A DNA stretch of 64,000 nucleotides. Origin: Cetorhinus maximus. Lineage: Eukaryota. A model generated the notes under the pieces. The model did not search any database and had not been told where the DNA came from. It saw only the letters and a program-made list of their open reading frames with translations. Both the position numbers and the translations under genes were made by a program. How positions within the stretch are numbered: position 1 is the first letter of the stretch; every line of letters starts with the position of its first letter. Shown piece by piece: positions 1-64,000 of this stretch. Where the stretch lies: positions 63,612,001-63,676,000 of the forward strand of contig NC_135882.1 in NCBI RefSeq assembly GCF_964194155.1, read 5' to 3'.

Positions 1-1195
1 ACTATTTCATTGGAGTTTGTCTCTCCAAACATATCACTTAAAAATTACTCACATTGCAGGGAAAAATAATATGATTGCAGACGCTCTGTCCAGAGTTTAA
101 AACCACATAGGAACAACAACCCAAACCTTAACTGAACAGACCCAATAGTGTAAAATTGAAGATGTAAGGGTGTGTGTGAATGTATTTGCATGAGTTTTGT
201 TTACTTTTCTTATTATTATTATTTGTGCTTCTTCCCAGTCTTGTAGTGGAATGAGTGAATCTCATTTCATTCTGCGTGTGGCGGAGGTGTCATGAGGATG
301 TGCTCCTTTTAACGGTAAAGATACAATTTCTAATGCCTTTTTTCTCTGGCTGGATATCAATAAACTGTAATCCCATTAAGACAACGGAAAGACAGCCAGC
401 CATCAGAAAATACAACTTGCATTCCACCCTAGTGGGATGAAAAGAAACAGACTCTCAAACCCCCTGGGAAGTGTGAAAGATCCCATCTCCTGTTGACTTT
501 TACACTATTGCTCTTCAAACATTTATAAGATGAGACATCAAAAATGTAATTATCAGTTCTACTACACAATGACTACAGCAGACATGGCAATCAAATTCCT
601 CAGGAATATACAGCCAGCAAGGCTTTTTTTTTTAAATTAAAGAACTGTTTACTAAGCCAGAGAGAAAAGTTGGGAAAAATACGCTGAAAGGCTGCAAAGA
701 ACGGTATCTCTCAAAGAGTAACCATCCCGAGAAGAGAAAATCTACTGCAAATCAAGATCTTTGGGGGATAATATGTGGAAATCTGTTCCATACAGCTGCA
801 AGCAGGAAGACAACTGAACAAAATGGCTGCAAAGTGGAATTACAGCATTGAGACAAGCCAAAGGACAGTGAACCATATATTTCTTTGATTTTTTATTTTT
901 CTTCACAAACTGTAAAAAATATTTAAGTTTATCCTTGTATTCTGCCATCTGTACTAGTGTGTGTATGTAGGGTCCAAGAAATATGTGTGACATATGTGAT
1001 TTGCCTAGTTTTTTTTAAATTTTGGGAAATAGGATCAATAAACTTATGCTGCTCTTTGATTTAAACTTACAAAACCTGTTTGATTAATTGCCAAAGCACG
1101 TCCTCGCTAAATTCCTAACTAAACTCTGTTACAGCCAGACCTGGAGTGGTAAATTAGTGAAGTCAATTTTTACCCCTACTCACATGGTCATAACA
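1..1195 (+). mobile_element. 3' end of a Gypsy (Gmr1-like) LTR retrotransposon: RNase H terminus, PPT and 3' LTR (288-1195)
   Basis: 2-100 reads LFHWSLSLQTYHLKITHIAGKNNMIADALSRV* (Gypsy RNase H end motif N..ADALSR). A purine-rich tract precedes TGTCATGA at 288; the LTR ends TCATAACA at 1195 (inverted termini). Confidence 0.75.
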
Positions 1196-1949
1196 TTGTG
1201 AAATTATATTGAGTGGTTACTAGGACGTGGGCGACTATTAGCTTGCTTGCTGTAAGTTTCTCCCTCTCATTGTTGTTGAGTGAAAACTTCACTTAAAATC
1301 ATACTGAGAAAAATTGCAGACAAACTTATCTGGGGCAAATTTCTGAATGCATATGCCCCCACTTGTTGGAATCACAGATATTGGTCAATCATGAGCATGT
1401 TTCCCACAATGGTTCATCCATAAATTGTCATGGATGGCAAATTGTGGAGAACACAGCTGCTCATAGATAAAAAAAAATGCGCACTCGGGTGAGGAATGGT
1501 GCCAACATCCATGGAGGTGCCAGTGCTCTTTGAGGAGGAAAGAAAACTAGCAAAAAAAAACACTCTACTAAGCCCTAACCATGTTACAATGGGAAAGTGC
1601 CTATTCTCCCTTCAGCGCTTTCCTGTAGCAGCAAAGCAAACTGCAAAGATCCCTTTTAATTTATCCACTCACCCATTAAGGGAACACATCCATTTGTTCA
1701 GTGTTGTGAGGGAGCATAATTTCTCAGTCCAAACAGGCTATGAAATAGTTTGCTTTTCATCTGACAGGACTAACATTTATGAATTTGTAAGGATCTTCTT
1801 TTATTCTATAACAATTTTCATTCAATTTTATGATCAGAAAAGACAAGTATCAGAGATTATTGGGCAGATAGGTGGCAGATCAGATTCAATGTAAAGAAAT
1901 GCAAAATGTTTCACATGGGAGCAAAAAAAACCCACAAAAGGATTTTAAA

Positions 1950-2118
1950 AAATTAATTTGTGGAATACAGTGTCACTGACAAGGCTAGCATTAATTGTTC
2001 ACCTCTAATTGCCCTTGAGAAATGGTGATGAGCTGCCTTCTTGACAACTGAGTGGTTTGCTATGCCATTTCAGAGGACAGTTAAGAGTCAACCACATTGG
2101 GGTCAGGCTGGGTAATAA
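1950..2118 (-). mobile_element. SINE fragment with CR1-type 3' tail
   Basis: GGCTAGCATT...CTAATTGCCCTTGAG is the reverse complement of the LINE tail seen at 8640-8700, 10470-10540, 19400-19487 and 60002-60080. Confidence 0.6.
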
Positions 2119-2726
2119 CAGCAGATGTCATTTTCTACAGGATATTAGTGAACCAGATGGCCCACCCAGTGTGAAGTGCTCCTGGTAGTGCTGAGTGCTC
2201 CCTGTCAGGCGGTGGGGGGGTGGTTCCTGAGCCAGGGCCTGTGCTCTTTTGCGCATGCATGCGAAAGAGTGCAGAAATCTCCCTGAGGCATAGAGGAGCT
2301 TCAGGGAGATTAGTTTAAGTTTTCAAAACTTAAATAAAGAAAACATTTTAAGACATGTCTCCTCATGTGACAGTCTCACATGAGCTGGGAGATGTCAATG
2401 AACGTAAATGAAAAAATGTATTTAATTTATGAACCCTTGATGAAACCTCATCCTGCCCATGGATGAGGTTCCATGAAAAATGCAAAGGCTGCCTGGGCTT
2501 TTTGCCTGCCCACCAACCTTAAGGTTGGACGGGCAGCTCAGTTTATTACTTGAATTGTTACTTAAATTGGCTTAACGGGCCTTAAACAGTTCTGTGGGTG
2601 TCCGTTGAACTGAAAATCTAAATGATGTGCAGTGGCGTCGGGACGCCCACCCAATGTCGCTGCGCGTCATTTTGCACCTCGGCGAGTAGGCCCCGCCCCC
2701 ACTCGCTGAGCCGAAAATTCTGGCCC
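2119..2726 (-). mobile_element. Harbinger MITE (~680-bp family), left end missing
   Basis: Colinear with 49204-49880 and 57145-57826; right end AAAATTCTGGCCC followed by ATG; three internal hairpins. Confidence 0.85.
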
Positions 2727-2789
2727 ATGTCTCTGTATCATTAATCCAAACCTCTAGATTACCAGGTCAACAGCAGAACCATCAGAAAA

Positions 2790-3410
2790 TAATGTGCATG
2801 GAAAATGTAACAAATCAGGGAGTTATGACTGATAATAAATTGATGTTTTGCAATAAGGCTTGGTGGCAGTAAGTTAAGGAAATCAGAGAAATCAGATGTT
2901 GGGTTGTGTTAAAAGTCAATATTGAGCCCCAATAGTGAGGCAATCCCAGCTGCCACTTTATAAATCATTGTTGCGACAGCACTTAGGATACTGTGCACAG
3001 TTCTGGTCACCGCAGCGCATAAAGATATTGTAGCTATTAAATGGATGCAGAAAAGTGCAACCAGAATGTTTGACAGGATGGAGGCTAGGGATGATTAGGA
3101 GCACTTATGTAATTGAACAAATTCTCACTGGTAAAGGGAAAGTTGAGAGGTGATATGATTGCTGTTTATAGGATTATAAAGCAATTAGATAACATAAACC
3201 ATGTTAATCTATTTCTTTGCTTTCAGAACAGTGAAACCAGAGGACATGGCTTATACTGGAAGTTGGAGGATAAATTCAAAATGAATTTGCAGCATTTCCC
3301 TAAGCAAGTGGTCAATCTATGGAACAGTCTCTCTAGGAAGATGATGGAAACAGTTATTCATTTATATGCAAATTAGGTAGATTTCTTTTCAGAAAAAATA
3401 ACAGTTTGGT
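2790..3410 (+). mobile_element. Old CR1 LINE 3' fragment
   Basis: Degenerate RT C-terminal text (YKSL.RQHLGYC.QFWSP; LRGDMIAVYRII; TRGH). Confidence 0.7.
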
Positions 3411-3544
3411 ACATAGAGTACATGAGCAATTTGAAACATGACATGTAGTAAGTATAGCATACTTGGGAGAAACTGGTAAGCTTTTGAAACATTGGGTAGG
3501 ATTTTTGTTATGGGGTCAGGGCCCTGATGTCAGGGCCATTTCCA

Positions 3545-3660
3545 GGGCCGGAATTTTACAGCCCCATCCCAGCTGGAACAGGGCCATAAAATGCGGGGAG
3601 TCATTCTAAACTCCATTGACTTTGGCAGGACTGTAAAATCCCACCCCAGGTCCCAATCCC
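3545..3660. mobile_element. Short Harbinger-type MITE (same family as 31081-31205 and 55572-55688)
   Basis: GGGCCGGAATTTTACA left end; shared core CCATTGACTTTGGCAGGAC. Confidence 0.55.
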
Positions 3661-3696
3661 AACCGTGTTGGTGTCAGGCGCCCAGCGTAACTTTCA

Positions 3697-4568
3697 AGAA
3701 CAAAAACAACTGGGAAAACTCAGCAGGTCTGACAGCATCTGTGGAGAGGAAGACAGAGTTAACGTTTCGAGTAATTTTCAGGAAGATGGCCAACTTGTGG
3801 CCAGATGGCATGTTCACCATACAAGTCTCCCAAAACTGGAGGACCAAAAAGATGCCCTCCAGCACTGAAAGATTGGGAACCCTACCATCTGAGGTAGGTG
3901 CTGCTGAAATAGATAGGAGAGAGATGGCACCTCAAGATGGAGGTGCCCTCTGAAATAACTTCAAAAAGATAAAATAAAAAGTGAGCACAGCTGCCAGACC
4001 AGGATTGTGGAGGGGGTTCCCCTCTACATGGCGGTCTGTTGTCGTAACTGTGGTCCTATGACAAGTGTGGCTGTGGGTAAGAGGCTAATGTGCATGTTGA
4101 AGGACTTGTCACCCCCCCTGTCTGCCACTGGGAGACCGCCTCCATTCATTGTTCAGGTTATGGCCTCAGTGGCTTCAGCTGGGTCCCTCATGATGAGTGC
4201 AATATTCCAGTCATTGTCAAGAGAGCAGCCTTTATAGGTCCTTTCATTGGATTAAATGCTTAAATGGCTACCCGCCGCTTGCAAGCAAGAAGCCATCACC
4301 TCCGCACTCATCCCCACACACCCTGCCTGACCACCCTCCAAAGCAGCCTCTTTCAAAATGGCCCGGAGGTGGGAACATGTCGGCAAACTGGAATGATGGT
4401 CGGCAGTGGAAACCTGCTGTTCCACCCATCTCCAGTCTCACTTCTTCAGCTGAATGAAAATTTGGTCCATTAATCCTGTTTCTCTCTCCACAGATTCTGC
4501 CTGGCCTGAGTATTTCCAGCATTTCCTGTTTTTATTTTAGATTCCCAACATCGGCAGTATTTTGTTTT
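3697..4568. mobile_element. Inverted pair of Penelope-type pseudo-LTR repeats interrupted by a Harbinger-type MITE (~3769-4468)
   Basis: CTCAGCAGGTCTGACAGCATCTGTGGAGAG..CAGAGTTAACGTTTC at 3719-3768 and its reverse complement at 4470-4530. The insert ends are GAGTAATTTTCA and TGAAAATTTGGTCC. Confidence 0.6.
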
Positions 4569-4692
4569 TATAAATTGATATTATCTTTATCTCAGGCATG
4601 AGATAAAGAAAAGTGATTAACAGGAACGGTTTCTCTCAAATTTTTAATGTAAAAAAAATTCCCAAAATACACAATAACTTCAGAAAGGCACA

Positions 4693-5985
4693 GGGCAGAA
4701 TCATCCAGTCCCATTGATGGTGGGCTTCATGGCAGACATGAGTGGTCAATATGGCGAGAAGGCCAAAAATTGGTTTTACGCCATCGCGAAACCAGTTTGC
4801 GATCGCCGCTCCACCCATCAATGGCGGGCTGCATTTCCTGCCACTGCACTTCAGGAATCTAATTTCAATACCTTAGCATCTCATTATAAGGCCTGCTCAC
4901 CGGAATCAGCCCCCCACGCTGGATGATCTGGGATCACACCGATGTGTTTCCCAACTGTACATAAGCAACTGTACCTTGCGAGCTGCACTTCACTCGGGAC
5001 TTTGAAGTTTTTTTTGCCTACCTTGCTTCAGTCAGCACTCGTGGTCATCAGTGCCAGGCTTCACAGGCAGCACCACATCACTTTTAGGGGGGCTTATGGG
5101 CAGGTTTCTACTACCAGACCAGCCATAAGGAGGGGTTGGCTTTTCAATGGCTGCAGGGTGAGGGCTTGCTTGGGGAAAGGGTTGGAGTGGCCTCAGGCAA
5201 GGGAAGAAGCTGCAGGGCAAGGGCTCTACTGGGGAAGGGGGGTGTCCCAGGCAATGTATGGGTCACACATTGATCTGTGCAAGTGGCCTCAAGATGGTGA
5301 GGACTGAGTAGGTAGTCTCCAGGGCAGATGAGGCCAGATGGAGATGTGAGGGTGTGTGTGAGGGATTGAGTGGTGATGTCGCTTGAGCTGGCAGTGAGTG
5401 AGATGCCAGTGAATATTTGATGGCCTTGGGAGTGTGTGAGTTTAGAGTGATGTGATGGCTGACTTACCAGACAGCACAGGTGAGATCATTCATCCATTTT
5501 CTGAACTGGATGGCCAAACTCTTACATGCAGCATTGGCACTGACCACCTCTGCCACCACCTCCCAAACCAGAGTGGGTGAGACTGATGGGCCTGCTGTGG
5601 CCAGATCCAGGGCAGAAGACATCGTGGTAAGCCTCCACGGCATCCAGAAGGTGTCCCAGGCATGTGTCACTGAATCAGGGGGCTGCACCCTTCTTGGTTT
5701 TTGGAGCCATGTCTTCACCAGAGCAGTCCTGGGCTGCAAGCATTAAGAACTGTGCACGCGGCTGCAGTTTAAATATGACGCCGAGCGTGAGGAAGCGGCG
5801 AAGTAATGGCATGGCGGGCAAATTGGAGGCCGCCAGCCAATGAGACGGCATGTTTCCTGTGGCTGCATAATTAATGAGGCGAGAAGGGAATGATATGGTC
5901 CGAAAACCGCCATTGCAGCAGCGGATAAAACGTCTTTCTTCCCACCGGCTACCACCCTCAGAACAAATCTGGGATGATCCCTCCT
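4693..5985 (-). mobile_element. Non-autonomous Harbinger deletion derivative retaining exon 1 of the Myb/SANT gene (5710-5468)
   Basis: TIRs GGGCAGAATCATCCAG / CTGGGATGATCCCTCCT with ACA on both sides. Minus strand reads MAPKTKKGAAP*FSD...FRKWMNDL then GTAAGT. The left end is homologous to the reverse complement of 40080-40265. Confidence 0.8.
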
Positions 5986-6578
5986 ACAGTGAACAAAAGT
6001 GCAGGGGATTTGTTCCTAAAAAATGGAAAATGAAATTACAGAAGCCTTCAATTACTCACTGAGGCTGTTTAATAATGTCATTTTATTACGTGTACAAATT
6101 GCTCACCTGAAGTCAAACTGCCGCTGTCTAATCAAAATCCTGCTGCATTCACCCAGCTCCCAATATTTTTCACATTCACAGGACTGCATGGAATCTGTGT
6201 AGCTTGTGTAACAAGGATGGTTACATGAATTAGGTTTAAATATCATAACTGTTTATACATTCGCCACTAAACCATGACAATTATATTTACAATTTCAATA
6301 AAATAGAACTTAAATATTTTGCATGATTAGAAAAAGTAATTTCTAATTAACTTAATTCATTATGTCTAGTTACCATCATGTATTAGTGTTATATTGCTAA
6401 AACTTCTAATAGCATTTGTGTTTAATGATAAATTTGAATAGCATCTGCCATTTTAAGTCAATTCTGCATTTAAATCTGCTGCATATGCTGGGAGCTGTAG
6501 TCTGAATGTGCTCTTTTGAGATCCCTAATTGCGTAAATTTCTCAGTGCCTCCCTAACTACATTGCTGTAGTTCACTGA

Positions 6579-7719
6579 TGTAACAGTATACATTAATCCA
6601 GATTTTAAGAACTACTGTTAAAAATTAAAAGTCCCTTCAGTGTTTATTTTCAAAAGTGCAATTTCACTTTCTGTTCATCCAACTCTCAGGAAGATCAAAA
6701 CCTTATCCTCAGTTTCATGACACAGTACCTCCATGGTGGTATTATAAATCTTTAAAGACATCTTTTTAAAGACTACATTTTAAAAATAAATAAAATTGGA
6801 ACTTAAGATGGCTGCTCAGAGCTACAAGACTCTTCTTGTGGATTAAACCATTTTATCCCTGAAGAGGGCAAAGATGCCTTTTCTGATATTAACTCCCTGT
6901 GGTTTTGGCCAGGAGATAAACAAAACTCCATGGACACCTTCATTGTAAAAATGCAAATTTGCCTTGTCAAATCTAAAGGCTTTGGCCACCTAAAAAAGCC
7001 ACAGGCAGGAGAAGACATCAGACTGTTAACTGAATTACCACAATCCCTTATTTGGGACCATGACTCAACACTGATGTGAGGTCACATGATACAATGGCCA
7101 CCTTGGCTCCCTGCTAAAGATACAGTGGAAAATTCAAACTGCTTTTCAGAGACACAGTGAGAATTCCCTCAAAGAGAGGTATAGAGAGGGTCCAACAGGC
7201 AATGCCAATGACTGCTGCAGCCAGTTAAGAAGCAATATCTTAAAAGAGAAACTAGACCTCTCTCACTTCTCTAACCTATCCCATCTTCAGGCCTAACTGT
7301 GAAAACACCCTCCGGGCAGATCAATTCTAGAAACAATCATAACTATTTGAGAAGTCGCTGCATTTTCGAGACCTTCACTTCAGCTAAAGTAACAATTCAT
7401 TTACGAAACATCAAGCTTGACTGAAACAGAGACTGAGTTAAATTCCATTTTTATAATTACTGTTTTACCTTCAACTGTATCTAGTTTTTGTGTGTGTGAT
7501 GGTGTGGATGAGTCATGTGAGGGAGAAGTCACGTTTTCGTTTACGTCTAGGGCAAGTTTGAGAAACAAGCTAATCTTCATTTTTAAAATACAAAAGCTTG
7601 CTGGTGGATTATTTAAATTGACTCAGTCAGTCCGTGGGTAAGAAAATATACAGATCCACATACAAACATATTTGATCAAAGGCAATGGAAGGTAAGACCT
7701 TAAATTGTCTGTGGCATCA
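6579..7719 (+). mobile_element. Probable solo LTR
   Basis: Starts TGTAACA and ends in CA; internal layout (GTGT run, then AT-rich polyA-like block) resembles the LTR at 288-1195. No clear TSD. Confidence 0.35.
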
Positions 7720-8246
7720 GTCAGACTTTGCTTACATAGTTTAGGCATGTTTGAGATTTGAGAGCTTAGTTATTAATTATCTCAAGAAGCAACAATGTTA
7801 GTAGTGAAATAAGAAAATGTGACTAAGATTCTGCATAGTTCAGCTCTTATAAAGACACAAAACTAAAAGCCCTGTGAATTTATTACACTTGTAAGTTAAA
7901 AAGGGTTGTAATTGAGCATTTTCTGCAACTTTTACCACATTGAGGGTGCTGCACCTTTTTAAACAAGTTCAATTGGATTTGAAATGATTATAAGGTGAAT
8001 TAATAAGGACAAATGACCAAATGTGATAAACACCATGTTGTGTTGTGAATTCCTTTATTTTAGATGAATCAAAGAATCCTAGATGCTGAATTTGTCTCTT
8101 TTCTCATGTCCAAATTCAGGCAGGTTACCATTGGAAAAGGAGACTAATCAAGCAGTGAGATTTAGCATCATCTCTGCTACCTGACATGAATTTGCAATGA
8201 GTCCTCCAGTGAATTCTCCTTTTCCACTTGCCAGTTACAACAGGAT

Positions 8247-8705
8247 GTCAGCTTGACTCAGAGTAGTACTCTTGCCTTTGAGTCAGAAGGGCATGGATTG
8301 AAGCCACACACAAGGACCTGAGTACAGAATCTAGTTTGATGTTTCAGTACAGTCCTGAGAGAATGCTACAATGTTGAAGGTGGCGTCTTTCACAGAAGAC
8401 ATTAGCCAGTCCCACAATCTCTACCATCAAAAAGGACAAGAGCAGCAAGATCAAGTGAACACTGCCAGTTTCAAGGTCCCCTTCAAGACACACACCATTC
8501 TAACTTGGGCATTAACCACCATTTGTTCACCAGTACTGGGTCTAAATCCTGGAATTCCCTACATAATAATAAAACTATTGAGGGAGCACCATCAGTATGC
8601 GCAATGCCACAGTTCAAAGAAAAGGCTCAGTGCCACTTTTTCAGGGCAATTACGGATGGGAAGGAAATGTGACTTTGCCAGCGTTACCCATATTCCAATA
8701 CAAAA
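8247..8705 (+). mobile_element. tRNA-derived DeuSINE-like head (8247-8395) joined to a CR1-type 3' tail
   Basis: A/B-box-like GACTCAG...TGAGTCAGAAGG..GGATTGAAGCC and Deu-like CAGTACAGTCCTGAGAGAATGCT; tail CAGGGCAATTACGGATGGG. Confidence 0.55.
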
Positions 8706-8989
8706 AATCACAAATGTACATTTTTGTCTTTAGATATCTGACTCTTATTTTTATGTTCTGCAATTATTGTTGAAGGGATGAGTAACTTAAACCAATGGTA
8801 ATTTCCACTTCAAATTATTGACAGGCCTTGTGAACTAAGTTCTGGAATCGTGAGTTTTGAGAGACCATACAAAATAAAAACAAGAAGAATTAATGAATTA
8901 ACAGATCATTTTCAGCAATAAAATGAACTCTGGAATTATAGAAGACAAAATTAGGACCTTTTAAAATAAGGCTGAAGCATTTGCAACCA

Positions 8990-10541
8990 TCTTCAGCCAG
9001 AAGTGCCAAGTGGATGATCAGTCTCAGCCTCCTTCTGAGGTTTCCAACATTACAGATGCCAGTCTTTAGCCAATTCAATTCACTCCACATGATATGAAGA
9101 TACAGCAAAGGCAATAAGCCCTGACGATATTTCAGCTGTAGTACTGAAGACTTGTGCCCCAGGACTAGCTGTTCCCCTAGCCAAGCTGTTTCAGTCCAGC
9201 TACAACACTGTCATTCAACCAACAATGGAAAATTGCCCAGGTATGTCCTATCCACAAAAAGCGGGACAAATCCAATCTAATTACTGCCCCATCAATCTAC
9301 TCTCAAGCATCAGCAAAGTGATGAAAGGTATTGTCGACTGTCTATCAATTGACACATACACAGCAATAACCTGCTTGCCGATGCTCGGTTTGGGTTCTGC
9401 CAGGGCCATTTGGCTCCAGACCTCATTACAGCCTTGGTCCGAACATGGACAAATGAGCTGAATTCCAGAGGTGAGGTGAGAGTGACTGCCCTTGACATTG
9501 AGACAGCTTTTAACTAAGCATGAGAGTGTGGTGGAGGCAGATTCAATTGAGGCATTCAGAAGGGAATCAAACTGTTAACTGAAAAGGAAATATGTGCAGC
9601 GTTAAGGGGATAAGGCAGGGGAATAGCACTAGGTGGCTTGCCCATTCGGAGAGCCAGTGCAGACATGATGGGCTGAATGGCCTCCTTCTATGCTATAACA
9701 ATTCTGATATTCTGTGATCAAGGAGTCCTAGCAAAATTGATGTTAGTGAGAATCAAGGGGAAATCTCTCCACTGGTTGGAGTCAAAGGAAGATGATGTAA
9801 TTGTTGGAGGCCAACCATCTCAGCCCTAGGACACCCCTGCAGGAATTCCTCAGAGTAGTGTCCAAGGCCAAACCATCTTCAGCTGCTTTATCAATAACCT
9901 TCCCTCCATCATAAGGTCAGAAGTGGGTAAGTTCATTGATGATTGCACAGTATTTGATGCCATTCATTACTTTTCAGAGACTGTAGCAGTCCATGTCTAC
10001 ATGCAGCATGACCTGGGCAACATCAGGCTTAGGCTGATAAGTGGCAAGTAACAATCATACCACAGAAGTGCCAGGCAATGATCATCACCAAAAAGTGAGA
10101 ACCTAACCATCTGCTCACAACAATCAGCAGCATTATGTTGTTCAACCCTCCACCATCAATATCTTTGGAAACATTAGCAGCAGTGTGTACCATCTACAAG
10201 ATGCACTGCAGCAACTCACCAAATCTTTCGATACCTTCCAAACACGTGACCTTTAACACCTAGAAGAACCAGGGCAGCAGATGCATGGGAACACCACCAC
10301 CTGCAAGTTCCCCTCCAAACCACTCTCCATCCTGACTTGGAACTATATCATCGTTCCTTCACTGTCACTGGATCAAAATCCTGGAACTCCCTTCCTAACA
10401 GCAGTGTAGGTGTACCTGCACCAGATGGACTGTAACGGTTAAAGATGGCAGCTCACCGCCACCTTCTCAGGGGCAATTAGAGATGTACAACAAATGCTGA
10501 CCTTGCCAGCAATGCTCACATCACATGAAAGAACAAAAAAA
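8990..10541 (+). mobile_element. Degenerate CR1-clade LINE (RT to 3' tail) with a nested CR1 3' end at ~9520-9715
   Basis: NYCPINLLSSISKVM and ALDI.TAF motifs; FIDD remnant; A-rich tail at 10535. Confidence 0.8.
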
Positions 10542-11299
10542 ATTGAGGCAAAGTTAATTAATTACAGGCTAAAAGCTTTGATGAACACCCTTCTAGGTTA
10601 TGAGATGCTCAAAAGCTGTTTCAAAATTATCTTTCTATTATGCCAATAGTACCTGAAGCTTTTTTAGCAGATGTTACAGAAAGACATTTGAACCACAGAA
10701 AACAATTCATAATAATTTGACAACAGGGATTTTCCTTAGATAAGGTAACGATTTCCACTGGGAAGCTCAAATGACCCTGAAAGTAAAAGTGCAAATTAGG
10801 CACTGAATAACATCGATGGAATAAAAAGATCAGAGAAGAACTTAATGCATCTGGGTGTCATTTAGTTGCCTGATTATGGTTTTTTAATGCAATGAGAAGA
10901 TAATGAGCATATTCCCGTACACAGCATGATGAACAAGCACACAAAAAGCCGGTGGCGGCAGCTGTACATCTGCATTTTATCTTTGTGAGATCCATGAGTA
11001 GGCATAAGAACACATGCTATGAAGGATTAGTATAAAAATAGTCTTAATTCTGTGTTAAAGGGGATAGGGTAGGTAGGAAATCAGGTTCTAACATTCGTTA
11101 TTTACCAAGGATATTGCCATTTACTGTAACTCTCACAGTACAAACTCAGGTGTACATTTCGCTTCATGCAGTTCCTGTTCAGCCATAGGTCAATTTTCCA
11201 TCAATCTGCATGATAGATGGTGTTTAGTGTGTGGGAGAGACACACACACACATCTGCCTGGGGTAGTGTTCCCTTTTGAAACTGTTAAATCAGAAATGG

Positions 11300-12150
11300 T
11301 GTGAGTGATTTCCCTAGCTCGGCTGGCTAATCCAGCCCTTTGCTTTTCAGGCGGTGGAGAACGAGGTTTGAAATGAGCAGATAGAAAGGTCTTGTTGCTG
11401 AAGAGGAGAGTTTAAATGGCAATTACTCCCTCATGCTGCAGCGACAGTATCCTAGCAACCGCAGAGTCAGGGAGGCTATCATCAGATCAGCAGCTGCACA
11501 GGGACAAATAACAACAAAACACAACAACCGGGCACTTTCTGGTTTTTTTTTGGCTTAGGACAGCGAATAACGGGGGGGAGGGAAAATGTGAAGCTATCGA
11601 GATGATAACTGTTCACTTTCTCGACTTGCACAAGAAGATGGGGGGCGGCGGCCAGGCTTTGGCCGGGCTGTGCCTCGCCTGCCCGGGGCCAGTGAAGAGA
11701 CCGAGAGCGGCCGGGAGGGCCGGAGGTCGCCCGTGACAGGCCCATCCAGGTCTCCCCGATTGTGCCGAGCCGCGCCGCGCCGCCGGAGCCCTGAGAGTCT
11801 GTCCGGTAAGTGCGAGCCCGTCCCTTCTCTGCCCGGCCCGGGCCTCCATTTTGAAGCGAGTTTTAACTGTCAGCGACCCTCTGGTCAATCTTCTTTTCAT
11901 TGCCCCTGTTCCAAAGTTCATCGATTCCTTTCTGGATGTGACGGTTTAGGAATACAATAGTGTTCCTTCCTGAGAGGTGAGCGGTAAATCTCTTTTTCAT
12001 CGCGTAACTGCGTAAAAAAAAACGTGACAATCGACTTTTGGTGCTACCGTTGATTTTAATCATCGTTGACGGAATATTTACTGTTTTTTAAAAAAAACCG
12101 TTAAGTGAGAGGTTTTCATTTTTCGGGCACGTGCCAAACATTCTTTGCAA
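11300..12150 (+). promoter_or_regulatory. CpG island, probable promoter and non-coding first exon of the TMEM200 gene
   Basis: Only non-repeat CpG/GC-rich island in the window (core ~11640-11850). Strong donor CCG|GTAAGT (intron starts 11806), TATA-like TTTAAA ~11411 and RFX X-box-like GTATCCTAGCAAC at 11447-11459. The flanks are poor in recognisable repeats. Confidence 0.65.
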
Positions 12151-15100
12151 TGGTAACACCGCAGAAAGTTGTTTTGATTGCCACAAACCTATATTAGAAT
12201 TGTTTTCATACGCTTTCCAACAAAAGAGCCAAACAAGTGAACAAACGGGAAATCTGACCCATCCTCAGGAGCTGGTGGGTCCCCAGTGACCGTTGTTCAA
12301 CTGCACGGCAGATAGAAAGACACCAACAAACCTGAATCTATATGTAAAACTTAACTAGGAAAGTATTTTTCGGAAAATAAATTCTACCATTTATCAGTCT
12401 GTCTCCTATATTATTTTTTACAATAAATATAATCCATGTACAAGTGCTTGACCAGACATAAACAGGAGTTGATCTGATTTCTAAGTTGATACACTGACGA
12501 GAGAAAACACATCTCTGAAATGGTTGAGATATTAAATCGACTTATGAGTGGTTTGAAAATTTCCATTGACCTAACTTATTAGCAATGTTTTATTTTAAGG
12601 AAAATGTAAAAACACAAAATAATTATTTTCTGTTTATTATCATTATTACTCAGTATCCAGCTGAATGCGACGTTCTTCATTTTCAAACGTTTGCCGTTCC
12701 ATAGCTGGTAGAAGAGGCTAAAAACTGCTCACCAATTCTTTCATTACAAAGTCACAGACTCTCATTTCGTTAAAAGGATTTTGTTATCAGTGTGGTTTGT
12801 CTACCCCATAGAGATACTGATACATGCACATTATAAATAGCAACAAATTGGTATTAGCATTAGTTCTGTTTCCATCAGTTACCTAAACTCAAACGTCCTT
12901 AATTTCTGGAAAATAAATTGACTCGTTCCTCAACGTGTAACCTCCTGCTGAACATACTCAGTGTGAAACATACACCTGTTCTAAGTATATAATCATCTGT
13001 ATATGTATCTGTCTGAGGGTCCAGAAACCTAAAATATGCATGTGTGCATTTAGTTACGTTTATGAAACAGTATGACTGTATATTTACTTGGAAACACATG
13101 GTGGTGTAATTTGAGTTTACCCAGAAAGAATGATAATTGATTCCGCCAACATCGTCTACTCTAAATTCTACTACACATTTCTAGAGTTCACAGCTTTGGG
13201 AAAACAAAAGACAAAGTTTATCGATTCACTTCACTTGCAAATTGCTTGGTATGTATGTATTGAAGATACACAGGCTGAGACAGCTAGAAAGACAATAAGG
13301 TGGTTGTAAAGAAAGGGAAGTTAACTGAAGTAACCTTACTGCATCTTAATGATAAAAAGTGTATCAAGGTACCAATAATTGTGCTGCTAATCAGGCTTAA
13401 AAAGGCTTTTGCTTGCAGATCTATCTTTTTGTTGGTTAATTGATTTAGCAGCTAAGGACTTGAGACAAGAAATTAAATAGAACGTAAATGTTGCAAAATA
13501 GAAATAACGAGCAAAACTAACAATATCCATAGCCAACAAATGCACGAGTCTCGGATTACTCCTTCTCATTTTTCATCTTCCTCATCAACATCTTTAGGGG
13601 CCATCATCAAAGCACTAAATTCAATTTTACTCTATATTAAAATAATTTTAGAAATCATCACAAAAGCCAACTTAAAACTTATATTTTTCATTACGTATTC
13701 TGAGGTAAGTTTTTAAGCATTTTTAAATGTTTATTTGAAATTATTATAGACACAGTAATCTACAGACCAGAGAGGTTTAGCCGAATGTGATATCAATGAG
13801 ACGAGTGGGGAAAAGGCAGATCTTGCTGTTTCAACAATAAAAAAAGTAATTAGATTTGCTAGTCTGCAGAAAGCATAAACCCTTTTCATCTTTAATGGAA
13901 ACTTAAGCAAACTATTGCTAGAATGTCTTGCAAATGTGGAAATATTGTGAAATTGTGAATGTTATCCATGTCCATTTACAGTATCTAATTTACAATTTAT
14001 GGTCTCAAGTTGCATATAGTCAATCAAATTTTATTTTTGTATTATTTTGTTGTATTATTATTTACTATGTTTTATGTTTCTAAATAAGTGTGAATTACCG
14101 TTAACTAAAAAAAAAGAAAAAAACCTACACTTGTATGGCAATTAAGATATTGTAATATACCCAAGTATTTTATTATGATTTCTGAAAACCTTTGCCAACT
14201 GCATGTTTATAAAACAGAATGCATAAACTTTCTGTGTTAATGCTTTGACATCCATTGTCAACTTGTGTCTGTGATGTTACACATTCACTGCTTTCCATCT
14301 TGGAAGCTCATCACAATTCAGTCAATAAAATGTAAAACTAACTTGTATGCTTATTACAAAATTATAGGCCAAGGATGGGTTGCAACTGCACGGGCCTTAC
14401 CCAATATATATCCTTGATAAACTTGGACCAATATACTCTCCTGCCTAAATTTACATTTACACCAGATATGTGGAGATAAATCTATCATTGTATGTTTCCA
14501 TTCATGTATAATTGTGTGATTTAAAACAAAACAAATTAGGATTTTATTAATCCAAAATAAAATTATTGCATCTGTTCTGCTGGTTATTTATGAACCACAA
14601 CATTTACTCCTCCCACATGCTGATAACTTAATAAAAAGCTTGATTTATAAAAAAAAAATAGTATATTGCTCAATTGTAAGTATTTTAATTATGATTATTT
14701 TGTGTGTAATCCTATCAAAGGCTTTAATATGTAGGGTCTCCATATGAAATATATTTACTTATCACGAAATAAAGAAGAAAAATTACATGCTTATCATATA
14801 ACATTGATTTGGAAGGAATTGCCATCATACCAACAGACTAGTCCGACTGAGAAATCCTGCCACTTGCAGAAGTTAGCAGCTAATGGACAGTTCTGTGGTT
14901 TATGACAGAATCAAATGATTATCAGGTAATCTCAATAGGAAGAGAACATTCACCGACCAGTGTCATAAAGCTTTTTGCCTTCCCTATTCCTCCCATGATA
15001 ATTTTAATTGGGTGTGGAAATTAGTTTGTTCTTTTCCTTGATTGTATTATGGGGTGTGGGGAGGGGAGTTCATCTGTACTTTACTACAACTCTTATCCAG

Positions 15101-17328
15101 GGCAGATTGAGTCAAATATTGTAATCAGCTTTGAAATAATGCTGGGCACAGTTGGATACACACAGAAGCAGTTTATTGAGATAAAAGAGAAAAGCTATCA
15201 GTCAGTATAGACCAGGGCACATATTATGCTGCAGATTGCTCTTCAATGGCCATAACCATGCCTGTTTCTGCAGACTCCCTTCTGTATATAGTTGAACAAA
15301 GAAATTTGAATCAAGTGATTACTTCTGTTTCTTAGCAATTTGAGGCAAATTGCTACTGATTAGTCAAAAGCAAGCTAACGATTGACAATTTTTTTAAAGT
15401 GCACTAGGGACATTTGTCATGTCTGTAAGGGTTACTATTTTACTTGAGAACAATATTGAATTAGGGCTTATGCCTTTTAAATTAGGTTATTCATATTTGA
15501 TTCACTTATTTTCACAATTGCAGTTTTTATTCTAGTAGTGCAGAGATCACGCTTATAGCCATTTCTAATTCTGACAAATTAAAAACCGATTGATACATAT
15601 TAAATTAATATTTTGTAAAGAAAAGAAAACAGCTTGAATGATGTGGGAAATGTGTCTCTGCATCATTGCTCATCTCTTCCATGCACTATGATTTATCTAT
15701 TTATTCATTCTATTGTACTATTTTTCTGTGATTTGATAGCAAGTCATTAATGAGCTAGATAACAAAAGGGTGTTTAAATTATTTCTGAAAGTACAGGCAC
15801 ATAATATATAAGGTGTTAGAAAATATTCTTAGCCAGGTTCTACAATATGGTTTATTTTTCTTTTGGAACTACCAAGGGGTTAGGTGAGAGTCTGATATTT
15901 CTACAACTTCCGATCTACTCAATCACAACCTCACCATCACCTTTTCCCTCTTTCCCCCCCCATTAAAACCATTCCTCTCTTACCTTTATCATTCCCCTGA
16001 TATGACCATCATCTCTATTCCCTTAAGTCCTAAGGATGCAGACTTGAACATCAACGGCGGACAACTGATTTAACCATTCATTGCTTGATCTGAATGGACC
16101 ACATAAATCTCTATCGGATCCTGCTCTCCTCTGTCAAAACTGCTCATTATTCCAGTGTCATCTTGGAATGCAAAGATAACCCCTGGCTTCTCTTCTCCAC
16201 TACATACTATTTCCTTAATCCCCCTCTCTCCTGCCTCATTCACGCTCATCTCCAACAAGTATGTGGAGTTCATGGACATTGTCTTGGTGGATTGGAAGGT
16301 AGCAAATGTAATGCCACTATACAAGAAAGGAAGGGGAGAATAAACTGGGAACTACAGGTTAGCTAACCTGATGCAAGTTGCTGTGAAATTGCTCAAATCC
16401 ATTATTAAGGAAGTGGCAACAGGGCACTTAGAAAATAATAATATGATCAGGTGGAGTTAATATGATTTTATGAAAGGGAAATCATGTTTGACAAATCTAT
16501 TAAACTTCTAAGGATGTAACTCGTAGGGTAGATAAGGGGAACCAGTGGATGTAGTACATTTGGATTTTCAAAAGGTATTCAATAATGTGCCGCACAAAAG
16601 GTTTTGGACAAGAGAGGGGCTCCTGGGGATATGTGCATGGATAGAGGATTAATTGAAGGACAGGCAGCAGAAAGTAGGAATAAATGGTCATTTTCAGGTT
16701 GGTAAGCGGTTACAGGTTGGATGCAGCCAGAATCAGTGCTGGGGCCATAGATGCTTACAATCTATATAATTGACTTAGATGAAGGAACTCAAGTGTGCCA
16801 CTAATACAACACTAGGTGGGAAAGTAAGCTGTGAGGAGGACACAAAGAGTCTACAAACAATTATAAATAGGTTAAGTAAATGGGCAAAAAGATGACAAAT
16901 GGAGTATAATGTGGGAAATGTGAGGTTAGGAAGGATAGAAAAACAATAGGCTGCATTTTGCGAAGCAGCAGACTTTCCTGAAAGGAAAGTTGGCTGGAAG
17001 TGAACATGCCTGGAAGAAGCCTGCTCCACAGGCATAACGCTGTGAGTGGGCTAAAGTGGTTGAGAGTGGGACGTCTGCCCCACAATCAATAAATTGTAAA
17101 AAGCTAAGGCCCCAACCTGAACATGGTTGCGTCCCACTAGTAACTAGAGAGTTAACATGCAGGTAGGTACAGCAAGCAATCAGGGAGGCAGATGGCATGT
17201 TGGCCTATATTGTAAGGTATTAGGAGTACAAGAGTAAGTAAGTCTTCCTGCAATTGTACTGGACTTTGGTACAACCACAGCTGGAGTCATGTGTATCTTT
17301 TTGGTCTCCATACCGAATGAAGGATATA

Positions 17329-18865
17329 CTCGTGTAAAAGTCGATCTCATGTGAAAGCCGACCACATAACTTTTGGCTTAAAAAAACACAATTTTTCACA
17401 CATTATGTAAAAGTCGACCCTAGTTTTTCAGGATCAAACCACTTTCTGATTATTAATTACTTTCCAGTAATTGCTATGGTTCATTAATTTAAAGGCATGT
17501 GCAGGAATCTTTAGTATTCCCTCCATCACTTTTAGTAGCAATCACCCAACCAATCAGCAAGACTAATGTGCACCACATGATGTATCCGATGCCTTTTGAG
17601 AAAGAATAGCAAGTACGCAACTCAATTTAAACTGGAGAAAAAAGTGGCAGAATAGGTTAACAAGCATCAGCCAAATGGTCTTAACTGCGGAGCCATCCAA
17701 TTCTGCACCCTTAGAGAAGCGAAGAAAGATAGTATTTCAGAATTCAAGGTCAGTGCCAGATTAATGAAAAGGCACAATTTAGTACTCTGTCAGAAAACAA
17801 AAATTTTACATCATCTGTCACCTGAACTCAAGAATAAAATCATCTAATGCCACTGTTCTATCATCCAAAGTCGAGAGAAGAATGCATATCGATTGGCCTG
17901 CATTAGGAATATGCGTGAAACACTGATGAGCTTCAACATACTAATAAACAAGACCATAGATTGATGAAAAAAGCCACCCTCATAAAGATGACTGGCCAAG
18001 TGATTATTCACAATGGTTCCATCTTGCATGGCAGATGGCACAAAATTAAAGCCGATGGTGATATTCAAGCACAAAGCTCTTCCCAAAGAGAAATTTCAGA
18101 AAGATGTTAACATCCATGTTCACAAGAAAGGCTGGATGGCTGAAGGCAGTTGCAAGAAATGGATCAAAGAAGGAATTTGAGACCAGGAGGACTACACAAA
18201 GGAAAAGGTTTGCTCATTTGGGACATGTTCAAATCCTACCTTGTCAACAATGTAGTCCATGATATGAGATCAACCAACACCAACGTGGCAGTTATTCTTG
18301 GCAGTCTTATGTTGTTCATCCCTTGGATGTGTGTATAAATAAACCTCTTGAGGAGTGTATCCAAAAGATGTGGAACCATTGGATGTTGGAAGGCAAAAAA
18401 AAATTCACTAACAGTGGAAATAAACGAGCACCCTCCCTAGCACCATTATGCCAATGAACTTGTTCACAACATTGCTCAACGGTACTGAGGACAATTACTT
18501 GTGGAATGATGATGCTGAAGTTACCAGTACTACCAGTGATTATGATGATATACAACCAGGCTGTTGGAATGAATAGTTCAGTGACCCAGATGGTGATCAG
18601 AGTGATTTTGAAGGATTTCAATGTGAAATATTATAATTCATTATGGTATGTATTTTTTTTTGCATGTACTTTGCAATGTTAGGAAATAAGTAAATGTTAG
18701 AGAGTTGATATGAATTCTTGTGTTGCTAAGTTTTACTCTATTCCATTGATTTGGGTCCAGGCATGTCAGTCCTTCAAAAACATTACCCAGGTAAAAGCCG
18801 ATCCCAATTAATTTTGGCCTAAAAAATTGGTCTCAAACATTCGACTTTTACCTGAGTCTTTATGG
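17329..18865 (+). mobile_element. pogo-family (POGK/POGZ-like) Tc1/mariner DNA transposon with decayed transposase
   Basis: Inverted ends CTCGTGTAAAAGTCGA / TCGACTTTTACCTGAG with TA target in CR1. DDE_1-type remnants: SCMADGTKLKPMVIFK, KKGWM, LLIWDMFKSY, DVCINKP. Confidence 0.8.
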
Positions 18866-19200
18866 TACTTACCTTGGGGATTCAATGAAGGTTCAACATA
18901 TTGATTCCTAGGATGAGAAGGCTGTCCTAGGAAGAGTGATTGAGCAGAAGAATGAGAGGTGATCTCAGTGAAACATAAAATGCTGGGAGGGCTTGTCAAA
19001 AGTCGATGCTGGGAGGCTGATTCCCCTGCAGGTGACTGTAGAACTAGGTTGTACAGTCTCCAGGATAAGGGACCAGCTGTTAAGGACTAATGAGAAATTT
19101 CTTCACTCAAAGGCTTGAGAGTCTTTGGAATACTCTACCTTAGAGGGCTGTGGATGCTCAGTCAATGAGTATATTCAAGACTGAGATTGATTTTTGGGAA

Positions 19201-20426
19201 TGTTACAAGATTCAAACTTACCTTACCATCGAATAGGGGCCACGAACTACAAGTCCCAACCGTCTTGGGAGTTTCTGCGCATGCGTGGACTGGGAGCGGG
19301 TAGCGCATGTGCTGACCTGCTGGGTCAAAATCTGGAACTCCCTCCTTCACAGTTTCGTGGGTGTACCTACACCACATGGACTGCAGTGGTTCAAGCTCAC
19401 CACTACCTTCTCAAGGGCTATTAGGGAATGAGCAATAAATGATGGCCTAGCCAGCGATGCCCACATCCCGTGAGTGAATAAATAAAAGACTAGCATTTGG
19501 AATTTTTTGGGCCAAGGACAATGGTCCAGTGTGCTTGTGTGAAGAAGAAAAAGAAAAGGGCACACAAATCCCAATCACAGGACTCAGGAGCTGGGTGCCA
19601 TACCGGAGAAGAGTCTCGGACTGAGGATGGGGAGAGGTCCCAAAACAGGGAACCCAAAGTGGGATTCCAGGGATAGGGGACAGAGAGAGGTCCCAGAGAC
19701 AGAAAGAGGCTGCAAGTAGTAAAAGTTCTGCGTTGGCAGGCTTTAAGTAACGAGGGCTCGGGGGAAGCCTTGGAGATCTGAGAAGGCAGCAGAAGATCAA
19801 TGACTCCATGCTGTGGGCCCTTGGGGCAAAGGTAATCCTTTGGGGCAGTAGTGTTCTGCTTGGCATAGCTGAAGTTGTGTTTGAGTTGGTGCTGGAGTAC
19901 AGAATTGGGAATCCAGGGGAACAGAGTCTCTGGAGTCAAGATTGAAACCCTGTGAGGTAAGCTATCATTGAGGCAGTCCAAGTTGGAGTGACTTTTGGAG
20001 AGAATTCCGAGGCTAGATCTTCAAAGAAGATGACTGGAATCTCTTGTGAGAGGGAAGAGTTTCAACAAGATTGGTTGACTCACAGTGTTTACTGATATCT
20101 GGGTGGGTTGCTGAGAAATCCTTAGACCTGTCTTGGATGAATCTGCCATTTATTGTGGAGTGTAGTGTGTTTGGCCACGGTTTCCCTGTTAATTCACATG
20201 TACCTCATATTAACCCTGAATGTTAGAGTATAAGATTGTAAATTGTTTTATCTTTCTGATCTTGTATGGTAAAGTTTATTTTGTTTCTTCAAAAACTGGG
20301 GAATCTTGTGGTTTTATTCTCTTAGTAAATACCTAGGATCTCAAACTTTGTCTACTTTAAACAAAATGTTATTGGCCCCTAACCAGATTGTACCAAAAAC
20401 TGGGGTTCTGGCCCAGGATTATAACA
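19201..20426 (+). mobile_element. Solo LTR (Gypsy-type) containing a CR1-tail insertion (19318-19487)
   Basis: TGTTACAA...TTATAACA termini; GGAA/GGAT flanks inside contiguous CR1 sequence. The 3' part is homologous to the reverse complement of 60224-60390. Confidence 0.7.
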
Positions 20427-21799
20427 GGATACTAAGGGAATCCAGGATATGGGAATTGGGCCAGAAAGTGAAGTCTAGGATTAGCCATGATCCTGTTCAA
20501 TTGCAGAGAAGGCTCACGGGGCCATATGGCCTACTTCTGTTACCTTATGTTCATCCATTCAGCTGCTCCTGTTACTTTCCTTCCTTCTACTTAATAATGT
20601 TAATCCCTCCTCTAGCTCTGAACTACTTCTTTCTCTAGTTTCTTTCCTATAGCTCAACCTGCCATCTCTGCATTCAAGTTGTCCCTGAGACCCACTTCCT
20701 GCTTCCTCAACCCTGAATTGCCGATCACCCAACTTTTCTTCTTGGCCCCCATGTTAGCTGATATTGTTAACTGTTCCCTCTCCTCAGGAACTGTCCCCTC
20801 CATTTCAAACCTGCTGTCTTTACCATTGACCTCTCTGTCCTTGCAAACTATTGTCCCATCTCCAACCACCCTTTCCTTTCCAAAGTCTTTGAATCTGTTT
20901 TTGATTCCCAAATCCGTACCTGTTTTTCTTGCAACTCCATGTTTAAATCTCTCTGACCAGTTTTCTGCCCTGTCATAAATGGCTTGTATGAAAGTCACAA
21001 ATGGCATCCTGTATGAATGACCATGGTAAATTTTCCCTTCTCATCCTTCTCGACCTACGTGCAGCCTTTGAAATGGTTGACAACACCATCTTCCTCCTTG
21101 TACAACTGGGTGGAACTTGGTTCCATTCTTATCTATCTAATCATAGCCTGAGAATCAAACTGTTCTTGATGTTGATGATGTTGAGCTGCTGTATTAGCAG
21201 ATTTTAATGATCACTGAGTATCAAAATCAGAATCTACATTGGCTCTCTAAAGCTCATTTGATTTACCTTAACCATGCAAGAAATCAATTTATCAGATGGA
21301 AACACATCTTCAGTAATTTATTTCTCATTTATATAAATTAATGTTAACATTGTTTTTATAAATTGTTAGATTTTGTTAAAACCACCTTAGGGATGCATTT
21401 TTGCTGAGGTCAGGATTCCAGATCACACTAAGGTGACCACTATCTTTTCCACTGGCTATATTCTGGTGAATCCATAGCTCAGTGATTTCAAAGCCAAGTA
21501 ACTGTTGCTTTTATATTCAGAGCCAATCATCCACCTTGCCCAATGGATTTTGGATCCTGGTTCTCCTACAATGTACATTCAATTAAAGAAGATTTATTTA
21601 ATTGACCTCAGAGTAAATGAACTTTGTTGTAGCACACTTTGCAGAACAGGCATCAGCTGAAAAGAGTGCAGGGCAGTGCATTGAGCCACTTTATCATTTA
21701 AATTATATATTTTCAACCTATTCGCAAAAGATTAGTAGAATCTGTTTTTTAAAATGGCAAGCATTTACTTTCACTATTCAATGTCACTTAATGGGCTAT

Positions 21800-22200
21800 A
21801 ATAACAATAATTACATTTTCTATAGTGCCTTTTAACATAGCAAAATGACCCAAAGTACTTCAAAATTCGGGGTCAGATTCAAGCAGGTGTAGGATTGAGG
21901 TTAGCGCTGGTGATACGGTCAAAGAAGTTGACTTTAAGGAGACATTTTGAAGAGAAGAAATGTATCAAGTTAAGGGGAACAAGAAGGAAGTTCTAGTTGT
22001 ACAGCAAATAGTGACAGGTTCTGACACCGATGTTAATAAGTAGGGAGTGGAACGAGATATGTCATTGTTAGTGGAATGGATGGTGCAAACAGGGATAAAG
22101 AGCTGGAGGATGTTGCAGACATAAACAGGAGCAAGCCACAGAGTGACTTGTAGACCAGTATGAAAATATTTAAATCAATACATACATGGGATGAACTTGA
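21800..22200 (-). mobile_element. L2-type 3' end fragment
   Basis: AACAAT tail followed by CTATAGTGCCTTT; minus strand reads IDLNIFILVYKSL. Confidence 0.55.
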
Positions 22201-25200
22201 TAAGAATAGGGATAACAAGTGAAAAAGGGATAGAAGGGATAAGAAGTGAAGATAACAAGGGAAGAACTTAAACCGAGTAGGACCAGTGTCATATAGCTCA
22301 GGCTGTAGAAAGGGCTTTAAACTAAAAAGGAGGTTTCAAGTGAGAGGAAATTTATAAATCTAAAGAGGAAAGTCAAGGCCACAGAGCAGTGCAGTGATTT
22401 GGGTAAAAGTAAGCAGTGTGTGCCAGGAAAAGACAGAAAGTTTAATGGTAGTGAATCGGTGATTCAGATCAAATCAGGGAAAAATGGTAAAAAGTTAAAA
22501 TTAAAGGTGTTTTTATCTGAATGCATGAAGAATTCATAACAAGATAGATGAATCAATGACACAAATAGAGATAAATGAGTTTGATCTAATAGTCATTACA
22601 GAGACACAACTGCATGGTGACCAAAGTTAGAAACTAAATTCTAGGGTAGTTGATGTTTTGAAGAGACAGACAAAATGGAAAAGGAGGAGGTGGGTAGCCC
22701 TGATTTGGAAAAAACATAAGGAGAGTAGTGAGGAAAAAATCATAGCTTGGAAGAGCGGGTAGTAGAATCAGTATGGGTGGAGATAAGAAAAAACAAGGGC
22801 CGTGAAACATTGATGGGATTAGACCGCATAACTGTAGCTATACTGTTATGAGTATTAATCAAGAAACATGAGTTTATTCAAAAAGAAGGCAATGGAATAG
22901 TGCAGGGGGAAATTAATCTCCATATAGACTGGGCAAATCAAGTAAGCAAAAGTAGTTTGGAGAACAAGTTCATGGAATGCATTTGAGATAGTATCCAAGA
23001 ACAATATGTTGTGGAATCAAACAGGGAAGAGGATATTTTAGATCGCGTTTTGTGTAATGTGATAGGGTGAATTAGTAATCTCATAGTAAGGGATTCTCTG
23101 GGAAAGACTGATCATAATATGATAGAATTTCCCTTGAGTTTGAGAGTGATGTACATAAATCCAAAACTAGAATATTGAATTTATATAACACCAATTACTT
23201 AACTGGAGTGAGTTGGAATTGTTGGGAGTTGGGAATTTAGATTAAAAGGGAAGATGACAGATGAGTAATGGCAAACATTTTAAAGAAATATTTCATAATT
23301 TTCAACGAATCTACATTTCACTGACAAATAAAAACTCCAGAAGAAAGGAGATCCATTTATCACTAACTAAAGAGGCTAAGGATTGTATTAGATTAAAAGA
23401 GGAGGCATATAATATTGCAAGGAAGAGTAGTAAGCCTGAGGATTGGGAGAATCTTAGATACCAAGGATGACCAAAAAATTGGTAAAGAGGGAAAAAATAA
23501 AATAAGAAAGTAATCTAGCCTGAATTTGGGAATAAGAACTTCTATAAGTATGTAAAAATGAAGAGAGTAGTGAAAGTAAACTTGGATCCCTTAAAGGCTA
23601 AGAGAGGAAAAATTATAATAAGGGAGTAAGGAAATGGCTGAGACATTAAAGAAATATTTTGTCACAGTAGAAGATATGAAAAAAACCCTTAAAATAATTA
23701 ATATTAGTAAAGAAAAAGTACTGAAGAAATTATTGAGGCTGAAAGCCAACAAATCCCCTGAAACCTGGTTGTCTACATCCTATGAATCTAAAAGAGTTGG
23801 CACTGATTGTGATTTTCCAAAATTTTCTCAATTCTGTAACGGTCCCAGTAGAAGGTAGCTTCTTCAGGAAATTTCTGACTCTTCAAGAAATGAGAGAGTC
23901 AGAAAATAGGGAACTATAGGCCAGTTAGCCTGGCATCAATCATTAGGAAAGTGCTGGAATCAAAAATTAAGGAAGTCATAGAGTCACTTATGGCACAGAA
24001 GAAGGCTATTCGGCCATTCGAGTCCATGCCAGGGCATTAGAAAATCATAATATGATTAGGCAACGTCAACATGGTTTTATGAAAGGAAAACCGTTTGTCA
24101 AACGCAATTAGAATTTTTTTGATGATGTAACCAGCGGGGTATTCAATAAGATGCCACATGAAAGGTTGTTGCACAAGATAAGGGTTCATGAGATGGGAGG
24201 GTAATATATCAATAGAGGACAGTTGACAGAAAACAGACAGTTGGAAAAAAGGTGTCATTTTCAGGTTGGCAGGCTGTTACTAGTAAGATGCCACAAGTCT
24301 AAATGCTGGGACCTCAGTTATTTATACTTTATATTAATGACTTGGATAAAGGGACCAAATTTAATATATCTAAGTTTGCTGACGATGCAGGTGGAAGATT
24401 AAGCTGCAGATCAAATTATCATGGTCCTGATTGGAACCAAACGGAGGCAGGACTGAAAAAATGGTCGCCGAGCAGAACAGCAGGAGGTTGCATCTTTGTC
24501 CTTGCCCTAAGCCATTTTCACGAGAGCAGGGAAGGACGGGACCCCAGAACCTCCCCGCTCCTATTAAGGATAGAACTGGCAGCATTATAGTCTCATTGAG
24601 AATTTACACCAGATGAGTTTTTTTAATTTTGATGGAGACAGCCAGACTTTAGTAGCTGTCAGGTTTTACACCAGCTGCATGGAAGTGTGAATCATGGATT
24701 GGAGTCATCAAGAGTTTAAAAGGCAAGTGAAATGGTTTTGTCATTTTAGAGTTCATCATTAATACTATATGGGTTGTATCTGTGTTCGGTAAGCTGAGTT
24801 ATGACATTGCTGTGATTGGAAGATGTAACTAGCCCTTAAATAATGTGTTTCTGAGATTGTTACTTCTGCCAACTGGCAAAATGGTGAGTAAAAGATCAAA
24901 ATTGTAATTGTGAAAACCCTTCAGAAAAGTTCATCTAATGGATAAAATATGATAAGCAAGTGTAAGTGTTTCATCTGCTCCCATTGCTTTTATGTATTCA
25001 GTCTAGACATCTGTTGAGATAACATTCCTGAAGTTTGTTCGTTTATTCAGGGAGTTTTTTGGGCTGTTAGCTACAATCCAACTGCTTAATCATTTTGCAA
25101 GTGCTTCACCTTGTTTAAACAGCTGCTTTGAAGAGTGTTTGTTTACTCAGGGAGTTTTATGGGCTATTCATTGGCTTCCAACTGTTATTATAGGTCTTGA

Positions 25201-27245
25201 GTTCTGCTCATGAAGTGGATAATGGGGGGGATTGTGGTTAGGGAGTGAGGGGGGTTGGGGGTGAGGGTGAGAGGAGTGAGGTAGGTGAGGAGGTGTTTGA
25301 AGTGGGCGGAAAGTTCAACTCTACGTAGCTGAGCTGCTGATTGCTTTGGAAGCGCTGGACCACGGCCTCTTGGGAATGGTGGTGGGCCTTTTAACCTGCC
25401 TGCTCTGGACTCGGCCCACCTCCACTCCTGCCTCCGGCAGGCTCACCTCAAGGCCATTTAGGACCAGAACCCTCTGAAGATCCCACCTGCCAGCAATCTT
25501 GAGATGGAGGTGGGATCGCAGTAGCGGAATTAGCCCCTTCTCCTGATTCCCACCTCTGACATGTACATAAAACCCTAATGATCTGTAGAATGGGAGTGGA
25601 TTTTACATTTTTTGGTGGAGTGTGGGAGATGGAACAGAAACTGAGTGATCCACTTGCTCCAGCCCCCGCCATCTCAGTCCTTAGAATCAAGTGTCAGATG
25701 GCCAATTAGTGGCCATACGACAGGAAGGTGGCCAATTAGCAGTGTGAAGGGAGGCTGCGAGTCGAATTGGAAGTTTACACCAGGACATCATGTGGCAGAA
25801 GGATAATGCCATTAACAGGATGTTGGTACAGCTACCAACTCTTACTCTCTCACTCTTTCTTCAATTCTTATGGCAGGCTCCAAAAAGCTTAAAAAAAGCT
25901 GCCACCTTCACCAGCAGAATTTGCTGCTACATTCAGCCATGGTCCCAGTGGCAGACTTTTTCTTCTGCCATTGTGCCTCCTTGTCATAGCGACTGTAAAA
26001 CACTCCCAAACCTTTTCGCATCCAACACCCGAAAAATGCAGCCAGCAATGGAAAATTGCAGACAATTGAGTCATTAAAATGCTCAGTAGCTTGTTAATTG
26101 GTCATTTCAAAATGGCAGGTGGGCTTCTGATTTCCACACCTGCTCTCCTGTAATTTCGGAAACTGACATGATGATGTCATATTGGCGACCCTACATCGTC
26201 ATGCCCTATTTCATGTTCATGCTGGGGTTGGGGGTGGTTGGGGGGGAACTGGTCTGCCCAATTTGCAGCCGTATAATCCAGCCCATGATATAGATGGGTT
26301 AAGTGAATTGGCAAGAAGGTGGCACATGGAGTGTAATGTGGCAAAATGCAAGGTTATTCACGGGTAGGAAAAAATAGAAGAGTTGAATATTTTTAAAATG
26401 GTGATGATATGGTGGTGTTCAGATGGACTTCGGTGTCCTTGTACAAGAAGCATAGAAGGGGATAAGAAATTTTCTTGTAGTACTGGTAATGATATTATGC
26501 AGACCACATTGAATCCCGATGGTTAGGCAGCACCATGGACCGCTCCCTGTGCAGTGCACGCAAGATTTTTCAAAAATATCGATGAGGAATGCCTTGCAGG
26601 CTGCCCTTTCCCAGGGAATCAATGTAAACTTTTGTAGGGCCACTTGAATTGGCGCTATATGAACCAGTTTTTACCCCAGTGCTTTAATGTGTAGGTATAG
26701 CAAGCAATTACAAAGGTAAATTACAAGGGGGTTGGAGTAAACAAGTGTTGCTGCAATTGTACAGGGTCTTGCTGAGACCAGACCTGGAGCACTGTGTCCA
26801 GTTTTGGTCTCTGGAGCTAAAAAAAGACATATGCCTTAGAGGGGGTCCGATGAAGGTTTACTGGATTGACTCTTGGAATGTGAGGGCTGTCTAATGAGGA
26901 GAGTTTGAGTAGAAGGGGCTATATTTTCTGGAGCTTAGAAGAATGAGAGAAAATTTCATTGGAACATGAGATTCTGGAGGCCTTGGCAGAGTAGATGCTT
27001 GGAGGTGGTTTCCCCTGGCTGCAGAGTCTAGAATTAGGGGGCATAGTCTGAGGATAAGGGGATGGCCATTTCAGACTGAGATGAGAAGTTTTTTTCACTC
27101 AGGCTTGTGAATCTTTGGAATTCTGTAGCTTGCCAGGCTGTGGATGCTCAGCCAATGAGTATGTTCAAGGTTGAGATCAATAGGTTTTTTAGCTTTAAAG
27201 GAGTCAAGGGATATGGTAATTGGGCAGGAAAGTGGAGCTGAGGTA
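22200..27245 (+). mobile_element. Near full-length degenerate CR1 LINE ORF2 (APE endonuclease + RT), interrupted at ~24410-26284
   Basis: LNA*RIHNKIDE...DLIVITET, GGGVALI, TDHNMIEF, NYRPVSL, QHGFMKGK, ISKFADD, 3' tail. Confidence 0.85.
25193..26284. mobile_element. Probable non-autonomous Harbinger-type element (~1.1 kb)
   Basis: Ends GGTCTTGAGTT / AATCCAGCCC with ATA/ATG flanks; CR1 resumes directly after. Confidence 0.45.
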
Positions 27246-27599
27246 ACAAAAGCATGAACAAGAGTTTTAGAGACGGCTGACATAGAGAAAGAGATGAGCA
27301 ATTTTATGGAGGTAGAAGTAGATGGTCTTACTGATAGACTGGATGTGGAGTTTGAAATTGGGGGACTAAACACCTCCCTGTGGTGGCACTCATGAGATCA
27401 TTATTATTTAGTGAATGCAAATCCCTGGAGCCAAGTGATTGCCTCCTCATTAGCTGAATTGAAGGTGATTAGTCCGCCACTTAGTCTTAGAGGGAACACT
27501 CCTTGGTAATGTGCAGCATTCTGTGTGTATTTCCACAAGTGCATAGGGTTTGTACTGAGTCCCCAGCAGTGGAGGTTGGCTGCACAGGGACTCTGACTT

Positions 27600-28530
27600 G
27601 TCCTGAACCTGTTTAGCAAGGACCACTCCCGACATGGTAGATCAAAGCCTGCCTTTCAACAGGTGGGGTTTGTCAGACGAAGCTTATTAGTGACTTCCCG
27701 TGTTTACCATTCCTTGGTCCAAAGGATGTCTGCTGGTAAACCTTGCTCAGGGACATTACTCCGCATGGGGTGCTGAGATGGAAGGCAGGTAGTAGGTGAA
27801 TTGAATATATCATTGTGGACTGGTAAGTGAGGTACATCACAGATGTTTTCAACCAGCTTGTGGGTTTTCGTCAGTCGGCGGATGTGTAGGGGAGTGATGT
27901 TTGCGAGGACAGGAAACCAGGAGAGGGTGTTGGGCAGAGAGTCCTAGTTATGATGCACGTTGTTACATTCAGTTGAGTGTCAACAAGATGTGTGTGATGA
28001 CCTGTCCCAGATAGATGCACAGTATTCTGCAGCGGAGTATGATAGGGCACTTGCTGAGGTCCGGAGAGTTGTGGCAGCTGCACCGACGTAGATCCAGCAA
28101 ATGTAGTTAATAAGTTGTTTCTGATTTTGACCTTTGCTGCTGTTTTCTTCTACAGAGTCCTATCTAGAGTGACTCCCAAGTATGTTGGGTCGGTGTTATG
28201 CTTTAGTCTCTGAACATCCATGTAAATATGAAATTCTTTTTCGGCACTGGCATTATGAAGATGGAATCCACTGGATATAGCTTTAGAGGAATTCAGTGTA
28301 AGTCGCCATGTGCTGCAGTAGTGTCAACTTTGTAACGTCTTCATTAAGGATCTGGTCCAGGATGCAGAAGGATGGGGCTTGGGTGGCACAACAGATATCG
28401 TCAGCATAGATGAACTTGCAGGGTGTGGTTGTTAGCAGGTCATTTGTATATTTGTTGAACAGCATTGGGGCTATCACTGAGTCCCGTGATAGTCCGTTGG
28501 TGAATTTTCTCCATGCACTTTTCCCTTTAT
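27600..28530 (-). mobile_element. Non-LTR retrotransposon RT fragment of a different clade (Daphne/I-like, uncertain)
   Basis: LFNKYTNDL...KFIYADDICCA; YLGVTLDR; RNNLLTTFAGST; LVDTQLN. Confidence 0.65.
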
Positions 28531-29079
28531 ATCCTTAACTATACATCACAAATATAATAAAATATAGCATCTTGGCAGAAAAATAAGAGACTACAAGAGA
28601 TGTAAGAAAAAATTAAAATATACAAAAAGGTTATGAATAAATAACATTCAGATTAAATAAAATACATTGAAAAATACAAATACCTCAAGTCAGAGCCAGA
28701 TTAAATACTTGGGGCTGCAAAATTAATTTAGGGAAGTCATGAATATTTGCTGTTCATTACAACCCCTGAGAATCTGTCAGAAGTCTGATGTTTAATATGA
28801 ATTGAGTTTATTCCTCTTTAGTTCCAGCTTTGTCATTGCCAGTATTCCTAGTGTTCCCACTCCTTGCTTCAATTTCAGTCCAAAGAGAGTAGAAGTTTTC
28901 TTTCCTCTCTACATCTAAAATTTCACTTATAGTTTTGACAAGTGGATTTTGATGAGTGTTAAATTGTTCACTGGTTGATCCCTCTATCATTGATGACAGA
29001 GCAGTGGATATGGGGCACAATCTTCACACCATTTTTGGCCAATCCACCCTCTATATGTCCCAATGTCCCCTGTCTCTAT

Positions 29080-30645
29080 TTTCAGAAGGCTATCAATAAT
29101 GTCCCATACAAGAGGTTAATAAGCAAAATTAGATGGCATGGGATTGAGGGAAATATGCTGACATGGATTGAGAATTGGTTAATGGACAAAAAACAGAGAG
29201 TAGGAATAAATGGCTCATTCTCAGGTTGGCAGGCTGTGACTAGTGGGGTACTGCAAGGATCAGTGCTTGGGCCCCAGCTATTCACAATCTGTATCAATGA
29301 TTTGGATGTGGGGACGAAATGTAATATTTCCAAATTTGCTGATAACACACAACTAGGTGGGAATGTGCGTTGTGAGGAAGATGCAAAAAGGCTACAAGGT
29401 ATTTAGACCAGCCAAGTGATTGGGCAAGAACATGGCCAATGGAGCTTTCCTTAGAGAAAAGAACGCTGAGAGAAGAATTGATAGAGATATTCAATATCCT
29501 GAGGGGTATGGACAGGGTAAATAGCGAAAAACTGCTCCCACTGAAGGGAACATCAAGAACTAGAGGGCATAGATTCAAAATAATTGGCAAAAGGAGTAAA
29601 AGTGATGAGGATTTTTTTTTCACCCAGAGGATGGTTGGAGTCTGGAAATAACTACCTGAGAGGATGGTGGAGGCAGGTTCGATCAAGGTATTCAAAAAGG
29701 AATAGGATGGCTATCTGAAAAGAGAGAATGTGCAAGATTATGCGGATAAGGCAGGGGAGTGGGGCCAGGTAGAATGCTCTTTCAGAGAGCCAGTGGATAC
29801 TTGAAGGGCCAAATGGCCTCCTGCACTGTAAAGATTCTGATTCTGTGGGAATACAAGGTGAAGTTATTCACTTTGGTAGGAAAAACAGAAACGTGAAGTA
29901 TTTTTTAAATGGTGAGAGATTGGGAAGTGTTGATGTCCAAAGGGACCTGGGTGTCCTTGTTTGTGAATCACTGAAAGCTAACTTGTAGGTGCAGCAAGCC
30001 ATTAGGAAGGAAAATGGTATGCTGGCCTTTAATGCAAGAGTATTTGAGTACAGGAGTAAAGATGTCTTGCTGCAATTGTATAGAGCCTTGGTGAGACCAC
30101 ACCTGGAGTATTGCATACCGTTTTGGTCTCCTTACCTGAGAAAAGATATACTTGACATTGAGGGAGTCCAACGAAAGTTCACCAGACTGATTCTTGGGAT
30201 GGCAGGATTGTTCTATGAGGGGAGACTGGATCTGTATGTTCTAGAGTTTAGAAGAATAAGAGGCAATCTCATGAAACATACAACATCCTTACAGGGCTTG
30301 ACAAGGTAGATGCAGGAAGCATGTTTCCCCTGGCTTGAGGGTCTAGAACCAGGGGACACAATCTCAGAATAAGGGGTAGGCCATTTAGAACTGAAATGAG
30401 GAGGAAGTTCTTCACTCAGCGTGGTGACCCTTTGGAATCCTCTACCCTCCATAGGGCTATGGAGGTTCAATCATTGAATATATTCAAGACAGAGATCAAT
30501 AGATTTCTAGACGGTAAAGACATCAAGGGATACGGGGATAGTGCAGGAAAATGGCATTGAAGTAGAAGACTAACCAAGATCTGTTTGAATGGTGGAGCAG
30601 GCTTAAGGGGTTGAATGGTTTACTCCTGCTCTTATTTCCTATATT
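29080..30645 (+). mobile_element. CR1 LINE RT and 3' end with a nested second CR1 3' end (~29440-29845)
   Basis: SGVLQGSVLGPQLFTICINDLD, KFADN, LVRPHLEYC; two separate CR1 tails. Confidence 0.85.
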
Positions 30646-31080
30646 CCAATGTTCTTTTACACAATAAATTTCCACTTGGCCCAACTTCACTATTTTGGCC
30701 TTGCATAGATGCTTCTCAATTCCTGCAACTTTCACCATACTATAGATGTTTTGCATTGTATCCTGCACTCCACCTGTGATGCCTTTCGATTCCTATGAGC
30801 ACTGTGCTCTTCGTTTTGAGAGGATGCTTGGATATTGTATTTTTTCAATGCTTACATTGCTGATAGAGTTTTAATTTTGACAGTATATATCCTCACGCAT
30901 TGCATTGTATACTTTGCTTTAGGTGTACTGTACATTTTGCATTGTTTTAGTCATAGTTTGCACTTTGACTGCCTGTGTGATGGGAAAAAGCAAGTGCTCG
31001 GGTTTTATAAATCCTCACCTATACACTGAATTAACTCAAGTATTGCACTGTGCATTTCGCATAACATGTTCACATATTGT

Positions 31081-31205
31081 TGCCGGAATTTTCCAGCCCT
31101 GTAATACAGGACCCGCCACAGGAGATCCAGTGGCACAGCCAAAAGTCCATTGACTTTTGCAGGACAGGACAATCCTGGCCGTGGGCGGGCCGGAAAATCC
31201 TGCCC
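31081..31205. mobile_element. Short Harbinger-type MITE, TSD TGT
   Basis: TGCCGGAATTTTCC / GGAAAATCCTGCCC inverted ends flanked by TGT. Confidence 0.65.
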
Positions 31206-34200
31206 TGTTTATTTTAAAGTGCTGTTGTTTATCGTTTTAATTATTTTTTGATCGGTTTTATTTTCTAAATACTGGTATTATTATAAAATGTCTTATTATA
31301 AACTGGATTATTTAAAACATCTTGTGTTTTTTCCCCTTGAAACTGGCATTAAATGTTTACTTTAGAGGTTGAAATATTTTTACAATGTTGATCTGAAGTT
31401 CAGTTATGTTGGAATGTGGGCCCCCAGGGTGGGGAAAGGATTGCTCACGTTCAAATTTTCACTTTGTGCCTAGAACTAAATAAATCCTTAATTAAAGACT
31501 GCAGAGATGATAGGTAAAAGAAAACACGGATTAAACATTTTATGGGATAAATTTTCACACAAGATACATGACCACTAAAATAAATGTGGAGTAATTTTTT
31601 TTGTTTAGCATTTGTTTTATGCAGAACTTATTCCCTGCACAAAAGGTACAAATACACTGACCTACCACACCACCAATTGCCATTCTTTTGTTAACTTCTA
31701 GACTCTGGGCTTCTGCTTCCACCACATTGTTTTGCCAGACCTACCTGAGTCTGCACTTGTATCGTACTTCCTGAGCCCTGCTGATTAAGCACGTCTTCTT
31801 TTCAAATTGCTTTTATTGGCTATGATTAATCCTCTTTCAAACTAATTTTGGCTCCACCAATTATACTGCCAAAATTCTAGTAGACAGCTATCCATCCCTT
31901 AATTTTTCTTTGACTTATACTTCTGTTTTGCATAGATTACAGAAAGCTTTGATCTCTGAAGCCCGAACTGAAAAATGACCTCCATTAAACTGCCTATGTA
32001 AACTGTATTTTTCATTCATGCTAAGAGGGTATTCAAGATTTACTCTGAAGAGTAGATAATTGTCAATGTCTGTATAGCAAGAATTAATTTTGATTGCTTA
32101 CTTGGGATATGGTCATCAGCTGTGGAACAGAAGCAAGGTAATCAGTGGAGACTGCACGTTCCTTGGTAACAGTTTGAGGAAAAGCTGTAGGTTATAGCTG
32201 AAGTCAGCAAAGTGAAGACAGACATTGCCAGTTGGTGGAAATCTGATGTGGAGAACAGTGACAGTTTCATGAAGGTATACATGCTTAGAAAATAAAGGCT
32301 AATTGTGTGTGTGCTATGTCATCGGTTTGATGCCATTCTAGCTGAAATGCAATTTTTATTTCCACGGATAAATCTCCACATGGGTCTTTAAAAATAGAAT
32401 TTGTTTCCATTTAACAGAAAGCAATTTCCTGCAAGATGGATTGTTTCTATGGAAATACTCTTGGTGGTACAGATATTCATCTCCTGAAAGGGGATAGAGA
32501 AGACTGTAGCAGTGAGTGATAATAAAAGGTAGAGAAAAACTAAGAATAGACAGTGGGGGAAATCATAAAAATGCCATAGAGGTTAATGAGATTAGAGAGA
32601 ATGGAGAAAGAGGAAACACAGTTATTGGGCAATAGCAGAACAGCCACGAAAATACAGAAGAGTAGTCACTAAAGAAAATACAAAGGATACAAATAAAACA
32701 TTTGAGACCAACAATAGAAAAATCATGGCATTCATTGAGACAGCTATGAAAAAATCTCGCTAGATTGTTGAAGATAGAATAGTTAACAAAAATTGTGAAA
32801 CATTTCACAAAATGATTAACTTTACCGACAGATTTTTTTTCTAGTGCATTACAGCTGTAAGAATTGTATGCACCATGTTTCCTAGAGGAGTTATTATTTT
32901 GTTGTTGCCTGTGTTTGTGGTTTTAATAATTCAAGTCTCCAGTGCCTCCTTATTCTTTACAAAGGTGATAAGGGCACAGGAGGGCGGGATCTCACCCTCT
33001 CTCTTGGTCTCTGCGGGTGGGAGATGAGTGGGGAAGTGGCAGCTCTGCAGTAGCAAGCAGACCATAGGCAGCCAGAGCAAATGGAGCACCGCAGAGAAAC
33101 AAGAACTGCAAATTTCCAGGAGATTTCAATGAGATGAGGGAATTTAATTGGAGAGTAAAAGGAGAATAAACAGCTGTTTCACGTGAACTGGATGGACGGA
33201 GGTAGCAGAGCAGAACAGTGTTTGCAGCTCGTAAGAGATATGAGGTACATATTCACTTGTTCACAAGGAATTGAGTAATTAAACTGCAACAAAGCCTGGT
33301 AATGCTGAAAATATGCTGGGATAAAGTCTAACTGGAAGAGGGTTTTTTGTGCATTTTAAATAATTGTTTGGAGGACCCTATTATGTGATGCCATTGTAAA
33401 ATTGCAGTTTCTTTCTTTCCTATCTATTTGTGTTTTGTCGTTTTAGTTAAAAATAATATTTGGGTTTTACTAGGTCACTTAATGTAGTTATCGGTTTTGT
33501 AGATTTGAGTTTAAAATAAATATTGGCACTGTTAATACCTTACATTGATAAATGTTTATTAATGACCTGTATCTATTGTCAACTTAAAAATGAAACACTG
33601 ATTCATAGTTCAGTCATTTTCCCATAAATTTAAAAAGCATAGCCTCTAAAATTTTAGATGATGCTGATGATAACAGTAATTATATGTAACAGACTGTTCT
33701 TAGTTATCTTTTAAACCTGCTTCATTCATTATTTCAGATGGGAGTCAGTTTGTCAAGAGCATTACAGTTTAGCTTTTTCGAATCTCAAGCATCCGTAGCT
33801 TATGTACAAGGTAGTTGAATATGCAGATTGTAATGTTGTAGTTTAATAACTCTCATACCCTGTACATTTAGGTTCTCGTGACTGAAACTAAATGCAATTC
33901 TTAATGATTTTATTTAAATTATTTTTTTAAATATTAGTCACAATGCTTATTGTCAATTCCTAGTCATTCTGAGGGCATTATGAATCATTCACACATTGTG
34001 AGATTGAAGTTACAAATGGGCAGGTTGCCTTCCCTGGAGGACATTAGTCTAGACACTAAATACTTGGTAGTTTTGTGTTTGTCAATTTTCCCAACATCAG
34101 TGGTTTCCAAATTTCAGCCAAACTACAGGGAAGTCCGACCTGTCACCAGATGGTGAGTTTCCATACTGGAGACTGCTCTTATGAACATCTGAGAGACTGG

Positions 34201-35119
34201 CCAAGAGCAGCAATAGTTTGAAAGCAAATTGTTACCAGGAATTAGGGTTGGACGATAAGAGTAAATAGCATTGATCTCATAAGCAGGTGTAGTATACATC
34301 TCAATTAAGTTGCAATGTTACTGATCATTAACTTTGATTTTTAAATAATTTTAGTAATTAAGAGAGCAGTTTTTAATTGATGTTTATTGAAATAAATATG
34401 AAATACAAAATGTAACTGAAATTGGTAATATTTTTGGAGAGTTCTGCCTGAAGTCTCACTGTTGCTCACTGTGTTTAATGAAATTGTGACCCTGTAACTG
34501 TTACAAGGCTTGTGCTGTGTCAAGAAATCACAAGAAATGCATTTCTCCATTTCAGTAAAACACCTGAGCGGTTATAATTGAAACATAAAGGGTTTGATTT
34601 TCATTGGCTTTGCCTGACGTTAAAGGAATGGTAATGATCTCAAAATAGGGTCGGTGCCTTACTGTCCCATTAATATCAGCAACGTGGCCAGCTTCACGTT
34701 GAAAGGGGCCTACCACTGGGTGTCCAAAATGTTCACCTGTTTCAGGCGATTGGCCTCTTTTACAATGGAATTGAAGGTCTTGTGTTGTAAATATGACTCT
34801 GATTACCATTTTATGTCAACACTGATCGGACCTTGCTTTGTGTAGTCTCTGACCAGTTCCACAGGCAATGGAACTAAAGAGGTTCCCCAAAGGTAAGTGT
34901 CAAATTGCCTAAAAAAAAAATCTGGTCTGCTGCTCCCTGGAACCCCACACCCTGCAATCGTGACCACTCCTTCTCCACCCCTGCAGCTTAGTTTTCTGGA
35001 AGCTGTTTTAGACCATTCTTGAGACCCCTATTCAGCAAATTGCACCAGGACCAGCAGTTCGCCTACCAAATTTAAATGAAATAGGGGCTTCAAAACTGTG
35101 GGGTGTAAGAGGGTTGCTT

Positions 35120-35497
35120 CATTACTGTTGGAGCGACCAACATATCCAAAAATCAAACTCATCCTCTGTCTGTTACTTAAAGGATAGTTCATACTCTTCA
35201 AATTCCAGCGCACTCCTGATTGGTCTCTCACATTCTACCCTCATCTGCAAACTTGAGGAGATCCAAAACTCTACTGCCTGTACTTTAACTTGAACCAAGT
35301 CCCTTTTACCCTGTGCTTGCTGATCTACAGTGGCTTCCATTCAAATCCCTCCATGGCCTCGCACCTCCCTATCTCTATAATCTCCTCAAGTCTCACAACT
35401 CTTTGTGATATCTGTGTTCACCTAATTTTGGACTCTTGAGCATCCTCAATTTCCATAGTTCCACCATTGGTGGCCATGCCTTTGGATGCCTGGGCCC
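35120..35497 (+). mobile_element. L2-type LINE 3' fragment
   Basis: CAAAACTCTACTGCC...CTACAGTGGCTTCC...CCACCATTGGTGGCCATGCCTT tail. Confidence 0.6.
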
Positions 35498-35698
35498 ACG
35501 TGGATTTTCACGCTGTATTGACCCAAAACTGCCACATTATTTATGCATTCCCGAGAAATATGCCATTTCCATGGTGGGCAGGTTCTCATTCGTCCGCCCA
35601 CCATCACCTTACCGCTTCATCAAGCCGGGCACCATATCTAAAGTACAGCTGCATGCACCACATCTCAGTGCTTCCAGCCCATGACTGCTGCAGGGAAA

Positions 35699-37344
35699 AT
35701 GCCCACGAAAGGCAAGAAGACTGCAGCCCCTAGGTTCAGTGATGCATCACTGAAACACCTTTGGAGGTCCACTGGGATGCCCTATACCCCCGCTCTGGCT
35801 GCAGGATGGGCAGCAGCGTCACCAACCAGGCTTGGGAGGCAGTGGCAGCAGTGGTCAGCACCAATGCCCTTCAGAAAAGGACAGCCAGGTAGTGCCGCAA
35901 GAGGATGAATGATCTCCTTCGTTCCACCAGGGTAACTCACTCTTCTCATCACTCTCAACCCTCACACTTGCAAACCCATCACACATCCACAGGCCCTCAC
36001 TCACTGCCGGTTCAAGGGACATCACCATTTACTCTCTCACTATCATCGTCCTCATCCATGGGACCACTCACCACCCACACGTGCCAGGCATACTTATCAT
36101 CTGGTCTGGCAGGCGCCCCACTCATACTCTCTCCAACTCTATATATACAGGACAAGCTGGCACACAACAAGAGAGAGAGGTTGCAGACCGGTGGAGGAAT
36201 GCCTGAAATCAAGGTGCACACTGACTTTGAAAACACAGACATCCAGCTGACCGGCGACGATCTGGACCGAGGAAGGCGAGGTCGGCGCTGCTCTACCAAG
36301 TGAGGATCCGGCAGCGCAACATCAATCAGACAACCATGCTGTGAGTGATGTGTCCTGTTTCATAGACCACTGTCATGTAATTATCTCCCCTTGCTTCCGC
36401 AGGCACATGTGGGAAACAGCCGATGGAGTCCATGACCCAGGGCCTCCAATCAAGCTCCGAAGAAACCTCTGAAGAGAAATCTAGAGGCACTCTCCTTGAA
36501 GTCCTGTCACAGCGCTCACCCACACTCTGCAGCAGCGCAGAGACAAACACCTTGGTGGAACGTGTTTTAGAATAGCCTTGGGATCGCAATCTGCTGAGCA
36601 TATCGCACCATCTGATCCACAACAAGTGGCAGCAGGGACTTCCCAGGTGCCCTACATTCAGCGGACTGCTGGAGGCCATAAATTTTGGAGTCCGAGTTCA
36701 GATGATGAGCACCTGGACTCAGCATGTCTCAGTTGCTCGAGCTGCAAAGGCAAGCTCGGGAACATCCGGAGGGGATGTCCGCTGCACTCTTCAGATTGCA
36801 AGGCACGATGGAGGAGTCTGTCCGCCTTCAGGCTGAGGTGATAGCGCCAGCATGTCAACGCACTGAAGTCAACACTGGTAGGATGGCGATGCCCATGGAG
36901 ACCATGGTCCAGGACCTCGCTCCTGCCCTGCTGCACAGGCTTAACTCCATCACTGATGCCATAGTTGGCCTCCAACAGTGTGTACTTGAAAGGGATGCCT
37001 GGCAGTTCAGTCTCACTCCATGTATCCCTTCTCAAGGAGTCAACCAGGGGCCCTCAGGCACCCATAGGGAGGAGGATCAGCAGATGCACACCCAGGGGCC
37101 GTCCATCCAAGTGACTCCAGGAGTGTCTGGCCTATTGTCTTCCTGTGACCTCAGCAGTTCCAGTTCCACAAGCTGAGGAGGGTGCCACTGCCACATAGCA
37201 GGATCCCAAAAGCAGGCCAGGGCTCTCCAAGTCTTGGCCCTCCAGAGGACATCCGGCAAGGTCATCACAGTCAGATGGCTGTCTCCACCTCCGCTGTGGA
37301 TGTCCAGACGTAATGGCAGGGTTAGGAAAGTTAAGAAGAATTAG
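35699..37344 (+). pseudogene. Harbinger A Myb/SANT-like DNA-binding gene, 3 exons (35699-35931, 36151-36299, 36403-37344), frameshifted
   Basis: MPTKGKKTAAPRFSD...CRKRMNDL|GT; AG|DKLAHNKRERLQTGGG; coiled-coil QLLELQRQARE...MEES; AATAAA at 37390. Confidence 0.75.
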
Positions 37345-38043
37345 TTGGGCACAGGTGTTAATGACTTGTACATACTGTTCACTATTGTCAATAAACTGCC
37401 AAGAATGTCTCCCTGCCTATGGCTCCTTGTTCCGATGAGCAGTGTTCACGTCACTCAGATGTGAAACCTTTCTGCACAAGATAAAAGCAGGTGTCTCAGT
37501 CCAGGGCCTCTTCCCTGTGCTTTGTGCAGCCTTCAGACCAAAGTGATGGTCCAGCCTCACACTCCCTGGGCACATTACTGATGCCTGCAACTCGGCAGTG
37601 CTTGTCATTGCTGCCAGAATGTAGTGGGTAGGTGCCACAGAGTTCTGTCCTTCTCTCTGTGTGCTCTCAGCACCTTTTAAGGTGGGGCTGTCCCCCATCT
37701 CTTCAGCATCTGTGACCAGTGGCACTGTGCCCCTGAAGGGCTGAAGGCGGACAAAAGAAGAGATTCTTCTAAAGTTTCATGGCTGCGTCTCTATGATATG
37801 ACCTTGATCACAGAGCGCAAGTGAGCTGCCCTCGGCCAGACAGGAGTCAAGACATTATCAGAGGCTATGTGAAGATCTAGTGCCCTCGCTGCATGTTGTC
37901 ATCATCCTCCTGCAATGAGTGACTATTACAGCCTCCACTGTGTCTCCATGACAGGAGCATTTTCACAGAGTGTATTCATGCTGCCATAAGCCAGACTGGA
38001 TTCAAACGTTCACAGATGCAATGAGAGGATCTATGGGGTCACC

Positions 38044-39212
38044 TCACTGCATGTCATCATTATCTTCCACAAATCTAGCAGCTATGAGGGCCTCCCGAGT
38101 GCACCTGCCTTTTCTAGTCAGTGTGAAGGCTTCATCCCCGTCATCGTCACCTTTAAGGACCTCCTCACCGTCATCCTCATCGGTGTCCTCCTCAACGGAG
38201 GAGACCTCCAACTCCTCTTCAGCCAGCTCATCTCCCCATTGCAGCACCAGGTTGTAAAGGGCGCAGCAGGCGACGATGATACATGACACCCTCTGAAGAC
38301 TATTGCAGGGCTCCACCAGACCAGTCCAGGCACAGGAACCTCATTTTCAGCATCCGGACGGTCTGCTCCACCAAGTTGCGAGCTGCTGCACGAGCCTCAT
38401 TATACCGTCGCTCTGCTGCAGACTGAGGCCGCCGCACGGGTGTCATTAGCCACGGCCTCTGTGGGTAACCCTTGTCCTCTAGGAGCCAACCCTGCAGCTC
38501 CTGTGGACTCTGGAAGACTTCAGGGATCTGTGATTGACTGAGGATGTAGGAGTTGTGCACACTCCCTGGTGCAAATCGTGTGCACAACTGCAGGATGCGT
38601 TTCTGATGGTTGTACACCAGCTGCGTATTCAGCGAGTGGAACCCCTTGCAGTTCACCGTGTGTTGCGATAGAGATCTGAGCGCCATGTGAATGCAGTTAA
38701 TCCCACCCTGCACCTATGGGAAACCCAAGATCTGGGCGATTCCAATTGCTCTTGCATCCTGGCTGTCCTGGTCCCAGGCGAAATGCACAAAGTTGTGTGC
38801 CCTTTCAAAGATGGCATCCGTGATCTCATGGATGCATTTGTAGGTGGAGGCTTTTGAGATCCCACAGAGGTCACCTGTGGAGCCCTGAAAGGAGCCATTG
38901 GTGTGGAAATTGAGCGCTGCGGTCACTTTCATGGCCACTGGCAGTGGATGCCCTCCATGTTCCTGTGACGCCAAATCTTGCAGCAGCTGGTAGATGTTAC
39001 CTTCTAATTCCCTAGACATGCACAGTCTTCGTCAACACTGGTTCTCGGTCATCTGCAGGAATGAAAGGCAGCATCTGTAGACCCTGGTTGTCGCTAGGCG
39101 CCGACCAGCTACGGCTCACTGTGGCTCTTCGGCAGCATGTGCAGGAGCGCCAGCTGCCTCGTCTTCGCTCTCTGTAGGCCACCAGTCATACAGCTAGATT
39201 ACCAGGCTCCAT
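38044..39212 (-). pseudogene. Harbinger A transposase (HARBI1-like, DDE_Tnp_4), disrupted
   Basis: LPVAMKVTAALNF..GSFQ, NCKGFHSLNTQLV, GWLLEDKGY, RNLVEQTV.MLKMRF.CLD and acidic tail. First catalytic D is N; stops and frameshifts present. Confidence 0.9.
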
Positions 39213-40267
39213 GACCCTAATGTACTTCTCCTGCAGAATGAAAGAGAGAGACCTGTGGGTTAGCATGGGTGTACTAAGAACCTGTCCTGGTTAAGTGTGA
39301 TGGCCCCTTAACAGTTTCTGGAGAGTGCTGGCCACCACTTGGATGGCCAGAGATCAGTGCGCTGCATGGCTGCCCGAGATCCCACCCACCCGACTGATTG
39401 GCGGCAGCTTTGCCCATTGGAGTGCACGCTGTGCTCTCAGCTTAGGCACAGGCATTCTCCTAACCAGCACTGCAAGGCTGCACTGTTAGCTTGAACCATG
39501 GGGGAGACTGGTCCAAACCTGAATGATGACATTGCAAGGGGCTGTGAATGCCTCCAGCAATGATTGATCCATGGCCAGTCTGTGCCTGGGGATGAAAAGC
39601 TCTGAAGCACTTGGTGGCACTTTGATGCCACTGCGTTGCTTGAGTGGGCAGAAAAGCTAGAGGCTTGACTCCAATCGTATCAATGTGGCTGCACCTGAAC
39701 TGCCTCGGCTGCAGAGAAATGGTCACTTTATACAAGTTTCCCTAATGTGTGGCCCCTTCCTTCGCCCACCCTACACCCCACCCCAAATTCCACCCCCCCC
39801 CCCCAAGTCACCTCAACGGCTGTGCTGCCTTTGCCCTCCCCCCACAAGTCACCTCAATGGCAGGGCTGCTCCTGTCCTCCCTCTACAAGTCGTCTCAAGC
39901 TTGAAGTCCAACAGACGACCCTGGTGAGCGCTGCACATCGTACTCACCTCCAAGGTCCCCTCAAAGTGCAGCCCACCAAGTGCACACCCTTTTATATGCT
40001 GTTGTGAAACACGTCGGTGTGCTTTCCCGCTGACATAGATGGACATCCAGTGGGGGGGGATGATTACGACGGGCTGACCTAATAATGATATGCAGATGTA
40101 TTACAGTGAGGTTCCCGACATCTGATGGCAGGAGACGTAGCCTGCCATTGGCGGGCTGAGTGGACAATCGCGAATTAGTTTCACGCCGTCTTGAAACCGA
40201 TCACGCTATATTGTCTTCTCACACCACTGAACATGCCTGACGCTGGTGGGTACGGAAATTCCTAGCC

Positions 40268-43209
40268 TAAGTCTGTGTGGCCATTGTATCTCAGTTTCTG
40301 AAGTTTCACGACTCTCCTTGATTGGGTCCTTTTTTGAGGCTTGGAGGATTGGTAGTCTCAACTTGGACTTCTTTGCTCTGACTTGGCTGTTCTTCAGTAG
40401 AAGATGCAGTATTTAGTGTTTTGCTTGTTTGAGGTTCAACACTTGATCCTTTTCTTTTTCTCCTTGCTGTTCCCTGTCAATAGTTTCTCTTTCATGACAA
40501 GGATGTCATGGGTTTATCTTTTTCTTTGCATTGACGATGTTTCCTATCCTTGTTTATTGAATTGACGCTGATTCTTTTTAATGATTTGGTCCGTCATGCT
40601 TTGCCTTTAGAGCATTTTTTCCATGTAGCCCCTGGTTCCTGAAGTTTTGGGGAATCCTGGATTGTGGTCTCCTGAGGTGAGAAAGGTGTTTGAGTAACGT
40701 CTTGCTGCCTCTCCAATGTAGTTACCCTGATGTGGTAGGAAGGTCAGTATCCTCTAACATAGAAGAGGTGGACCTATATCTGATTTGGATTTGTTTCGAG
40801 TTCTGAAACCATTTGGGTATTTTCACCCTGGGCCACCAGTTCTGGTGGATGGGTCGGTGTGGATGCACTTAATAAGGGGTCAACATTGACAGATGAATGT
40901 GGGATTGTACTAACGTTTCTTATCACCTGAGTTTCAACTTCGATCCTTGTTGACTATTCTCCGGGTGATGAAGAGTCAGGGTGGAACTCAGCCACTCTTT
41001 GATCCAGCTGATCCATTTCCTCTTCAGGCTGAAGAACGTTACCTTCATCTGTTTGGGAAGAAGCTGGGTCCTCAGTAAACAGTATCATAAATTCTGCACT
41101 TAAGTCCAAGTCGAGCTGTTGGATGGTTTGACAATCTCCAACTTAGTATACTCAATGACTGTTTGTTCCTTGACATCTTCTGCTGTTTTGATGAGGTTGA
41201 GGGCAACACAGGAGTCTTGGCCCAGGAGAGAAAATTCCTGATTGCGAATTACATATAGTGTCTCCAGTATCTGCTTGTTCCCATATTGGAGTGGTTCTAG
41301 AAACGTGCCTAGTTTTGATCCATCCTGGGCCATATAATGGGGTGTCTGTTATCCACAGCCAGAGGTTGGCTAGCCACAGTTCTCTATCGGACAGGACTGT
41401 CACGCTTGCTCCTGTGTCTAATTTAAAATTAGTAATGTGCCCATTGACACATATGTCAACATTTAGGAAGGTATATCTGGGATCGTTAATTTGACCTAGG
41501 AAGCATTGTTGTTGTCCTTGGTGTGACTCTTCTATTTCTTTGATGTCTTTTTGTGTGAAGGTTCGCTGGTGATCCTCAGTATGTTTAGAGCTTTTTGATC
41601 TGCACATTTTCCCAAAGTGTCCCAGCCTTTTACAGTAGAAGCATTCTGCCATGCTTGCAGGACACTTCATGCCTGAGGCTTTTGGTGCCACAGCACTGCA
41701 ATCTTGAGTTTTAATCGCGTAAGGTCTTCTTTGACCTGGAGTGTCGTTTGCATTTCGTTGTTTAATGAGCTGTACCATGGTTTGTCTTCCAGTCTTAATA
41801 TTGATCTATTTTGCTGACGGACCTCAGATGTCTGACAATCTGTATCGCCTTCTCAAAAGTTAGATCTTCTTTGGATTGAAGCAGATCAGAAAGGGTATCG
41901 TCAGCTACCCCACTACTGTGAAGTCTCGTATCAGTTCAGACTTAAGATTACCATATTCACAGCCTTCAGCCAACTGATACAAATCATTGATGAAGGTTTC
42001 CACAAGTTCTCCAGGCTTTTGGATCTTTCTGTTAAACTTTGCTCTTTCCAAAATGTTGCTGCTCTGTAGGTTAAAGAAATGGTCAAAGGATTCTCTGACC
42101 TCTTGAAATTTGTCAGATGATTCATTAATACCTTGTCTGGCTATTACATTGTCAGCAATTGAATATACAGATATATTAACTTGCTCAGCCTCTGACTTAT
42201 TATTTAATCCTCATGCAATTCTGTGTCTTAAAAATCTGCTCCTCCATAGTGTTCTAATCTGTCTGGTCTGGCCCTTCCATCTTCCTGAATCATTCTGGAA
42301 AGTAAATTTTGAATCCATCGCTGTTTTCAGCTCAGGAGAGACTTGCCTTAAATTTTTTAAATGGTGCTGCAGTAATCGAGTTTTCTAGCGCTGTTCTGGG
42401 TTTTTCAGATAACCTCTGCTGTTACCAAGCTGCGTCAAACCTTCTCTGAAGCTCAGGAAAAATTGTCAAACAATATTAAGGTCAGTTAGTTACTTTGTCG
42501 CTGGAGGATTGAATTTAGTAGCAGGTTTTTTTTTTCTTCTCCCTTTTTTTCACCACGCAGCCACCATGTGTTATGGTGCCAACTCTGGTCTTGGGCTGCG
42601 TCATATTTCAAACTGCTCACTTAAAAATGAACCATCTCCCAGTTCTGTCTGGTTACAGCTCTTTGTTTAGAAGCTTTTTTTCAAGCCTTTTTCAAAGTTT
42701 GCTCACCCTTCCTCGATAGTTACTCGGTTCTTTGACTCTGCTTTTTGATTGGGATTTTCAATGAACGTCCACAAGCTATGGTCGAGTTCCTCTTGAGCTG
42801 CACAGTTGATTTCTTCTCTGACTCTCAGCCTCCATGTCTGTTATGTAGTTTTTCTGGAAATATCCAACTGTTTCATCAAAGTTTTCCGTTTTGGTGCATT
42901 TATTTTCAGGTCAGACTGCAGATTTTTCAATTTTTATTTATTTTTGGAGATTTCGGGATCATGTGCTGCTGCCATGTTGTATGTTACTGTGGTTGTCTAA
43001 GGAAGAGGTTCAGAAGCATAGAGTCTGAACAGTAACTATTTATTGTAGAACATAACTATGTACAGATAAACAAGACAGTAGGCTTCTTCAGTCCAAGCCA
43101 TGAGCTTTCTCCATTCTGACGTCTACTAGACTTCTACTAGTCATGTGACTCATCATGTGGACGGTAGTCCCACATTAACCCTTTCAGTCCTTAACACCCT
43201 AATACAACA
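40268..43209 (-). mobile_element. Internally deleted Gypsy (Mag-like) retrotransposon: 5' LTR 42975-43209, gag and protease
   Basis: LTR TGTTGTAT...ATACAACA followed on the minus strand by PBS-like TGGCAGCAG. Gag ERAKFNRKIQKPGE..FINDLY.LAE.CEYG; zinc knuckle CFYCKRLGHFGKMC; protease FKLDTGASVT. Confidence 0.8.
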
Positions 43210-44757
43210 CACTCCAAGGTCCCTCTACTCTTCTCAGTATTCAACCATTTATTGTGCATTTTCTTGCCTTGCTTGTCCCCCCATCTTGTACTTCTCCAGA
43301 TTGAATTCCATTTGCCATTTTTCTGTCCACCTGACTAGTCTATTGATATCTTCCTGCAGTCTACAGCTTTTCCTTACTGTCAACAACAAAGTCGATTTTT
43401 GTATCATATGCAAATTTTTGAATTGTGCCCCTTACACTTAAGTCTAAATTGTTGATATTAACCATGAACAGCAAGTAATGAGTCTTGACGAACCCCACTG
43501 GAAACAACCTTCCAGTCAGAAAAACATATGTTGACCATAACCCCCATAACCCTTTGCTTCCTGTCACTGAGACAATATTGGATCCAATTTGCCATTTCCC
43601 CTTGCATTCCATGAGCTTTTAATTTTCTGACCAATTTGCCATGTCGGAATTTGTCAAAAGTCTTGCAAACATCTGTGCGGACGACATCAAATGTGCTACC
43701 CTCACTGCAATCTTTGTTACCTCCTCAAAAACTTCAATCAAGTTAGTCAGACAAGACCTTCTTTTAACAAATGATTGTCCTAGATTAATTGCTACCTTTC
43801 TAAACTATGCTGTCTCTCAGAATTGTTTCCAATAATTTGCCCATTACCAAGTTTAGGCTGACTGGCTTGTAATTACTTGGGCTATCCCTTCCTCCCCTTT
43901 TCAACAATGGTACAATGTTAGCAGTCCACGTCGTAGCCAGAGAAGACTGGAAAATGATAGAGCTTCTGCAATTTCTTTCTTTGCTTTCCTTAGCAGTTTG
44001 GGATACATTTCTTCCATGCCTGATGATTTATCCACTTTAATGGATGCTAAACCCCTTAATATTTCCTCCCTATGTTTATCCTATCCAATATTTCACATCT
44101 CCCCTCAACCACAATGTCTGTTTCTCTTTGTGAAAACAGATGCAAAGTCTTCATTAAGAACCATGACTTCCACCTCCACATACAAGTTACCTTTTTGATC
44201 ACTAAATGGCACTTCGTTATCCCCTTGCCCTTTATGTATTTATAAAACATCTTTGGGTTTTCCTTGATTTTACTTGCCAATATATTTTCATGGGTAGAAT
44301 TTTACATCCTGCAGGCAAGTGTCCCGAAGTCATCGCACACTTGCACGATATTTTGGTCAGCAGGCGTGAGCAGGTGCTGGAGCCGTGCCCGCCATTAATT
44401 AACAGGCCACTTAAGGCCACTAAAAAGCAAATTGACGGTGATATTTCGTTGCCTGTGCGTTTTCGCGCTTGTCACACGGGCAAAATGGGCAGGCGGGCAA
44501 CCCACAATTTCAAAAACCTCATCCAAGGGCAAGATAAAAAGGGTCAGCAGCATTGCCAGTGTGAGTAGTGAGGAGCTTGGTAGATAGTTTGCTGCCGGTG
44601 ACTTATTGGTACTTGGCAGCTTCGTTTCTGTTCAGGGTTTCATTGTTAGCATTTCCAAGCTTCGTTTCAAGACTCCTTGGTGTCTCCAAAGGCCCCCTGG
44701 AGGATTCAGACCATGTGGGCCCTTCCAGGTGTCAGACAGCCTCCTGTTACCCTGGTA

Positions 44758-45954
44758 ATGGGGATTGTGGTCTCCGGTGGTGGCACCTACTTTGAGGAGG
44801 AAGAGAAGGGCAGAAGGGAGAGGAAGCCAGGTGTCCCAATGCAGCTTCCAGGGGAGGGATCTGTGGGAGGAGAGGTGCAGGCACAAGGGGCGCAGGGCCA
44901 GCAGGAAGTCCAAGATGGAAGGGGCCGCATAAGACGCCACTATCCTGCTGCCAGAGTTTACAGGTGGTGATACTGCTACCTCAATATGTCTGAGGTGCAA
45001 TGCCAAAGGAGGCTCTGCCTCTTAAGGGAGACAGTGACTTCCATTTATCAAATGATTGGGCCTGAGATCAGCTCCGATGGTGTGGCTGGGCACTCCATGC
45101 TAGTGGCTCTGAAGGTCACAGCAGCCCTCAACTTCTATGTCTTTCCAGGGGTAAGTGGGTATCTTTGTGGAGTCTCCCAATCAGCTGTCCATAGTTGCAT
45201 CAAACTGGTGACAGAAGCTTTGTTCAGGCGGATACTGACCTTTATTCTTTACCGTACAGACGAGGTCAGCCAGGCTTAGTGAGCTAGAGGGTATGCAGCG
45301 ATTACTGGGTTCCCCCGCATCCAGGGTGCAGTCGACTGCACACTTGTGGCCCATCACTTCGCCAACAGGAAGGGATTCCACTCCCTGCACATGCAGGTAG
45401 TGTGTGACCACAAGGTACAGATTCTGCAAGTCTGTGCAAGGTACCCTGGCAGCACTCATGAAGCTTACATCCTGAGACACTCCCAGGTGTCAAGGTTCTT
45501 CAGTGCTCCAGCCCGACTGGATGGATGGCTGGTGGGTGACAAGGGCTATCCATTGAAAACGTGGCTCATATCGCCTCTCCGCCACTCAAGAACAGAGGCA
45601 GAGAAGTCTTACAATGCGAGTCATGCCTCTACAAGAGTGGTGGTAGAGAGGACCATAGGTCTTCTCAAGATTCGCTTCCGATGCCTAGACCGTTCAGAGG
45701 GTGCACTACAATACTCCCTAGAGCGGGTATCACTGATCGTTGTTGCATGCTGTGCTCTCCAGAATCTGGCACTGGCAAGAGGGATCCCACTGGAGGAAGA
45801 GGATCTTGATGCAGCTCCACAGGCCACAGACGATGAGTCCAGTAGCGAGTCAGGGCACGGTAAGGAGAACGCTGAGGCCATGGAGGTAGACCTCGGTAAT
45901 CTCCAGCGAGGCAGGGACATCAGAGACATCTTGATCCAACGCTCCTTTAGCTAG
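44758..45954 (+). pseudogene. Harbinger B transposase (HARBI1-like), disrupted
   Basis: QGAVDCT, FANRKGFHSLHMQVVCD, YPGSTHEAYIL, GWLVGDKGY, RVVVERTIGLLKIRFRCLD. The D/D/E residues are retained, but stops at 44968 and 45277 and frameshifts are present. AATAAA at 46059. Confidence 0.92.
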
Positions 45955-46286
45955 GCTACCAAAGATCAGCTTCAACCTCAACCCAGGGCTGCCGCCCCCA
46001 TCCCGGATGTCTGAAATGACCCGTTCATTAGCTCCCAAAGCCCACTCAGTACTTATGCAATAAAGTTTTGAGCCACCCACATCCAGCTTTACAAACTGAC
46101 GTACCCTGCGCCACATTAAATTAAAACGGTGAAGCATACTCGGGCCATTACGACAAAAGAAAATTTATCTCCTGTTGATACTCGAAACGAATTAACAGAA
46201 CCTTCTCTGGTCTTCAACACCAGACCAGTTAAAATAAACAAAACATTGCACAACAGAAGATCACCTGTGACCAGTCCCTCTTGTGC

Positions 46287-48169
46287 TCATGGTGCCTTAA
46301 ACTTATGTTTGCGAGTGCTACGTCTAGGTGCTCCCCCCTCGCTGACATCGGCATTGGAGGAAGCCTGCTGACTCTTATGTCTTTTTGGCCTTGATGACCT
46401 TGGCAGTTGTCCTCTGGCCAGTGGAGCCTGTGCTGGCCCTGTCAGGGAGGGAGCAGCCAGTGCCACAGTTGGCATCTCCCCAGTCGCTGCAGCCTCATTA
46501 AATGCCATGGTCACTGGCAGAGGGGTGGAGGGGCTGCTGCTACTGTCATCCAGAGCGCCCTGAGAGGAGCCCGCAGAGCCGCCAAGCAGCTAGTGCACCA
46601 ACATGAGATCGCTCTGGACCTCCCTGCTCACGATTGATGGACGGGCACCTAGCTGGGATACTGGGTGCCTCATCCATCTCCCACACGGACGCTGACCACC
46701 TGAGCACAGTGCTTGTGTGAGGGCTTGCAGGTCTGAGCGCAACTCCAGGAACCTCTGATTCTGTTCCTGGAGCTGCCTCTCCATGAGAGTCCCCACTCTT
46801 TCGATGGAGGAGGCAGTGCGCTCGGACAGGAGGGTCACCGCAGTGCTCATGCTCCACTTGGACTCCTCCATAACGGAGACCATGGCACGCACACCCTCAT
46901 GGATCTCCACCAGATCCTCCCGCACATCTCGTTGGACATCCAGCAGCTGCCGCCTAATGGACAACTCCAGAGGCTCATCATCTGTCTTCGGCTCAGCATC
47001 GTCCTGGTCTCCAGCAGTTCTCCGACTTCCAGCACCCTGTGCACTCTCTGCCTCCACCTACACCTCAAGAGAGGGTGAAGTGCCCTCACCGCTGTGCACT
47101 GACACTCCAGCCAAAGATCTAATCCCCACTGAGGTGCTGGTATCTGCGCTGGTGCCTGGTTCAGAGAGCAGGTGTGACACAGGTGCTTCTGGAACCTGGC
47201 GGGCCTCTGGCGTCAGGGGTTGGGTCTTCGGGGTCCTGCGATCGGGTGCTTGGTGGCAAACTTAAGGGAGAACAACATTTCATTAGTTTAAGTCACTGCA
47301 CTGTCACTGTGCATGCCAGGCACCCTGGTGAGACCATGGAGATCTGCATCATGGTGCCATCCTCCTTCAATGATTAATGGGGAACCCAGTTTTGAGGCTC
47401 CCATCGATGATGAGACTACACAAGAAAGTTTGCACCATCTGAAACTCTCACCTTTGTGCACTGCACTCTTGCCTTCATCTGACACCCCAGCCTCTCAGAG
47501 GCTGGTTGACCGAGGTGCGTGGTGCCTCTCCAGGTCCAAGGCATCCTGCTGGTATCTGGAAAGGATTAGGAGGTTAGCTGGGCCTCCGTCGGTCCGTGAG
47601 CTTTCAATATTGTTAGGAGTGGTCTTCTTCTCCTGAAGGGACAGAGGAGCATAGATTAGTCCCCTCTCTACCTGCAGCGCCATTGCAGCCTGGCCAACCC
47701 CACCTGAGGAGCACTTTGCAGGGCACAACCGAGTCGTGGCCCTTGAGCCGCAAGGCTCTCAGTCAAAGCAGCCAGGGATCACCCCCTTGGCCGGCTCCGG
47801 CGTCACTGATAATTCGCACTCAGACTCTAACACCCCTGAGGTCCATGGGGGGTCGGCCAGACCTGAACACTTCACCACACTGATCCATGCCAACACGGTA
47901 CTCACCCTTCCTGAGCACAGCAGGTCATTAAACCTCTTGCGGCACTGAACCCAGGTGCGCCGCACAATATCATGGCTGCTGACCAGCACTGCCACCTCCT
48001 TCCAAGCTCTTTTTGTTAGGTGTGGTGGCCTCCTCCTTGCATCCCTGGGGACAAGGGTGTCCCTCCTGGCAGACACCTCCTCCAGGAGGACCACGAGGCA
48101 CTCATCAGAAAACTGGAGGGCCGAATGCCCACCTGGCCTGCCCTCCCGCCTGGCGTCTGCAGCCGCCAT
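46287..48169 (-). pseudogene. Harbinger B Myb/SANT-like gene, 3 exons (48169-47906, 47632-47452, 47260-46287)
   Basis: FSDECLVVLLEEV..RRDTL...AWKEVA..V....RTWVQCRKRFNDL (trihelix/Myb_DNA-bind). GT-AG introns of phase 0 and 1 join in frame; coiled coil and basic tail RRSTRKHKFK; internal stops. Confidence 0.85.
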
Positions 48170-49203
48170 AATTTATACTTGCCTGCTCACAACACTGGAA
48201 TTCTGCTCATTGCCGGCAGCCTTCCAGGGCCCAACTGTGCCAGTTTTAAACTGGCCACCAGGTCACTATTGGACCCGGCGTCTGACAGGCCCCTGTCCCC
48301 GCTTGCCAACTAGTGAAGAGCCATGTTACACGCCTTAATTGGCCTACCAGCGTGAAGTCATAGGGCCGAACGTGGGTGGCAGACTGTTTCCCAGCCGCTC
48401 CCAGGCCTGCCCACTGTGCCCGCCCGACGACCTCAAAAAGCCCCATGTTCTTCCTTGCTTTCCTAATTTCCTTCTTAATTTCACCCCTGCATTTTCTATA
48501 ATCCTGCAGCCTTTCTGCAGTAAAGAGCTATTGGCCTACAACAGATTTTTTTTGCCTTAATCTACTGTATATGCTTGATATCCCGGGGGGGTCTAAAGTT
48601 GTAAATCCTGTCTTTTTACTCTTTGTGGGAACATATTAGTTCTGAACTCTCCTTGGTTCCTCCCACTGTTCTGATATTGATTTACCTTCAAAAGCTGTGT
48701 ACTTCCAGCCGACTTTTGCCAAATCGCTTCTCGGCTTAGTAAAATTGGCCTTTTCCTAATTTAATACTTTTCCTGTTGGTCTGTCTTCATCCTTTTCCAT
48801 GACTATCCAAATCTAACTGAATTATGATCACTATAAAATGCTTCCCACTGGTACCCATTTCACCTGCCCAGATTAATTCCTTAAAATTAAATCCAGAACT
48901 GCCCCTACCCCACTGTGGCTTCCTGCCTAGGCTATCTAGTTAAAAGTACAGTTTCCTCTATGGCATCTAGAAACCTAACATGTAGAGAAGGGTCCTGCTG
49001 ACTTTGGATGGGCATCCTTGCTGCCAGCTCAGTAGAGCAGGTTAAAATCTGGAAGTTGGGTCACGGTGGCTTCAGGGTGGGCAAACAAGCTGTAGGCCCT
49101 AGCTCAGTGGAAGCTCGTGAAAGACTGCCCAAACTTATTTGATGTAGGATTGTTTTTATCACCAGTAGGAAGCTTTAATCTACCAATAGGAATTCAACCT
49201 CAT

Positions 49204-49880
49204 TGGTAGAATCTTTCCTATGGTGAGCAGGCTGTTTGGGAGCAGGCGCAGGCGGGCGCGGAGCAGATCACCATTTTACCCGGGCGAGACAATTAAGGCC
49301 CGCCCAGCGTAATGCATGGCCTGTAGTGCTCAGCACTACCTGTGCGGGCGGGGGGAGGAGGGAGAGTTGGGGCCTGCGCTCTTTCGCACATGCGCAAGGA
49401 AGAACGCAGCAATTTCCCTGAGGCAGTTCCGTGCCTCAGGGAAATTAAGTTGATGATAAAAAATTTTTATGAATGAAGTAAAAAATTATTTAAACATGTC
49501 CCCTTATGTGATAGTGTCACATGAGCTGGGACATGTTTGTGAATTTAGCAAAATTTATTTAATTATTTTATAAAACCTTCATGAAACCTCATCCCGCCTG
49601 TGGATGAGGTTTCTTGAAAAACATGAAGGCCGCTTGGGCTCTTCGCCTGCCCGCCAACCTTAAGGTTGGATGGGTTGCGTTGTTAATAAGGTAAATTACT
49701 TTTTTAATTGCCTTAATAGGCCGTTGACAGTTCGCCAGGCGCGCAGATGCCTCCGGTGTGCAAACGAAATATCGAAATGACGCGCGATGACGTCAGGACG
49801 CATGCCCGACGTCATCTCATGTCATTTTACGCATTGGCGTGTCAGGCCCGCCCCTGCATGCCGATGGCAATATTCTGCCC
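49204..49880 (-). mobile_element. Harbinger MITE, TSD CAT
   Basis: CAT|TGGTAGAATC...ATTCTGCCC|CAT; subterminal homology to Harbinger B. Confidence 0.88.
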
Positions 49881-51231
49881 CATGTCTCAGAGGTGACCCA
49901 GCAATCTGTTAACTATTGCACCACCTGGTGCTTCACAAAAGGGACTGTTTACCTCAGAATAAACATTTCAAGTTTTTTTTTCAACAGCTTAAATTCTAAA
50001 ATTGGGAGAGGACGTTAGGTGAAATAAACAAAACCGATTTTCAATCAGTACTTTTATAGAGAAATCTGAAGCCTAAATAAGAATTGTTGAAAACATTTAA
50101 CTAGATCACTGGTTAGTAATAATTATATAGATCTGTATGCTGCAAACAATGATAAAACTGTTTTTAATCATGTCTGCTGAAAATCATCGCATCAAATCTG
50201 ATGTTTATATGAAAGAGAAGGAAAGTTAAATATCTTGAACAATTCTTATTTGGTTAGTATATTTCCCCGTAATATGCTGATACATAATAACTTGACTGTA
50301 CCTCATATACCTGAAAACCAGGAGTTAAATAGGCTGTGGGAGGGAAAATGGTAGGAATGGGGAAATTAATACACTGTCCTTATTTAATAATTTCGCACAT
50401 GTCCAGTTCTTGTCAAGTACAGGGGATTAAAATCAGGGCATAAGTCTTCAAATTATGTGTTACTTCTTAACTGTGCTTTTGTAATTTGTTTGATGGGGGA
50501 TTGTGAAACAGAATTAATGTATGGCCTTTGCAATCACTGTAATTATTACTTAATGTGACCTGCTGGGCAAACTAAACCTGCAAGCACCTCATTCGCTCAG
50601 TTACAGCAGGACTTACTGCTGGAAAAGTGACTGTGTCATCAGGTTTATTAAATTCTTGTGCTTAACTGCTTTTCTAATTTAAAAAAAAACAAACTTGATT
50701 TTCATTTCTCCATTTTATAAACAGTCCTATCAACAAATGTGATATTTTGTGTTCTTGAAGCCAGAATTTTAAAATGCTGTTGTCTTTCTGTGACATTTTA
50801 CTGTGCAGCATTTGCTGCTGTAAATGGTGGACTTATAATGCTCCTTGTTTGAATACTAATCATGAACTCCCATTCCCAACAAACAAGATCAATGCTGAAC
50901 AAATTGTTGTTATTTGAATTAAGAGCATCTTGACTTTTTGAATTCCTGAAGGAGTCCCAAAAAAATTCTGAAATCTGCCAGAATTTGCCCAATGCTGCTG
51001 AAGTGATGATAAATAAGCTGACCAAATATTCTTTACGCCAATCACTATCAGTTCCTGGAAATTCATTTTTAAAATTTGAACTGGTTGCAATAAGTGACAT
51101 TTCAGCGCATCAGCTATGAATTAGATTTAGTCACCTTTTAATAATTACATATGTTGCTCCATCTGTTCTCATTCTTTAAATTGTTGTTTTGTTTGTTTGT
51201 TTTTCAGATATAGCTGATAAGTGGATTTATC

Positions 51232-52803
51232 ATGATAGCAACAGGAGGGCTTCTTCGTATTTCAGCCAGAAGACAAGATTCCTTTCGATCACGTAATCGT
51301 GTTATTAAGCACAAAAGGAAAGCAAAAAAGAAATGCAAGAGTGATGTAGTGGTGGTGAAAGGCAAATTGAAGCTGTTCTCCATTTCTGGACTGATTGCTG
51401 CATTTGGAATCCTGGTGTTGTTGGTAGGGATAGCAATGACAGTGATGGGCTACTGGCCTAAGGGCACTGACGTTTTTGAGACTATCAAGGTCCAATCTTA
51501 CAATACCACCAGTAACACTAGTTTAGAGACTACAACACTGGAGATTATTTCTAATTTTTTAGCCAGCTACTTACATTCTGAAAAGCTGAAGGTTTTGGGA
51601 CCCCTCATTATGGGAATTGGTATATTTTTGTTTATCTGTGCCAATACAGTGCTTCATGAAAATAGAGACAAGAAAACCAAAATAATTAATATACAAGACA
51701 TCTATTCTACAGTTATAGATGTACATAATTTGAGGACAAAGGATTGTGGGCCGCTTAATGGTTTTGTCAACTACGTGCAGTCCAAAAGCATGGATAATCT
51801 CAAATCTCCTGATTCTTTTTGTGCAGCAATGTTGGCCAAAAGTACCTGGCGGACACCCGTTGGTAATACTGTAAAGCCTATGGATCCAAAAGAAAATGTT
51901 GGTAAAAAGCACTGCGATTTTGTAGCAAACTTGCAGCAACAAATCCCCAAAGATAGAAAGACATTCTCCGATACTGTGTACAGTATTTGCAGAGACAGAA
52001 TCAGAATGAATGATAAAAGCCAAATGCCCCAAATGTGCGGAGCTAAGTCAATTGTCACTTCTTCCATTAGTGCATTCACACTGCCTGTCATCAAACTGAA
52101 CAACTGTGTCCTGGAAGAGGGTGCTGCCACAAAAGGGAAAAATGGGAATGAAACACAGACTTCAGAAAAGTGTAATGAAACTCAACAAGCATTTGACCAT
52201 TTTGCCTCTGATCAGATTGAAACGATTGATTCTATTTCAGCGGATATAACCATAAGCAATGATCACCTTGGAGATAATAACCAGAGCGTAGAAATGGAGA
52301 CTTCAAATACCTCATGGTTAAATGGTAACCAGTTGGTATCTAACAAAAGCTCTCAAAATCCCTCTTCCCAAGTGTCCCAAATTTCTCCTGTTCCATTTCA
52401 GAGAACAGGATCCAATCTTTCTCTCCACACTTTATCAATTCACTCTAAACTCATGAATCTTGATGACTATCCTTCCACATCCACGATGCAGGATGAAGGG
52501 ATAGATCCAAGCTGCACACGTTTAGATTGCACCAACAGTAAGGGCTACATAAAGTTAGGTGATGAGGACTCATTTGAGTCTAATGTTGTACTACCAGAAG
52601 CCATAGACAAGTCTAGTGATGATTGTACAGAGAATCTTAATGAAGATATCATACAAGAAAGTATAATGCCAAGCAATGAACAAAAGGTGGATAAACCTCA
52701 AAGGTGTGTTCAGAGACAGTACACAAAGAGAGAGAAGTTGCTCATGATTTCCAGTTCACACAATACCCTACAAATAGATGATGATGAAATTGATAGTAAT
52801 TAG
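51232..52803 (+). CDS. TMEM200C: Transmembrane protein 200 family member, TMEM200C-like (DUF2371 N-terminal two-TM domain), single coding exon, 523 aa
   Basis: N-terminus MIATGGLLRISARRQD...DVVVVKGKLKLFSISGLIA..GILVLLVGIAM.V.GYWPK, second TM LHSEKLKVLGPLIMGIGIFLFICANTVLHENRDKKTKIIN and C-terminal QRQYTKREKLLMISSSH match vertebrate TMEM200C as recalled. Polypyrimidine acceptor TTTTCAG ends at 51207; an in-frame TAG at 51211 fixes ATG 51232 as the start. Confidence 0.9.
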   Translation: MIATGGLLRISARRQDSFRSRNRVIKHKRKAKKKCKSDVVVVKGKLKLFSISGLIAAFGILVLLVGIAMTVMGYWPKGTDVFETIKVQSYNTTSNTSLETTTLEIISNFLASYLHSEKLKVLGPLIMGIGIFLFICANTVLHENRDKKTKIINIQDIYSTVIDVHNLRTKDCGPLNGFVNYVQSKSMDNLKSPDSFCAAMLAKSTWRTPVGNTVKPMDPKENVGKKHCDFVANLQQQIPKDRKTFSDTVYSICRDRIRMNDKSQMPQMCGAKSIVTSSISAFTLPVIKLNNCVLEEGAATKGKNGNETQTSEKCNETQQAFDHFASDQIETIDSISADITISNDHLGDNNQSVEMETSNTSWLNGNQLVSNKSSQNPSSQVSQISPVPFQRTGSNLSLHTLSIHSKLMNLDDYPSTSTMQDEGIDPSCTRLDCTNSKGYIKLGDEDSFESNVVLPEAIDKSSDDCTENLNEDIIQESIMPSNEQKVDKPQRCVQRQYTKREKLLMISSSHNTLQIDDDEIDSN

Positions 52804-53688
52804 TAATAGTATAATTGTACATATTTGGGTTCAGACACAAAAATGCAGTGAAAGCTGTAACAAATGAAAAGTATATGTCACTTTTCTGTAGCTATTGATT
52901 ACTGAATGTCAGTCAGGCTCCAAAGACTCCTAAATTATTATTGTGGAACTAAGCATCCAGTTTCTTTAGTTGCTTCCAAATGTAAATGCACCAATCATTG
53001 GGTGGCAATTGTGTATCCCAGTTAAACACCAACTGAGAGTTTTTAACATAATCGGATATTTGTAAACAGATTGTGAACATTGAACATTCAGTCATCCTAG
53101 GATTGTAGTTTACAGTTTTGAACCATCAAAATAAGCCAATTAACTTGTACTGAATTCTATACTCTGATAAATCAAAGGATATATAGATATCTTGTATAAG
53201 CACATAATGCACTAAACCACACATAAATGTGATATTGAAAAGCGTTCAGTGTGTCATTTCATAATTAAGTGTAAGAAATAATTTGCATTTGTGGTCACTA
53301 ATAGAGGTCTAAACAAGTAATATTTTTTGTAATCCTGAATTCTGTATCATGCCTCATTGCTTGTGTTCTCTAAATTGTTACCATGCTCAAATTATATATT
53401 TTTTCTCATATGCATCCCCCTTCACACATTTTTATCATCACAGTAGTCTGTTTTTCTAATGGACTTTACCCTTAATTCTGGCCTAAGTGCCTGGATTCCA
53501 TACCTTGTTACATATACTTGCCCTGTTCACAATTTGTGTCACTACAGTCAGTTTATTTAAGAAAACATGGAATGAGAAAACTATTTGGTCCATCGAGTGT
53601 ACTTTTGTAAACTAAGTATAATAGTGTCATTATGTATTTGCCTGGAGTTAAATTGAAAAATATTGTTAGCGGGGTAGATGGTCTCTTG

Positions 53689-53694
53689 AATAAA
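53689..53694 (+). terminator. Candidate polyadenylation signal AATAAA for TMEM200 (alternatives near 53907 and 53954)
   Basis: AATAAA hexamers at the end of the unique AT-rich 3' region, before repeats resume. Confidence 0.3.
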
Positions 53695-53955
53695 AGAGTA
53701 AGGGAGCTGTTGTTAGTTAAATAAGGAAAGAAATCAGAGCCTTTGAACCATAGGCCCATGACCAGTAAGCTTAATTTTGGTTGAAGGGAAGATATTGGAA
53801 AAATATAACAAAATCAAGGGAGTGGTGGGGGGTAGCGTTGTTATTGAAGATGCCTAATGAAGCTTTAGAAGGAGGTGATGCCTCATAATTGTAGTTATTT
53901 CTTAAAAATAAATGTAACTAGTAGATGAAAGAATTCCAGGAGGGATGTTGTTTAA

Positions 53956-54047
53956 TAAAATGCTGGAAGTACTCAGTAGATTTGGCAGCATCTTTGGAGA
54001 GAGAGAGACAGAGTTAACCTTTCGGATCGATGACCTTTCATCAGAAC
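53956..54047 (-). mobile_element. Penelope-type pseudo-LTR fragment containing a minimal hammerhead motif (54013-54047)
   Basis: Minus strand reads GTT CTGATGA AAGGTCATCGATCC GAAA GG TT AAC; same repeat family as 3697-4568 and 56549-56810. Confidence 0.65.
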
Positions 54048-54190
54048 ATGGATATTGTTTACTTGGATTCACAGAAAACCTCTGAAAAATCTTTGCATGT
54101 ATGGCTTTTTAAAAAAAATTATATCTTTTATGACTTTGGAGATAACAGAAAATATTTACAAATAGTCATTTGGTAGTACAGAACTTAAAC

Positions 54191-54445
54191 ATTGCTGAAA
54201 AAAAGAAAAATACTATTGAAGCTTTGTGTCTTGCACTCATCAGGGAAAACAATTTATACTGCATGAGAAGAAAGTGCTGATTGGTTAGCAAGTGGACTCT
54301 GATTGGTAGAGGTGTTGCCATGGAGAATGCAGCAGAGAACATTTAACTGTTAACTGTGGTCCCCTTCCTGTTGGTTTATCTTGTGTAGCTGTCCTGATGA
54401 GTGTAAGATGAAAAGCTTCAATAGTATGTCTCTTTCTCCAGCAAT
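54191..54445. mobile_element. Palindromic Penelope-derived non-autonomous element with hammerhead-like motifs on both arms
   Basis: Arms ATTGCTGAAAAAA..ACTATTGAAGCTTT..TCTTGCACTCATCAGG and CCTGATGAGTGTAAGATGAAAAGCTTCAATAGT..CAGCAAT are inverted repeats. Confidence 0.65.
54389..54424 (+). ncRNA. Minimal type I hammerhead ribozyme motif (slightly decayed)
   Basis: CTGTC-CTGATGA-GTGTAAGAT-GAAA-AGCT-TC-AATAG: conserved core, short stem II, palindromic AGCU in place of stem III, UC cleavage site, stem I with one mismatch. Confidence 0.6.
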
Positions 54446-54559
54446 AGAAAATATTTACTTGATCAGAATTGTATAAATTAAATAATTATTGATGGGAAGG
54501 TTTCAGATTGGGGCCCGGTGACATGTTTCTCTTTCTAAGGGTTCTATACTGAATTGTTT

Positions 54560-55110
54560 ACTGTGATGAATTATACGACTGAATTTGGCAATGATGCACA
54601 AAACGTGTAAATTTTGGTAATAAAACGATTGGTAGATTGCAAGTTGATTTAGATAAATAAATAGCTCATAAATGGCAAAAATGTTATTTAATCTGGAGAG
54701 GTGCTGTGTTATGCACTTGCGGCCAGCCAAACCAAGGCATGTCTATTTAACGCATCAAATTAGTGGACCAGGAAAGGAACTTGTGTGTAGTCACTGATCA
54801 ATTATTAAAAGTTCCTGAGCAATGTAAGGTACCTGAAAGTTCTTGCAATTACTGCTAGGTAATAAGGGCTCTGTACTTATGATTTATGGAGTTTAGGTTC
54901 ATCTGCACTTAGCGTATTGCGCCCAGTTTTCATACCATGTATATTAATGAATATTGAGGCTCTGGAGAGACTGTAGAGGGCAATGTGTAGAAACCTAAAC
55001 TTGGATTGGCTTCAGGAATTAATTCATTTTGAGAAACATTGATTCAGTGATGATATGAATGAGACATTTAAATCTATGAAATAATTGGATATAGGAGATT
55101 TGAATCTGGC
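54560..55110 (+). mobile_element. Very old CR1 RT fragment
   Basis: EFGNDAQ (FADD remnant); HLAYCAQF; LERL. Confidence 0.5.
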
Positions 55111-55115
55111 ATTTG

Positions 55116-55221
55116 GGAGATGAAATTGGTCTCTGATAAAAGGTGGAACAGGCAATAGCAAAGCAGCAGCCCACTTTAACCATACCTGTTTTGTCCTTTG
55201 CTGAAGACCAATTTCACCCCC
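55116..55221. mobile_element. Short Harbinger-type MITE, TSD TTG
   Basis: GGAGATGAAATTGGTC / GACCAATTTCACCCCC inverted ends. Confidence 0.6.
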
Positions 55222-55571
55222 TTGAAATCAATAGCTAGCAGGCTTGCATATAAAATTTCTTAGCAATTAATCAGCTCAGATTCCAGGAACTATTTAGTTT
55301 TGCACAGATTGTTGCCTTTGCAACCAATTACCATTCCTTTTAAGATGTGTCCTGAAAAGGATATTGGAAAGTGATACAGTTATGTAGTTCAGTAACAATA
55401 GTCTGCTGGAGTTTTCTTGATTGCCTTATCAATTTCTTTGATATGGCCGCTTAATTTCACCTCCACAAAAATATACCACTATCAGAGCTAAGGAGGCCGT
55501 GGTTCAAGACTGCACCATCTAGTGGTTATAATGGGTATTGACAAGCCTCTTTTCTCTTCTGTCTTGTCATA

Positions 55572-55688
55572 GGGTAAAATTTTACACCAGCGGGATTTCA
55601 CGGTCCCGCCAAAGTCAGTGGACTTTCGAATGACTTGCTGCATTTTATAGCTCTGCCCCCACTGCGACGGGGTCATAAAATTCCACCC
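55572..55688. mobile_element. Short Harbinger-type MITE
   Basis: GGGTAAAATTTTA / TAAAATTCCACCC, flanks ATA/ATG. Confidence 0.65.
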
Positions 55689-55715
55689 ATGATCTTTATA
55701 ATCTAACCAGTCATG

Positions 55716-56358
55716 GGGCAAAACATTTAGCTTGGTGGGTGGGCGCGCGCCCAATCCGCTCGAACGTAAAATGATGCGCGTTGACGTGGGGCGAACGTCC
55801 TGACGTCAATGCACAGTCGCGCGATATTTCGTTCGGCAGGCACATGCCGGAGTTGGCAGCGTGCCCGCTAACAATTAAAAGGCCTGTTAAAGCCATTAAA
55901 TTATCAATTAAGTTGAATTTTTTGCTGCCCGTCCAAGCTTACAGTTGGTGGGCAGATTTTTGGGAAACCTCATCCATGGTTGGGATGAGGTTTCCTAAAG
56001 CAAATAAAAATGAAATTAAAATATTAAAACCTGACAGATTCACATGAGGGGACATGTTTCATGACATTTTTTTTTAATAACTCTTCATCTCCCTGAGGCA
56101 GCTCTGTGCCTCAGGGAGATTATGAAGTGCACATGTGCGAAACTCACGCTCGCCCTACTCGCAGTCCCTCCGCCCTCCCCCCACCCATGCCCACACAGGC
56201 AGTGCTTAGCGCTGCCGCTCGCATTTCATGCTGGGCAGGCCTTAATTGGCCCGCCAGCGTGAAATCGCATTCCCGCCCCAATTGTGGGCGGCGGTTGGCT
56301 TCCCGAACGCCCCTGCCCACCCCCGCCAAGCCCGCCCAACATGGATGAAATTCTGTCC
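55716..56358 (+). mobile_element. Harbinger MITE, TSD ATG
   Basis: ATG|GGGCAAAA...AAATTCTGTCC|ATG; both ends colinear with Harbinger B. Confidence 0.88.
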
Positions 56359-56548
56359 ATGGATTTTGCCCCACTGTTATGGCACAGCCGATGGTAAATG
56401 CTGAGCTGCAGAAATCCCAAAAGGAAACTTGAAACAATTGCCACAATTGTTTTGCAATTTGTATAAATTTCAAGGTGCGTGCCTTGAATTCAGTAGTAAT
56501 AAGATCACCGAGTCTTACAGGTTTCTTACAAAACTAAATTAAACCTTT

Positions 56549-56810
56549 GCAGGTCTAACAGCATCTGTGGACAGAGAAACAGAGTTAAGGTTTTGAGTCC
56601 GTATGACCCTTCAGAAGGGTCACTGAACTTCTTCAGAAGGTTACTGAACTATACAACCATAACACTTCCCAATATCCTTCTGAAGAAAGATCATACGGAC
56701 TCGAAACATTAACTGTTTCTCTCTCCGCAGATGCTGCTAGACCTGCTGACTTTTTCCAGCATTTTCTGTTTTTATTTCAGATTTCCAGCATTTGCAGTAT
56801 TTTGATTTTG
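56549..56810. mobile_element. Palindromic Penelope-type element with 12-bp TSD AATTAAACCTTT and hammerhead-like motif (56678-56713)
   Basis: TSD at 56537-56548 and 56811-56822; inverted arms ~56549-56618 and 56676-56746; TT CTGAAGA...GACTC GAAA CATT AAC. Confidence 0.75.
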
Positions 56811-57144
56811 AATTAAACCTTTATTAATAAAAGAAATAATTTTAAGTACCCACATAGATCTACAAATTACTACTATGATAACTTCTAAATCCCCTCATTA
56901 ATCTAACTCCCAGTTACACTTTTGTTAAGGCAACAGTAAGACACACAGATTTTAAAAGACCCAGGCAAAGAAACATGATACCCTGAACAATCCAATTCAA
57001 AGTGAGATTTCTTAACTTCAGTTCTTTGTAGACCACAGCTTGAGGCCTAGATGCTGGAGGCTTTTTCACACTTGTTTTAGGTCTTAGAATTCCTGCCCTT
57101 TGCTCCTTTATACATATTTTCCCCTTTGAATGCAAATTCCCATT

Positions 57145-57826
57145 GGGCAGAATTTTCTGCCTGTCAGGCACCGGGAGCAGGCACAGGCTGGTGCGGACCC
57201 GATTGTCGCCCCCGATTGGGTCTGCACCGCCATTTTACGTGGGAGGGCCAATTAAGGCCCGCCCAGCATGACACGCACCCAGAAGCACTGTGCGGTCCCT
57301 GTGCGGGCAGGATGGGGGTTGCCTAAGTCGGGAGTGCGCTCTTTCGCGCATGCACACAAAAGAGTGCAGAAATCACCCTGAGGCACAGAGGTGCCTTAGG
57401 GAGATTAGTTTTAAGTCCAAAAAGTGTAATAAAATGGCGAGAAATTTTTTATGACATGTCCCCTCATGTGAAACTGTCACATGAGCTGGGACATGTGCAT
57501 TAATTTTAATTTAAAAATTTTTGAAAATTTTAAATCATTCATGAAACCTCATCCCGCCCCTGCATGAGGTTCCATGAAAAATGCAAAGGCTGTTTGGGCT
57601 CTTCGCCTGCCCGCCAACCTTAAGGTTTGACGGGCAGCTCAGCTGATTGCCTTAATTGGTTTTTAACAGGTCTTAATAGGCCTTTGACAGTTCGGCGGGC
57701 GTGTAGCCGAACTGAAAATTTAAATGACGCGTAGAGACGTCGGGGCACACGCCCAACATCGCCCCGCGTCATTTTACGCCTCGGTGAGCGGCCCCACCCC
57801 CGCTCGCCAAGCCCAAGATTCTGCCC
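57145..57826 (-). mobile_element. Harbinger MITE, TSD ATT
   Basis: ATT|GGGCAGAATTTT...GATTCTGCCC|ATT. Confidence 0.9.
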
Positions 57827-59999
57827 ATTGTTTCATTATGTCTTTGGACTTTACCTCTCTATTAATAAAAATTTCTCATAGTACCAATTTTACCAGTAAC
57901 CTTTGGGAAAAATAAACACACTGTTTCTTAACTTCTCCTGGTTAGGTCAAACATTTCACCCCTCCTTTGAATTCAATCTGGTCTGGTTTATTTAAAAATG
58001 TAAATGTTCCCTGTACACGTATGTTTACCGACTTAACATTTCAAACCTAGCTTATCTTCTGTTACATCAAAGCCTTCAGACCAGCTGCCTTTAATTCAAT
58101 TAAGTCACACACGCACGCACACACCCCCACACCCTCATAGACACGGACCCCACTATTACTCTACAATAAATTCCAATAACATTATGAAAATTATTAAATC
58201 TTCTGGACACCAACCCTTAATCTAAAGGGACGGTATGCATATGTACCCCCAATCAAAAAGTAATGAAATAGCAAGACAAGCAAGGTAACTCAAAAAACCC
58301 AAAATATTTATATCTCTACTGCTGACTTTGGACCTTGATAAATGATACTCTCTCGAAACCCAGCAGCATTGGAAATATCCTATTCTGGGGAATATCTGAC
58401 CGTCATAGTATATGTCTATCCAATAATTTTTAGTTATGTTTCCAATTCGGCCATCCTTTGAAAGAGTTAATCAACAACAATCGCTTTAACTGGAGGCAGG
58501 TTTCACAAATCCAATTTTCACTTACTGCTTTCTCTGAAATGTGCCTTCTCTTAGTATAATTATTAAGCTATCTTTTCCTTCTCCACTGACCTGACAGCTT
58601 GATGTTTGCCAAAGTGAATTCAACTTTAACAGCAAATGAAAAGCTGTTCATCTTTTTATAGTTTGTTCTCGTTCCACTCAGTTTTCTGTTGAACTGAAAA
58701 TCAAATACAATAAACATGAAAGCAATGTTACTTCTTAATCCGTGTTCAATAAAGTAGGTTACATATTAATTGGGGAACAGCTCTGAAGTAGAACTGCTAA
58801 ATACCAATGTCAAACAGATTAATGCTTTAAGTATGTAATTTTCTTACAAATTTCTTGATTATTTGAAAAAAACTTGCTGTGTGTTTCAACTAATTTAGTA
58901 CATGCCAGAGAATTCAAATTCCTTGATTTGGTTGAAGAATGCTTGGAACCTCATTTGCAGTGATGCAGCACATTCAGAAACCCATTTTTCTGATTGATTC
59001 ACAACATTATATCTCTTAGAGTTTTCGATACTCGCCAACTGTTTTATAATGAGCCATTGTTACATTTGATTTCTCTAGTTTTCCTGCGCAGCATGCATAC
59101 TAGTTAGCATTTCTCACTTTTAGTAGGTCCACAATTTTGACCTGATAGTACTTTCTACTTAAAATGTTCATGTACATATATGTTCCTACTTTTATCACAC
59201 TAAACAAGTGTTCTCCACATATTTAACACCGATAAATCAGGTGTTCAAAAGACTATAATTTTAACATTGGTTCAGAAATTGAGTTTCTGGTTCTAAGGCA
59301 GAATTTACGTCAGAACATTACACCATTCATGACTATGCCTTCACTGCAATCCCTATGAAATTCCAGCAATTTAGTGTGAAAGCATAGCAGTAGTGAAAGG
59401 GGGACAAATGTTTACATAGAGAACAAAACAAAATGTAATAAAATCAACAGCTTCATCACAAGCTGGAAAATCAATATCTGATTTATATTTATTCACAACT
59501 CCTTTATTGAAGAGCAGTGCTGCATGCCTCAGTGCACTGCAATGGCACTCGCTATAGCACTGCACGACATGATGTTTTCATATTTCAGAAATTTCATAAT
59601 TTTTCAATCACTTGACTGCTATCCATTTATAAACTCACTGTAGAAAATATTAAAGGTCTCAATATGTAAACCTTCATCTGCACTGAAATATGTTATAAAT
59701 TATTGAAATTTTGTCTAAAAATACAGAGAGAAAAATATACTTGGAACATTTACAAAATCCTATGCCCTAGGAATTACATCATGGTTTACTGGAAGATGAG
59801 TATTTCATACATTGATTTGAAATTCCTCTCTAGATTATTTCAGTGACAGTATTATCATATTGAACAATAAATGAGCTAATGCCTCTGATAAAGTTGCATA
59901 GAGGGAGATTTCAGATGACCATGTTAAACATTCATTTTTCCAACAGTGAAACTAGAGGGTTAGATTTCTTTAAGTTACCAGAAACAGATTTTTTAAAAC

Positions 60000-60223
60000 A
60001 TTTATTCATGGTATGTTGACATTGCTGGCAAGGCCAGCATTTATTACCCATGCCTAATTGCCCTTGAGAAGGTGTTGGTGAGTTGCAGCTTTGAACCCTA
60101 CCGTGTGGTGAAGATACTCCAAGTGTTGTTAGATAGGGAGTTTCAGGATTTTCACCCAGTAATGTTGAAGATATATTTGCAAGTCAGGACAGTGTGTGAC
60201 TTGGAGCGGAACTTGCAGGTGGC
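60000..60223 (-). mobile_element. CR1-type LINE 3' tail
   Basis: Reverse complement of the 10170-10540 tail. Confidence 0.7.
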
Positions 60224-63200
60224 TGTTACGATCTTTGGCCACACCCAGGGAAGTGGGGGGAGGTCTGGTTAGGGACCAGTAACATTTTTAAAGTTGTTAA
60301 AGGTTGAGATTGAAGACAACTGCCTTGGAATAAAGCCACAAGATTCCATAGGTTTTGAACAAACACAATAAACTTTACTATACAAAGTTAGAAAAGTAAA
60401 ACAATCTTCTATATACCTTATACTCCACAGTATGGAGCCACCAAACAGCTCCTAGGCCAGCTCCTAGGCCTGATCCTGAGCCACAGCTGCACAGCCAGCT
60501 CACAGCACTGTTGCTACCTGGATACTCTTCTCTGACTCCCGAACTGCTGTTTGTTTACCCTTGAACTGACCTGGGGGAACCAATCAAAACACTCTCACTG
60601 AGTCCCACCATTGTTAAAAGTCTGGAACCAATGTAACAGTACTGGAGCATGCTGTACCTTGAAATATTACAATCTTCACAGGGACATACAGATCAATGGA
60701 TTTCCTAACACCTTTTTCCCTTGGAAGAAAGCAAGCTTCATTACAATGCAGGTTTCTTTACAATGGTTTAGCAGTTTCTTTACAAGAAGTACTTAACATC
60801 ATAACTTTTAACAAATAGCTCATTACATACTATACATAGAAACTTTATTTTGTTTCACAACTACACATGTCGTATTATACAATTCACAAAGGTTTAACCA
60901 AAACATAAGTCAATATAGGTAACAATTAAGATTAGCAAGATTTAAACATCACAGAATTGTCATAACTCAACACTTGTGTTTTTCTTCCTCTAATTCTTAG
61001 TGTTTAACTTGACAAAGAATGTTTCACTTAAGTCCCAACTATGGTCCTCCTCGTCAACTGTAGGTGCAATTCTATCTTTAAATGCATTGCTCTTTCATTG
61101 TAAGGTTCTAATAGTTCATCAGCCTTGGTTTTTAATTCTGTATTCAACCAACTGTTCTGATTCATCAGCAATTCCTTTTCCTATTCAAGGCGATACTTCA
61201 TAGACACTTCTGATGCTGAAGTTCATCAAGTTTCAACTGAAGATCTACTTTTGTTGAATTTGCTTCAACGAGTTTGTCATTTAGATATTTCAAGTCCTCA
61301 TGCAAGTGTTTTACTTCCTGTGACTGACACTCCAATGCTCTCACCAGTTTTCATTTTTCACTATCAAACTCATCTTTTGCATGTGAGAGTTGGTTCTTTA
61401 CACTGATCAGTTTCTCCTTCAATTGCTTGTTATTGGCATTAAGCTTCTCGTGGTTGGCCAGAGTAATTTTTTAGGAGTTTGGTAAGATCCGCAGGATCAA
61501 TTGCTTGTTGCAATACAGTCATCAGGACGTTACTGTCTCCGTTAGCCAAATCATTACCCAATAAAAAATCTATCCATTCCATAGGTAAACTAGGAACAAT
61601 TCCCACCATAACTAAGTCACTTTGTAAATTAACATGATGCAAGGGAACAACTTCGTAAGTTCCATTAACAACTGCTATTAATACTTTTTCCTTCATCAAA
61701 CTATCTGGAACACAAGCTGTATCATCAGTCACAATCAATGACTGATCTGCCCCAGTATCTCTCAATTATTTAACTTATTTTGTTGGAGGAGTAAGGGAAC
61801 ACTTCTCCCTTCAAGATAAAACATTTAGAATCTCCAGTAGCTGCAGTCAAGGAAGAATTCTCTTGTCTATTCTGTGCTATAGCCCCCCCTAGTATGTTCT
61901 GGGGGAACATATTTCACACACTTTAGTATCCATTTCTTCTGGTACATCCTTTTCTGAAAATTCTTCAAGTGTTCTTACTTCTGCCACTGTTTTACTTTTC
62001 AGCTTCCAACAATGGGTTTTGAATGCCTGTTCTCACAGCAATAAAAGCATACTAGTTTATTTTTACCCTATTTATTCTCTACACTATCATCTTTCTTCAT
62101 TGTAGACTCTTCTGCCTTCTCCGTAAAGCTAGTCTATTTTCTGCTCCTCCAGTTTCCCTGCTGGTTTACAGGAGGTCTATGGCCTCCTAGCTGCCTATAT
62201 GATATATCATCCCATCTGCCAGAATTGCTGCTTCTCATACCTTAGAAACCTTACAGTCTTCCAGGTGTGACCTAATAGCTATTGGGATACTATTTTGGAA
62301 TTCTTCCATTATCATTAGCTCTTTCACATTCTCAAAATTTTTTCTAACTTAAGAGATTGAAGCCACTGGTCCCACTGTATTTCTTTCCCCTAGCAAATTC
62401 TACAAATGTTTCATCCAGTCTTCAAAGTCTACAATTTCAATTGATATGCTTCAGGGACAAGCTCATAAGCATTAAACACTGCAGCTTTAACTATCTAATA
62501 ATCTAAAGATTGTTCTTCTGAAAGGCTAGAATACACATCCATGGCCTTCCCAACCAAAACACTCTTCAAAATGAGAGCCCATGTGTTTTTTTTGGCCACT
62601 TTAGTTATTTATCTGCCTTTTCAGGGGAGATAAAATATCCCAACCCCCTCTTCAATGAATTTAGGCAATAGATGAAGATTCTTTGTCATGTTTAAGCTCG
62701 GAATGGAACTTGATTCGTCATCCGAACTATTAGACTTTCTTTCATTCCATACCCTAAACTTCTCTCTAGTCAGTTCATGTCTGATTTTTTTCTCTGTGAA
62801 ACTCAAGCTCAAACTTTCACATTTCCCTTTTTCCATCTCAAGTTGCTTCACCTACAACTGAATTCTAGCTAATTCAACTGAATTGTTATCTGGATTCACT
62901 TTTGCTTCTTCCAATCCCAGATGCTGTACTATTACCTCAATTATTACTGCTTTCTTAGCCATGGCTCGGGTGAGCTTCCTAATGTCATTGTGCACTCACG
63001 CAATTGTTCGGTTGGAGGATACATGCGGGAGTCGACAGCATGCCCGCCGACAATTAAGCAGCCTATTAAGGCCCTTAATCAACTAATTGTTTGGAATTTT
63101 TTGCTGCCTGTCCAACCGTTCAGTTGGCAGGTGGGCAAAAAGACCAAGCGGGTGAGATGAGGTTTCGTCCAGTGATTTAAAAAAAAAACTTTTTGCACTC

Positions 63201-63816
63201 ATATTTTACATATCCCTGCTCATGTGACAGAATCACATGAGAGAACATGTTTTCATTATTTTTAATATCTTTATTTTTATTGGTAAAATTCTTCAGCTCC
63301 CTGAGGCAGCTCTGTGCCTCAGGGAGCTTTTACTGCATGCACCCACGTGCATGTGCAAACACCAGTGCTCGCGCTCCTGCCGTCTCCACCCTGGCAGCGC
63401 TGCTGTGCGTGTTTCATGCCGGCTAGCCATTAATTGGCCAGCCAGTGTGAAATCCATGTAGGGGCCCAATTATGGGCGGCGTTTGGCTTTGCGACCACTC
63501 CCGGGCCAGCCCACCGCGCCCACCCAATGAGGGAAAAATTCTGCCCACCATTTCTTACTACTTCTGCTAACTATGTATACATTACACCTCTTCTTTTGAA
63601 TTCAAGCCACTACAGTTTGTTTAAAAATACAAATGTTCCCTTTACACTTCACATTCTCAAACTTCCCATGTTTACCTAATTAACATTTCAAACCTAACTT
63701 CTCTTCTTACATCAAAGCACCCAGACTAGCTGCCTCTAATTCAATTAAGTCTTACACACACAAACTATTACTCTATTTTACAATAAATTTTACAATAAAT
63801 TAAATAAATTAGCATA
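60224..63816 (-). mobile_element. Decayed Gmr1-like Gypsy element: gag (SCAN-like), zinc knuckle and protease, with LTR remnants
   Basis: NMTKNLHLLPKF.EE, WALILKSVL.GKA, VLNAYELVPEAY, RELMIMEEFQN; protease RDTGADQSLI...LLGNDLA; no RT or IN seen. Confidence 0.75.
62963..63546 (+). mobile_element. Harbinger MITE, left end missing
   Basis: Colinear with 55790-56358; right end AAAAATTCTGCCC. Confidence 0.82.
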
Positions 63817-64000
63817 GGAAAGAAGGAGGTTCTAAGTGGTCTGGCAGGCTTAAAAGTAGATAAATCTCCAGGCCCGGATGAAATGCATCCCAGGTTGTTG
63901 AGTGAGGCAAGGGAGGAGATAGCAGGGGTGCTGACAATAATTTTCAATACGTCTCTGGCCACAGGAGAGGTGCCAGAGGACTGGAGGACAGCCAATGTGG
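63817..64000 (+). mobile_element. CR1 LINE RT region (runs off the window)
   Basis: LKVDKSPGPDEMHPRLL.E...IF.TSLATGEVPEDWRTANV. Confidence 0.85.

Follow-up and report, generated by a model that had tools for sequence, protein, structure and literature searches.

Penelope-like elements (PLEs) typically carry an inverted, 5'-truncated copy and, at one of their ends, a tail of 30-40 bp (PMC8557442, legend of Fig. 2). The Pen2 and Pen2a elements of Adineta vaga are described as having head-to-head inverted pLTRs with a TATA-like box and a palindrome at the inner end; pLTR and tail together encode the first codons of an RT-EN ORF of ca. 840 amino acids, and in Pen2a the tail is 31 bp and the TSD 9-10 bp (PMC3846280). 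Metazoan PLEs also harbour minimal type I hammerheads with a palindromic 15.2-16.2, a G10.1-C11.1 pair and a helix I of 4-6 bp. Many of these motifs are single and some form opposite-strand pairs 100-700 bp apart, and the activity reported is low even for dimers (Cervera and De la Pena 2014, PMC4209133). Cleavage of hammerhead dimers has been reviewed (PMC6765202), and cleavage is described as compatible with one or two pairs in helix II (PMC544870). In Poseidon PAc of Anolis carolinensis, the hammerhead lies at the pLTR-ORF junction, targets are AT-rich, and the tail is inside the ORF start between two end points; the Poseidon protein cuts and extends both strands, starting at the two sites that bound the tail, and the hammerhead, which depends on the protein, is not required for insertion (Frangieh et al. 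2024, PMC11167929). The non-LTR animal retrozymes are short, non-coding, PLE-related units with a type I hammerhead, which form head-to-tail arrays of a fixed monomer and yield circles (PMC7229834; 10.64898/2026.07.22.740005).

We analysed an insertion in a window of Cetorhinus maximus DNA (the window is the whole stretch of 64,000 nucleotides that was analysed). Its layout and the presence of opposite-strand minimal hammerheads are already published features of PLEs. It resembles Pen2 and Pen2a, as described, in all the respects given above, with a tail of 29 nt and a TSD of 13 bp, whereas its arms are too short for any coding body, and the host and the family differ. The motifs of the present family share the type, palindrome, closing pair, helix I length and arrangement of those in PMC4209133, but have a 2-bp helix II, a 5-nt loop and a UUC triplet, as compared to the 7-8-bp helix II of the Schistosoma motifs shown there, and have no extra base between A9 and G10.1. 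The position of the hammerhead, the AT-rich targets and the placing of the tail are as in PAc. In the present family the cut precedes the likely ATG by 6 nt, or by 3 nt in one subfamily, whereas that of PAc lies 26 nt after the start codon. Reverse transcription in PAc begins 111-118 nt into the ORF, whereas the tail of the present family ends ca. 48 nt into its own ORF. Unlike retrozymes, which it resembles in being short, non-coding, PLE-related and hammerhead-bearing, the present element is a head-to-head one-off with opposite-strand motifs and no monomer release. No prior report of hammerheads in shark Penelope elements was found in the literature, and Repbase or bioRxiv supplements may name the family.

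Structure of the insertion

The insertion is 285 bp long (54162-54446) and contains the 3' end of an EN+ PLE twice, as 5'-truncated copies placed head to head (Table 1). The preliminary description presented the locus as a palindrome of ca. 255 bp. An inverted repeat is indeed present: arms at 54191-54244 and 54393-54445 are 83% complementary across 54 nt, and none of 200 shuffles folded as stably (z = -7.07). Only these outer ca. 54 nt pair, and the 148-nt middle, which represents two different portions of the PLE end, is not mirrored; the structure is therefore an inverted repeat around a spacer and not a 255-bp palindrome. The 29-nt tail and the 13-bp TSD had been overlooked. The two TSD copies match perfectly, and none of ca. 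200 control windows contained a repeat as good.

Family positions are given on a ruler in which 0 is the usual short 3' end. The minus-strand arm including its tail (54162-54349) corresponds to about -187 to +29 of the family, with 188 nt as compared to 217 nt in the reference. CCAAT and TATA-like boxes lie upstream of the hammerhead in the family and are kept here in the left arm only. In the long copy L093, the tail runs on into the element body and translates as the PLE N-terminus, aligning with the N-termini of the proteins P0002, P0009 and P0014, so that the start codon is likely 54426-54428, 6 nt behind the predicted cut.

Table 1 Features of the insertion and of the neighbouring gene. 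Positions are those of the window.
Feature	Position	Strand	Remarks
TMEM200-family coding exon (context only)	51232-52803	+	ORF; PF10177 DUF2371, E 6.4e-61
TSD, left copy, 13 bp	54147-54159	+	AGAAAATATTTAC; identical to 54446-54458
Two extra bases separating TSD from tail	54160-54161	.	offset -2
29-nt PLE tail, on the sole tailed arm	54162-54190	-	family +1 to +29; ca. codons 7-16 of the PLE protein
Inverted 5'-truncated pLTR copy	54191-54356	-	family ca. -190 to 0; ca. 30 nt deleted at 54244/54245
Dead hammerhead remnant	54213-54247	-	CUGAUGA retained; GAAA changed to ACAA; stem I 5' strand deleted
Putative pLTR promoter-like motifs	54253-54306	-	antisense to TMEM200
Two CCAAT boxes and a TATA-like box	54302-54306, 54280-54284; 54253-54259	-	family -144, -122; -97
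Head-to-head junction	54338-54357	.	at the family palindrome; 13 of 14 letters retained at 54338-54351
Sense 5'-truncated pLTR copy, tail-less	54357-54446	+	family -86 to +1
Decayed minimal type I hammerhead	54389-54424	+	core letters intact; G10.1-U11.1 replaces G-C; C2.1/A1.1 mismatch
Likely PLE ORF start and first codons	54426-54445	+	same position enters the PLE N-terminus in L093
TSD, right copy	54446-54458	+	identical to the left copy

The surroundings of the insertion were compared over 52810-55400 with assembled contigs from four runs on related organisms, which were guessed to be RNA; none of the 22 runs is registered as RNA. The contigs of run X1 were ca. 97.5% identical to the window (31 differences in 1232 nt) and enter the element from both flanks, so that the insertion is shared with that relative. 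The relative carries the same T>G at the seventh base of both TSD copies (54153 and 54452). Such a parallel change was unexpected, and conversion between the copies may explain it. Besides, the left arm of the relative fits the right arm of the window better than the left one.

Parent element

In the 4-Gb genome, the element corresponds to a large repeat; 40 of 4429 candidates were scored with the element itself and 150 of 32021 with the endonuclease end. Longer copies extend upstream into a frame for the endonuclease C-terminus and further into RT motifs. L091 and L092 span most of P0002 (841 aa), and in L093 residues 4-837 of P0002 are covered in six frame-shifted pieces; these three copies also carry an inverted 5' copy, with a partial tandem in L093. 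Among the 150 scored of 32021, there was no intact ORF and the longest open frame was 317 aa. This piece has 57 homologues of 558-968 aa, the best 51% identical, of which 56 are unnamed and one is labelled 'uncharacterized'. All three homologues tested matched both RVT_1 and GIY-YIG in Pfam. P0002 matched RVT_1 with an E value of 1.4e-8 and GIY-YIG with 1.4e-4, and P0012 scored above both cut-offs; the family's own broken ORF pieces gave no RT or GIY-YIG match in Pfam (0/2; 0/6). A comparison of P0002 with the PDB returned three weak RT matches and nothing else, and a search of the phage collection gave no match. The suggested Penelope origin, with an autonomous element sharing the same termini, thus held in that RT-EN copies were found, all of them broken. 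Since none of the ORFs found is intact, knowledge of the parent comes from broken copies and homologues up to 51% identical.

An ORF with RT and GIY-YIG, an inverted pLTR copy, a tail at one end and a TSD, which mark EN+ PLEs, were all found. Inspection by eye of L058, L094 and P0002 showed an RT-EN linker without the CX2-5CxxC zinc finger and an endonuclease with CCHH. By the clade criteria given in PMC8557442 for the linker finger and CCHH, this combination points to the Penelope/Poseidon clade. The element is an unnamed PLE family member of an already known type.

Family loci and insertion mechanism

We analysed 89 loci of the family (96 minus 7 duplicates or shorter versions), each excised with 1.5 kb per side. 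Fold-backs were present at 33 of the 89 loci, a count in which long fold-backs are under-represented because of the 1.5-kb limit; they comprised 9 of the 30 loci found with the element, 10 of the 29 found with the endonuclease and 14 of the 30 found with the intact motif. All 33 had distinct junction pairs, and their lengths ranged from 232 to 3689 bp. Exactly one arm was tailed in 29 of them (half expected, p = 5e-6); four broke this rule, and in four others one arm was little longer than the tail. The 3' ends fell into two groups, at -2 to +14 (67 ends) and at +21 to +29 (57 ends), with 46 of the 124 at +28 or +29. Of 32 fold-backs (L093 omitted), 26 had a TSD, 8-16 nt long.

Based on these results, the locus is very probably one dead EN+ PLE insertion, in which two 3'-end copies lie head to head between TSDs and were likely written from both nicked strands. 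The identity, the ends, the TSD, the private junction and the one-sided tail were directly established. The insertion would have proceeded as described below. The endonuclease, through its GIY-YIG domain, would make a 13-nt staggered cut in the target, and each free target 3' end would prime reverse transcription on the element RNA. One copy would start at the far site (+29, including the tail) and the other at the near site (about 0); both would stop early and then be joined at their inner ends. This course agrees with the results for the Poseidon protein in PMC11167929. A literature search judged by titles returned no report of twin priming for PLE insertion.

The inversion could instead have arisen by self-priming, that is, fold-back synthesis at the internal palindrome on one template, which was proposed for such inversions in PMC3846280 and which we consider rather unlikely here. 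The long arm ends, on its inner side, at the family palindrome, and 7 of 31 short 5' ends, in a group selected by pattern, lie at -169 to -178, adjoining the palindrome. Self-priming should, on the other hand, produce mirror-image arms as far as the junction, whereas the arms differ by 100 nt; the junction pairs vary freely across fold-backs; and the tail on one arm is not explained by self-priming alone. Self-priming would alter the mechanism and not the identity of the element. The seven 5' ends beside the palindrome (L062, L064, L065, L067, L077, L085 and L087) may, in their own right, mark an RT stop or an RNA start.

The fold-back had also been regarded as a non-autonomous retrozyme-like unit. 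The idea that such a unit, retrozyme-like or MITE-like, is copied as such by Penelope proteins draws on its being short, non-coding, hammerhead-bearing and TSD-flanked, on a junction common to one other locus and on the derivation of retrozymes from PLE pLTRs (10.64898/2026.07.22.740005). It is already largely refuted and most improbable. Among the 40 scored matches to the query, only the window itself was full-length, and of 41 matches in a junction-spanning search, two spanned the junction, namely the window and L002/L098, in which the junction is nearly the same. The tail of L002 is on the short arm, opposite to that of the window, so that L002 seems to be an independent insertion at a preferred junction. 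All 33 fold-backs differ from one another in their junctions, and no same-strand tandem ends within 100 nt occurred in the 89 loci; the head-to-tail arrays that characterise retrozymes (PMC7229834) were absent there, and opposite-strand motifs were found in place of tandem monomers or a fixed monomer copied as a unit. On the evidence of the 89 loci and the 41 matches, the fold-back is not a mobile unit.

Hammerhead of the family

The family was examined for the proposed minimal type I hammerhead with a palindromic stem III (AAGCUU) in a set of 73 unselected copies, each with at most 9 mismatches in 34 positions and gapped copies left out, from 88 loci scanned. The proposal was borne out: the majority state comprises a 5-bp stem I, an intact CUGAUGA, a 2-bp stem II closed by G10.1-C11.1, an intact GAAA, AAGCUU and a UUC cut. 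The genome contains 180 exact copies of the intact 34-nt motif, as compared to 0 for the control. The fifth pair of stem I, which lies outside the search pattern, can form in 89 of 103 copies (28/30 selected, 61/73 unselected), as C-G, U-A, G-U or A-U; the shuffle mean was 50 and none of 5000 shuffles was as high, while the variation at this pair amounts to three or four subfamily states only and stem II is invariant. Where pair 3 is a G-U wobble, as in one subfamily, stem I is extended by a sixth pair (19/28, vs 8/70). When stem pairs were counted from the alignment, the result did not reach significance (37 of 500 shuffles), since selection had made the core invariant and the informative column had gaps in 13 rows. 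These observations, with an intact core and stem I pairing across subfamilies, suggest that the family ribozyme is genuine.

The motifs appear to decay neutrally once inserted, since catalytic positions were retained in 680 of 730 cases and loop positions in 538 of 584 (p = 0.52). The core letters are kept in 28 of the 73 copies, G10.1-C11.1 in addition in 5, and the closing pairs as well in 2. An accumulation of 5' ends at the cut site (family -25) was sought, and 1 of 68 short ends lay there; this is a weak test, as most arms had been selected to reach further upstream. In L061-L090, the partner sequence of the stem I 3' strand occurs once more behind that strand, overlapping the likely start codon, and does so in every subfamily. 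The 3' strand thus has two possible partners and may form either stem I or a short local hairpin; this choice may act as an off-switch or may result from the ATG.

Hammerhead motifs of this copy

The hammerhead letters previously quoted for both strands were found in the sequence, with the plus core at 54394-54413 (predicted cut at 54419/54420) and the minus core at 54243-54237. The plus motif has 4 of 34 mismatches, which equals the median of the unselected copies, and the minus motif has 6 of 34, having lost G12 and A13 together with the stem I 5' strand, which falls within the ca. 30-nt deletion. The differences had been attributed to CpG decay. This applies to three changes at family CpGs, C11.1>T on the plus strand, G12>A on the minus strand and G1.1>A on both arms, and not to A13>C, the loop C>T or the deletion; 1.3 C>T is a subfamily state present in 28 of the 73 copies. 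Although the plus core letters are intact, neither motif combines an intact core with intact closing pairs. The active dimer was calculated at +3.7 kcal/mol for the plus and +8.3 kcal/mol for the minus motif, while that of four intact copies was at -7.7 to -11.1 kcal/mol, yet 2.7-7.5 kcal/mol above their own minimum-energy dimer. The earlier suspicion that this copy is inactive agrees with the damaging changes in both motifs, which are predicted to be probably inactive.

In an RNA containing both arms, folding predicted that the core pairs with the opposite arm with a mean probability of 0.93 for the plus and 0.83 for the minus motif. The antisense arm is thus predicted to bury the core in either transcript, so that the head-to-head pair would silence the motif. 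Such a pair cannot provide the same-strand partner needed for a dimer. Monomer folding does not tell live from dead motifs, as the stem I probability was close to 0 in all four intact copies as well. The claim that the element places a self-cleaving motif in transcripts from either strand was not upheld, as the second core is a by-product of the inverted copy and the arms are predicted to pair with the cores. An Rfam scan of 50000-58000 (E <= 10) returned 8 weak matches and no hammerhead, and the bare pattern CTGATGA-N8-20-GAAA occurs 3 times in the window as compared to 1.16 expected. Since the pattern is not rare and Rfam gave no hammerhead match, the case for the ribozyme rests on the family and not on this copy. 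The hammerhead here is a decayed passenger and would be buried in a long hairpin of any read-through RNA. The hammerhead of the parent is part of the pLTR, with the promoter-like boxes on one side and the start codon on the other, and likely shows weak cleavage, either in dimeric form or when assisted by protein.

Relation to TMEM200

The ORF upstream of the element matches PF10177 DUF2371, which we take to be the TMEM200 family. As noted before, the plus copy is sense to this gene and 1.6 kb past its stop: the ORF ends at 52803, 1.59 kb before the plus core. The position just after AATAAA signals was described correctly in that three precede the element; such signals are common here, with 10 in the 5.2 kb from 52804 to 58000, and two also lie just after it. 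The suggestion that the motif affected 3' end formation fared badly, since the RNA would end at the upstream poly(A) signals and not reach the motif. Because both motifs are damaged, the insertion likely does nothing to TMEM200 RNA.

Three main contigs of the run comparison end at 53217, 53243 and 53501, and one X1 contig runs from 54390 across the predicted cut to 55400, with 30 letters on the near side, one fewer than a bridging contig must have; contig ends are not transcript ends and were not counted as evidence. The comparison showed no site with many molecule starts or stops. Co-option of the insertion by TMEM200, through ribozyme cleavage of long 3' UTR isoforms, a dsRNA hairpin or an antisense promoter, might be argued from the sense orientation of a plus motif with all its core letters, the insertion shared with the X1 relative, the CCAAT and TATA-like boxes kept in the left arm and the co-opted 3' UTR hammerhead described for Clec2 genes (PMC6155905), but is hardly credible given decay at the family median, the loss of G10.1-C11.1 and of the pair beside the cut, an unfavourable active dimer with a core predicted to be buried, a dimer partner available only in trans and the three AATAAA upstream.

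Other repeats in the window

A second hammerhead-like core (54044-54020, within 53950-54045 on the minus strand) lies 120 bp upstream of the element; it belongs to a different repeat family, has a longer stem II and is on a single arm. A fold-back at 56549-56746 has a hammerhead-like core per strand and putatively resembles the family of the core at 54044-54020; related sequences are the inverted arms at 3724-4508 and a fragment at 55341-55396. Nested inverted repeats surround this fold-back at 56032-57479 (56032-56057 with 57454-57479, 96%; 56087-56121 with 57371-57405, 91%), and this arrangement resembles that of a non-autonomous DNA transposon with terminal inverted repeats. A DDE_Tnp_4 transposase piece (E 7.6e-33), presumably Harbinger-like, is located at 45283-45954 on the plus strand. 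Weak zinc-knuckle and aspartyl-protease matches, all under the Pfam cut-offs, at 41152-41805 on the minus strand probably represent a gag-protease fragment of an LTR retroelement. An AT-rich inverted repeat with 49-nt arms, 73% complementary, occurs at 50054-50272, ca. 1 kb upstream of the TMEM200 exon.

Implications

The locus itself matters little, being a single decayed copy of an abundant repeat. The family offers a countable test of the mechanism of Penelope insertion through its one-sided tails, variable junctions and TSDs of 8-16 bp, and a very small natural hammerhead with a 2-bp stem II and a UUC triplet, in which stem I is paired across subfamilies. We tentatively suggest that the tens of thousands of dead insertions may be a fossil record in which both nicked target strands were primed for synthesis on element RNA, obligatorily at two different start sites, and in which the ribozyme cut 6 nt before the start codon would strip the cap and turn message into template. 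If true, this reading ties the in vitro result of two start sites to the inverted-pLTR layout. Opposite-strand hammerhead pairs in such genomes would be by-products of insertion and not devices for cleavage in both directions.
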